From: Patescibacteria group bacterium
GTDB taxonomy: Bacteria > Patescibacteriota > Minisyncoccia > Phycocordibacterales > CAIZLB01
Reading direction: 5' to 3'
Length of the DNA: 44,019 nucleotides
Assembly (NCBI GenBank): GCA_040384865.1
Contig: JAZKIM010000008.1
Coordinates: 3,301 to 47,319, forward strand
Part shown: positions 1 through 44,019 of the stretch, piece by piece
Layout of the letters: each line of letters begins with the position of its first letter
Numbering within the stretch: position 1 is the first letter of the stretch
Notes under the pieces: model-generated
Seen by the model: the letters and a program-made list of their open reading frames with translations, nothing else
What the model was told of the DNA's origin: nothing
The model's database searches: none
Position numbers and translations under genes: made by a program

Positions 1-70
1 TTTTAATTAGCATTTATAATACAGTCCACAGTATATGCTTCTTAATATTAAGAATGCATGAAATTATTTA

Positions 71-108
71 AAACAAAAAGCGAGCCCTTGCGGACTCGCT
101 TTTTGTTT
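71..108. terminator. Intrinsic terminator hairpin downstream of the RRM gene
   Basis: aaacaaaaagcgag...ctcgctttttgttt inverted repeat with A/T tails. Confidence 0.75.
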
Positions 109-117
109 AACGGGAGA

Positions 118-417
118 TTAATACTCTCGTCGTGGACCTCTGTTGTCGAAATCTCGTCGTGGTGGTCGATCTGCCATTGGTCGTGCCTCATTTACTGTGA
201 GCACTCGGCCATCAAGATCCTTACCGTTCCACATAGAGATTGCGGCTTCAGCATCAGCGTCTTCCATTTCAACGAAACCAAAGCCTCGTGAACGGCCAGT
301 CATTTTTTCAGTCATGACTGTCGCAGATACTACAGAGCCAGCTTTTGAGAAGGCATCTTTGAGAGAATCTGAAGTAGTTCCCCAAGAAAGATTACCAACG
401 TAAAGTTTTTTTGCCAT
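118..417 (-). CDS. RNA-binding protein (RRM/RNP-1 family)
   Basis: RNP2 KLYVGNL, RNP1 RGFGFVEM, VNEARP C-terminal motif. Confidence 0.95.
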   Translation of the reverse strand: MAKKLYVGNLSWGTTSDSLKDAFSKAGSVVSATVMTEKMTGRSRGFGFVEMEDADAEAAISMWNGKDLDGRVLTVNEARPMADRPPRRDFDNRGPRREY

Positions 418-589
418 GTATTCTATGTTACTTGTTTTGCGTCCCTAGACGACCTCTCCTTGCCACGTAACGAGTACAGGCTACTAAGATATCTACGAAC
501 GGACACAGTATACAGTACTTAGGGAAAAAGGCAAGGCATGGAAAGTAGATTTAAAATAACTTTTTAGCCTATTCCGAGGATATAAAAAT

Positions 590-1591
590 CTAACCTCTAC
601 TTATCATTTCCCTGATCTTCCTTCCCAGCTCTTTCATATTGCCGTGACTAAGTAATCCTAGATAAGACTGTACCGTGTCTTCCACGCCTTTCTTAGCCGC
701 GATCTTCTTTAGCATCCGTTTCCTGGTAACGGTCCTTAAAACACGATGGTCCGAAAAGTGAACCCAGCCCAGAAAGTCATTACCGGATGCCACGGTCCTG
801 ATTGATATCTTCTTCGGGTGCAGTCGTAGCCTTAAGTTATTCCACAAAAACTCACTCATTATTTTAATGGCATCAATAAGCCATCCTCTGTCTTCCGAGA
901 CAATAACAAAATCATCGGCATAACGAACGTAGTATTTTGCCTTGAGCCTATGCTTCACAAACTGGTCAAACTTGTTCATGTAGACATTCACCAAAAGCTG
1001 AGAAGTGAGATTACCCAAAGGTAAGCCTATACCCTTATCGGTTGTATAGAAACTGCCGACAATTTCTGAAATGAGCCAAATGATATCCTTATCAGGGATA
1101 TAATCCTCAACAATTTTAATTAATATTTTCTGGTTAATGGAAGCAAAGAATTTTCTTATATCGCATTTCAAAACCCATACCGTTCTCGTATGATTTTTTG
1201 ATGCCATATACATATAAGACTGAAACTGCTCGATGGCTTTTTGTGTTCCCTTTCCAAATCTGCAAGAATAGGACTGTGCTATAAAGGTTCGGTCAAAGAA
1301 AGGGGAAAGAATTCTGTATATTGCGTGATGCAGAAGTCTGTCTCGAACACTCGCTTTATGAATGTTACGAGGCTTCGGATCGGAGATATTGAAGGCCTCA
1401 TATGGAGAGTGCCTATATGTCTTTGTGGCCAATTCCCTGTGGAGCGAAATTATATTAGCCATCAGGTTTCTCTCAAACTCCTGCACATCCTTTCTAGCCT
1501 TTTTGCCTTTGATAAACTCCTTCCACGCTTCGAGCAGATTTTCGATTGAAATGATATGCTGATACGAATGATTGAGTCGAATGAGAGTCAT
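590..1591 (-). CDS. DGR reverse transcriptase
   Basis: GLPLGNLTSQ DGR signature, YVRYADDF catalytic motif, KCDIRKFF, RDRLLHHA. Confidence 0.96.
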   Translation of the reverse strand: MTLIRLNHSYQHIISIENLLEAWKEFIKGKKARKDVQEFERNLMANIISLHRELATKTYRHSPYEAFNISDPKPRNIHKASVRDRLLHHAIYRILSPFFDRTFIAQSYSCRFGKGTQKAIEQFQSYMYMASKNHTRTVWVLKCDIRKFFASINQKILIKIVEDYIPDKDIIWLISEIVGSFYTTDKGIGLPLGNLTSQLLVNVYMNKFDQFVKHRLKAKYYVRYADDFVIVSEDRGWLIDAIKIMSEFLWNNLRLRLHPKKISIRTVASGNDFLGWVHFSDHRVLRTVTRKRMLKKIAAKKGVEDTVQSYLGLLSHGNMKELGRKIREMISRG

Positions 1592-1985
1592 CCCACGAAG
1601 TCTACCCCCCCCGAGACTTTTACCACTACTTCAGCGTCTAAAGACGGTCTATGTCTTATGGTACGGCTATTATCAAACCATACCGAAACTGCACAGATAT
1701 TCATTAGGGCAGAAAATTGATACTTTATTCATAGAAATTATGGAGGCAATATCTAGTGCTAGCTTCTTACAGAGAGAAGATAAACTACCTTGGATTAGAC
1801 TAGCATCCAGAAAGACAGATACCTTAAAAGTATTGCTTATGGTCCTGTGGGAGACAAAATCCTTACAAGATAAAAAATATGTTGCCCTATCGGTCCAGCT
1901 GGATGAAATTGGAAAGATGCTTGGTGGTTGGAACGGCCAAGTATTAAAACAAAACTCTCCAGTCACGAAGACGGGAGAGAAATGA
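1581..1985 (+). CDS. avd: DGR accessory variability determinant (bAvd-like four-helix bundle)
   Basis: PKLHRYSLGQKI and EIGKMLGGW motifs typical of Avd; lies between RT and TR; ATG at 1581 (track uses TTG at 1572). Confidence 0.88.
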   Translation: MRVIPRSLPPPRLLPLLQRLKTVYVLWYGYYQTIPKLHRYSLGQKIDTLFIEIMEAISSASFLQREDKLPWIRLASRKTDTLKVLLMVLWETKSLQDKKYVALSVQLDEIGKMLGGWNGQVLKQNSPVTKTGEK

Positions 1986-1994
1986 AGAGAGTTG

Positions 1995-2117
1995 CGAAAC
2001 GGCCAGCCGGGTTGTTGTCATTCCAGTCGTTGTCAAGCCAATTCCAGTTGATCACGACCTTGTCACCGTCATCGTAGAGGTACGGGACGTTGAGGTTGCC
2101 ATTGCGGTTACGCACGA
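1995..2117 (-). repeat. DGR template repeat (TR)
   Basis: 123-nt ungapped match to 2501-2623; 31 adenines on the sense strand, including 10 AAC/AAT codons. Confidence 0.97.
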
Positions 2118-2424
2118 AATGTATGGAAAGTCGTCTGTTCCACCACCCCTCGAATACTCTTGGGGTTGTATCGTATTCGGCATCTGTAATGCCTTAACTC
2201 TCCATACCAAGTATCTTCATTTTTTGAAGTGTCTACATCCGTCACTCTATCCGAAACCGTGGTCGCAGATATTCTCGACAGATGGATACTGGGGTCGGTA
2301 GCAGGAAACCGCAGTCTCCCGCATATTCACCTACTGCCATCATGTATGTTATCAGATTTTTTGTAATGAAATAGCTCCACACGGTTGTGCAGAGCTGGAG
2401 TTTGAGACGCTATTCTCCCGAGCG

Positions 2425-2445
2425 TTTGGCGATAAAATCGCCGAA
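2425..2445. promoter_or_regulatory. Hairpin/cruciform downstream of VR (candidate DGR homing element)
   Basis: tttGGCGAT-aaa-ATCGCCgaa, about 48 nt beyond the target stop codon. Confidence 0.55.
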
Positions 2446-2492
2446 GGGCCAAGTCCAAGGGTCTAAGGCATCCCAAGGTTCAAGGCCTGAAG

Positions 2493-3113
2493 CTAACTTT
2501 CGAAACGGCCAGCCGGGTTGCTGTCATCCCAGTCGCTGCCAAGCCAATCCCAGAAGATCACGACCCCGCCACCGTCATCGCAGAGGTACGGGACGCGGAG
2601 GCTGCCACCGCGGCGACGCACGACTGAACCCCAGAGGAAGAGAGCCTTCCCTTTGAAGAACTTCCGAAAGGCTTCGATGCCATTTTTCCGGATTTCTTCA
2701 CCGTCGCGGAGCGTCAAGCAGGTCTTGAGCATGTCTTCCTTCTGGAGATGGGCGTAGAGGTCGTTGCCGACGATGCGTCCCGTCTTCTGTTTGTCGTGGA
2801 GCCATTGATCGACGTTGGCGAGATCGTACTCCGCAGGCCCGTTCGCTTCGAGGTCGGGATGCAGAACGTCTTTGACCCAGTCGGGATAGACAGGCTTCAC
2901 CGTGCGGTCCACCTTGATGAGGGTGTTGAGCGGCGGTTCGACAGGTTTGGGTTTCTCGGTCAGCGTGGCTTCACCACGGGCGAGTTGCATGACGATGGCG
3001 AAGTTCTGACCCGTACTGAGCCATTCGATATCGGTGGCGTTTCCGCCGTTACGGTTTACGGCCTTTTCGAGCTTGTGGCCCGGGCCTTGTCCAAGAATGA
3101 ACGTGTCACTCAT
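2493..3113 (-). CDS. DGR target (variable) protein, about 206 aa, probable C-terminal CLec-like display fold
   Basis: VR encodes the C-terminal VRRRGGSLRVPYLCDDGGGVVIFWDWLGSDWDDSNPAGRF; ATG at 3113 with AAAGGA upstream; fold inferred from DGR precedent. Confidence 0.9.
   Translation of the reverse strand: MSDTFILGQGPGHKLEKAVNRNGGNATDIEWLSTGQNFAIVMQLARGEATLTEKPKPVEPPLNTLIKVDRTVKPVYPDWVKDVLHPDLEANGPAEYDLANVDQWLHDKQKTGRIVGNDLYAHLQKEDMLKTCLTLRDGEEIRKNGIEAFRKFFKGKALFLWGSVVRRRGGSLRVPYLCDDGGGVVIFWDWLGSDWDDSNPAGRFES
2501..2623 (-). repeat. DGR variable repeat (VR) at the 3' end of the target gene
   Basis: 18 mismatches to TR, all opposite TR adenines (14 A>G, 2 A>T, 2 A>C). Confidence 0.97.
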
Positions 3114-3271
3114 ATTACTGACGTGTCCTTTCGGTTGTTGTGAGCGTGCCGTAAAGGCTTGCTCGGATTGTTGTTGATGCGTGGTTTTCGCCACAGCAGA
3201 GAATGGCCTTCCATAAGGCCGCTTTCTTCTGTAGCGAAACAAGCAAGTTAGCGTTTTAAAGAACTGGGTGT

Positions 3272-3300
3272 ATTATACTACTTATATAGGGTAATGTCAA
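3272..3300 (-). promoter_or_regulatory. Consensus sigma70 promoter for the DGR target gene
   Basis: TTGACA (3300-3295), 17-nt spacer, TATAAT (3277-3272). Confidence 0.85.
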
Positions 3301-3335
3301 ACTCACTTCTGCCCTTTATATTGGGCTTATTCTAG

Positions 3336-3405
3336 TACTCCCGAAAGGATTTGCACCCTCACCTCTCCCATTGAACAGGGAGGCTCTTCATCAAGCTACA
3401 GGGGC
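3336..3405 (-). pseudogene. Degenerate tRNA-like element (possibly Glu-derived; abnormal anticodon loop)
   Basis: Cloverleaf: GCCCCTG/CGGGAGT acceptor (mismatched), GCTT/GAGC D stem, CTCCC/GGGAG stem with 8-nt loop TGTTCAAT, GG-TGCAAAT-CC T-loop, no CCA. Confidence 0.55.
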
Positions 3406-3526
3406 ATATAACAAAAACTACGAGGTTAGCGCCGCCCGGAAGATCATCGACCGTGTAGTCTTTGTTCTCTGACACGTAAAATGGGATGTCTAGAACAAGA
3501 ACCGTTGCCTTATAAAAATTAAAATT

Positions 3527-4435
3527 TTAAAGTAGCAATGCGCCGCTTTCCTTCAAAAAATCTTTTACGTCCAACGCTTGAACAAGCTTTGTCTTTCCCA
3601 GAGACACTTTATTATTAGACTTTTTAATAATTGATTTTATTTCGCCAGACATAATTCCAAACGTTGAACCAATTATTTTTTTCTCTTCAAGTCCAACAAT
3701 ATTCAATCTCCTCATATTTACATCATCATATCCAAAACCTAAAAAGATAATTACTTCAGCTTCTTTCAGGGTAGAGTGTGCTCTTTTTACTACCGCGTCA
3801 AAAATAATGTCCTTCTCACTAAGAATATTAATTCCCCTTGTTTCTTCAACTGATGGCCTGCACAGTGTGTTTTTTCCATAAGGAATTTCCCTTATAATTC
3901 CTTCCGTGGGAATATTACCGATACGGCCATACATATGTAATATAGGTATCTTTTCAAGCTGCTTATATATTTCTTGCTCTGATTTATTGTAAGAATTTTT
4001 TAATGCATTAAAAAAGAATGCCTCTATTGATACATCGAAGTTAAATGTAATAATAGATAATTTATTTTTACCAAAGTCTTCAAAAGAATCCTTCATAATA
4101 TTGAATAAATATACATACCAAGATTCTTCTTTAAAGAGTGCTTCAAGATTTTCATGTTCTTTAATCACGTCTGTGATTACAAGTTTTCCAATTTCCAAAA
4201 ATTCTTTTCTCTCTGTAAGAAATTCTTCTATATATTTAGAACCCGAAAGATTAAATGATGAAAAGAAATTATCTATAACAAATTCAGAGAAACCGTGAAC
4301 TTCAGTGAGGGTGCTTCTCATGTTTTTGTCTTGAAGTTTGCCCAGAATTTCTTTTTTAAATTCATTCTGAAGAGGATATCCATAAGGTTTACTGGCCCCT
4401 GCCCCAAGAACAAGAACTGTCTTTTTTGAAATCAT
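3527..4435 (-). CDS. SIR2-like domain protein (putative NAD+-consuming defence effector)
   Basis: VLVLGAGAS, IITFNFD, ILHMYG and IIFLGFGYDD motifs; AT-rich. Confidence 0.8.
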   Translation of the reverse strand: MISKKTVLVLGAGASKPYGYPLQNEFKKEILGKLQDKNMRSTLTEVHGFSEFVIDNFFSSFNLSGSKYIEEFLTERKEFLEIGKLVITDVIKEHENLEALFKEESWYVYLFNIMKDSFEDFGKNKLSIITFNFDVSIEAFFFNALKNSYNKSEQEIYKQLEKIPILHMYGRIGNIPTEGIIREIPYGKNTLCRPSVEETRGINILSEKDIIFDAVVKRAHSTLKEAEVIIFLGFGYDDVNMRRLNIVGLEEKKIIGSTFGIMSGEIKSIIKKSNNKVSLGKTKLVQALDVKDFLKESGALLL

Positions 4436-4552
4436 AACAAGATTATACCAGACCAAATTTAACCTAAATTTAGGATATCCACAAAATAATACTCTATATT
4501 ATAATTAGCATGGGTCGAATATTATTAATAGTTGTAAGCCTATAAAATAACC

Positions 4553-4606
4553 ATGAAAAAAGTCTCTACTAAGGCAACTCAGGCCTTATATCCTTGGAAC
4601 GATTAA
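4553..4606 (+). CDS. 17-aa peptide MKKVSTKATQALYPWND, putative ComX-like precursor
   Basis: ATG 4553 to TAA 4606; TATAAT at 4500-4505; Trp third from the C-terminus; directly upstream of a prenyltransferase-like gene. Confidence 0.6.
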   Translation: MKKVSTKATQALYPWND

Positions 4607-4622
4607 TCTTAATTAATACCAG

Positions 4623-4654
4623 AAACAAAATGACGTAAAAACGTCATTTTGTTT
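4623..4654 (+). terminator. Perfect 14-bp hairpin between the peptide ORF and the prenyltransferase gene
   Basis: aaacaaaatgacgt-aaaa-acgtcattttgttt. Confidence 0.7.
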
Positions 4655-4664
4655 AAATTTAAAA

Positions 4665-5519
4665 ATGAGCCATAAAAACATATTGAATATATTTAGACAA
4701 ATTCAAAATAAAATATATGCTGAAAAGATTTTTGAGAATATACTTGAACAAAATATTGAAAGTAGCGCCTTAAAATCCATCACTCTACTTTCCCACCACT
4801 GGAACTCCCATAACTCCAAAACCGCTAACTCGAACCTTGAAACTTCTCTCGGTGTCATCACACTCCTCGGCTGGGTTGGTTACACCATCCTCGATCACGC
4901 TATCGATGGTCAACATGACATATTAAAATCCATTCCCCTTGCTGAACGGTGCATGCGCGAACTGCACTGGCGACTCAGCCTTCTCTGTAAGACACCTACC
5001 GAACGCACCGTTGTAATAGAACTCCTCACCCTCATTGAAACAGCTCACTACGCCGAATGCCACGGCAGAGTGCCCACACCATGGCACAAGTCTGCCGGCC
5101 ACATGATAGGTCCGCTTATTCTCATCGTACGCCAAGACCATAGCCCGAAAAGCGCTATATTCAAAGCATCCAAAAGTTATTTTATTGAATTCCTCACCAT
5201 AAAGCAGCTCTCGGACGATTTGCGCGACTGGGAGGAAGACTGGAAAGCCGATCGACATACGATAGTGACCGAACATTTACGCAAAATCATATCTTCCCTT
5301 GAGAATAGGAATAAAAATAAAGTTTCATTTAACATGATTCGAAAAATCTATACATTGGGCACCCTTAAACACTTCTGCTTCATCTTAATTCGCCGTGGTA
5401 ACATCGCGCTCCGCGCACTAAAACATACTGGTAACCATCGCAACATAACACACTTTGAAAAGTGTATCACCCGTCTTCAAGACGGTGCCCGCAACGCTTT
5501 AACATATATCAAAAAGTAA
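4665..5519 (+). CDS. Class I isoprenoid synthase-fold protein (polyprenyl synthetase/ComQ-like prenyltransferase)
   Basis: Degenerate first Asp-rich motif YTILDHAID, HKSAG helix, second motif QLSDDLRDWEED. Confidence 0.7.
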   Translation: MSHKNILNIFRQIQNKIYAEKIFENILEQNIESSALKSITLLSHHWNSHNSKTANSNLETSLGVITLLGWVGYTILDHAIDGQHDILKSIPLAERCMRELHWRLSLLCKTPTERTVVIELLTLIETAHYAECHGRVPTPWHKSAGHMIGPLILIVRQDHSPKSAIFKASKSYFIEFLTIKQLSDDLRDWEEDWKADRHTIVTEHLRKIISSLENRNKNKVSFNMIRKIYTLGTLKHFCFILIRRGNIALRALKHTGNHRNITHFEKCITRLQDGARNALTYIKK

Positions 5520-5621
5520 TTTAATTGACCTCTGTGTGACCTTTGTGGCAATATAAACCCCGTTCAATGTTGAACGCCTGCTCTTTCCGTAACATCAACA
5601 CCAACCCAAAAGACCTAAAAC

Positions 5622-6077
5622 ATGAAACCTGCCAGCAGAGTCTACGAAGTCGTTAGCGTATCCGTCATCCCGCGAGGCGGGGACAATTCAGGGATCGGCG
5701 CAAGTAAAATGCTCCATCTCGATTATTTCCGAGAAGTGCCCGAAGGGCGCATCCAGGAAAGATTCAATCACCCCAACCTTCGGCTATGTGCCTATCCTGC
5801 GGAAAATGTGCGATATTTCCTACTGCTTCCCGAGGGAGATCCTCAACCAGGGAGCGGCGTCCCCTGCCCATTCGAACTTTTTCGTGTCATGAAGGATCAC
5901 CGCACACAAATCGCCAGCGGCCACATCGACTGTGAAAAACTAGGGCGTACAGCGAGTATCGGCCCAGTCTTCAAAGTCATAACCGGCGCCATCTGCCCCC
6001 ACTACACCTTCCAGGTGAAGCAAAGCCACATGGATGAGTTCGCCGAACAGTCTGCCGCCATCATTATTACGTCCTGA
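5622..6077 (+). CDS. Hypothetical protein
   Basis: 151-aa ORF, A/C-rich leader, followed by GC hairpins at 6102-6197. Confidence 0.6.
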   Translation: MKPASRVYEVVSVSVIPRGGDNSGIGASKMLHLDYFREVPEGRIQERFNHPNLRLCAYPAENVRYFLLLPEGDPQPGSGVPCPFELFRVMKDHRTQIASGHIDCEKLGRTASIGPVFKVITGAICPHYTFQVKQSHMDEFAEQSAAIIITS

Positions 6078-6207
6078 TCTGGGAAGGAAAGATGGTCAAC
6101 TGCGCCGCCTGAGAATCCTCGGGCGGCGCGTTTCGTTAGTAAAAATACCGGATACAAAACGAAAACCGCCTCCCGAGATAACACTCGAGTCAGGCGGCAT
6201 TCAATGT

Positions 6208-6702
6208 TTACGCTTCTTTTTTTGAAAGCGTTGCGAGTATGCACTTAAGCAGTCGGTAATCCTCTTCGACGTAGCCTTTGCCTGGTACATACACGCGGGT
6301 TAAAGCTCCGCGAACACGCATCAATTCAAGAGGAGACCACGACTTACTGGCGTGAACAACGATTGAGCGTCGCGAGGTAATCGAATAGTGCTGATGATTG
6401 CAAGCGCCGATGATGAGCACCGCATACTTACCGTCATACCTGTCGATCCAGTTCTGCACCCGCTTCGTTTGCTTGTTTCGACTATCAAAGTACAAATATT
6501 CCGGGGCACGCTTCTTACCATGGGCCTTCAAGAATCTGATACCCTCTAAACTGAAATGTGCGGAATGTACCCGGATCAGTTCACAGATTAACCGACGGTA
6601 TAGAAAATAGTGAACCGCCCACTTCAGCTGCCGTCGACTAATAGGCTCGTCAGTTACATCTTCAAGCTCTAACTTTTTGAAAAATCTTGGTTTTCTTCTC
6701 AA
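6208..6702 (-). CDS. Hypothetical basic protein
   Basis: 164-aa ORF, non-ATG start, no recognised motif. Confidence 0.45.
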   Translation of the reverse strand: MRRKPRFFKKLELEDVTDEPISRRQLKWAVHYFLYRRLICELIRVHSAHFSLEGIRFLKAHGKKRAPEYLYFDSRNKQTKRVQNWIDRYDGKYAVLIIGACNHQHYSITSRRSIVVHASKSWSPLELMRVRGALTRVYVPGKGYVEEDYRLLKCILATLSKKEA

Positions 6703-6835
6703 TTTACAACGCCTCCTTTCGAGGTTGATCCAGTGCTTCGTGCGTCTAGATTCCAGCAGAAACGATACAGCAAAGAGAACATGGGGTCAATTTCTTTGAT
6801 TTTTTATCTACCCCTCTTTTTGATACAATAGATCC

Positions 6836-7285
6836 ATGAAATCAATCACCACCTTCTTGGGCAAGAATGCCCTTTATCTTGCCCTTGTTCAGACCATAAT
6901 AGCAACATTAGGTAGTTTATATTTTAGCGAAATCGCCAAATACCCCCCTTGCTTCCTTTGCTGGTGGCAACGCATTGCCATGTACCCTATTATCATCATC
7001 CTAACTGTCGGAATTCTTCGACGAGATAGAGAGGTATACCAATATGTATTACCTCTTACTATAATCGGCTGGGCCTTCAGTCTTTATCATAATCTTCTCT
7101 ATTATCATATACTTCCTTGGTGGAACGAGCCGTGTGCCGCTGGTGTTTCTTGTACTACAAAATACATTTCATGGTTTGGGTTCCTCACCATCCCACTATT
7201 GGCTTTCATTGGCTTTAATGTCATCATAGGCCTCATGTTCCTGTACCGCCGCCACGTCCGACAAGAACAACAAATTCAAGCTTAA
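6836..7285 (+). CDS. dsbB: Disulfide bond formation protein B (DsbB/BdbC family)
   Basis: GSLYFSE, PCFLCWWQR, second Cys pair C-AAGVS-C, 4 TM segments. Confidence 0.92.
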   Translation: MKSITTFLGKNALYLALVQTIIATLGSLYFSEIAKYPPCFLCWWQRIAMYPIIIILTVGILRRDREVYQYVLPLTIIGWAFSLYHNLLYYHILPWWNEPCAAGVSCTTKYISWFGFLTIPLLAFIGFNVIIGLMFLYRRHVRQEQQIQA

Positions 7286-7319
7286 GTCTTCTTTATCAAT
7301 CCTTTATTTAAATTTCACC

Positions 7320-7988
7320 ATGTCCACTGAAGCAAAAACAGTTACCGCAATAGTTATTATCACCATTCTCATCATCATCGGCGGTATTTTCGTAATGAGC
7401 ACCCAGTCAGCCAACTTGCCTGACATGGTAGTCAATTCAGATATTCTTGTACGTCCTGATAGCCCTATCATCAAGGGTGAGCAAGATCACATCACCATAG
7501 TGGAATTCGCCGACTATGAATGCCCTTCATGCGCGGTAATCCATCCAGAACTAAAGAAGCTGCTCTCTTCAGAAGACGGTAAATACATAAACTTTGTGTT
7601 CCGAAACTTCCCTCTTCACAGCGGTTCAGTTCAAGCTTCTGTGGCAGTTCAAGCTGCTGGCGCACAAGGAAAGTATTGGGAAATGCACGACAAAGTATTT
7701 GAAAATCAGGATGAATGGGCATCCATATCAGCCTCCAACGAATCAAAGCGTGCGGAATTGTTTGAGAAATACGCTACGGAAATTGGGCTCGATATCAATG
7801 CATATCGTCTAGCACTTAAAGACAGCAAATACACAGATCTCATTAAGCGTGATCAGGCAGATGCCATTGCTATGAAAGTCAGTGTCACGCCCACTCTCAT
7901 CATTAATGGAACAGAGATCATCAAAGGTGCCGTTTCTTACGAAAAACTAAAGGAGGTTATCGACGCGGAGTTAGCGAAGAACAACTAA
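7320..7988 (+). CDS. DsbA/BdbD-family thioredoxin-fold oxidoreductase
   Basis: N-terminal TM anchor, IVEFADYECPSC, FRNFPLH, TPTLIING. Confidence 0.92.
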   Translation: MSTEAKTVTAIVIITILIIIGGIFVMSTQSANLPDMVVNSDILVRPDSPIIKGEQDHITIVEFADYECPSCAVIHPELKKLLSSEDGKYINFVFRNFPLHSGSVQASVAVQAAGAQGKYWEMHDKVFENQDEWASISASNESKRAELFEKYATEIGLDINAYRLALKDSKYTDLIKRDQADAIAMKVSVTPTLIINGTEIIKGAVSYEKLKEVIDAELAKNN

Positions 7989-9670
7989 ATTTCAATCTTT
8001 TCAGGCTCAGCAACAACGACCTTGTTCTTCGTCAGCTTTTGATTGAACATCCTCCACACTTCCCCAAGCTCGGTACTGCCGAGTAGTTTAAACACAAGCA
8101 TGGTTATACCAATACCCACAGCACCGCCAATGATTCCCTGAGTTAAAATACCACCAAAGGTATCAAGGTTCAGTCTTTCATCTACGGTATTGAGGGCTAT
8201 ATAGGCAAAAAAGGCACCAATCACTCCTGCACTAAAGCTTGAAAACAAAACCTTGCCCACTTTGTGCGTAAGCGAACCAAAATCGCGCTCGAAACTAATC
8301 CACAAAATAAAAGCATTAATAAGTGTTCCTATAGAAAAACCAAGCGGTAACATCAACACGCCCGCACCAGGAATATCCTCTACGCGAAAAGCAGACTCTA
8401 TCACATATTTAAACATCGGATAATTATTGAATGCCATCAAAAGAAAGAACGGTGCGCCGATAGTAATGACCGAAGATATGAGGTTTATAAAAAGCGGTTT
8501 CTTTGTCATACCAGCCGCGTAGTAAGCACGTATGAATAAAAGCTCGAGACCTTGAGCGACAAGAGAAATGGTAAAAAGGGCAAGACAAGCGGCTGTGAGA
8601 CGGGTATCATCCCAATCAAATGATCCGGAGCCGAGGATGACGCGAACAATTTGGGCACGAAGGACAATAAAAAGAGCCGTGATGGGGATAGACCAGAATA
8701 CAATATGGCGTGCTGCGGTAGTAACATGTTCAATGAATTCAGCACGTTCGCCACGTGCAATGAATGCGCTAAGTGTCGGAAATGCAGCAAGTGCATAACT
8801 CACCCCAACAATAGCAAACGGTACTGACTGTAAACTGTTCGAAAAACTAAAGATGGCAATTGATCCTGTGGTAATCAAAGAAGCAAACGAGGTGATGAAA
8901 ACAAGCTCAAGATTAGTAGCAGAAAGGGTCAAGGTACGAGGTATCGACAACTTAAACATTTCCCATACCACCCGACGGTCAATATTAAAAGTAATGCGCG
9001 GAAGCAGTCCTCTTGCTGCAACGAAAGGCACCTGTACCAGAAAATGCACTAACCCTCCAATAATAACGCCCACAACTACTCCTTGAATTCCCATAATTGG
9101 ATACAAAAACAAAAGTCCAAAGATAATAGAGAGATTGTAAAGAATAGGACTCATAGCGTAAAGGAAAAACCTTTTACTAATCTGAGTGATGACACCAAGA
9201 AGGTTTGAAATTCCTAAACAGATAGGCTGAAGCAATAATAGTCGAGCAAGCAATGTCAGCTGATCCAATACAGCAGGATCTTTCATGCCCGGCATCAGCA
9301 AGGGAGTAATGTACGGCATAATAAACCAAAAAACGACAGAGACAACTATCATAAGGCCGACAAAAACCGTAAAGATAGTACTCATGAGATGAGCCGCCTC
9401 TTCCTTCTTTCTTTCAAAAATACCGCTGAAGAATGGGATCAGTACTGAAATGGAAACCAATGACGCCACGGCGGCATAGATCAAGTCTGGAATTCGAAAA
9501 GCTGCATAGTATATGTCGAGTGTTTGTCCTGCCCCAAAGTGATTAGCCAATATCCTATCGCGTACCAGAGCAAGAACTTGCGAAAGAAAAGTAAAGAAGC
9601 CAATGAGAAAAGCGGCCTGGTGAACCCCGGCGATTTCCTGATGAAAGAGTTTAAGAATGCGATTGCCCAT
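7985..9670 (-). CDS. murJ: Lipid II flippase MurJ (MviN)
   Basis: LALVRDRILA, YYAAFRIPD, multi-TM MOP-family profile. Confidence 0.9.
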   Translation of the reverse strand: MGNRILKLFHQEIAGVHQAAFLIGFFTFLSQVLALVRDRILANHFGAGQTLDIYYAAFRIPDLIYAAVASLVSISVLIPFFSGIFERKKEEAAHLMSTIFTVFVGLMIVVSVVFWFIMPYITPLLMPGMKDPAVLDQLTLLARLLLLQPICLGISNLLGVITQISKRFFLYAMSPILYNLSIIFGLLFLYPIMGIQGVVVGVIIGGLVHFLVQVPFVAARGLLPRITFNIDRRVVWEMFKLSIPRTLTLSATNLELVFITSFASLITTGSIAIFSFSNSLQSVPFAIVGVSYALAAFPTLSAFIARGERAEFIEHVTTAARHIVFWSIPITALFIVLRAQIVRVILGSGSFDWDDTRLTAACLALFTISLVAQGLELLFIRAYYAAGMTKKPLFINLISSVITIGAPFFLLMAFNNYPMFKYVIESAFRVEDIPGAGVLMLPLGFSIGTLINAFILWISFERDFGSLTHKVGKVLFSSFSAGVIGAFFAYIALNTVDERLNLDTFGGILTQGIIGGAVGIGITMLVFKLLGSTELGEVWRMFNQKLTKNKVVVAEPEKIEI

Positions 9671-9678
9671 ATCGCTCT

Positions 9679-11841
9679 CTACTTCTTAGAATTGATGCTG
9701 CTAGTGGTGGAAGTTGAGGATTGACTCGTGACAGTACTCGACTTTTTACTTTCTACTTGCGCAGCAGGAGAGGAAGATGTTTGAATGTCCTTACTTGCCG
9801 ATGACTGTGCTGAGGGATTAGCCTTCTCTAGTTCTGAATAAAGGGCATAGGCTTCCTGGAAGTCAGGTTTAAGCTGCAGAGACTGCTGAAGGGCAGCTTT
9901 GGCACTTGCTGAGTCCTTAGCCAGCGCATACAAGTATCCAGCAAGATATGCAGGTAAAGGACTCGAAGGGATGAGTGCATACGCCTGCTTATAAGCATTG
10001 AGAGCGGCGTCCCCCGCCTTCTCAACTCCAAGTAAACCAGCGGTCTGATAGACTTGGCCGAGGAAAATGTAGTTATGATAATCCGTTGGGTTCTGCTGTG
10101 CAGCAGTTTCAGCCGCATATACCGCCTGGGTAATAATAGGCTTGGTCTTTTCATCAAGCTCGTTCTTCCCTGACTGTTTCAATACCAGCTGCAATTCAAT
10201 CAGTTTTGCTTGTGCGTATGATCGTAGATATGGATCGTGCGAAGGGGCGCGCTGAATAGCTGAAGCGATCAAGGCTTCAGACTCAGCAATATTTTCAGGT
10301 GTCGTGAGTACTACACCAGCCTTACTTATTTCTATCGCTGCTACGAATCTCTGCGTCCATCCAAATGCCCATGCTACTGTGCATATAAGAAGGAGAATAA
10401 GAATCAACACTGACACAAAGCCCTTCTTCTGACTTGATATCCAACTATATTCCTTGATCTTAATTACATTCTCCCGAATAAGCGATGCGGCCAAAAGTCC
10501 GGTAAAAAAGAAAGCAAAGACTAGTGTAGTTACAGTCACCATCGAAAAGAATGCAATAAACCAGAGATACATCGACGCAAGGAGCGACGAAACAATTATA
10601 TACACCGAGAACTTATCCTTTGTTCCGACGAACACGGATCGAATTCCCGACCAAAATGTAGCTGCCAAAAATACAAGCCAAGCAAGGAAACCTAGAATCC
10701 CGACGGTAACTATTGTAGTCAGGACGTAACTAACACCATAATTAAAATCAGAGTTCCAAAATACAGTTTGATTTACTCCAGCAGGTTTAAACAATCCCCA
10801 TGCTGCAAAGAACCTATTCGGACCGACACCAAAAAGAACTCGTACAACATCTCCTTGACCAATCAAGTCACGGGCTACTCCATAAGTCCCCTGGAAAGTC
10901 GGTCGGACGTCTATCACATCGTTCTGTGTAATTCCGATCTTACTGTAAATAAATGTAGCGATAGTCGAAGAACCAATGGTCATTACCGTACAGAACACCA
11001 AGACCAAAAGAGACGCTTTCGGCATTTTCTTTGAAGAACGATAATTGAGAGAAAGGATATATACAAATACCAGTAAAGCAATAAATCCTACCAAGAATGT
11101 CAGCGGGATAGCGAATCCAAAAACATTACTTATGATATAAAAATTCGTAACGCTAAGAAGCGCGAGGCCGAGAATAAGTGCCCCATAAAAAGCCAACTTA
11201 AGCTTCTTACCCACATCAAGGAATTCAATGGTTATAAATGAAAGAATAATAGCCAAACCAGCATATATACCAAGGTCACTCCATGCTCCGAGCGTATTCG
11301 CGACTACAGTAGAAAAAGCGCCGCCAATATTAAGCATATCCGGTCCAGCAACAAAACGGATTATATGGAAAATACTGACCACTACAAACATTCCCAAGAT
11401 AGCTAAATAGGCCCAAAAAATACGTTGCTTTGATTGGAAGAAGGCAGCGACAAGTGCGATGAGCAGAAATCCTAGCACTATAAAATGAGACGTATCAAAC
11501 TCCGCTCCAGACCCAATCAAGCTAGAAGGTCGGTGAATTGAAAGGAAGGAGGAAACAATAGTTAGTAAAGGAACAATGGCCAGGATAGTAATCACCTTCC
11601 AATTCGGCAAGGATATCTTTCCTGATTTTATAATAGCAAAGAGAGAGAGCACTACAGATATCAAGACAATTGTTGTCAAAAGAAGTATTTTTGAAAATAA
11701 AAAACCAACAAGACTTGAGGGGATAACGAATATCGGTAAAAGGACAATTAACAGTGAGAGTAGCCAAAACGGTAATTTATTTAACAGGGTTATTTCCTCC
11801 GGAGCTCCGACAGCCTCAATGTTCATTTTTATTTTATCCAT
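9679..11841 (-). CDS. Polytopic membrane protein, O-antigen-ligase-like, with C-terminal TPR repeats
   Basis: About 13 TM helices, FGVGPNRF loop, TPR-like helices, Ser-rich tail. Confidence 0.65.
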   Translation of the reverse strand: MDKIKMNIEAVGAPEEITLLNKLPFWLLSLLIVLLPIFVIPSSLVGFLFSKILLLTTIVLISVVLSLFAIIKSGKISLPNWKVITILAIVPLLTIVSSFLSIHRPSSLIGSGAEFDTSHFIVLGFLLIALVAAFFQSKQRIFWAYLAILGMFVVVSIFHIIRFVAGPDMLNIGGAFSTVVANTLGAWSDLGIYAGLAIILSFITIEFLDVGKKLKLAFYGALILGLALLSVTNFYIISNVFGFAIPLTFLVGFIALLVFVYILSLNYRSSKKMPKASLLVLVFCTVMTIGSSTIATFIYSKIGITQNDVIDVRPTFQGTYGVARDLIGQGDVVRVLFGVGPNRFFAAWGLFKPAGVNQTVFWNSDFNYGVSYVLTTIVTVGILGFLAWLVFLAATFWSGIRSVFVGTKDKFSVYIIVSSLLASMYLWFIAFFSMVTVTTLVFAFFFTGLLAASLIRENVIKIKEYSWISSQKKGFVSVLILILLLICTVAWAFGWTQRFVAAIEISKAGVVLTTPENIAESEALIASAIQRAPSHDPYLRSYAQAKLIELQLVLKQSGKNELDEKTKPIITQAVYAAETAAQQNPTDYHNYIFLGQVYQTAGLLGVEKAGDAALNAYKQAYALIPSSPLPAYLAGYLYALAKDSASAKAALQQSLQLKPDFQEAYALYSELEKANPSAQSSASKDIQTSSSPAAQVESKKSSTVTSQSSTSTTSSINSKK

Positions 11842-11969
11842 ACCTCCATTATATATGAGCACAACACTAGCTACAATGAAAAAACACCCGAGATTGAGGA
11901 TAATTAGGATGGTTTAAAGTTTTATGAAGTCGCTGGATTTTTAACGTATTTTGTGATATAATGTACACC

Positions 11970-12391
11970 GTTGGTGTTGGAACGATGCTCGCGAGAAAGA
12001 TATCGCGAGAGGAAAGTCCGAACACTCGCCAGCCACTTCCGAAAGGAATATCTGGCAGCAAGGTAGCGGGTAATCCCCGTCTGGAGCAATCCAAGAGGTG
12101 CGAACAGTGACGCCGGCATCGAAAGACCGCCGGCACCCAGCGAAAGATTTAAGACGCAAGTCATAAAAATTCCGAAGGGTGAATCTCGAGAGTCAAAGCT
12201 CGAGAGTGCAACGGCAAAATCCTTATCCGAGTGCAAGACCGCGCTTCATACGCAAAATGAGAACGTGCAAACGTAATCACCAGCGATAGAAGAGAGTCGC
12301 TCGAGCTGGCCAGTAATGACCAGCCTAGATAAATATCGTTTAATTGCTCTGTTATTAGAGCAATCACAGAATTCGGCTTATAGGCACCAAC
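11970..12391 (+). ncRNA. rnpB: RNase P RNA
   Basis: GAGGAAAGTCC and ACAGAATTCGGCTTA conserved regions; 5' gttggtgtt pairs with 3' ggcaccaac; TGnTATAAT at 11954-11962. Confidence 0.95.
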
Positions 12392-12399
12392 AAAAAATC

Positions 12400-12429
12400 A
12401 AAATCCCCTGGCTAACGCCTGGGGATTTT
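12400..12429. terminator. Bidirectional terminator between rnpB and nrdJ
   Basis: aaaatcccc...ggggatttt hairpin between convergent genes. Confidence 0.75.
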
Positions 12430-12456
12430 GTGTTTATAAAACTATTACCTTTTCTC

Positions 12457-14844
12457 TTACTTTACCTTCTGAGCCTCCATCGCCGTCACAGCAGCGTCTT
12501 CAATCTCACAAACTCCTCCCGCACACGCCAGCTCTTTCTTCACATCTGTCTCATCACGTCGCTCAAAGACGACAATCTTAGAGAAGTCGAGGCGCTCATA
12601 CCGCTTGAGAAGTTCATTGTATTGCTTCTCTGTGCATTCTTCGTATGGAGCAAGCTGATATACATGGTTAGAACGAGGAAGGAACGAGAGACCTCCGACG
12701 ATATTCCAATTCTCATAGACCCAACTTGCAACCGCGATCCATTCATCTTCCCCTATGGAAACTGTTACTGATGGATTGTGATGAGTATAGTTTTCCTTTA
12801 CTAACTTCCAAAAATTGAGCTGATCGATAGCTGAAAGTTCACTACTGAACTTAGAATTTTTTGGAGCCTTGACTGGAAAGTCAATTACATATGTCGTAGC
12901 ATTATCTATGGTCTGACCTACTTCTGGACTATACGGAACACCCTGATCCTTCATCATCTTGAAGAGTGCATCTGTTGCTGAAATTCGCACTCGTCGGATG
13001 TAATATTGTGAATGTCGCGCATGCATACCAGACGAACAATCTACGGTCTGCGAAAGGTTTCCTGACGGCTTAACGGTGGTAATAGCCGTCGAAGGATTAA
13101 TGCCGAATCGCTTTGCATAGATAGCGTTCACTCGAACTGTCTCCTCCCGAAGGGCTCGAAGGGTCTTCGCATTTCGAACGGCTGGACAATCCCACATGCC
13201 AGTGATAGACACACCGAGCAATCGTTCTTCTTCGCAATTCTTTTTCCATTCAGGAGAAAGATAGATGAAGTTAGTAAATGTTGCCTGATATGTACCGAGA
13301 ATCGTTGCGATTCTAATCTTTCGCATGAGATCCTTTTCAGTATCTTCATGTCGGGCTACCGCCTCTGAAAGGTTACAAAACTGCTTTGGTCGAAGAATGA
13401 TTTCTCCACAAGGATTCGTACCGAACTTGTCCCACCACCCCTCAGAAACAGCCTTTCGAGACTCTGGGAATGTGTGTTTCAAGCCTGCTCGGTTGAATAT
13501 ACCTCGCTCTCCAGATCCGCTCTTTACGAGAGCTGTCCATTCATCCAAGAACTGTGTATTTGTCGGTTTTGTATTGTAAACAGCAGAGTTGTTTGAAAGC
13601 GACCGCTGAGGTTCTGACATCCAGAACTGACCCTTCTTCGCGTCTCGAACTTCACCATCATTAAGATCAGAAAGAGAAATGAGTGCAGTTCGTCGAACAC
13701 CACCCGACACCACGCCCATACCAATCTGACAGATAATATCGTGCACATCTAAGTTTGAAAGGTGCTGACCTTGTCTTGAAAATATCTTTGCTCGAGTGAA
13801 ATCATGAATCTGTCGAAGAGGATCGGGGCCAGATGACTTTCCACCCGTCGTCTTTAGTCGTGCGCCTGCAGGACGAAGCTTTGAATAATCGATACGAACA
13901 TCATTGCCGCCAAACCACTGCTCCATGGCGAATGAAAATGAGTCTGCCCATCCTTCACGACTGTCTTCGACAACATAGTCAACCACCTTACCTGTCTGAT
14001 ATTTAATCTGCGGGAGCGACTGAGCAGCATAACTTTCAGCTGAGAATCCTACGCCAGCCCCTGACATCGAGAGGAACATGATCTCCGCGAAGTCTTGAAA
14101 AGACTGGGGTGCAGTGAATGAACAGTTATACACACAAGTATGGTTCTTCCGTGCGGCAGGACCAGCAAACTGAAGTGCTCGCATTGACGGCATCGCCTCA
14201 TGAATAAAGATAGCCTTGTCAACTTCCGCATATTCTTTGCTGGTAAGCTTGTCCCCCAAATTTTCTTTCATGAAATCCATATAGCGAGTAACGGTTTCTC
14301 GCCACGTCTCACGTCGTCCTTGTTCCTCGATCCATCGAGAGTAGGTTCGATAGTAGATAAATTCACCGAGAGGGTTTCGGAATGATTTTTTACTTTCAGC
14401 AGCAAGCTTCTTAACATGTTCTGGCACCTCGATGTGCTTTTCACGAATCTTTGCGTGTTCAGCTCGATAAAGGATGTAAGACTTTGCAGTCTTCACATAT
14501 TCACTGAGAATGAGTTCACTCTCAATAGTATCTTGAATACCTTCAACACTTGGAATAAATGTCTTATATTTCTTTGAAATACGGACAAGGTCAGCATAGA
14601 CTTTTGTAGCTACAATTTCAGCCTCCTCGAGAGATCCTTCATTGACCGAAAGCATGGCCTTATGGATAGCATTTACCATTCGATCGAGATCGAAATCGAC
14701 AATCTGACCGCTTCGCTTCATGATTTTCTTGATAAAAAGAGGTTCTCTCTTTTTAACCTCTCTTTCTGGAGCTTTTACAGTCTTCGTGCTGGCCTTTTTG
14801 GCCTTTGCGACAACTTTTTTTGCCGGCTTTTTTGATGGAGACAT
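12457..14844 (-). CDS. nrdJ: Class II (B12-dependent) ribonucleotide reductase with N-terminal ATP cone
   Basis: IMKRSG ATP cone, YNCSF, GGVRRTALI, TNPCGEI, KPSG, C-terminal CAGGVC. Confidence 0.93.
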   Translation of the reverse strand: MSPSKKPAKKVVAKAKKASTKTVKAPEREVKKREPLFIKKIMKRSGQIVDFDLDRMVNAIHKAMLSVNEGSLEEAEIVATKVYADLVRISKKYKTFIPSVEGIQDTIESELILSEYVKTAKSYILYRAEHAKIREKHIEVPEHVKKLAAESKKSFRNPLGEFIYYRTYSRWIEEQGRRETWRETVTRYMDFMKENLGDKLTSKEYAEVDKAIFIHEAMPSMRALQFAGPAARKNHTCVYNCSFTAPQSFQDFAEIMFLSMSGAGVGFSAESYAAQSLPQIKYQTGKVVDYVVEDSREGWADSFSFAMEQWFGGNDVRIDYSKLRPAGARLKTTGGKSSGPDPLRQIHDFTRAKIFSRQGQHLSNLDVHDIICQIGMGVVSGGVRRTALISLSDLNDGEVRDAKKGQFWMSEPQRSLSNNSAVYNTKPTNTQFLDEWTALVKSGSGERGIFNRAGLKHTFPESRKAVSEGWWDKFGTNPCGEIILRPKQFCNLSEAVARHEDTEKDLMRKIRIATILGTYQATFTNFIYLSPEWKKNCEEERLLGVSITGMWDCPAVRNAKTLRALREETVRVNAIYAKRFGINPSTAITTVKPSGNLSQTVDCSSGMHARHSQYYIRRVRISATDALFKMMKDQGVPYSPEVGQTIDNATTYVIDFPVKAPKNSKFSSELSAIDQLNFWKLVKENYTHHNPSVTVSIGEDEWIAVASWVYENWNIVGGLSFLPRSNHVYQLAPYEECTEKQYNELLKRYERLDFSKIVVFERRDETDVKKELACAGGVCEIEDAAVTAMEAQKVK

Positions 14845-14968
14845 AGAACTAATTCGGTTTATATTTGTGCTATTGATAATTCGGCAGATTTCCCTCTCCG
14901 CCGCTTGCTGCAGGTAAAAAATCTTCTTACTTGCTGGAGTCATTCTACTCTTCTTCATCGTTAAACTG

Positions 14969-14977
14969 TGTGGATAA
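14969..14977 (-). promoter_or_regulatory. DnaA box upstream of nrdJ
   Basis: Perfect TTATCCACA on the minus strand. Confidence 0.55.
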
Positions 14978-15040
14978 CTCTAAAATAATGTAGATGAAAA
15001 CAGTTTCAAAAAAAAGTAAATGTATGTGCCAAAAGAACAC

Positions 15041-15556
15041 CTAATTTGAAGTGTTTTTGAGGAGATTTTTGTCAAAAATTACACGATCACCTTTTTTGAT
15101 GTTTTGAGCTTCAGCCGTGCCTGCCGAAAGTTCAATAACATAAAGTGCATTTGTGTCTGAGGAGAAAGATTTTGGATAACTTTCTGGGGTAACATTCGAT
15201 ATGACAGTCACAATAGTGTTGTTTTCATCAATCCAAACAATATCAATGGGAAACTTCATATCTTTCATCCAAAAAGAATAGTAGCTAGGTACTGGAAATA
15301 CAAAAAGCATAGCTTCGCCAGGATTAAGTGCAATCCGACCACTCAAACCAAGCCCTTGAAGCTCCTCCGTATCTGCTATTTCTGCTAGAAACTCGCTCTG
15401 ACCGATTTGAACAGGAATGGTCTTATACAAACTCTCAATGAGAGGTATTTGTGGCTCTAAAACAGACTGATTATTGTAACTTACATAAAGGATAACAGCG
15501 ATTCCTGTAAGAAGAATCGCTGTTATATATATCCTTTTGTTTTTTATAAAAAACAA
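15041..15556 (-). CDS. DUF192 family protein
   Basis: EIADT, GLSGR, MLFVF, FWMKDMKFPIDIVW, YVIEL. Confidence 0.88.
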   Translation of the reverse strand: MFFIKNKRIYITAILLTGIAVILYVSYNNQSVLEPQIPLIESLYKTIPVQIGQSEFLAEIADTEELQGLGLSGRIALNPGEAMLFVFPVPSYYSFWMKDMKFPIDIVWIDENNTIVTVISNVTPESYPKSFSSDTNALYVIELSAGTAEAQNIKKGDRVIFDKNLLKNTSN

Positions 15557-15581
15557 GCTGAATGCAAATTAGACGGCTAAA

Positions 15582-15833
15582 CTAGGCTTCGCAAGTTTCG
15601 CACTTACCGTTCTTGCATGCACCTACGCACTTCTCCCTGCAAAGACCATGCCCACAGCATTTTCCACCAACGCAACCCTTACAGTTACAGCCGTCATGAC
15701 GAAGCATAATACTAAGACCAAGAAGAATAATAAAAACAGGCCAAATGATATTCCACTGAATACCATTAAGAAGACCGAAACGATCAAGGAGAAACAAAGT
15801 ACCGACAAAGACAAGGATCAATCCTGCGCGCAT
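15582..15833 (-). CDS. Small membrane protein (LiaI/LiaF-like TM hairpin) with Cys-rich tail
   Basis: GLILVFVG...WPVFIILLG plus 10 Cys in the last 35 aa. Confidence 0.7.
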   Translation of the reverse strand: MRAGLILVFVGTLFLLDRFGLLNGIQWNIIWPVFIILLGLSIMLRHDGCNCKGCVGGKCCGHGLCREKCVGACKNGKCETCEA

Positions 15834-15909
15834 ATAAAAATTTGCTAATTTGCTAATGAAATTATTATATCATGCAAATTTATTTTAAAAATGATCAATG
15901 TGTGTATAT

Positions 15910-16284
15910 CTAATTTTCTTCCTTCAAATCCAGGCAAACTGAATTCATACAGAATCTTTTTCCACTCGATGAAGGACCATCATTAAATACATGGCCAAGA
16001 TGTGAACCGCAATTGCTGCAGACTGTCTCGGTACGAGTCATACCATGACTCGAATCATCAATCATTTTGACACTTCCGGGAAGAGCTTCGTCAAAACTAG
16101 GCCAGCCTGTTCCAGAATCAAATTTGGCATCAGAAGAAAAAAGTGGCTGACCGCACACGGCGCAATTATATGTTCCCTTTTCCTTCGTGTGAACATACTT
16201 ACCGGTGAATGGCGCTTCTGTACCCTTTTCTCGAGCCACCTTATACAACTCTGGCGGCAACTTATCCTTATATTCATCGTTCAT
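15910..16284 (-). CDS. msrB: Peptide-methionine (R)-S-oxide reductase
   Basis: GTEAPFTG, KFDSGTGWPSF, HLGHVF, RFCMNS, two CxxC. Confidence 0.97.
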   Translation of the reverse strand: MNDEYKDKLPPELYKVAREKGTEAPFTGKYVHTKEKGTYNCAVCGQPLFSSDAKFDSGTGWPSFDEALPGSVKMIDDSSHGMTRTETVCSNCGSHLGHVFNDGPSSSGKRFCMNSVCLDLKEEN

Positions 16285-16318
16285 AAGGGTATGCTAGTAA
16301 ATAAATATGAGTTTTTAA

Positions 16319-16927
16319 TTATTTTTCTGAAAGATAAGTATATATTTGTGCTCCGACAACTGCTCCGACAATAGGGCCAATGATGTATGCGAGATTGAAT
16401 GCCCCAATAGTAAATGCAATCGCCGGGTTCAACAATCCACCAACACCAAGAATAGCTGCGAAAGCGCTGCCAATAACAAGAGATCCACCAATGACAATAC
16501 CACTCAAATTTGATGAGACCCGACCGTATACAACAGAGGCAATACCAAAGAGGAAAAAAAGAGCTCCGATAGCCTCACCAAGGGCAACACGTAAATTATT
16601 TGGAATCGATGTCGCGTCCGCCTGCCCAATACCAAAACCATATGCAACCAGTATTGCCAATGCGGCACCAGCAAACTGGCTGATTATATAGAAAACAGCG
16701 GTTCGCCAATGAATTTTCCGAATCGACAATATAGCAATAGTAACAGCTGGATTTAAATGCACCCCGCCGATATGACCGACAGTATAAACAAAGAGACCGA
16801 GAGTAAACGCAGCAAGAAACGGGGTTGATATCGGAAACTGTGCGGCCATAACTGAAAGCATAACAATAAGAGACAATGCGAACGTACCAAAGAATTCAAC
16901 GATAAACGGTTTTATTTGTTTGAGCAT
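16319..16927 (-). CDS. Aquaporin/MIP family channel
   Basis: EFFGT, HLNPAVT and second LNPA. Confidence 0.9.
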   Translation of the reverse strand: MLKQIKPFIVEFFGTFALSLIVMLSVMAAQFPISTPFLAAFTLGLFVYTVGHIGGVHLNPAVTIAILSIRKIHWRTAVFYIISQFAGAALAILVAYGFGIGQADATSIPNNLRVALGEAIGALFFLFGIASVVYGRVSSNLSGIVIGGSLVIGSAFAAILGVGGLLNPAIAFTIGAFNLAYIIGPIVGAVVGAQIYTYLSEK

Positions 16928-16949
16928 AATTGAGTAATTAATGAAGATT

Positions 16950-17225
16950 TTATTTCTGTTCCTGGTTTGGTGTTGATTCCCCAATCTTCTTATGAGAATT
17001 GAATTTCTTCAGCACTACTCCGATGTAAATGAGTTCTAAAATACCCATAGTATTTATGATGAACATGGCCAAGAACCACCATATCTCGTTTCTCTTTGCG
17101 GCATGCCAAAGAGCATATCCCTTCAAGGCGAGAGCTAGTAGAGCAACTAATCCAAAGATTGGACCCCAGACGGCAAGGAAAGGTGTATGCATGCCGTAAC
17201 CGAATGAATTAAAAGAATTCCACAT
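16950..17225 (-). CDS. Small membrane protein (DUF5652-like)
   Basis: KGYALWHAAKR...WF...INTMGILELIY. Confidence 0.75.
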   Translation of the reverse strand: MWNSFNSFGYGMHTPFLAVWGPIFGLVALLALALKGYALWHAAKRNEIWWFLAMFIINTMGILELIYIGVVLKKFNSHKKIGESTPNQEQK

Positions 17226-17354
17226 AGTAAATTAATCTTAAAAATAATGGACATATTATACACCCGCATGTTTATGAAGGAAACGAGGCTTTTAATTAAA
17301 GACCTCGCGACATTCTCCAAAAATTATTTTGAGATTTATGTACATAAGCACCGT

Positions 17355-17390
17355 CCAAACAAAAAAGCCGTAAACGGCCTTTTTGTTTGG
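17355..17390. terminator. Intrinsic terminator after the SWIB gene
   Basis: ccaaacaaaaaagccg-taaa-cggcctttttgtttgg. Confidence 0.75.
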
Positions 17391-17408
17391 TATCACTTAT
17401 TGTGGATA

Positions 17409-17666
17409 TTATGAAAGATGCTTTGAAACGAGCTTTGTCATTTCAAACATGTTCACCATAGCCTTTCCACCGAACACTTCCTTTAGGGCAGCGTCAGCAT
17501 TGATGTTTCGCTTGTTCTTTGGATCCTGAAGATCATTCTTCTTGATGTAGACCCAGAGAGCCTTTACTACTTCTGATCGAGGCATTGGACCCTTTCCGAC
17601 AACAACAGCCAATTCAGGGCTGATGTTCATAGGCTTCATAAAAGCTGAATTTGTTTTTGTTGGCAT
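17409..17666 (-). CDS. Stand-alone SWIB/MDM2 domain protein
   Basis: SPELAVVVG, RSEVVKALWVYIKKNDLQDPKNKR, MFEMTKLVSKHL. Confidence 0.93.
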   Translation of the reverse strand: MPTKTNSAFMKPMNISPELAVVVGKGPMPRSEVVKALWVYIKKNDLQDPKNKRNINADAALKEVFGGKAMVNMFEMTKLVSKHLS

Positions 17667-17896
17667 ATCTTATTGATTATTAGTCGGAGCCATTATACCA
17701 GACTTAAGGGTAAACAGGCTACCCCTCCCAAAGAACAACTTATATCGTCTAAAATCCAACCTTTCTTTTGAACTTTTTCTTCTTTAAAACCAAAAGGTGG
17801 ATTACTTGGGTTCGATACTAAGATAGTAAGGTACTGCAAAAGTATTTTGGCGACTTTTCTATAACGTTTGTGAGACATTCGAGTCAACCCTACTTT

Positions 17897-18361
17897 CTAC
17901 TGATCTACTAGACCACCAATATAACTTGCTTCGTAAATACACTGTTCGTTTCTGAAGATTCTCTCGGTTCCAGAGAAGTTATCTACATCACCTACAAGGT
18001 TGTTTTCATATTTCAACTCACCTTTTTCAAACAACACCGGACCGCGATATGGCATATCAACTGTTGTATTCGAGAGCGATTCCATAAGAAAACCATACAC
18101 TTCCTTGTTCGCTCCTTCGTGGACAAGGCCGTAGTAGACCATCATCCAGAGAGGTTTGTCATTCAAAAAGACAACCTCGCGACCACCATATGGTTCACCG
18201 CCAAAATAGTTATCGTGATACTTATACGCACCGCTTTCGTACTCAATAGTAGTAGAACCGTCAGGCTGCTTTTTCTTTATTGAATCGTCACCCGATGCAT
18301 AAGTGGCCTGGCTAGCTTCAAAAATAAAGTTCTTTAAGGCGGTTTTATCAAAAATGCTCAT
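17897..18361 (-). CDS. DUF5680-like protein
   Basis: YHDNYFGGEPYGGREVV, PYRGP, YIGG. Confidence 0.75.
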   Translation of the reverse strand: MSIFDKTALKNFIFEASQATYASGDDSIKKKQPDGSTTIEYESGAYKYHDNYFGGEPYGGREVVFLNDKPLWMMVYYGLVHEGANKEVYGFLMESLSNTTVDMPYRGPVLFEKGELKYENNLVGDVDNFSGTERIFRNEQCIYEASYIGGLVDQ

Positions 18362-18532
18362 ACGAATGATTATAGCTTGGTTCAAGCTTTCTAGGTATCC
18401 GGGTCACTCCGGTACTTTTTATTTAATACGGGCATCGTAAGTTCAGTACCAGAGTGGTGGAGCACTGTGAGGTATGTGGGTCAGGGCTAATAATCTAGCT
18501 AATTCCATTAAAACTGGTAAATTGGTAGTGCT

Positions 18533-19723
18533 ATGAGGCTTTTACCAAAAATAATCGAAGATCCCATTGATTTGCTTATGTACACAGAACGGTATATGTG
18601 CACAAAGGATTACCACGCTCTTGCTGATTATAGTGAAGTTTCAAAAGAATATGTTCCTCAGAAAATTGGAAACGGGTTTGAATTACCTTTGTTCAAATTT
18701 CCAATAAATTTGTACGGTGATATTGATTCAATACCTAGTATTTTAAAGGAATATTTTCCGATACATCCTGACACAATCACAGATTTAAAACTAAAAAAGG
18801 AGGATGCAATACAAAACATTAATGTTTTACCAACATCTTCTATGAGAACTGTTCTGGCTAAAATAGAGAATCGAGATATTTTCATTAAACTTAGTATCAA
18901 TAGGTATATAGCGCGTTCGAAAAGGAAATTAACGTCAAAACAAATTAAACACGGATTAGCAGTAACGCTTGATATCAAAGATACACTATCGGAGAAACCC
19001 TCCCAACTTCAAGATTTTGCCTTTTTACCAGAAGTGGCAGGGATGACAATTGCTATAAATGAGGAGGAGATTGGAACTGTGATACGAGAAACTAAGCCTT
19101 ATCCAAAAAGCAAAGCCAATAAAGGATATATTCCATTTTTTGCCCTGTATTCTACAGACATACACAACTCTTCCGATGAACCATTACTTGCTCAGCTCTT
19201 AAAACAGAACAACGCTGATCCTTTGGATTTTACGCTTGAAAAGATAATCGAACCAGTCATTAGGCATTTTAATTATTTTGCTTCTGAAAGAGGGCTTCTA
19301 TTGCAGGCACATGCTCAGAATACATTATTGGAAATTGATTCAGATTTCAAAATCGGAAGAATAATTTATCGTGATTTTGGAGGCACAACAATTGATGGAG
19401 AAGTACGCGCAAACAAAGGACTTTCACGATTTGAAAACTATTCTATTGATAATCAAAATACAGATAGGGTCGATTCAGTCATAGAGTACAGCTTAAGATA
19501 TGATGAATTTATGGCCGCCCACTCATTTGAACTATTAGGGAAAATTCTTGAAAAATATTTTAAATTAGACTTACGAATCTTTAAAGAAAGGATAAAAAAG
19601 ATATTTTCTGACACAGTAACCTGTAAAGATAAATTTCCTAAAGTACAATACTCAATACCAGTAGAATTGTCTGTAGGGAAATTTAAACCATTTATATTAA
19701 AAGAGGTTCCAGATTATAGATAG
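18533..19723 (+). CDS. IucA/IucC-like (NRPS-independent siderophore synthetase family) protein
   Basis: PIHP, PTSSMRTV, FIKLS, AHAQNTLL, YRDFGG. Confidence 0.8.
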   Translation: MRLLPKIIEDPIDLLMYTERYMCTKDYHALADYSEVSKEYVPQKIGNGFELPLFKFPINLYGDIDSIPSILKEYFPIHPDTITDLKLKKEDAIQNINVLPTSSMRTVLAKIENRDIFIKLSINRYIARSKRKLTSKQIKHGLAVTLDIKDTLSEKPSQLQDFAFLPEVAGMTIAINEEEIGTVIRETKPYPKSKANKGYIPFFALYSTDIHNSSDEPLLAQLLKQNNADPLDFTLEKIIEPVIRHFNYFASERGLLLQAHAQNTLLEIDSDFKIGRIIYRDFGGTTIDGEVRANKGLSRFENYSIDNQNTDRVDSVIEYSLRYDEFMAAHSFELLGKILEKYFKLDLRIFKERIKKIFSDTVTCKDKFPKVQYSIPVELSVGKFKPFILKEVPDYR

Positions 19724-19860
19724 GTAAATGGGTCGCCCCACAATCATAAGCCTGTGGGTCATGCCGATACTAAAATTTCTTGATATCCTCATAAAATTTG
19801 TCTGCCTCAGGGTTCCTGTCTATAAATTTTTGATTTCCTTTGATAATTACTGTCGTAAGA

Positions 19861-20964
19861 TTATTCATGTTGTCTCTTAATTAAAATTATTTCCATACCA
19901 GGTTCCCACCACGTTTCAAGCTCACCTTCACTAAGATTATCCATTCTGTCTTTTTTATCGACCGTATCGCCAATATTATATAAAAAAGCCTTTATTTCAT
20001 CTTTACCTTTTTGATTAAGATGTGCAATAGAGCCGGCAAAAAGAAAATTATACAAATAGTCAGAGGAGCCTACCTCTAGATAATCACGACCAAATAAGAT
20101 GCCCGCATTCTTTCGTTGTGGATTGGCTTTGAACCATAGGTGACATTCGGCACCTGGGATAAGATAATCACGACTATACTTTTGAGCTATATATTCCAAT
20201 ACTTCGAATATTCTTTTTCCGTGCATTTCAGGTAATTTAACAACAAGAAATTCTGCTTTTTCAAAATCAAAATCAATCATTTCCGGATTTAATATGAGGG
20301 TATTCACAGGGAGAGATGCTGGATCTTTGACATAGGCCTCATAGTCCACATCGCGGGGATTTATGAGAAGAGGATCACTCATTTCAATTCCTGATTCAGG
20401 ATATTTGACATTGATCCATTCCTGAGAGAACTTCCTGGCTTTCAAGAAAACTTGTTCATGAATATCGAATTCCTCTAGTTTTAGAATTATCTCATTCGCT
20501 CGGCTGACATAATCTTTTGCCACGATTTCATCGAGGGTTGCCCAATTTTTCAAATGACCGAAGGTGTCTTTGAGTGCGAACCAGAGATCGCTGAATTCCC
20601 TCTTCTTTTCTTCCGAAAGATTGGATAAGTAGATTTCAGAGCCTCTCTCCTGGCACGAGGAAAGAATCTCTACTATTAGAAGTTTTAGTTTAGTTATCTC
20701 CCCTTCCTCCTGCTCTATTTGTTCTCTTATTTTTAATCTTATTTCGCTTGGCTCTTTTGATAAAGCTTCGATCTCAGCTTCGAAAGCTTCTTTCTCCCCG
20801 GCCTCATCTTTTATCAATTTCTTTATTTCTTCGATTTTTCCTTTAATTGCCGGATTTGTCATGACCACCCCATAAATATGATCTTTTCTAAATTGGTCAA
20901 AGGAGGTAAAAGCCAATGGGTCAGGGCCATTCTCAGATCGGGGAGTAAAGTTGGATTCATTCAC
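19861..20964 (-). CDS. Hypothetical Glu/Lys-rich protein with N-terminal coiled coil
   Basis: 367-aa ORF, GTG start. Confidence 0.7.
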   Translation of the reverse strand: MNESNFTPRSENGPDPLAFTSFDQFRKDHIYGVVMTNPAIKGKIEEIKKLIKDEAGEKEAFEAEIEALSKEPSEIRLKIREQIEQEEGEITKLKLLIVEILSSCQERGSEIYLSNLSEEKKREFSDLWFALKDTFGHLKNWATLDEIVAKDYVSRANEIILKLEEFDIHEQVFLKARKFSQEWINVKYPESGIEMSDPLLINPRDVDYEAYVKDPASLPVNTLILNPEMIDFDFEKAEFLVVKLPEMHGKRIFEVLEYIAQKYSRDYLIPGAECHLWFKANPQRKNAGILFGRDYLEVGSSDYLYNFLFAGSIAHLNQKGKDEIKAFLYNIGDTVDKKDRMDNLSEGELETWWEPGMEIILIKRQHE

Positions 20965-21104
20965 GGTGTAATTATTTTACTATGAATTTTAAGTCGGAGC
21001 TAATAGCCCAGATATGTATTAATTACAAGCCAAAAGCCTATTTATTATTCTAATTCCACTATTTCGATTTTCGGGTCGGGGTTTGGTTGAGGCAAAATAG
21101 GCAG

Positions 21105-21128
21105 GTTTCTTGAGCTAGCTCAAGAAAC
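21105..21128. repeat. Perfect 24-bp palindrome
   Basis: gtttcttgagct|agctcaagaaac. Confidence 0.9.
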
Positions 21129-21143
21129 TTCGTTACGACCCAC

Positions 21144-21225
21144 GTCGAGCTATCTGTCAATGGCGGAGGCTTTCGCGTTAGAACTTTTGGTGGCATTGCC
21201 CCGTAAGGTCCGTTTGGTGATTTTT
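21144..21225. repeat. att-like direct repeat copy A
   Basis: 60/82 ungapped identity to 22909-22990; includes a tRNA-3'-end-like GTTC..CTCCGCCA on the minus strand. Confidence 0.75.
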
Positions 21226-21426
21226 ATGATGCCACGCCGACATATCTCGAGCAAAGTAAATGAAACAAGATGAGACACAAAAACGTTATGTTTGAATATC
21301 TCATTTTCTAAAAGCCCAAAAACTGAATTTGTTGTAAGATATAGTTCTTTTTGGAAAAAAGTGACAAAAGTTACAGTATTTGACGGTGTAACGTTACAGT
21401 TGAGTGTCACTTTTTCATCAAATTAA

Positions 21427-21960
21427 CTAGTCTATTGAAAATCCTATTTTATTCTTCGGCTTCTCTTCTTCACTTAATATTGCCCTAAGTACCCTGAATA
21501 TCTCCTTAAAGTTAGTTTCGTTATTCTTTTCCATTTCCTCTACTTTTTCGCGAAGTTCTTTATAGTTATCAATCATCTCTCGAAGTTTTGTGAAAACCCT
21601 GATAATTTGGATATTTACCGATATAGCTCTATCGCTGTTTAAGATACTTGAAAGCATTGCGATACCTTGTTCGGTAAAAGCTAAGGGAGCATATTTTACA
21701 TTACTACCGCTCCCTCGTTTCAAGGTCGCAATTTGCGACCTTGAAAACATCTCAATTTCCTGCTTATTCAACTGAAACATAAAATCGTCAGGAAATCTTT
21801 TTATATTTCTTTTAACTGCTTCGTTCAGTCTTTTTGTAGGGACACCATATAACATGGCTAAATCCTTATCAAACATTATTTTCTTGCCCCTAATAATATA
21901 AATCTTTTCCTTTATAATATCTGTACTCAAGGGTGCTTCAGCAATACTATTTTCTTCCAT
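21427..21960 (-). CDS. ORF6N domain DNA-binding protein
   Basis: DLAMLYGV, NEAVKRNIKRFPDDFMFQL, AFTEQGIAMLSSILNS, C-terminal KIGF. Confidence 0.9.
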   Translation of the reverse strand: MEENSIAEAPLSTDIIKEKIYIIRGKKIMFDKDLAMLYGVPTKRLNEAVKRNIKRFPDDFMFQLNKQEIEMFSRSQIATLKRGSGSNVKYAPLAFTEQGIAMLSSILNSDRAISVNIQIIRVFTKLREMIDNYKELREKVEEMEKNNETNFKEIFRVLRAILSEEEKPKNKIGFSID

Positions 21961-22125
21961 AGTTATTATGGTAACAGTTTGGGGATGAAGGGAAGTTAAA
22001 GAAATTCTAAAGTTTTTTACAATGCTCAACAGGACTATGCGACGAATCGGTTGTTTTGCATAGCTATTTTAGCATCTTTTTGGATTTCAAATCGACGCGT
22101 CTCGAGCGATAAAAATCATCTACTT

Positions 22126-22836
22126 TTATTTAGTTTCGTCAACTGACTTTTTAAACCCCTCAAGATCTTTATTTGACCCTAAAACATGAATTTGCTCTTT
22201 AGAAAATACAGCCACATTTGTACTGCCCCTCTCTGTGATTTTAATTGAATCGTATTTCTGAGATATAAAATCAACTACCCTATCTGTTTCAATAATTCGC
22301 CAAGATCCATTTCTTAGTCTCCACATATAATGGTCTACGAAGTCACTTTGCGAAGGATTTTGAATAAGCTCATTACCATTAAAAATCGAAGGTGAACTAT
22401 TATTAAAATCCATAGTTGGGGATTTATATCCTTCACTTACTAGCTGTGTGATTATTTCTCTGATTTCCTCAATATGTTCTGGATTAGTAAAGTCAAAAGG
22501 ATTTTTAGCATTAAGAAGCTGTTCCTGAACGCTTCCGTTCCTAACGTCATCAAAAGCGAACTGCTTGGCAAAATCTAAATTGTCGGTAAAGAAAACTGCT
22601 TTTGCAAAATTACTTTTTGAAAAATCAAAAGATCCAATTTTTTCTTTTAATGCAGTGCCATGATATACAATATCTCTAATCTTACTTTCAGGAAAAATAC
22701 TTTCTAGATAAGCTGCATATTGTTCTTTTGTTCCGATCGCTGCAAGTTCTGGATTCTGATTAAATACATGATCAACTCCTTCTTTTAAAGCAGGTCTTTT
22801 GGGTTCAATAGGATCGGTTTGAGAAAAGCCTTCCAT
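22126..22836 (-). CDS. Putative ADP-ribosyltransferase-like protein (ART-PolyVal-like)
   Basis: VYHGT, VFFT, LNAKNPF, AVF..EQI pattern. Confidence 0.55.
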   Translation of the reverse strand: MEGFSQTDPIEPKRPALKEGVDHVFNQNPELAAIGTKEQYAAYLESIFPESKIRDIVYHGTALKEKIGSFDFSKSNFAKAVFFTDNLDFAKQFAFDDVRNGSVQEQLLNAKNPFDFTNPEHIEEIREIITQLVSEGYKSPTMDFNNSSPSIFNGNELIQNPSQSDFVDHYMWRLRNGSWRIIETDRVVDFISQKYDSIKITERGSTNVAVFSKEQIHVLGSNKDLEGFKKSVDETK

Positions 22837-22908
22837 ATTTCTTTATTATATCGCTTTTCGTTAGATTCCGTAGCTATGCAAGTCTATCGATCTATTGCCC
22901 TGACGCAT

Positions 22909-22990
22909 GTCGAGCTAGCTGTCAATGGCGGGGCGTCTCGAGTTAGAACCTTTCTCGGTTAGGGCCTGTAAGGTTAGTTTAGCATTTTTT
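22909..22990. repeat. att-like direct repeat copy B
   Basis: Matches 21144-21225 and the tRNA-Ser 3' junction at 23641-23662. Confidence 0.75.
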
Positions 22991-23036
22991 CTAAATAGGT
23001 GTCGACGCGTGTCGAGTGATGTAAAAATAGTTTACG

Positions 23037-23585
23037 TTAGATTTCCTTAAGCGAACGTAAGATGTTTTGAAATACCGCTTTGATTTCCGAGTTGCTCGCG
23101 TCTTCTCCATTAGAGATAACAGCTGTAATGGAATAGGGAACACTCTCTTTACTTGCAACCATTCTGAAACTCTGCCCGCTTTGTAAATATCTGATCTTAT
23201 ATCCCGCAAAATTCTCTGACGGGGCATAGCTGGACCAATCGTCTCCAAATCCAGCAGGGACGTCAGAAATAAAAAATGTAACAATTCCGTTTGAAATCTC
23301 AAGTTGCTCGTAATCTGAACCAGGCCACGAATCCTTTACTGAATATCCTGAAGGATATTGAAATTCAATCAAATCATCTCTATATAAGTTAGTTGATGTG
23401 GAAGAGACGAGTGGCGATTGTTTAACTGATTTATCTAATATATTTTGAGAAACAGCAACTTTAGAAACATATTTAGCTTCTTGATATTGAGTGCCAATAT
23501 AAAAAGTAAGGATAGGTAAAATAAGAATAAAAAATATCAACGAAGCCCATTTCGAGTACCAGGTATATTCATTCCATTTGATCAT
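23037..23585 (-). CDS. Hypothetical membrane-anchored protein
   Basis: N-terminal TWYSK...TM...FYIGTQY anchor, then a soluble domain. Confidence 0.75.
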   Translation of the reverse strand: MIKWNEYTWYSKWASLIFFILILPILTFYIGTQYQEAKYVSKVAVSQNILDKSVKQSPLVSSTSTNLYRDDLIEFQYPSGYSVKDSWPGSDYEQLEISNGIVTFFISDVPAGFGDDWSSYAPSENFAGYKIRYLQSGQSFRMVASKESVPYSITAVISNGEDASNSEIKAVFQNILRSLKEI

Positions 23586-23656
23586 GTGACAATTGTATCA
23601 GAATTTACTTTAAACACTGAGCTCGAGACACATACGCGTCTCGAGCTAGCAGTTTT

Positions 23657-23746
23657 TGGCGGAGAGAAAGGGATTCGAACCCTTGATACCGTTTCCAGCA
23701 TACGTCCTTTCCAGGGACGCCCATTCGACCGCTCTGGCATCTCTCC
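23657..23746 (-). tRNA. tRNA-Ser(GGA)
   Basis: 90-nt cloverleaf, anticodon loop CT-GGA-AA, long variable arm, GTTCGAATC, encoded CCA. Confidence 0.97.
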
Positions 23747-23769
23747 AATTTTAATTTTGAGTTAACAAC

Positions 23770-24204
23770 TTAATCCTCTTTCGCATCTTGTCCTTCAACT
23801 TTTATATCAGTTGAATCGACATATGTTCCTTCTGAACGAGCAATTATTTCATTTCCAATGGCGTACAACTTATCAGCAGCGATCTTAAGTTCTTCCGGCA
23901 CGTCATGCTGCTTTGCTGGATATTTATCAAAAATATTTTTCACATCTTTTTCAACAAATTCTTTGAATTTCAATTTTATTATTCTGTAATCGGCTTCGCT
24001 TATCTGTTTGTCAAAGTCATACATTTGATCCAATTCTCCACTATAAATATGTACACGAGTCGTCAAACAAGCACCCCATGTAATGTTGCCCCCATGTCTC
24101 GTGTGCTCCACAAGTATTCGCTCAAGCGGCGGCCACTGCATTTCTTCAAGAAGATACTCCTTACTGGTCTTTTGTCCTTCTTTCACTACAGCAGCTTCAT
24201 TCAT
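23770..24204 (-). CDS. Hypothetical protein
   Basis: 144-aa ORF with TGnTATAAT 7 nt upstream of the ATG. Confidence 0.7.
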   Translation of the reverse strand: MNEAAVVKEGQKTSKEYLLEEMQWPPLERILVEHTRHGGNITWGACLTTRVHIYSGELDQMYDFDKQISEADYRIIKLKFKEFVEKDVKNIFDKYPAKQHDVPEELKIAADKLYAIGNEIIARSEGTYVDSTDIKVEGQDAKED

Positions 24205-24222
24205 AGAAGTAATTATATCAGA

Positions 24223-25128
24223 CTATCTGTATTTATCGCCCAACAACGCCTTAATTCTCTCTTCAACTGGAGGATGGGTCAAAAACAAGCGCGAAACTCC
24301 CTTCATAGCTCTCGCACCAAAAGGATTCGAAATATATAGATGGGCGGTGGCATTAGAGGCATGAGCAAGAGGTGCTTCATATGAAGAAATTCTTTTTAGC
24401 GCACTTGCAAGTCCTTCTGGATATCGCGTAATGAGAGCGCCCGTAGCATCAGCCAAGAATTCTCGACGTCGTGAAATGGCAAGCTGAATAATGGTCGCAA
24501 TGATAGGCGAAAGGACAATGAATACGATACCGATGATCGCCATAATTCCTCCCGCTTTATTATCACTATCTCTGTTTCCTCCCCATATTGCTGAACGTAA
24601 GAATATATCAGCAAGGATAGAGATGAAACCAACGAGCACCACGACAACGGTTGAGAGGAGAATATCCTTATTACCAATATGTGCCATTTCATGTGCCAGT
24701 ACCCCCTCAAGTTCTGACCGGCTAAGCATACTCAACAAGCCTGAGGTAACAGCAATTGCCGCATGATCCTTATTACGACCTGTGGCAAAGGCATTCGGTG
24801 CAGGGTCACTGATGATATATACACGAGGGGCTGGAAGACCTGCAGCAATGGAGAGGTTCTCAACTAGACGCTTTAGTTCAAGATGCTCTGCATTATGTTC
24901 TGGGTCGATCGGCTTCGCTCGGGAAACCGCCAAAGCAATTTTATCCGCAAACCAGTAGCTACTAATATTCATCACAACACTAAAAACTACGGCAATGTAG
25001 ATGATTGACGGATCACCGTAATACTGTGAAGCAAAATACCCAAGAGCCATTACCACAGCAAGAAATGTTGCCATGAGAAGATATGTCTTGGAAATATTTG
25101 AAGACTGCTGAGTATAGAGTGTCGTCAT
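24223..25128 (-). CDS. htpX: Zinc metalloprotease HtpX (M48)
   Basis: PNAFATG, AHEMAH, SRRREFLAD, THPPVEERI. Confidence 0.95.
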   Translation of the reverse strand: MTTLYTQQSSNISKTYLLMATFLAVVMALGYFASQYYGDPSIIYIAVVFSVVMNISSYWFADKIALAVSRAKPIDPEHNAEHLELKRLVENLSIAAGLPAPRVYIISDPAPNAFATGRNKDHAAIAVTSGLLSMLSRSELEGVLAHEMAHIGNKDILLSTVVVVLVGFISILADIFLRSAIWGGNRDSDNKAGGIMAIIGIVFIVLSPIIATIIQLAISRRREFLADATGALITRYPEGLASALKRISSYEAPLAHASNATAHLYISNPFGARAMKGVSRLFLTHPPVEERIKALLGDKYR

Positions 25129-25146
25129 ATTAGGTATGCGTTACCT

Positions 25147-25713
25147 TTAAAACTTCACTTCGACAGGGTTCTGTGCTGCATCATTGTCCGCAATATCAAA
25201 GAGTGACATTGGGACAAAGTTGAATGACTTAGCAATAACGTTTGATGGAAATGACTCAATCGATATATTTAGATCACGAACTGTGCCGTTATAGAACCGG
25301 CGAGAAGCTTGAATTTTATTCTCCGTATCTGAAAGTTCACGCTGGAGTTCAAGAAAGTTTGTATTAGCCTTCAAGTCTGGATATGCCTCAGCAATGGCAA
25401 AAAGTGACTTCAATGTACCTGATAATTCCCCTTCCGCCTTTGCCTGAGCGTCAATACTACCACCTGATGATGCACCGATAGCTGCCGCACGAGCTGCTGT
25501 TACCTTTTCAAAAGCTGTTGATTCGTGTGTTGCATAGCCCTTAACGGTAGCAACCAAGTTTGGAATGAGATCATATCGTCGCTTGAGTTGAACCTCAATG
25601 TCTGCCCAAGCCTCCTTAGCCTGATTGACTAAACGAACGAGACGGTTATACGAACCGACGATCCATAAGATTATGATGGCAAGTATAATGACAATGATTA
25701 TTGTAGGGGTCAT
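25147..25713 (-). CDS. lemA: LemA family protein
   Basis: QLKRRYDLIPNLV, EAYPDLKAN, ENKIQASRRFYN. Confidence 0.96.
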   Translation of the reverse strand: MTPTIIIVIILAIIILWIVGSYNRLVRLVNQAKEAWADIEVQLKRRYDLIPNLVATVKGYATHESTAFEKVTAARAAAIGASSGGSIDAQAKAEGELSGTLKSLFAIAEAYPDLKANTNFLELQRELSDTENKIQASRRFYNGTVRDLNISIESFPSNVIAKSFNFVPMSLFDIADNDAAQNPVEVKF

Positions 25714-25876
25714 GATTGTATTTTGTTATGGTTGTTGACCAGTATTATACCATATAGATTAAGGTCAATATTTTCATCTCTGTACAAAAACATATTCTCG
25801 TTGTACTCTTAAATTCGGAACAGGGTACGGAACCCCTGAACAAACAACCACAACAAACTCCTGCCCCTTACAAACA

Positions 25877-26251
25877 ATGAACTACCTACTCTGGCTTAAA
25901 ATCGCCAGCGGCATCGTCGTACTAATCAGCGTCAACACCCTTCTTTGCGGATGGGCGCGTCACTCAACTCGAAAGTTCAAGGCATTCAACTGGCTCATGG
26001 ACCACAGGCCTATTTGTTGGCTCCATAGCTTCGGCCCCGACAACGAACGACTTGAGGAAATTTCGGAACCCAACCTCCTAAACCCCGATGAAACAGGCGT
26101 CGGAAGAGAACTGACCCTCATTTTTTTCGAAGTAATCGGCATACTGGTTGGCCTCTCCTTGGTTATCCCCATCATGTGGCCCGCAATCCTCTGGGGCTTC
26201 CTCATCGAGCCAAAATCTCCACCCCTCACCACGTCAGAAATGATGAGGTAG
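25877..26251 (+). CDS. Hypothetical membrane protein
   Basis: 124-aa ORF, two hydrophobic segments, followed by a terminator. Confidence 0.6.
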   Translation: MNYLLWLKIASGIVVLISVNTLLCGWARHSTRKFKAFNWLMDHRPICWLHSFGPDNERLEEISEPNLLNPDETGVGRELTLIFFEVIGILVGLSLVIPIMWPAILWGFLIEPKSPPLTTSEMMR

Positions 26252-26262
26252 TTCCCCACAAG

Positions 26263-26316
26263 TGACCCCGCCCCACTCACAGTATTTCAGAAACTGTGTA
26301 GAGGGCGGGGTCTTTT
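26263..26316 (+). terminator. Intrinsic terminator
   Basis: gaccccgccc...gggcggggtc followed by tttt. Confidence 0.7.
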
Positions 26317-26359
26317 CATTTCTGGACAATTTGAATCAATATGCTAGTATCATTAGGCA

Positions 26360-26590
26360 ATGACAGCAATTTCAGCCTTTCTCCCCTACATCCAGATCGG
26401 CCTTGCCGTACTTCTTACGGTAGCGGTGTTACTCCAGCAGTCCGACGCAAACGCCGGTGGCGCTTTTGGTGCCAGCGACTCAGTCTCTACTTGGAGGACA
26501 CGCCGTGGTTTTGAGAAGTTCCTCTTTACCGCCACTATTGTATTGGCAATACTATTCGTCATTTCTGCTGTCTTGGCGCTCCAGGCTTAA
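26360..26590 (+). CDS. secG: Preprotein translocase subunit SecG
   Basis: VLLQQ..AGGAFG...TRRGFEKFLF, two TM helices. Confidence 0.9.
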   Translation: MTAISAFLPYIQIGLAVLLTVAVLLQQSDANAGGAFGASDSVSTWRTRRGFEKFLFTATIVLAILFVISAVLALQA

Positions 26591-26661
26591 ATTGATATAC
26601 TTGGACGCATAGGCAGTATTCTCAGATAGTCTATTTATTTCGACCTTCACTTCTAACTTTC

Positions 26662-28431
26662 GTGAACAACGACATACCTTCACCTTCTTTCTTTGCGCGT
26701 TTACAGCACAATATAAGATCATTGGGAACGACTGAAAAAACCGTATTCGGTTTCTTCGGAGTACTCTTCATTTTTAGTGCATTTTACATAGTCAACTCAT
26801 ATAGTGAGAAATACATGACAGTAGTACCTGTCAATGGTGGGACAATAGAAGAAGGGGTTATCGGCTACGCTACATCCATAAACCCTGTTTTGGCCTACAC
26901 CGACGCAGACAAAGATGTTTCAGCATTGGTATATTCTGGTCTTCTTCGAGCAACTGCAAACGGCTTACAGCCCGATCTTGCAAAATCAGTGACTCTTTCA
27001 GATGATGGCAAAACGTACGACATTATCATTCGAGACAATGCAACCTTTCACGACGGAACAGCTGTCACTGCAGACGATGTCCTTTTCACTATTGAAAAGA
27101 TCAATGACCCTGTAATAAACAGCCCGAAGGCTGCAAGCTGGAGCGGTGTAACACTAGAAAAAGTGAGCGAGAAGGAAGTGCGATTCACCATCAAGACGCA
27201 GTACGCAGGATTCAGTGAGAATCTCACCCTAGGCATCCTTCCAAAGCATCTATGGAACGACGTTGAACCTAATCTATTTTCTCACAGTACATACAATCAA
27301 GAGCCGATTGGTTCTGGACCATACAGGGTTAAAAGCAGTGGTAAAAACAGTTCAGGTCTTTATGAATATTACGACCTTGTTCCCTTCGATGATTATGTAC
27401 TCGGCCGTCCTCATATCGGCCACCTAATTATTAGATTTTTCAATAACGAAGAATCGGCCGTTAATGCCTACAAGGGTGGCGATATCAATACGATCGGAGG
27501 TATCTCTCCTGAATCTGCACAGCGTCTTGCCCTTGCTGATGGCACCGTCAAGCGCATTCCTCTCCCGCGCACCTTTGCTATATTCTTCAACGAGAGCAAT
27601 GCACCTGTACTTTTGAACACAGAGGTGCGACAGGCACTTAACATAACTGTTGATCGTAATGCTCTGATTCAAGATATTCTTTATGGATTTGGTTTGGCGG
27701 CAACAGGACCAATTCCTGCTGGGTTCGTCGGTGAAGATTTCATACCCGCAACAAATTCTTCAGCGACTTCAACCTCCAACACTTCACTTTCAACAAACAT
27801 TGAAAAAGCAAAGGCACTACTCGCAAACAAAGGATGGAAAGCTAACACCGACGGGGTCTTGGAAAAAGTAACAAAATCTGGTACAAAGAGTACAACTGAA
27901 ATTTTAAAGTTCAGTATCTCCACCTCGAACGTCCCTGAACTAAAGCGAACAGCGGAACTTGTGGCGGCGCAATGGAAAGCAATCGGCGCAGATGTATCTC
28001 TTGAAATATTCGAATCGTCTGATTTAAACCAAAAAATCATTCGTACTCGTAAATACGACACACTCCTTTTTGGAACAGCCATCGGACGAGACCTTGATCT
28101 TTATCCATTCTGGCACTCATCACAAAGAAACTATCCCGGCTTGAACATTGCCCTCTATACCAATCTCAAGGCGGATAAGTTTCTTGAGCAAGCTCGCAGT
28201 AATGCTTCAAGTACCATTCGGGATATTGCCTATCAGGGGTTTGAGAAAGAAGTTGCCACGGACATTCCGGCAGTCTTCCTTTATTCACCTCAATATATCT
28301 ACATCGTACCCGAGGAATTACAGAATGTTTTAATATCAAACATCACCTCGCCTTCTGAAAGATTTATGAACGTCAATCAGTGGTATGTGGAGACAGAAAA
28401 GATATGGAATATTTTTGTAAGACAGAAATAG
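26662..28431 (+). CDS. ABC transporter substrate-binding protein, family 5 (peptide/nickel)
   Basis: INPVL, PDLA, FHDGTAVTADDVLFT, PIGSGPY, VRQAL. Confidence 0.9.
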   Translation: MNNDIPSPSFFARLQHNIRSLGTTEKTVFGFFGVLFIFSAFYIVNSYSEKYMTVVPVNGGTIEEGVIGYATSINPVLAYTDADKDVSALVYSGLLRATANGLQPDLAKSVTLSDDGKTYDIIIRDNATFHDGTAVTADDVLFTIEKINDPVINSPKAASWSGVTLEKVSEKEVRFTIKTQYAGFSENLTLGILPKHLWNDVEPNLFSHSTYNQEPIGSGPYRVKSSGKNSSGLYEYYDLVPFDDYVLGRPHIGHLIIRFFNNEESAVNAYKGGDINTIGGISPESAQRLALADGTVKRIPLPRTFAIFFNESNAPVLLNTEVRQALNITVDRNALIQDILYGFGLAATGPIPAGFVGEDFIPATNSSATSTSNTSLSTNIEKAKALLANKGWKANTDGVLEKVTKSGTKSTTEILKFSISTSNVPELKRTAELVAAQWKAIGADVSLEIFESSDLNQKIIRTRKYDTLLFGTAIGRDLDLYPFWHSSQRNYPGLNIALYTNLKADKFLEQARSNASSTIRDIAYQGFEKEVATDIPAVFLYSPQYIYIVPEELQNVLISNITSPSERFMNVNQWYVETEKIWNIFVRQK

Positions 28432-28484
28432 AAAATAAATTTACGTATTAAAAAAAAATTAAAAATTAACATTATTACATCAAC

Positions 28485-30482
28485 ATGAAAAACATCAGAA
28501 CATTCAATGATCGTCCTCAAAGACCGCTTTCAAGCGCATCAGCAGCACAGCACATCGCTCATACCGACGCCATGGCCGAGTTCAAAGGCGAAACTACACC
28601 AATGACGACTACCCCACAGGTACAACACCACCCGCAAGCCCCACACACCCCAGGAGGAAGCAATAACAATACCCGTCGGCCTCAGAGTCGCGGTGGTGTT
28701 CGCGGTATGAGACGACCCTCTCGTCCACCTCAGCGAGGCAGCGCCACTTCTGTGCGCCGACCCGGTCAACAGCAATCTGACGAAGTCTCCATCATTCCCC
28801 CTGTCGGCGAAAGTATCCGAATTGTTCCTCTTGGAGGCGTGGAGGAAGTGGGTATGAACATGACCGTCGTTGAAATCGGTGAAGATATTATCATCATCGA
28901 TGCGGGATTTAAATTCAAAGATAGCGATACCCCTGGCATCGACTATATTTTACCAAACACAAAATATCTTGAAGAAAGACGACACAAGATCCGAGCGATT
29001 TTCATTACACACGGTCACCTCGACCATATTGGCGCACTTCCATTCATCATGGACCGTATAGGTAACCCACCTCTATATACAAGAAACCTTACTTCACTCA
29101 TGTTGAAGAAGCGACAAGCAGAATTTCCACACCTAGCTCCGATCGACTATCGTATCATTGAAGGTAATGAACAGATCAAAGTTGGAAACATTTCAGTTCG
29201 ATTCTTCGGTGTAACGCATAGTATTCCTGACTGTATGGGTGTAGCTATCAATACCCCGTACGGATATATCGTCAACCCTGGAGACTTCAAACTTACTCAC
29301 GTAGACGGAAAGGTTAATCTCGAGGAAGAAGAGGCATATGGCGTCTTCGATAAAGAAAAGGTACTACTTCTCATGGCCGACTCTACAAATATTGAAAACC
29401 CCGGCTTTTCTACACCGGAACATATCGTTCATGAAAACCTCGAAGAAATCGTCAAGAGCATCAAGGGTCGTCTCATCATGGCGATGTTCGCATCACATGT
29501 TCATCGTGTGGCACATATTGTTCGCGTCTGCGAAAAATATGGCAAAAAACTAGTCATTGAAGGACGGAGCATGAAGAACAATATCGATATGATCATCTTC
29601 GCTGGCATATTGAAAGTTGGAAAAGATGTCATCATCCGACCTGAAGATATTGGTAACTATCCCCCTGATCGCGTGGTGGTGCTGGCCACAGGAGCTCAGG
29701 GTGAAGATTTCTCATTCCTTGACCGATTAGTTAGCAATAGTTACAAACACTTTCAACTTAATGACCGAGACACTGTCCTTCTTTCGTCTTCAATTATTCC
29801 TGGAAATGAAAAATCAGTTCAACGCTTGAAAGACGGTATTGCACGAAGAGGAGCAAGCATTATGCATTATCGAACATCAGATGTTTATATTCACTCAACA
29901 GGTCACGGCAACAGAGGTGAGATCGAGTGGCTTCACCGAAAACTTAAGCCCGCCTTCTTCATCCCAGTTCACGGACACCACTATATGCTCAAGCTTCACG
30001 CAGAACTTGCTGTTCAGCTTGGCTTAGCAAAGGATCACGTGATCATTCCTGACGACGGATCTATCATTGAGATCGTAGAGGGAGGAACAAAGATGGTCCG
30101 ACTTCCTGTAAAGGCTCCTGACAACATGGTCATGGTAGATGGCTTCACCATTGGAGAAGTACAAGATGTCGTTATCCGCGATCGACAAATATTGTCTCAG
30201 GATGGTATTTATATGGTTGTTGCCCTCATCAACGCTTCCACAGGCAAGTTAAAGAAATCTCCAGACATCATCTCTCGAGGTTCAGTATATCTTCGAGAAT
30301 CACAAGAGCTCCTTAGAGATATCAGGTTCCTCGTCAAAAATACCGTAGAGAGAACAACAGAAAGCATGCACCCTATTAACATCGACATTGTGAAAGATGC
30401 GGTATCAGAGTCTCTCAGTAAGTTCATCTTGCAGCAAACAGCAAAGAGACCAATCATCATTCCGGTGATGATTTGTGTGTAA
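28485..30482 (+). CDS. rnj: Ribonuclease J
   Basis: PLGGVEEVGMNM, THGHLDHIGA, HSIPD, DSTN, HSTGH, PVHG. Confidence 0.96.
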   Translation: MKNIRTFNDRPQRPLSSASAAQHIAHTDAMAEFKGETTPMTTTPQVQHHPQAPHTPGGSNNNTRRPQSRGGVRGMRRPSRPPQRGSATSVRRPGQQQSDEVSIIPPVGESIRIVPLGGVEEVGMNMTVVEIGEDIIIIDAGFKFKDSDTPGIDYILPNTKYLEERRHKIRAIFITHGHLDHIGALPFIMDRIGNPPLYTRNLTSLMLKKRQAEFPHLAPIDYRIIEGNEQIKVGNISVRFFGVTHSIPDCMGVAINTPYGYIVNPGDFKLTHVDGKVNLEEEEAYGVFDKEKVLLLMADSTNIENPGFSTPEHIVHENLEEIVKSIKGRLIMAMFASHVHRVAHIVRVCEKYGKKLVIEGRSMKNNIDMIIFAGILKVGKDVIIRPEDIGNYPPDRVVVLATGAQGEDFSFLDRLVSNSYKHFQLNDRDTVLLSSSIIPGNEKSVQRLKDGIARRGASIMHYRTSDVYIHSTGHGNRGEIEWLHRKLKPAFFIPVHGHHYMLKLHAELAVQLGLAKDHVIIPDDGSIIEIVEGGTKMVRLPVKAPDNMVMVDGFTIGEVQDVVIRDRQILSQDGIYMVVALINASTGKLKKSPDIISRGSVYLRESQELLRDIRFLVKNTVERTTESMHPINIDIVKDAVSESLSKFILQQTAKRPIIIPVMICV

Positions 30483-30636
30483 AAAACTCGACTCTGTAGG
30501 TACTAATAGACAATCTTTGAACCATAAGTTTAGGTGGGTATCTTTTCCCTACCATTTTATCTACAAGTAGGTATACCCCTATCCTATGCAAAAGAGGATT
30601 CTGTCTGACCGTTAAAGCTATGTTAAAATGTATCTC

Positions 30637-31848
30637 ATGGAAAATACCCTCAATAAATTACGTGGTGTTAAAGTCTTTCTTACCCTTTTTGTCGCTACCT
30701 TACTTTTTTCCTTCAGTTCATATTTCATATACTTCATAAACTCAACCTATATTGAAACCCATGTCGGTACTGAAAATGTAAGCTACATCTTTGCGTTGGG
30801 AGCATTACTCAATGTCTTAATTTATTCCATTGCACCGACTCTTCTGCGAAGATTTGGAAATTTCAAACTAACCATTGCACTTACCTCGGCCACTGGCCTT
30901 CTTCTTCTTGGGTTAGCTTGGATCAGCTGGACCCCAGCAGTACTCCTCATCTTCATAGCTTGCCAGGGTATTGCTCCTGTCATCGTTTACTGCATCGATA
31001 TATTTCTGGAGAAATATACTCCCCCTGAAGAAATGGGTAGTATTCGCGGCATATACCTTACAATGGTCACCATTCCCGCAATTGTCACGCCGTTTATCGT
31101 CGGCCTAATTCTCAGTCGTCCAGACTATTGGAAACTTTATCTTATTGCTGCTGTTTTTTTAGTGCCTTTTATTATCATAATGGTATCAAACTTCCGAAAG
31201 TTCGAGGATCCATATTACCCTCGATTACACATTAAAGAAGTACTTCTTAAGTTCTATCACCATCGAAATATTTTTGACGTATTCGTCGACAATTTCCTCT
31301 TAAACCTCTTCTACTGCTGGATGGTCATATTCATGCCTCTCTATCTTCGCGAGACCATAGGTTTTGCCTGGTCAGAGATTGGGCTCTTATTCAGCATCAT
31401 GTTGTTGCCATTCCTGCTTTTGCAAATTCCTGTCGGCCGCCTAGCAGATGCACATCGAGACGAAAAGTACCTACTCATATTCGGCTTTTTGATAATTGCA
31501 GGAACGAGCATGATCATTCCCTTCATCCAGGAAAGAAGTTTTGCACTATGGGCAGCAATACTCTTTACTAGCCGTATTGGTGCAAGTATTGTGGAGGTGG
31601 CAAGTGAAAGCTTTTTTTTCAAACACGTGCACGCCAACAGTACCGGATTCATTAGTCTCTACAGACTTACTAGATCACTACCTTTCATAGTCACTCCACT
31701 AGTCAGCCTCCTACTTATTTTCATTGATTTACGATTCACTTTCATCATCCTTGGCCTCATCATGCTCTTGGGTATCCGCTATGCCATAAAGATACGGCCA
31801 GACGGTCTTCCAGGCCACGAAAAAGAGAGTATCTCACCGTTTGCGTAG
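30637..31848 (+). CDS. MFS transporter
   Basis: About 12 TM helices, LLRRFG and GRLAD MFS loops. Confidence 0.85.
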   Translation: MENTLNKLRGVKVFLTLFVATLLFSFSSYFIYFINSTYIETHVGTENVSYIFALGALLNVLIYSIAPTLLRRFGNFKLTIALTSATGLLLLGLAWISWTPAVLLIFIACQGIAPVIVYCIDIFLEKYTPPEEMGSIRGIYLTMVTIPAIVTPFIVGLILSRPDYWKLYLIAAVFLVPFIIIMVSNFRKFEDPYYPRLHIKEVLLKFYHHRNIFDVFVDNFLLNLFYCWMVIFMPLYLRETIGFAWSEIGLLFSIMLLPFLLLQIPVGRLADAHRDEKYLLIFGFLIIAGTSMIIPFIQERSFALWAAILFTSRIGASIVEVASESFFFKHVHANSTGFISLYRLTRSLPFIVTPLVSLLLIFIDLRFTFIILGLIMLLGIRYAIKIRPDGLPGHEKESISPFA

Positions 31849-31857
31849 AGCTTTAAT

Positions 31858-32784
31858 TTACACGACCAAAGCAAACCAAAGAATAATTGCTGCGCCGATA
31901 GCAATGACTTTTAAGTAGAAATTGTGAAGGAGCATATATTTCCAGATATTTGGTGTGTCCATATCATCTTCTCCATTTTCTTTAAGAAATTTCTTAATGA
32001 CATCATCGAGTTCACCAGCATTCTGAAGTAAACGGATCTTTCCACCTTCAGAAACTGAGATGGTACCTCGTTCTTCTGAAACAACCACAGCAAGCGAGTC
32101 CGTTCTTTCACTAATACCGATAGCTGCTCGATGACGAGTTCCCATTGTGGCGAAGCCTTTGAAATCTTCAGCTAACGGAAGATGGACGCCGAATCGCTTG
32201 ATGCGCTTACCTTCGATTATCATAGCGCCATCGTGTCCTGGCGTAGTATGGTCGAAAATACTGAGGATGAGTGGTGAGGAAATCTTTCCATCAAGGGCAA
32301 AACCGCCCTCAATGGTATCGTCGAGCGGATAGTCTCCGGAAAGGACAATGAGCGCACCCATCTTTAGTTTTGCCATATCTTGAACAGCATGGACAATGAT
32401 GCCAGAAATTTCCGAAGAAAGATTAGCAGCGGTCCTACTTAATGTCTGGCGAGAGAGTGTAAACCATCGAAAGAACCTTCTAATCTCGCGCTGGAATACA
32501 ATGACGAAAATGACGAGGAAGAAAGTAAGAATTGGCTGAAAAAGACGAATAGTTAGGCTAAGGTTGAACAGCTGGGCAAAATAGCTGACCACAAGAAGAA
32601 CGGCTATTGTATTGAAAATAAAGTAACTTTGTGTTTGCTTGATGAATACCAAGAGGACGTATATGAAGAAGGCTGCAATGACAATATCAAATGCAGAAGA
32701 CCAGGTGAATGTATAAAAAGCAGCCGGAATTGAATTGGCAATATCTATAAATGAAACTTTTGCCATGAGATTGTAAGTATTCAT
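31858..32784 (-). CDS. cdaA: Diadenylate cyclase CdaA (DAC domain)
   Basis: 3 N-terminal TMs, FQREIRR, HDGA, GTRHRAA, VSEERG. Confidence 0.92.
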   Translation of the reverse strand: MNTYNLMAKVSFIDIANSIPAAFYTFTWSSAFDIVIAAFFIYVLLVFIKQTQSYFIFNTIAVLLVVSYFAQLFNLSLTIRLFQPILTFFLVIFVIVFQREIRRFFRWFTLSRQTLSRTAANLSSEISGIIVHAVQDMAKLKMGALIVLSGDYPLDDTIEGGFALDGKISSPLILSIFDHTTPGHDGAMIIEGKRIKRFGVHLPLAEDFKGFATMGTRHRAAIGISERTDSLAVVVSEERGTISVSEGGKIRLLQNAGELDDVIKKFLKENGEDDMDTPNIWKYMLLHNFYLKVIAIGAAIILWFALVV

Positions 32785-32799
32785 TAGTTCTGTAGTTAA

Positions 32800-33792
32800 T
32801 TAATTTTGTAATCCGGCGCAGGTGTTAAATGCTTGCACTGATTGATTATAATGCTCGACCGCAGTCTTAAATGCATCAAGTCGACGATTATATTCCTGTG
32901 CTAAGTTATTATACTGCTGAACATTACTTTCGTAAGATGGGTCGTCAGAGCTTGAACTGTCTATGATCTTCTTCAAATCATTAATCTGTTGTTCTCGTGT
33001 ACGAAGATCAGCCTGAGCAGAATCAATACTCGACTTAAGCTGAGCATCAATTGCAGGGCAAGCTGTTAATGGTTTTCCAAAATGTTGGACAGCGAGCCAT
33101 TGCTGTTTTCCCTCATATACACCACGCCCAACAGCTACACCTATTTCCTGATATCGTACATCAAGAATATTCGCTCGATGCCCTGGGCTATTCATCCAAG
33201 CAAGAATGACATTGGCATCTCCTCCGAAATTTCCCAAGGCAAGATTTTCCCCTACGACAATATAGGTGTACCCGGCCTTATTAACTAAATCGGACACACT
33301 AGTACCCGAAGGTGAGACATGTTCGAAATATTGATTACTAAACATGTCTTCCAACTTCGCTTCAGCAGATTTATCCAGTTTAACATTATGAGAAAGCGTC
33401 GTAATACCCTTCTTTGTACGCTCGGCATTTGTCCTATCAATAATACCCTGAACAGTTAACGCCGAATTATTATACGAAGCAATATCTGATTTTACTGGTG
33501 GCAGCTTATCAACCGAAGTTACAACAACAGCTGAAGTCGAAGTTGCCCTTACAGAGTTTGAAGAGGTAGCAGAAGAATTAAGACCTTGTGGATACGGTCC
33601 GTTATTCATCCCTGGTAAGGATGAATATCCTGTAATACTACTTGTAGCCGTTGCTAGTCGCTGAAAGAAAGCCTTTGTCGGCTCAATAATAGAGTGACTT
33701 ATATTGTAGCCCGTGTTCTGTACAGGCACTCGAAACGTAAAAAGTAGCCCGAAGAATATGAGCAATATTACAATAGGGCGAATGAATGCCAT
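32800..33792 (-). CDS. CAP/SCP domain secreted protein with coiled-coil tail
   Basis: TNAER, YFEH, GENLA, WMNSPGHRANIL, VQHFG. Confidence 0.9.
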   Translation of the reverse strand: MAFIRPIVILLIFFGLLFTFRVPVQNTGYNISHSIIEPTKAFFQRLATATSSITGYSSLPGMNNGPYPQGLNSSATSSNSVRATSTSAVVVTSVDKLPPVKSDIASYNNSALTVQGIIDRTNAERTKKGITTLSHNVKLDKSAEAKLEDMFSNQYFEHVSPSGTSVSDLVNKAGYTYIVVGENLALGNFGGDANVILAWMNSPGHRANILDVRYQEIGVAVGRGVYEGKQQWLAVQHFGKPLTACPAIDAQLKSSIDSAQADLRTREQQINDLKKIIDSSSSDDPSYESNVQQYNNLAQEYNRRLDAFKTAVEHYNQSVQAFNTCAGLQN

Positions 33793-33832
33793 ACCCGCAT
33801 TGTACGCCAGAAGAGCCCTTGTTTCAACACTT

Positions 33833-34633
33833 TTAAGATATCAGTTTTGTCTCGATACACATAAAAAGAGGGATCTCTTTTCGAGCCTTGTCCTCCGCAT
33901 TCGCGCGTGGGCCAGGTTTACTTACCTTGTGAGATATCCATTCTTCCAGACGAGTAACGGCAAAATTGTTTTTTGACAACAACTTAACAAATACCTGAAG
34001 CGGTCGGTGGAAAGAAATGGTAAATGTCTTCTTGTCAGCACCTGGATGCATATCAATCTTGTTCTTCGATTCAGAAAGATATTTTGTAACCAACCTGCCC
34101 TGTGTCTTTGTTTTTTCATCATATGACCAATCCGAAGACTGAGGTACTCGAAAAGCAGGGTGATTGAGGACCATGACAAAGCGTCCACCAGGCTTAAGAA
34201 CTCGTTTACATTCAGCGAAGGTCTGATCAATTTCGGCAATATTTTGGATAGCAAGAACACAGATAACAGTATCGAACATCGTGTTCGCAAATGGCAACTT
34301 ATGTGCAGGGGCGACACTAAAATCAATATCACGGAGCCGCGCCCGCGCTTTCGTCACCAATTCCGAAGAGATGTCCACCCCTGTCACCTTCGCTCCAACA
34401 TCAGCAAACTTTCCGGAAAAAAATCCCTGACCACAGGCAAGATCGAGAATTCGTTCACCTTTTCTCGGCGATATGATACGCATGAGATTCGGCAATACAA
34501 CCTTTTCTTGATATGAATCGGGATTTGAGAGATAGTCGTCATACCAAGATGCTACATTACCCCAAGAGGTAACGGGTTGGGCTGCACCTTTTGGTTTTGG
34601 AGTACCCTTAGCACTCTCAGACTTACCAATCAT
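33833..34633 (-). CDS. Class I SAM-dependent methyltransferase
   Basis: ILDLACGQG, GVDIS, RVLKPGG. Confidence 0.9.
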   Translation of the reverse strand: MIGKSESAKGTPKPKGAAQPVTSWGNVASWYDDYLSNPDSYQEKVVLPNLMRIISPRKGERILDLACGQGFFSGKFADVGAKVTGVDISSELVTKARARLRDIDFSVAPAHKLPFANTMFDTVICVLAIQNIAEIDQTFAECKRVLKPGGRFVMVLNHPAFRVPQSSDWSYDEKTKTQGRLVTKYLSESKNKIDMHPGADKKTFTISFHRPLQVFVKLLSKNNFAVTRLEEWISHKVSKPGPRANAEDKARKEIPLFMCIETKLIS

Positions 34634-34634
34634 A

Positions 34635-35036
34635 TTACTTCGCGGATTTCTTTGCATTTGTCTTTTTCTTCGCTACCGGCTTGGTCTTTACTTCTAATTC
34701 CTTTCGGATGTTCGCCCAATGACCCTTGAGCTCCTTTGCAATACTAGCCAATTCAGCCGCGTCAACACTTTTAACAGTTTCGTACCGCTTAAGAACAGCG
34801 TCAACCGTCTTATGATAAGCGTCTTCATTAACCTCCTTAAGGTTCTCAAGCTTTTCGAGGACTTCACCCTTTGCTTTCAATGACCAACCTCGGACTTTCT
34901 TCTGCATTTTCTTACCGTCTTTTGTGCCGTAAAGAAAATAGGCACCTGCTGCTGCAGCTGCCGCTATACCAATAATACCTGTCACAACTATCCCTTGATC
35001 ACCTTTTCCCTTAGAGCTTCGATTTGATTTTGCCAT
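34635..35036 (-). CDS. Hypothetical YtxH-like membrane-anchored protein
   Basis: AAAAAAGAYFLY anchor and Lys-rich helix. Confidence 0.7.
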   Translation of the reverse strand: MAKSNRSSKGKGDQGIVVTGIIGIAAAAAAGAYFLYGTKDGKKMQKKVRGWSLKAKGEVLEKLENLKEVNEDAYHKTVDAVLKRYETVKSVDAAELASIAKELKGHWANIRKELEVKTKPVAKKKTNAKKSAK

Positions 35037-35050
35037 ATATTTGATATTAA

Positions 35051-35350
35051 TTATTTTGACTGCTTATCTGACATGCGGCGACGCCGGGTACCTACCTTGC
35101 CAATGGAGAACGCTGCAAGCGTGCGGAATATAGTTCCAAACTTTAATCCTCTCTCCTTGATCTGTCCACGCAACTGAGCTATGTCTTCACTTACATGATC
35201 GCTTTCTGACCTTATCTTGTCTACTACATAGCGCACACTGCGGAGGATGTGAATTACATAGTACAGTGCCACCAGGACAACAATTGCAAAAAATACTACT
35301 ACAATACTGGTAATGAGGAAGAAGATGTCGGCATGGATCAAGGTTTCCAT
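35051..35350 (-). CDS. Hypothetical single-TM protein
   Basis: ADIFFLITS TM plus short coiled coil; apparently co-transcribed with the next gene. Confidence 0.75.
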   Translation of the reverse strand: METLIHADIFFLITSIVVVFFAIVVLVALYYVIHILRSVRYVVDKIRSESDHVSEDIAQLRGQIKERGLKFGTIFRTLAAFSIGKVGTRRRRMSDKQSK

Positions 35351-35385
35351 TAGCTGATTATACTACACCTATTTGTGCCAGAAAA

Positions 35386-36126
35386 CTATATATTGATTAT
35401 CCTAGCAAAAGAAGGCCCTTTTATTGGAGGCGGCGTGCCGTGTTTGTTATTCTTTGTATCCCCCTTTACAGCAAGCAACATAACAAAGATGATGGCCATC
35501 ATCACCTGAAGTGCCACTACCCCGTACATGGATATAACACCATTCATAGGGTTAACAAAGAATACAAGAAATGCAAAAGCTATTCCTCCTGGCAATGACA
35601 AGTCATGGAGACGACGAGCAATCAAAGACAAGAGAATTATACTAATAGGGCTTAATATAAGAGGTATTAAAAGAAGCCAAATTCCATTATGCTCCGGTAA
35701 AATAATTTCACGCGTAAAAGAACTAAATTCTGGAATAATGAAGTTTAATATTTCCATGATAACAGAAAGAAGAATCATTCCCTCAGCAAAGAATAGTAGG
35801 AAACCCAAAATAAAATCCCTTCTGCGAAGACGCCCAGAAAATAAACCTTTCTTTTCTACCGAAGGGTACATAGTTGTGGTAGGTGTCCGTCGAATTTCTT
35901 CGATTTTAACCTTCTCTATAAGTGGCGGGAGAAATGAATTTGAAGCAACAACATCTTGATGTGTATCAGGAAACTTATTGTACACTTCCCGTACCGCTTC
36001 TTTGATTTGTTTTTCACTAAACCCCGCTCGCAACAACATCTCCGTGATTTCGCGAAGCGGTACGGAGTTTTCTAATTTCCTTTTTATGAATAGCATTAAG
36101 CCTGGTTCGAGAGATCGTCGATCCAT
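35386..36126 (-). CDS. DUF805 domain membrane protein
   Basis: FSGRLRRRDF, ARRLHD, KG...NKHG. Confidence 0.8.
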   Translation of the reverse strand: MDRRSLEPGLMLFIKRKLENSVPLREITEMLLRAGFSEKQIKEAVREVYNKFPDTHQDVVASNSFLPPLIEKVKIEEIRRTPTTTMYPSVEKKGLFSGRLRRRDFILGFLLFFAEGMILLSVIMEILNFIIPEFSSFTREIILPEHNGIWLLLIPLILSPISIILLSLIARRLHDLSLPGGIAFAFLVFFVNPMNGVISMYGVVALQVMMAIIFVMLLAVKGDTKNNKHGTPPPIKGPSFARIINI

Positions 36127-36169
36127 AATGATGTCAAGTTATACCTATACTATACACCACCTTCATAAT

Positions 36170-36688
36170 TTAATCAGCAGAAGCAATCTTTTGAATGTGA
36201 TTAAAATGTTTCTCAGATACTGGCTGAACCGAAAGTCTCATTCCCCGTTTCAATACAGGCATTCCTTCAAGGAAGGAATCTATCTTCATTTCCTGTAATG
36301 ATATTGGCTTATCAAACTTTTTAACGAATTGCATATCCACCATTATCCACAAATGATCATGCTTAGGACGTTTTCCCTCGACGATTTCCTTTTCTCTTTT
36401 TACTGCTGAGGGATCAAAGTGCTCATCTTTACTGTCTACAGAAGTTTGATCAAGACGAGGTTGAGATGCCACCTTAGCTACACCGTATATTCCTGTTGGT
36501 TCAGAGGTAGAGTGATAGAACAACACGAGATCACCGACGTGCATATCGTCTCTCATAAAATTTCTTGCTTGATAATTACGAATTCCGCTCCAGCCTGTTT
36601 TCTTATCTCTTTTCAAATCATCTATAGAGTAGCAATCTCCCTCCGACTTTATAAGCCAGTATCTTCTTTGCGGTATATCTCTTTTCAT
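36170..36688 (-). CDS. EVE domain protein
   Basis: YWLIKSE, WSGIRNYQARNFMR, FYHS, RLSVQPV. Confidence 0.93.
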   Translation of the reverse strand: MKRDIPQRRYWLIKSEGDCYSIDDLKRDKKTGWSGIRNYQARNFMRDDMHVGDLVLFYHSTSEPTGIYGVAKVASQPRLDQTSVDSKDEHFDPSAVKREKEIVEGKRPKHDHLWIMVDMQFVKKFDKPISLQEMKIDSFLEGMPVLKRGMRLSVQPVSEKHFNHIQKIASAD

Positions 36689-36689
36689 A

Positions 36690-37262
36690 TTAGTACTTTC
36701 GAATGACGGCCTTTACTATCGCAGCAACCCTCAAATATTCTTCCGGGTATATATCCTTAAAGCTCTCATTTGCAGGTCGAAGAAAAGGCTGACCTTTTTT
36801 ATCAATCTGATAATATTTCATAGTCCAACCCCCGTCAACGTCAGCAATAACGATATCTCCGATTTTAGCTTTCTCCGTCTTTTCAACTAACACAAGATCG
36901 CCCTCTTCAATATGAGCATCAATCATTGATTGGCCTTTCACTTCAAGCATATATGTTGTAGCTTTTTCATTTATTAAAAATTCATCAATACTGATGGTAT
37001 CAAGCATTGCTTCTTCAGCTGTAGTTGGTAACCCCGCCTCCACCAAACCAAGCACAGGTACTTCACCGTGTAGTTTATTAGGAATCAACTTGCCTCGACT
37101 ATCTTTGGTAAAGACACCTTCATCAACAAGTTTGTTCAAAAGCTTATAGACAGCATTCTTTGACTTAAAACCAACAAGGGACATGATCTCCTGATAACCA
37201 GGGACACGCTTGTTCTGCTTATAGAACGAAATGATTTTTTGTTTGTAAGTATCGAATAGCAT
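36690..37262 (-). CDS. lexA: LexA family repressor (wHTH + S24 peptidase)
   Basis: N-terminal wHTH, VEAG cleavage site, GQSM (Ser), WTMK (Lys), LRPAN. Confidence 0.88.
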   Translation of the reverse strand: MLFDTYKQKIISFYKQNKRVPGYQEIMSLVGFKSKNAVYKLLNKLVDEGVFTKDSRGKLIPNKLHGEVPVLGLVEAGLPTTAEEAMLDTISIDEFLINEKATTYMLEVKGQSMIDAHIEEGDLVLVEKTEKAKIGDIVIADVDGGWTMKYYQIDKKGQPFLRPANESFKDIYPEEYLRVAAIVKAVIRKY

Positions 37263-37310
37263 GCAGTATTTATCTAGTTTATCACGTCAGTGTTACAAGA
37301 CAGAGCAATA

Positions 37311-37508
37311 CTAGAAGAAAAAAGACATTAGACTGAAAGATCGACTGAATGCAGCGTCCCGCTCTACCTGTCGAAGCTGGGTTCGAAGTTCACGGTGTCG
37401 TCGCGCTTCCCGATCATATGATTCACCCCTTACAATCTTTTGATCGATACGATCGTTTACTTTGCGAAGCTCTTTGTTGATATTGTACACAAGTGTCATT
37501 TTTGTCAT
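37311..37508 (-). CDS. Small basic hypothetical protein upstream of lexA
   Basis: 65-aa ORF directly after the SOS-box promoter. Confidence 0.7.
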   Translation of the reverse strand: MTKMTLVYNINKELRKVNDRIDQKIVRGESYDREARRHRELRTQLRQVERDAAFSRSFSLMSFFF

Positions 37509-37554
37509 GGTATTTATATTTGTTATTAGTTTTTATCCCTGTTTGGATGATTAT

Positions 37555-37584
37555 AGTATAAGTGAACCATGGTTCACCTGTCAA
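37555..37584 (-). promoter_or_regulatory. Promoter with embedded LexA-type operator
   Basis: TTGACA-18nt-TATACT; spacer holds the palindrome GTGAACCATGGTTCAC (37562-37577; GAAC-N4-GTTC). Confidence 0.8.
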
Positions 37585-37620
37585 TAAATAGGGGCAGGGG
37601 AGTGGGGATAACTTTACATA

Positions 37621-37651
37621 AACAAAAAAGCCCCGAGGGGCTCTTTTTGTT
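37621..37651. terminator. Intrinsic terminator
   Basis: aacaaaaaagcccc-ga-ggggctctttttgtt. Confidence 0.7.
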
Positions 37652-37668
37652 TATCATCATCTACTATT

Positions 37669-38109
37669 TTATTTCTCTAAAATCTCAAAACTGTTGATAA
37701 CAACGTTTCCTGAATCATCCATTGAGTACGACACTGCTGCTGTGTGCGGCGTCACGCCATCGCTGTACTCTACTATCGCTCGTCCTGCTGCTTCCACTGT
37801 CACAAGACTTACTACGAAAGACTTCCCTGCTGCCGGCTTTTTTGTTGAAAGCTGATTAATATGTGACTGAAGATACACTGTTACAGCTGCGCGTTCATTT
37901 GTTGTCACCACACGATCATCCTCACCGAGATTGCGTCGAGTAGTTGTTGCCCCTGTTGTTGAAGCGTCGTTCATGTTATCCCCTACAGGTCGATGATTGT
38001 ACATGTATATACCACCCCACACCAAAAGAATTATGATAATAATTGATCCGATTGTAATCCAAACTGTCTTTGTAGCCTCATTTGGGCTGTTTTGCATTGT
38101 TGATTCCAT
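37669..38109 (-). CDS. Hypothetical membrane-anchored protein
   Basis: N-terminal TM, Thr-rich linker, small domain. Confidence 0.75.
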   Translation of the reverse strand: MESTMQNSPNEATKTVWITIGSIIIIILLVWGGIYMYNHRPVGDNMNDASTTGATTTRRNLGEDDRVVTTNERAAVTVYLQSHINQLSTKKPAAGKSFVVSLVTVEAAGRAIVEYSDGVTPHTAAVSYSMDDSGNVVINSFEILEK

Positions 38110-38153
38110 AGACCCATTATACTACTCCTCATTAAAATTGTGTAAAGATGTCC

Positions 38154-39455
38154 TTAGACTCGAAAGAAAGAAATGACCGTTAAAATGCTGACTACCCACA
38201 TTATCCCTATTAGCAGCCAGCCTATAGCAGAGCTCATTCGCCCACTTACCCATTGACCCATAAGGGTCTTGTTGCCACTTAAAAGAACCACAAAAACCAA
38301 TACAACAGGGGCGACCAGACAATTTGCCACGGCTGAATATATCAAAGCTTTTATAGGATCGAGCCCAATAAAATTAAGCATCAGTCCGACGAGCATCGCT
38401 GCTGTAAGTACCCAATAAAAGGCCTGGGCTTGCTGAAATTTTCTACCTAGTCCTTCTTTCCAATTCATAGTTTCGGCAATAGCATATGACGTTGACCCTG
38501 CTAAGACAGGGACCGCCAGAAGTCCTGTACCGATAATACCCAGAGCAAAAAGAAGATATGCACCGGTGCCAGCCAATGGAAGCAGCGCAGCTGCGGCATC
38601 CGCTGCTGTAGAAATGTTAGTAATACCGCTCGCAAATAGAGTGCCAGAACAAACTGCAATAATAAAGAACATCACCAGGTTTGAAACAAACATACCTGTC
38701 CATACATCGATGCGCATAGAAGAGATATCGGCGGAACTGATTTCATCTACAAGTCTTTGACCTTTTGAATTCACAGTTTTTTTTCCTTCTTTTTCCTCTA
38801 CCTCTTGAGAACTTTGCCAGAAAAATAAATATGGGGAAATGGTTGTACCGAGAATCGCGGCTACAAGAAGAAGAGATTGTTTATCGAACGAAAGGTGAGG
38901 AACGATCAAATGATAAAACAAAGAGCTCCAGTCCAACTCGATAGCAAAGGCGGTCAATATATATGAGAATAGAATAATAGTAAGCCATTTCAAATATTGG
39001 GCATAAGCCTTATAACTAGTGAAGATTTGAAGGAACAAACTAAACAAGGTAAAACCTATAACCAACAATCCCTGATTAAGTGATGGGAATACCAGCCGTG
39101 TTGCTTCAGCCATAGCGCCAAGATCCGCTCCAATATTGAAAGTATTTGCAATAAAAAGAAGTATTGTACAAATAATGAGAAGGGGTCGAGGAAAATATAT
39201 TTTAATATTTGCAGCAAGACCCCTACCGGTCACCATACCGATTCGAGCACACATTTCCTGAATAACCGCCATCAACGGAAAGGTAAAAAGCGATAACCAA
39301 ATAAGCTGGGGGCCCGCCGATGCTCCCGTTTGGGAATACGTTGCAATACCAGAAGGATCATCATCGGCGGCACCGGTAATCAAGCCGGGGCCAAGTTTCT
39401 TCCAGTAATTCAGCGCTCGAGAAATTGTTGATCTGAACATTTGTTGTTTTGCCAA
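38154..39455 (-). CDS. NRAMP-family divalent metal transporter
   Basis: GPGLITGAADDDPSGIATY, GTTISPYLFFWQ. Confidence 0.9.
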   Translation of the reverse strand: MAKQQMFRSTISRALNYWKKLGPGLITGAADDDPSGIATYSQTGASAGPQLIWLSLFTFPLMAVIQEMCARIGMVTGRGLAANIKIYFPRPLLIICTILLFIANTFNIGADLGAMAEATRLVFPSLNQGLLVIGFTLFSLFLQIFTSYKAYAQYLKWLTIILFSYILTAFAIELDWSSLFYHLIVPHLSFDKQSLLLVAAILGTTISPYLFFWQSSQEVEEKEGKKTVNSKGQRLVDEISSADISSMRIDVWTGMFVSNLVMFFIIAVCSGTLFASGITNISTAADAAAALLPLAGTGAYLLFALGIIGTGLLAVPVLAGSTSYAIAETMNWKEGLGRKFQQAQAFYWVLTAAMLVGLMLNFIGLDPIKALIYSAVANCLVAPVVLVFVVLLSGNKTLMGQWVSGRMSSAIGWLLIGIMWVVSILTVISFFRV

Positions 39456-39525
39456 CCGCTCGTGTTGTTATATTAAGTATATGCCTTCATTCATTTATAT
39501 TCTATAGCACCTATCAACACATGAC

Positions 39526-39556
39526 GACAAAAGGCGCACTAATGCGCCCTTTTGTC
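39526..39556. terminator. Intrinsic terminator
   Basis: gacaaaaggcgca-ctaa-tgcgcccttttgtc. Confidence 0.7.
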
Positions 39557-39584
39557 ATTCCCAAAACCTTTGCAAACTATCGAT

Positions 39585-40271
39585 TTATATCGTCACTAAA
39601 TGATTCTTAACTCTAGCCTGAACTGTTTTTGAGACGGTTGGAGTTGTGGTAATAGACTCACCATTCTTTCGATCGAGGTAATTGATGTTTAGGATATATG
39701 TAGTGTCGCTGTTGAAATATTGCTGCGGGGTAGTCAACGGCGCATTAGGGTCGGCAATTGCCAAAACTCCCTGAACAACCACACGATCTCCCACCATTAC
39801 CGCGGATGTGTAAGTGACAATTCCACCGCTAACCTTGAAGAGCGCTACGTAACTGACCGATGAGCTTGAATTCTGCGTAGTGATGACAAGGTTGGTGAAA
39901 ACGTCATAACCATTTTCAGTTGGAATTTTACCGAAGATCTTCCCTCGAGTTAAGGTACCCTTAATAGTTCCATTGGTGAAATTTGCTGTTCCCTTTGTCA
40001 GTGCTACATCAATACCAGTGCTAGGCACTCGAATCAACGCGCTGTCGAGTAATGTATTAAGTGTTTCATCACTCATGCCGATTGGAGAGGACGGATTTGA
40101 TGTATTTGTACCGCCGTTACTAGTTCCACCCGAAGATGAAACTGTACTTGTTCCATCCTCGGAACCTACTACAGCCTCCTGATCCGACTTATTTCTAAAC
40201 ACAAAAAAGAGGGCGAGGATCACTATGACCACCACCGCTACCACTATTGTATTTTTTACTGTTGAAGACAT
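39585..40271 (-). CDS. Hypothetical membrane-anchored protein
   Basis: N-terminal TM, Ser/Gly/Thr linker, beta-rich domain. Confidence 0.75.
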   Translation of the reverse strand: MSSTVKNTIVVAVVVIVILALFFVFRNKSDQEAVVGSEDGTSTVSSSGGTSNGGTNTSNPSSPIGMSDETLNTLLDSALIRVPSTGIDVALTKGTANFTNGTIKGTLTRGKIFGKIPTENGYDVFTNLVITTQNSSSSVSYVALFKVSGGIVTYTSAVMVGDRVVVQGVLAIADPNAPLTTPQQYFNSDTTYILNINYLDRKNGESITTTPTVSKTVQARVKNHLVTI

Positions 40272-40373
40272 ATTTAGTTATATTAGCTGAGAGGTGCTCT
40301 TTGCACCTTGGTGTTAACAATAACACGAACATCATTAAGGAATCATTAATTACTAATGATATAGTGCTACATC

Positions 40374-40526
40374 CTAAGCGATTGGATTTCTGCCCTGTAT
40401 AAGCCGGACCAAGAACACCACGATCGCAATGACCAATAGGATATGGATAAAACCTCCAAGGGTATATGAGGAAACGAGGCCGAGCAGCCAGAGCACCAAA
40501 AGAATAACTGCGATTGTGGTAAGCAT
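40374..40526 (-). CDS. lmo0937/DUF5670-family small membrane protein
   Basis: LWLLGL...GGFIHILLVIA...IQGR. Confidence 0.85.
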   Translation of the reverse strand: MLTTIAVILLVLWLLGLVSSYTLGGFIHILLVIAIVVFLVRLIQGRNPIA

Positions 40527-40589
40527 AAAGTTTAAAATAAATTTGTAATTGCCAAACACGATGGCAAACTCAATTGTGATCTTTTCAGA

Positions 40590-40985
40590 TTAAGACTCCA
40601 TGAAGTTCTTAACAGTCTCTACCATACTCTTAAGTGAAATGTTCGATTTTACCAAAAAATCGACAGCTCCCAATTTCTTGCCACGAGCTATATCAGCTGC
40701 TTGGCCTAAATTAGAAATCATAATGACAGGTGGTTTTCCTTCCATTCCCCTCTTCTTTAATCGCTCCAGCACCTCAAAACCATTAACAAGCGGCATGATT
40801 ACATCGAGAAGAACAAGATCAGGTTTCTCTGCCTTTATTTTTTCCAACGCTTCTTTTCCATCATCGGCGAGCAATACGTCAAAACCCGCTTCTCCAAGTG
40901 CAAAACGATAGGCCTGAGAAATGAGTAGATCATCTTCGACAAGAAGGATCTTCTTTCTTTCTAAGATTGTTTCAAAGATATTCAT
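40590..40985 (-). CDS. Single-domain response regulator
   Basis: ILLVEDD, DLVLLDVIMP, ISN, VKS. Confidence 0.92.
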   Translation of the reverse strand: MNIFETILERKKILLVEDDLLISQAYRFALGEAGFDVLLADDGKEALEKIKAEKPDLVLLDVIMPLVNGFEVLERLKKRGMEGKPPVIMISNLGQAADIARGKKLGAVDFLVKSNISLKSMVETVKNFMES

Positions 40986-41003
40986 ATCTGGTATTTATTA
41001 AAA

Positions 41004-42920
41004 CTAAAGTCTTACCCTCCGTTTTACCGCTGGGTGCCGCGGCTTACTGAGCGGAAAGGTAACCGTAAAGGTCGTGCCTATATTCAATTTCGACACACAG
41101 GTGATTTTTCCTCCCAAAGTTTCTGTCATCATCTTGGACATGTATAATCCAAGACCGTTTCCCTCAGTACGAGCCTTTACGGCATTGTCGGCACGATAGA
41201 ATCGCTGAAAGATATTCGGCAGCGCTTCTTTTGGAATTCCAATTCCTTCATCTTGCACAGTTATTTGGTATTGAAAGCCTGGATTTACCGCAACGTCGAT
41301 ATAAATATTACACCGACGATCTGGCGAATATGCTATGGCATTATTAATTAAGTTATTAAGGACCTGGCGAAGAAGTACTGGATCGGTAGTAACCTTTGTG
41401 CCAGCCGTACTAGGCAATGAAAGAACGAGGTTGCATTTATGAGAATTAGCAACGGGCTGAAGTTCATGCACTACTTCAATGATAAATTCCTTGAGTACCA
41501 CTTGCTCAAGCTTTACTGTCAATACGCCTGTTTCAAGACGAGAGACATCGAGTAAGTTTTCAACTAATTTGATCATCTTCTCATTCGACTCGTTGACGCT
41601 CTGAAGCATTTCTTGCTGTTCCTTTGTCAGATTTGATGCACCACTCAAGAGCAACATCTCAACAAACAGTTTGATGGCTGTCAAAGGTGTTCGCAGCTGA
41701 TGCGATGCTAATGAAACAAATTCACTTTTAGCGCGATCGACTTCCTTTTCCTTGCTGATGTCTCGAAAAACCATTACAGCACCAATTGTTTCTCCTTCAA
41801 GTACAACAGGGGCGCTTGTCATACTAACCGGAAAAGGCTTTCTATACGCTGAAGAATAGTAATAGGCGGAATTTACTATCTTTTTACCATTATTCAATGA
41901 CATAGCCACAGGGCGCTTGGTATTCGAGATAACCTCTCCGTCCTCGCCCTCAATCTTCCAGACATTGTGATAGAACTCTCCAATAGCATCTTCCTGACTC
42001 CAGCCAAGAAGTGACTGTGCTTGCTGATTGAATACAACAATGCGGCCGGTTTCATCGGTCGCAATCACTCCTTCACCAATGCTATCAAGTAAAGCTTCAT
42101 CCTTTGCAACCTCGGTTTCTATAGCACGTGTTGATCTCTCAAGATCTCTCGTATATCGCTTAAGCATTTCTTCGGTATTCTTTCGTTCAGTCATGTCACG
42201 CACCACTTTTGTATACCCTTTCATACCACCGGATTCATCTTTGAAATATGAGAGGATTTCGTTTGCCCAAAATTGTGTGCCGTCTTTTCGGACCCACCAA
42301 CCCTCCTGTTCAAATTTTCCCTCTAGTTTTACCTGCTGCAACTGCCTCATGTCCATGCCTACTTTCCTACCATCTTTACTGTAAAAAATAAATGGAGTTT
42401 TTCCAAGCACCTCTTCCGCAGAGTATCCCAATAATCGCTCAGCGCCCTTGTTCCAAGTCCTAATCTTACCCTTGATATCCAAAACAAAGATAGCATAATC
42501 CTTTACGTTTTCGATAAGAGTTCGGTGATATTCCTCGCTCTCTTTTATTTGACTGAATATAGCCAGCTCATCCGTATTATCCCTCATTAAAATGAGGAGC
42601 ATGTCTCCTGAAGGATATATTCTACATTTAAACCAGCGCTCTATGTGCGAAACATACTCATCAAACACTATTGGCATATTTTCTGATTTTGCCTCAAGAC
42701 ATTTCTTATACAGGAGAGAACTTGCAAACCTGGGTTTAAGTTTAAGCAGGTTCTTTCCCAACACTTCTGACATTCCTTTTTTTCCTAAATCAAGAGCGCG
42801 CAACGCGCCTTCGTTTATATAAAGGCAATTAAATTTGTAATCCAAAACAAAAGCGCAATCACTGACTGCATCAAGGAAGCGTTCGGCTGAAAATGATAGG
42901 GTGTTTTGCTTATCGTTCAT
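41004..42920 (-). CDS. Soluble multi-PAS sensor histidine kinase
   Basis: Three PAS-like domains, ASHQLRTP, NLINNA, DEGIG, GNGLGL; no TM segment seen. Confidence 0.93.
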   Translation of the reverse strand: MNDKQNTLSFSAERFLDAVSDCAFVLDYKFNCLYINEGALRALDLGKKGMSEVLGKNLLKLKPRFASSLLYKKCLEAKSENMPIVFDEYVSHIERWFKCRIYPSGDMLLILMRDNTDELAIFSQIKESEEYHRTLIENVKDYAIFVLDIKGKIRTWNKGAERLLGYSAEEVLGKTPFIFYSKDGRKVGMDMRQLQQVKLEGKFEQEGWWVRKDGTQFWANEILSYFKDESGGMKGYTKVVRDMTERKNTEEMLKRYTRDLERSTRAIETEVAKDEALLDSIGEGVIATDETGRIVVFNQQAQSLLGWSQEDAIGEFYHNVWKIEGEDGEVISNTKRPVAMSLNNGKKIVNSAYYYSSAYRKPFPVSMTSAPVVLEGETIGAVMVFRDISKEKEVDRAKSEFVSLASHQLRTPLTAIKLFVEMLLLSGASNLTKEQQEMLQSVNESNEKMIKLVENLLDVSRLETGVLTVKLEQVVLKEFIIEVVHELQPVANSHKCNLVLSLPSTAGTKVTTDPVLLRQVLNNLINNAIAYSPDRRCNIYIDVAVNPGFQYQITVQDEGIGIPKEALPNIFQRFYRADNAVKARTEGNGLGLYMSKMMTETLGGKITCVSKLNIGTTFTVTFPLSKPRHPAVKRRVRL

Positions 42921-42923
42921 GGG

Positions 42924-43598
42924 CTATGATGATAGTCGATAACCAACGCCGCGTATAGTTTCAAGAATATTTCTCATTTTTCCTTTATTGAGTTTCTTTC
43001 GCAAATTCGTGATATGAACATCGACGACATTGCTGAAACCGCGAAAATTAAAGTCCCAAACATGATCAAGAAGTTGATCACGCATAATTACCTGTCCTGG
43101 ATTTCTCATGAAATATTCAAGGATTGAGAATTCTTTCAAGGTAAGTTTTACTTCCTTTCCAGCACGATATACTTTCTTACTGCTTGGATTGAGAACTATA
43201 TCTTCCACTGTGAGCTCAGGGGTTACTGTTTCTTTCTGACGTCGCATCAGCGCACGCGCTCTTGCAGCGAGCTCAGACACGGAAAATGGCTTCGTAAGGT
43301 AGTCGTCAGCGCCGCTATCGAGAGCACGCACCTTGTCCTCTGTACCAACATGTCCTGTGAGAATGAGGATCGGTAAATTAATATTTTGCTGTCGCAAATG
43401 GGTACAAATTTCAAACCCATCCTTCCCTGGCAGAGTAAGATCAAGGATAAGCAAATCATAATCAGTATGGTTAAGGAGCATGCGCTTTTCACCTTCTATA
43501 CCGTCATTTAGGATATCTACCGCGTAACTTTCCTGTTCGAGACCCCTTTTCAATGCCTGTGCCAATCTGATGTCGTCTTCGATGATGAGAATTTTCAT
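42924..43598 (-). CDS. OmpR/PhoB-family response regulator
   Basis: Receiver domain plus winged helix (VVDVHI, TIRGVGY). Confidence 0.95.
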   Translation of the reverse strand: MKILIIEDDIRLAQALKRGLEQESYAVDILNDGIEGEKRMLLNHTDYDLLILDLTLPGKDGFEICTHLRQQNINLPILILTGHVGTEDKVRALDSGADDYLTKPFSVSELAARARALMRRQKETVTPELTVEDIVLNPSSKKVYRAGKEVKLTLKEFSILEYFMRNPGQVIMRDQLLDHVWDFNFRGFSNVVDVHITNLRKKLNKGKMRNILETIRGVGYRLSS

Positions 43599-43730
43599 GT
43601 ATTTACAAGGTTAATACGTATTAATTTGGACTTAATCAACAGATTGGCCGTAACTGATTGGCTGTTATTCTTACGCCTCTTATTATGCATAACTAACATT
43701 AAGCCTTTATGAAGGTGGCTGCAAGTGCTG

Positions 43731-43982
43731 CTATTTGGAGGTGTAGAGATCGATTTTCTGCTGTCTTGTTAGTTGCTTCAGCTCATATTCCCTTTTTGAG
43801 GCTACGCCTCTCGTCTCATACTTTTCACTGTATACCAATTCAACAGGTCGACGGGCTTTAGTATATTTTGCCCCACGTTTTGACAAGTTATGCTCCGCTA
43901 ATCGTCTTTCTAGATTTGTAGTTATCCCTATATACAATGATTCATCAGCACACTTAAGTATGTACACCTCGTAAGAATTCAT
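43731..43982 (-). CDS. GIY-YIG nuclease family protein (UPF0213-like)
   Basis: VYILKC, LYIGIT, RRLAEHN, GAKYT, REYELK. Confidence 0.9.
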   Translation of the reverse strand: MNSYEVYILKCADESLYIGITTNLERRLAEHNLSKRGAKYTKARRPVELVYSEKYETRGVASKREYELKQLTRQQKIDLYTSK

Positions 43983-44019
43983 ACTCATATAGTATACCGA
44001 ATTCATTTTCATCCAACTT

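What the first reader, a model, noticed from the sequence alone, without database searches (positions are those of the whole stretch)
4500..5519. Unannotated Trp-terminal 17-aa peptide plus prenyltransferase: candidate ComX/ComQ-like prenylated peptide system in a CPR-like bacterium
Seen: a TATAAT (4500-4505) precedes an ORF too short for the ORF track, 4553-4606, MKKVSTKATQALYPWND. A perfect 14-bp hairpin (4623-4654) follows, then a 284-aa protein with isoprenoid-synthase Asp-rich motifs (degenerate DHAID; QLSDDLRDWEED). Established: Bacillus ComQ has a polyprenyl-synthase fold and prenylates a Trp 3-4 residues from the C-terminus of ComX (e.g. ...RQWGD). Here the tail ...YPWND has the same register. 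Inference: this is a minimal RiPP/quorum-type module. The gene order is reversed relative to comQX, the precursor is much shorter, and no ComP/ComA is adjacent. The internal hairpin could let precursor mRNA exceed enzyme mRNA. An episymbiont could use the product to signal to kin or manipulate its host.
Basis: partly seen in the sequence, partly recalled or inferred. Interest (0 to 1): 0.88.

Follow-up and report, generated by a model that had tools for sequence, protein, structure and literature searches.

The report
Trp-tailed micropeptide with prenyltransferase-fold enzyme
A tiny gene for a 17-residue peptide ending in Pro-Trp-Asn-Asp sits, with a strong RNA hairpin, just ahead of an enzyme with a prenyltransferase fold in an ultra-small bacterium, and the same arrangement recurs in distant relatives, so it is most likely a lipid-tagged peptide system like the Bacillus ComX pheromone.

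Summary
The 284-aa protein matches no curated family by sequence. Its AlphaFold model (pLDDT 95.8) has the trans-isoprenyl-diphosphate-synthase fold (Z 19-21), the fold of the Trp prenyltransferases ComQ, PalQ and StheQ.

Of 69 distinct family genes with at least 200 nt of upstream DNA, 4 carry a same-strand micro-ORF ending P-W-[N/D]-x-stop: YPWND (own), YPWNE, LPWNG and TPWDN. About 0.04 are expected by chance. All 4 have a perfect 13-19 bp hairpin between micro-ORF and enzyme; none of the other 65 does. The 4 enzymes are only 24-43% identical and have no shared neighbours, so peptide, hairpin and enzyme form a self-contained module.

Best reading (about 0.6): a ComQ/ComX-like system that prenylates Trp15, the third residue from the C-terminus.

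Caveats:
- No chemistry is shown.
- Most family members lack the peptide.
- The genome shows no detectable isoprenoid pathway, so the prenyl donor would have to be scavenged.
- No kinase, exporter or protease is linked.

Most relatives fuse this domain to a drimenol-synthase-like class II cyclase domain, which the window's protein lacks.

Verdict: a real feature and a new variant of a known kind.

The parts
4478..4505 (+). Promoter-like element: TCCACA, 16-nt spacer, TATAAT; it lies 47 nt upstream of the micro-ORF start
   Evidence: 10 of 12 consensus matches; such sites are not enriched over shuffles. A -10-like TATAAT or TATAAA also stands 40-60 nt before the micro-ORF in L021, L013 and L047 (read by eye).
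4553..4606 (+). Micro-ORF for the candidate precursor peptide MKKVSTKATQALYPWND (17 aa); Trp15 is third from the C-terminus
   Evidence: The P-W-[ND]-x-stop tail recurs in 3 other loci upstream of homologues. The background rate is 2 other hits in 1,567,566 codon positions of the own genome.
4623..4654 (+). Perfect 14-bp hairpin with a 4-nt loop between the micro-ORF and the enzyme gene; probably a leaky terminator, processing site or stabilising stem
   Evidence: z -5.5. Equivalent perfect stems of 19, 15 and 13 bp occur in L021, L013 and L047. None of the 65 peptide-less family loci has a perfect stem of 12 bp or more in the same zone.
4665..5519 (+). P0001, 284 aa: stand-alone enzyme with the trans-isoprenyl-diphosphate-synthase fold; candidate peptide Trp prenyltransferase
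   Evidence: no sequence family matched; family and motifs; pLDDT 95.8; Z 21.1 to 9jqs_A; Z 17.1 to the indole prenyltransferase Ord1, 9v4g_A.
5561..5576 (.). Short GC hairpin 42 nt after the enzyme's stop codon; a possible end of the transcription unit
   Evidence: terminator-like pattern on both strands; a weak consensus match only.

Best explanation
The locus is a two-gene peptide-modification module. A promoter at about 4478-4505 drives a 17-codon gene whose product, MKKVSTKATQALYPWND, is the substrate of the enzyme encoded 58 nt downstream (P0001). P0001 has the all-alpha trans-isoprenyl-diphosphate-synthase fold with two Asp-rich metal and diphosphate sites: D77xxxD81 and Q181-x-x-D184-D185-x-x-D188. 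By analogy with ComQ/ComX, PalQ/PalX and StheQ/StheX, it would ionise a prenyl diphosphate (C5-C15) and attach the chain to the indole of Trp15, third from the C-terminus, probably at C3 with pyrroloindoline ring closure. Because the genome shows no isoprenoid pathway, the prenyl donor would come from the host cell. Shown: the anatomy, the fold, and the conserved co-occurrence of peptide, hairpin and enzyme. Inferred: that the peptide is translated, that it is the substrate, the chemistry, the donor, and any signalling role.
For: (1) Fold. The AF2 model has pLDDT 95.8 and pTM 0.92. VIA-align gives Z 19-21 to trans-prenyl diphosphate synthases over 254-265 residues, Z 17.1 to the IPPS-fold indole prenyltransferase Ord1 (9v4g_A), and only about 12-13 to terpene cyclases.
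(2) Conserved module. Of 69 distinct family genes with at least 200 nt of upstream DNA, 4 have a same-strand P-W-[ND]-x-stop micro-ORF just upstream. All 4 also have a perfect stem of 12 bp or more; 0 of the other 65 do (details).
(3) Chance. The motif occurs 3 times in 1,567,566 codon positions of the own genome, one being this ORF. That predicts about 0.04 hits in the zones examined.
(4) Coding-like conservation. Peptide length (9, 17, 32, 36 aa) and N-terminal sequence vary while the tail and the stop position are fixed, and the third positions differ (AAC/AAT, GAT/GAA).
(5) Independence. The four enzymes share 24-43% identity, fall in three lineages of the family tree (quick tree), include two short and two long forms, and have unrelated neighbours.
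(6) Precedent. ComQ prenylates the Trp at position 3 from the ComX168 C-terminus (abstract of PMC13731918). PalQ, encoded downstream of its precursor PalX, has FARM D89/D93, SARM D200/D204 and a conserved Q197 proposed to bind the indole NH (PMC10853753, sections 2.1-2.7). P0001 has the same spacing: D77/D81, Q181, D184/D188. StheQ is IPPS-fold with an adjacent Trp-tailed peptide (bioRxiv 10.64898/2026.08.29.745113, introduction and discussion).
(7) Translation start. The lack of a Shine-Dalgarno site is uninformative, because only 23 of 355 long ORFs in this genome have one.
Against: - No chemistry and no expression data exist; no RNA run holds the locus.
- 65 of 69 examined family genes lack the peptide, including close short forms in the same bacterial family (L036, L037 and the genus g5 set). 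Peptide modification therefore cannot be the function of the whole family.
- P0001 matches neither PF00348 nor any NCBIfam model, so kinship with ComQ is structural only.
- ComQ-family enzymes are described as having a degenerate pseudo-SARM (NDxxx) without a metal. P0001 keeps a full DDxxD there, as chain-elongating synthases do, and the best structural matches are elongating synthases.
- In the own genome (93.8% complete), PF00348, UppS (PF01255), IspH (PF02401) and HMG-CoA reductase (PF00368) were not found. UppS was found in 0 of 15 genomes of bacterial family f1.
- No exporter, protease, kinase or regulator is conserved beside the module.
- A 9-aa precursor (L013) has no room for a leader.
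Confidence: 0.6

Rival explanations
1. The micro-ORF is a cis-acting leader peptide. Ribosome pausing or arrest on the conserved P-W-N/D-x-stop tail would control formation of the downstream hairpin, and so read-through or translation of the enzyme gene. The peptide would have no function of its own.
For: The layout of short ORF, strong hairpin, then gene is that of classical attenuators, and arrest peptides are conserved at their C-termini (general knowledge, recalled). All four loci keep both the ORF and the hairpin. In the window only 10 nt separate the hairpin from the enzyme's ATG, so the enzyme must be transcribed through the hairpin.
Against: The distance from the stop codon to the hairpin is 16, 34, 14 and 1 nt in the four loci. 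That is too variable for a ribosome at the stop codon to act on the stem in a constant way. The minimum-energy folds show the stem standing alone, with no alternative antiterminator pairing shared between loci. A 9-aa peptide (L013) is short for a tunnel-dependent arrest. This reading does not explain why the invariant residue is Trp beside an enzyme fold known to prenylate Trp.
Confidence: 0.12
2. P0001 acts on small-molecule isoprenoids, for example elongating or recycling host-derived prenyl diphosphates for cell-wall carrier lipid, or acting as a terpene synthase. The micropeptide would then be a co-transcribed small protein with another role (partner subunit, regulator or toxin) and not a prenyl acceptor.
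For: The top structural matches are chain-elongating synthases (Z 19-21), and both Asp-rich motifs are kept. Most of the family (about 640 aa) is fused to a domain that a family profile matches to the class II cyclase domain of drimenol synthase (E 5.5e-18), which points to terpenoid small-molecule chemistry. One distant homologue passes Pfam Terpene_syn_C_2 (P0072, 25.9 bits against a cut-off of 23.7). 65 of 69 family genes have no peptide. The lineage lacks UppS yet has MurJ, so some unusual prenyl metabolism is needed.
Against: The genome shows no IPP/DMAPP pathway to feed an elongating enzyme. I could not find the basic IPP-binding motifs that I recall for elongating synthases (GKRxR, and RRG after the first Asp-rich motif) in P0001 (by eye; the motifs are recalled). 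The strict linkage of the Trp-tailed ORF and hairpin with this gene in four distant loci asks for a functional tie.
Confidence: 0.2
3. The micro-ORF is a chance open frame in an AT-rich promoter region, and the hairpin is an unrelated element such as an operator or a relic.
For: A 17-codon ATG ORF is expected about once per 200 nt per strand at this composition (my estimate). There is no Shine-Dalgarno site.
Against: 4 of 69 loci carry the same 4-residue tail ending exactly at a stop, against about 0.04 expected, and hairpin and motif co-occur perfectly (4 of 4 against 0 of 65).
Confidence: 0.02

Closest known systems
ComQ/ComX of Bacillus subtilis (comQXPA quorum-sensing locus)
   Same: The enzyme has the IPPS fold. 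The adjacent short ribosomal peptide has a Trp third from its C-terminus, as stated for ComX168 (abstract of PMC13731918). An Asp-rich first motif is present.
   Different: P0001 gives no PF00348 hit. The gene order is peptide then enzyme, with a hairpin between them, instead of comQ then comX. The precursor is 17 aa rather than the roughly 55 aa I recall for ComX. The second motif is a full DDxxD rather than the pseudo-SARM NDxxx. No ComP/ComA is adjacent. The host is an ultra-small genome with no detected isoprenoid pathway.
PalQ/PalX of Paenibacillus alvei (PMC10853753; sections 2.1-2.7 read)
   Same: The precursor gene lies upstream of the prenyltransferase. The enzyme is a remote, separately clustering member of the isoprenoid-synthase superfamily. 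The spacing D..D (FARM), Q-x-x-D...D (SARM with a conserved Gln) is matched by D77/D81 and Q181/D184/D188. The core peptide alone is a substrate in vitro, so a leader is not essential.
   Different: PalQ needs the Trp as the very last residue, and adding Ala residues abolishes activity; here two residues follow the Trp. PalX has an NHLP leader domain and a histidine kinase gene beside it; here there is neither.
StheQ/StheX of Sphaerobacter thermophilus (bioRxiv 10.64898/2026.08.29.745113; abstract, introduction and discussion read)
   Same: The system lies outside Firmicutes. The enzyme is IPPS-fold and only distantly related to ComQ (19%). The adjacent peptide has its Trp near the C-terminus (second from the end). 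Its biological role is likewise unknown.
   Different: StheX is 69 aa. StheQ has a pseudo-SARM with no metal bound.
Bifunctional drimenol synthases, HAD plus class II TC-beta (PDB 9mhs, 9m7d; abstracts of PMC12232559 and PMC12365925 seen in the listing)
   Same: The N-terminal domain of the roughly 640-aa relatives of P0001 (consensus motif PYPDDLDDT) matches their class II cyclase domain (E 5.5e-18 and 5e-17).
   Different: The window's P0001 lacks this domain, and no copy was found elsewhere in the genome with P0009 as query. In the relatives the partner domain is IPPS-like, not a HAD phosphatase.

Membership tests
ComQ-family Trp prenyltransferase | All-alpha trans-IPPS fold | tested here: met
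   AF2 pLDDT 95.8. Z 21.1, rmsd 3.4, 262 residues aligned to 9jqs_A; Z 17.1 to Ord1, 9v4g_A.
ComQ-family Trp prenyltransferase | Sequence membership (Pfam PF00348 polyprenyl_synt or a curated ComQ model) | tested here: not met
   No PF00348 hit at E up to 1. No NCBIfam hit. No PDB sequence hit at E up to 10. The InterPro ComQ family IPR033965 is not available in these tools.
ComQ-family Trp prenyltransferase | First Asp-rich motif DDxxD | tested here: inconclusive
   P0001 has D77-H-A-I-D81. The family consensus is YDDxLD, and D77 and D81 are invariant in 108 sequences. L013 has DYIRD and L047 has DDCLD.
ComQ-family Trp prenyltransferase | Degenerate pseudo-SARM (NDxxx), as described in the StheQ preprint | tested here: not met
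   P0001 keeps S-D184-D185-L-R-D188 plus D192, all four Asp invariant. This resembles PalQ (D200/D204 conserved) and elongating synthases.
ComQ-family Trp prenyltransferase | Adjacent gene for a short peptide with Trp at or near the C-terminus | tested here: met
   MKKVSTKATQALYPWND lies 58 nt upstream. The tail is conserved at 3 other loci.
ComQ-family Trp prenyltransferase | Linked ComP/ComA-type two-component receptor | tested here: not met
   The neighbours are a SIR2-like protein, an orphan ORF, DsbB, DsbA and MurJ. The nearest HATPase_c gene is at window position about 41,000. None occurs in L021, L013 or L047.
ComQ-family Trp prenyltransferase | Mg2+-dependent transfer of a prenyl group to the peptide's Trp | not testable with these tools
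   This needs an enzyme assay with LC-MS.
PalQ-type C-terminal Trp prenyltransferase | Trp is the last residue, and the precursor has an NHLP leader | tested here: not met
   Two residues follow the Trp in all four peptides. The peptides are 9-36 aa with no leader domain.
Chain-elongating trans-prenyl diphosphate synthase | Two DDxxD motifs, PF00348 membership, and an IPP supply | tested here: inconclusive
   The fold and the second motif fit. The first motif is DHxxD. There is no PF00348 hit. IspH and HMG-CoA reductase were not found in the genome.
Class I terpene cyclase | Alpha-domain fold with DDxxD and an NSE/DTE triad | tested here: inconclusive
   Z is only 12-13 to bacterial terpene cyclases. 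D184, D188 and D192 have NSE/DTE-like spacing (motif recalled). Pfam Terpene_syn_C_2 is passed only by the distant homologue P0072.
Leader-peptide transcription or translation attenuator | Fixed spacing between the ORF end and the stem, and alternative mutually exclusive stems | tested here: not met
   The spacing is 16, 34, 14 and 1 nt, and single dominant stems appear in the MFE folds.

The most novel reading that the evidence does not exclude
Ultra-small episymbiotic bacteria that cannot make isoprenoids take prenyl diphosphate from their host and use it to lipidate tiny leaderless ribosomal peptides (9-36 aa, tail P-W-N/D-x). In relatives where the transferase is fused to a drimenol-synthase-like class II cyclase domain (L021 and L047, both peptide-bearing), the farnesyl chain on the Trp, or the donor before transfer, is cyclised. 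That would give drimane-type terpenoid-peptide hybrids, a ribosomal counterpart of the drimentine-type indole terpenoids (recalled). The products would act at the symbiont-host interface as signals or membrane anchors.
Probability: 0.2. Interest if true: 0.9.

Novelty: new variant of a known kind. Interest (0 to 1): 0.72.

Why it matters
Trp prenylation of ribosomal peptides by IPPS-fold enzymes has been shown, in the papers I read, only for ComQ (Bacillus and relatives), PalQ (Paenibacillus) and StheQ (Chloroflexi). A fourth family, unrecognisable by sequence, in an ultra-small genome of the Saccharibacteria type would:
- widen the range of this chemistry;
- give the smallest natural substrates known for it (9-17 aa, no leader), which are attractive for peptide-lipidation biocatalysis;
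- provide a concrete, testable secreted or membrane-anchored molecule in organisms whose interaction with their hosts is poorly understood;
- raise the question of where a cell without an isoprenoid pathway obtains prenyl donors.

The fused cyclase-transferase relatives suggest terpenoid-peptide hybrids that, to my knowledge, have not been described. Three library searches found no paper linking Saccharibacteria or Patescibacteria with ComQ or peptide prenyltransferases. The term sets were 'Saccharibacteria, prenyltransferase, peptide' (0 papers), 'Patescibacteria, RiPP, prenyl' (2 papers that looked unrelated by title and abstract start) and 'ComQ, Saccharibacteria' (4 microbiome surveys by title). 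This covers open-access papers only.

Tried and rejected
- Sequence families: Pfam, NCBIfam, PADLOC and PDB-sequence searches of P0001 gave nothing usable. The weak Pfam rows (PTS_EIIB, GBP, FIMAH) are below their cut-offs and were ignored.
- Foldseek against the PDB gave only E of 1.3e-3 or weaker. VIA-align gave the clear result.
- Complex prediction of P0001 with its own 17-aa peptide returned 'no answer' (score 0.01, mark 0.32; controls not run; the chain is under the advised 30 residues). It counts neither for nor against binding.
- Sequencing runs: no RNA holder is listed for window 4300-5700. One DNA run holds it and may be the source sample.
- Rfam: nothing credible in 4400-4720 (one snoRNA row, 22.7 bits against a gathering score of 100).
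- Closest homologues: DNA of P0004, P0005 and P0006 (54-61% identical short forms) could not be obtained. The most direct conservation test is therefore missing.
- Wider sampling added no further peptide-bearing locus: order (20 of 401 genomes with a family gene), phylum (13 of 401), bacterial family f1 (20 of 50) and five extended upstream regions.
- Looser 'W-tail' ORFs (for example MAWE*, LAWA*, AAWW*, LEWD*) were considered as variant precursors. I dropped them because no hairpin follows them and such tails are common by chance.
- A 21-bp hairpin near the G005 homologue is the terminator of an upstream gene next to a tRNA.
- One P-W-D-x-stop hit in L014 and one SPWNT* hit in L104 lie inside the enzyme gene in another frame or on the other strand, and were counted as background.
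- The hypothesis that P0001 is a decayed remnant of a long form was rejected. Three other 281-289-aa proteins start at the same point, and the model is a complete, confident domain.
- The tree is the quick tree; the careful search did not finish.
- Single-sequence PDB searches with P0011 and with the L047 protein found nothing relevant. Only the family profile detects drimenol synthase.
- The ESM Atlas lists unnamed clusters of about 300 aa, commonest in Chloroflexota and Bacillota, as nearest by features (0.95-0.96). This is a lead only and was not testable.
- Supplementary files of the PalQ and StheQ papers (alignments and conservation figures) were not available, so residue-level comparison rests on the numbers given in the main text.
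Full report
OBSERVATION.
- TATAAT lies at 4500-4505, paired by the consensus scan with TCCACA at 4478-4483 (10 of 12).
- The ORF at 4553-4606 encodes MKKVSTKATQALYPWND.
- A perfect 14-bp hairpin lies at 4623-4654. It folds at -17 kcal/mol (z -5.5; 0 of 200 shuffles as good) and is unique in the genome.
- The 284-aa ORF at 4665-5519 (P0001) contains DHAID and QLSDDLRDWEED.
- The intergenic region separates divergent genes. The upstream gene on the minus strand (3527-4456) is SIR2-like (Pfam SIR2_2 at 22.1 bits, just under the 24.5 cut-off; PADLOC SIR2 at E 1.3e-9).

THE ENZYME. P0001 matches no Pfam, NCBIfam or PADLOC model and no PDB sequence.

An exhaustive HMMER search of 1.84 billion representatives found 651 relatives at E up to 1e-3. 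Only a few are of similar length: P0004, P0005 and P0006 at 54-61% identity, and P0007. Most are 580-690 aa and align to P0001 by their C-terminal half.

In a 108-sequence alignment the only invariant columns are D77, D81, Q181, D184, D185, D188 and D192. The consensus motifs are YDDxLD and RQLNDDxHDWExD.

With this alignment AlphaFold2 gives a confident all-helical model (pLDDT 95.8, pTM 0.92). VIA-align against 48,161 PDB representatives puts trans-prenyl diphosphate synthases on top (Z 21.1 to 9jqs_A, rmsd 3.4, 262 residues; many others at Z 17-20). The IPPS-fold indole prenyltransferase Ord1 (9v4g_A) scores Z 17.1, MoeN5 15.9, and terpene cyclases and HpnC about 12-13. Foldseek alone was marginal (best E 1.3e-3).

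Sequence membership in the polyprenyl-synthase family is not met.

THE LONG RELATIVES. A profile of the family alignment matches the class II cyclase (TC-beta) domain of bacterial drimenol synthases through its N-terminal 270 positions (9mhs_B, E 5.5e-18; 9m7d_A, E 5e-17). It also matches fungal AstC (E 1.3e-5). The consensus there carries PYPDDLDDT, a DxDD-type motif.

P0001 lacks this domain, and no separate copy was found in its genome with P0009 as query. Three other proteins of 281-289 aa begin at the same position as P0001. The short form is therefore a conserved type and not a wreck.

THE DECISIVE TEST: IS THE MICRO-ORF CONSERVED? I collected family loci from these sources:
- metagenome contigs (19 loci);
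- GTDB genomes (8 loci);
- relatives, with 10 of 61 genomes carrying a match to P0001;
- the order (20 of 401), the phylum (13 of 401) and the bacterial family (20 of 50), counting genomes with a match to the family alignment A1;
- five extended upstream regions.

After removing duplicates there are 79 distinct family genes, of which 69 have at least 200 nt upstream of the open frame. In the zone from -300 to +130 around the start of the open frame, 4 of the 69 have a same-strand ORF ending P-W-[N/D]-x-stop:

| Locus | Peptide or tail | Peptide length | Enzyme |
|---|---|---|---|
| Own window | ...ALYPWND | 17 aa | 284 aa, short form |
| L021 = G002, same genus | ...SSAQYPWNE | 36 aa from the first ATG | 534 aa, 40-43% identical by tblastn |
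| L013, a metagenome contig | MTYSLPWNG | 9 aa | 261 aa, 26% identical |
| L047 = G201, another bacterial family of the order | MKKLLEKALRSPKVSLALASGPNSKMMTPWDN | 32 aa | 640 aa |

All four, and none of the other 65, also have a perfect stem of 12 bp or more in that zone. The stems are 14, 19, 15 and 13 bp, each far more stable than shuffles (z -5.5, -7.9, -6.4, -4.9). In every case they lie between the micro-ORF and the enzyme's start codon. A -10-like TATAAT or TATAAA stands 40-60 nt before each micro-ORF (by eye).

The motif's background rate is 2 other hits in 1,567,566 codon positions of the own genome. In the first 53 non-redundant loci it was 1 non-upstream hit in 458,030 positions. About 0.04 hits are therefore expected in the zones examined.

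The peptides differ in length and N-terminal sequence, while the tail and the exact stop position are fixed. The codons differ at third positions. This is what selection on a translated C-terminus looks like.

The four enzymes sit in three lineages of a quick ML tree (the careful search did not finish):
- the well-supported clade of P0001, P0004-P0006 and P0008-P0011, in which both members with DNA in hand carry the peptide;
- the short-form clade of P0007, L013, L036 and L037, in which only L013 carries it;
- the long-branched L047.

The large 30-member core clade of long forms has none. Neighbouring genes are unrelated: SIR2-like, an orphan ORF and DsbB/DsbA in the window; an HTH protein and an integrase in L021; GluRS and IF-1 in L013. 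The unit of conservation is therefore peptide, hairpin and enzyme.

INTERPRETATION. IPPS-fold enzymes that prenylate a Trp at or near the C-terminus of a peptide encoded next door are established:
- ComQ/ComX. [quoted passage not shown]
- PalQ/PalX. The gene order is kinase, precursor, transferase. The enzyme has FARM D89/D93, SARM D200/D204 and a conserved Q197 proposed to bind the indole NH. It accepts C5-C15 donors, and the core octapeptide alone is a substrate (PMC10853753, sections 2.1-2.7).
- StheQ/StheX in Chloroflexi. The enzyme is IPPS-fold with a single Mg at the first motif (preprint 10.64898/2026.08.29.745113; abstract, introduction and discussion).

P0001 reproduces the PalQ spacing (D77/D81; Q181, D184, D188), and the peptide has the ComX168 register. 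I therefore take Trp15 prenylation as the most likely function (about 0.6).

The hairpin is best read as a partial terminator or processing and stabilising stem between precursor and enzyme. That such stems are common in bacteriocin and RiPP operons is recalled, not tested here.

The missing Shine-Dalgarno site is uninformative. Only 23 of 355 long ORFs in this genome have even a 4-mer SD-like word upstream.

AGAINST, AND RIVALS.
(a) No chemistry or expression data exist.
(b) 65 of 69 family genes have no such peptide, so the family as a whole does something else or uses other acceptors.
(c) Unlike ComQ and StheQ, the second motif is a full DDxxD, and the closest structures are elongating synthases.
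(d) The genome (783,813 bp, 93.8% complete) yielded no PF00348, UppS, IspH or HMG-CoA reductase. In 15 genomes of its bacterial family UppS was found in 0 and PF00348 in 3, two of them over the cut-off. A prenyl donor would have to be taken from a host, which is plausible for such organisms but not shown.
(e) No transporter, protease or sensor is linked.

The attenuator rival is weakened by the variable stop-to-stem spacing (16, 34, 14, 1 nt) and by the lack of shared alternative stems. The small-molecule isoprenoid enzyme rival keeps about 0.2. Chance is excluded for practical purposes.

WHAT KIND OF ORGANISM. The genome is small (0.78 Mb) and hardly uses Shine-Dalgarno sites. The window carries a diversity-generating retroelement. 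Named genomes holding family members are Saccharimonadales or Saccharibacteria MAGs.

NOVELTY. I file this as a new variant of a known kind. It works like ComQ/PalQ/StheQ systems but fails sequence membership and the pseudo-SARM criterion. It has the shortest, leaderless precursors, with a defined P-W-N/D-x tail. It occurs in a lineage without isoprenoid synthesis, and in relatives it is fused to a class II cyclase domain.

Three library searches found nothing on such systems in Saccharibacteria or Patescibacteria (open-access library only).

The boldest reading not excluded is that the fused forms make cyclised (drimane-type) terpenoid-peptide hybrids from host-derived farnesyl diphosphate (about 0.2).

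Noticed in passing
window 590-3242: A diversity-generating retroelement. It comprises a reverse transcriptase at 590-1591 (-) (RVT_1, E 6e-23), a bAvd-like ORF at 1572-1985 (+) (48.4 bits), and a 126-nt repeat pair at 1992-2117 and 2498-2623 that is 85% identical. 18 of the 19 mismatches fall at T of the first copy on the plus strand (A on the minus strand), the signature of adenine mutagenesis. The variable copy lies at the 3' end of the 249-aa ORF 2493-3242 (-), which has no Pfam hit.
   Followed up: partly
window 3336-3405 (-): A tRNA-like match at Rfam's threshold (29.5 bits against 29) that ARAGORN does not call. It lies between the retroelement's target gene and the SIR2-like gene, and could be a decayed tRNA or an island boundary.
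   Followed up: no
window 3527-4456 (-): A SIR2-like protein (P0002) transcribed divergently from the peptide module. PADLOC SIR2 models hit at E 1.3e-9 and Pfam SIR2_2 scores just under its cut-off. It is a possible defence gene, and no partner gene was identified.
   Followed up: no
relatives: e.g. L041-L047, L066-L071; proteins P0009-P0155: A large, unannotated family of about 640-aa proteins, common in Saccharimonadales MAGs (651 representatives at E up to 1e-3). It fuses a drimenol-synthase-like class II cyclase domain (PYPDDLDDT) to the IPPS-like domain. These genomes mostly lack UppS and canonical polyprenyl synthases.
   Followed up: partly
whole genome G000: PF00348, UppS, IspH and HMG-CoA reductase were not found in a 93.8%-complete genome that still encodes the lipid II flippase MurJ (window 7985-9670). 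The source of its undecaprenyl carrier lipid is unexplained.
   Followed up: partly
whole genome G000: Shine-Dalgarno-like words precede only 23 of 355 long ORFs. The upstream regions are A/T-rich instead.
   Followed up: no
window 5622-6077 (+): The 151-aa ORF P0003 directly downstream of the enzyme has no Pfam, NCBIfam or PADLOC hit. It lies in a stretch that is more GC-rich than the flanks (0.48 against 0.33). No counterpart ORF stands in the same position, directly downstream on the same strand, in L021, L013 or L047; its sequence was not searched there.
   Followed up: no
G001:C5:1727-2527: A canonical polyprenyl synthase (PF00348, E 7.6e-50) lies on the same contig as that genome's long-form family gene, about 19 kb away. 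Such synthases are sporadic in the lineage.
   Followed up: no
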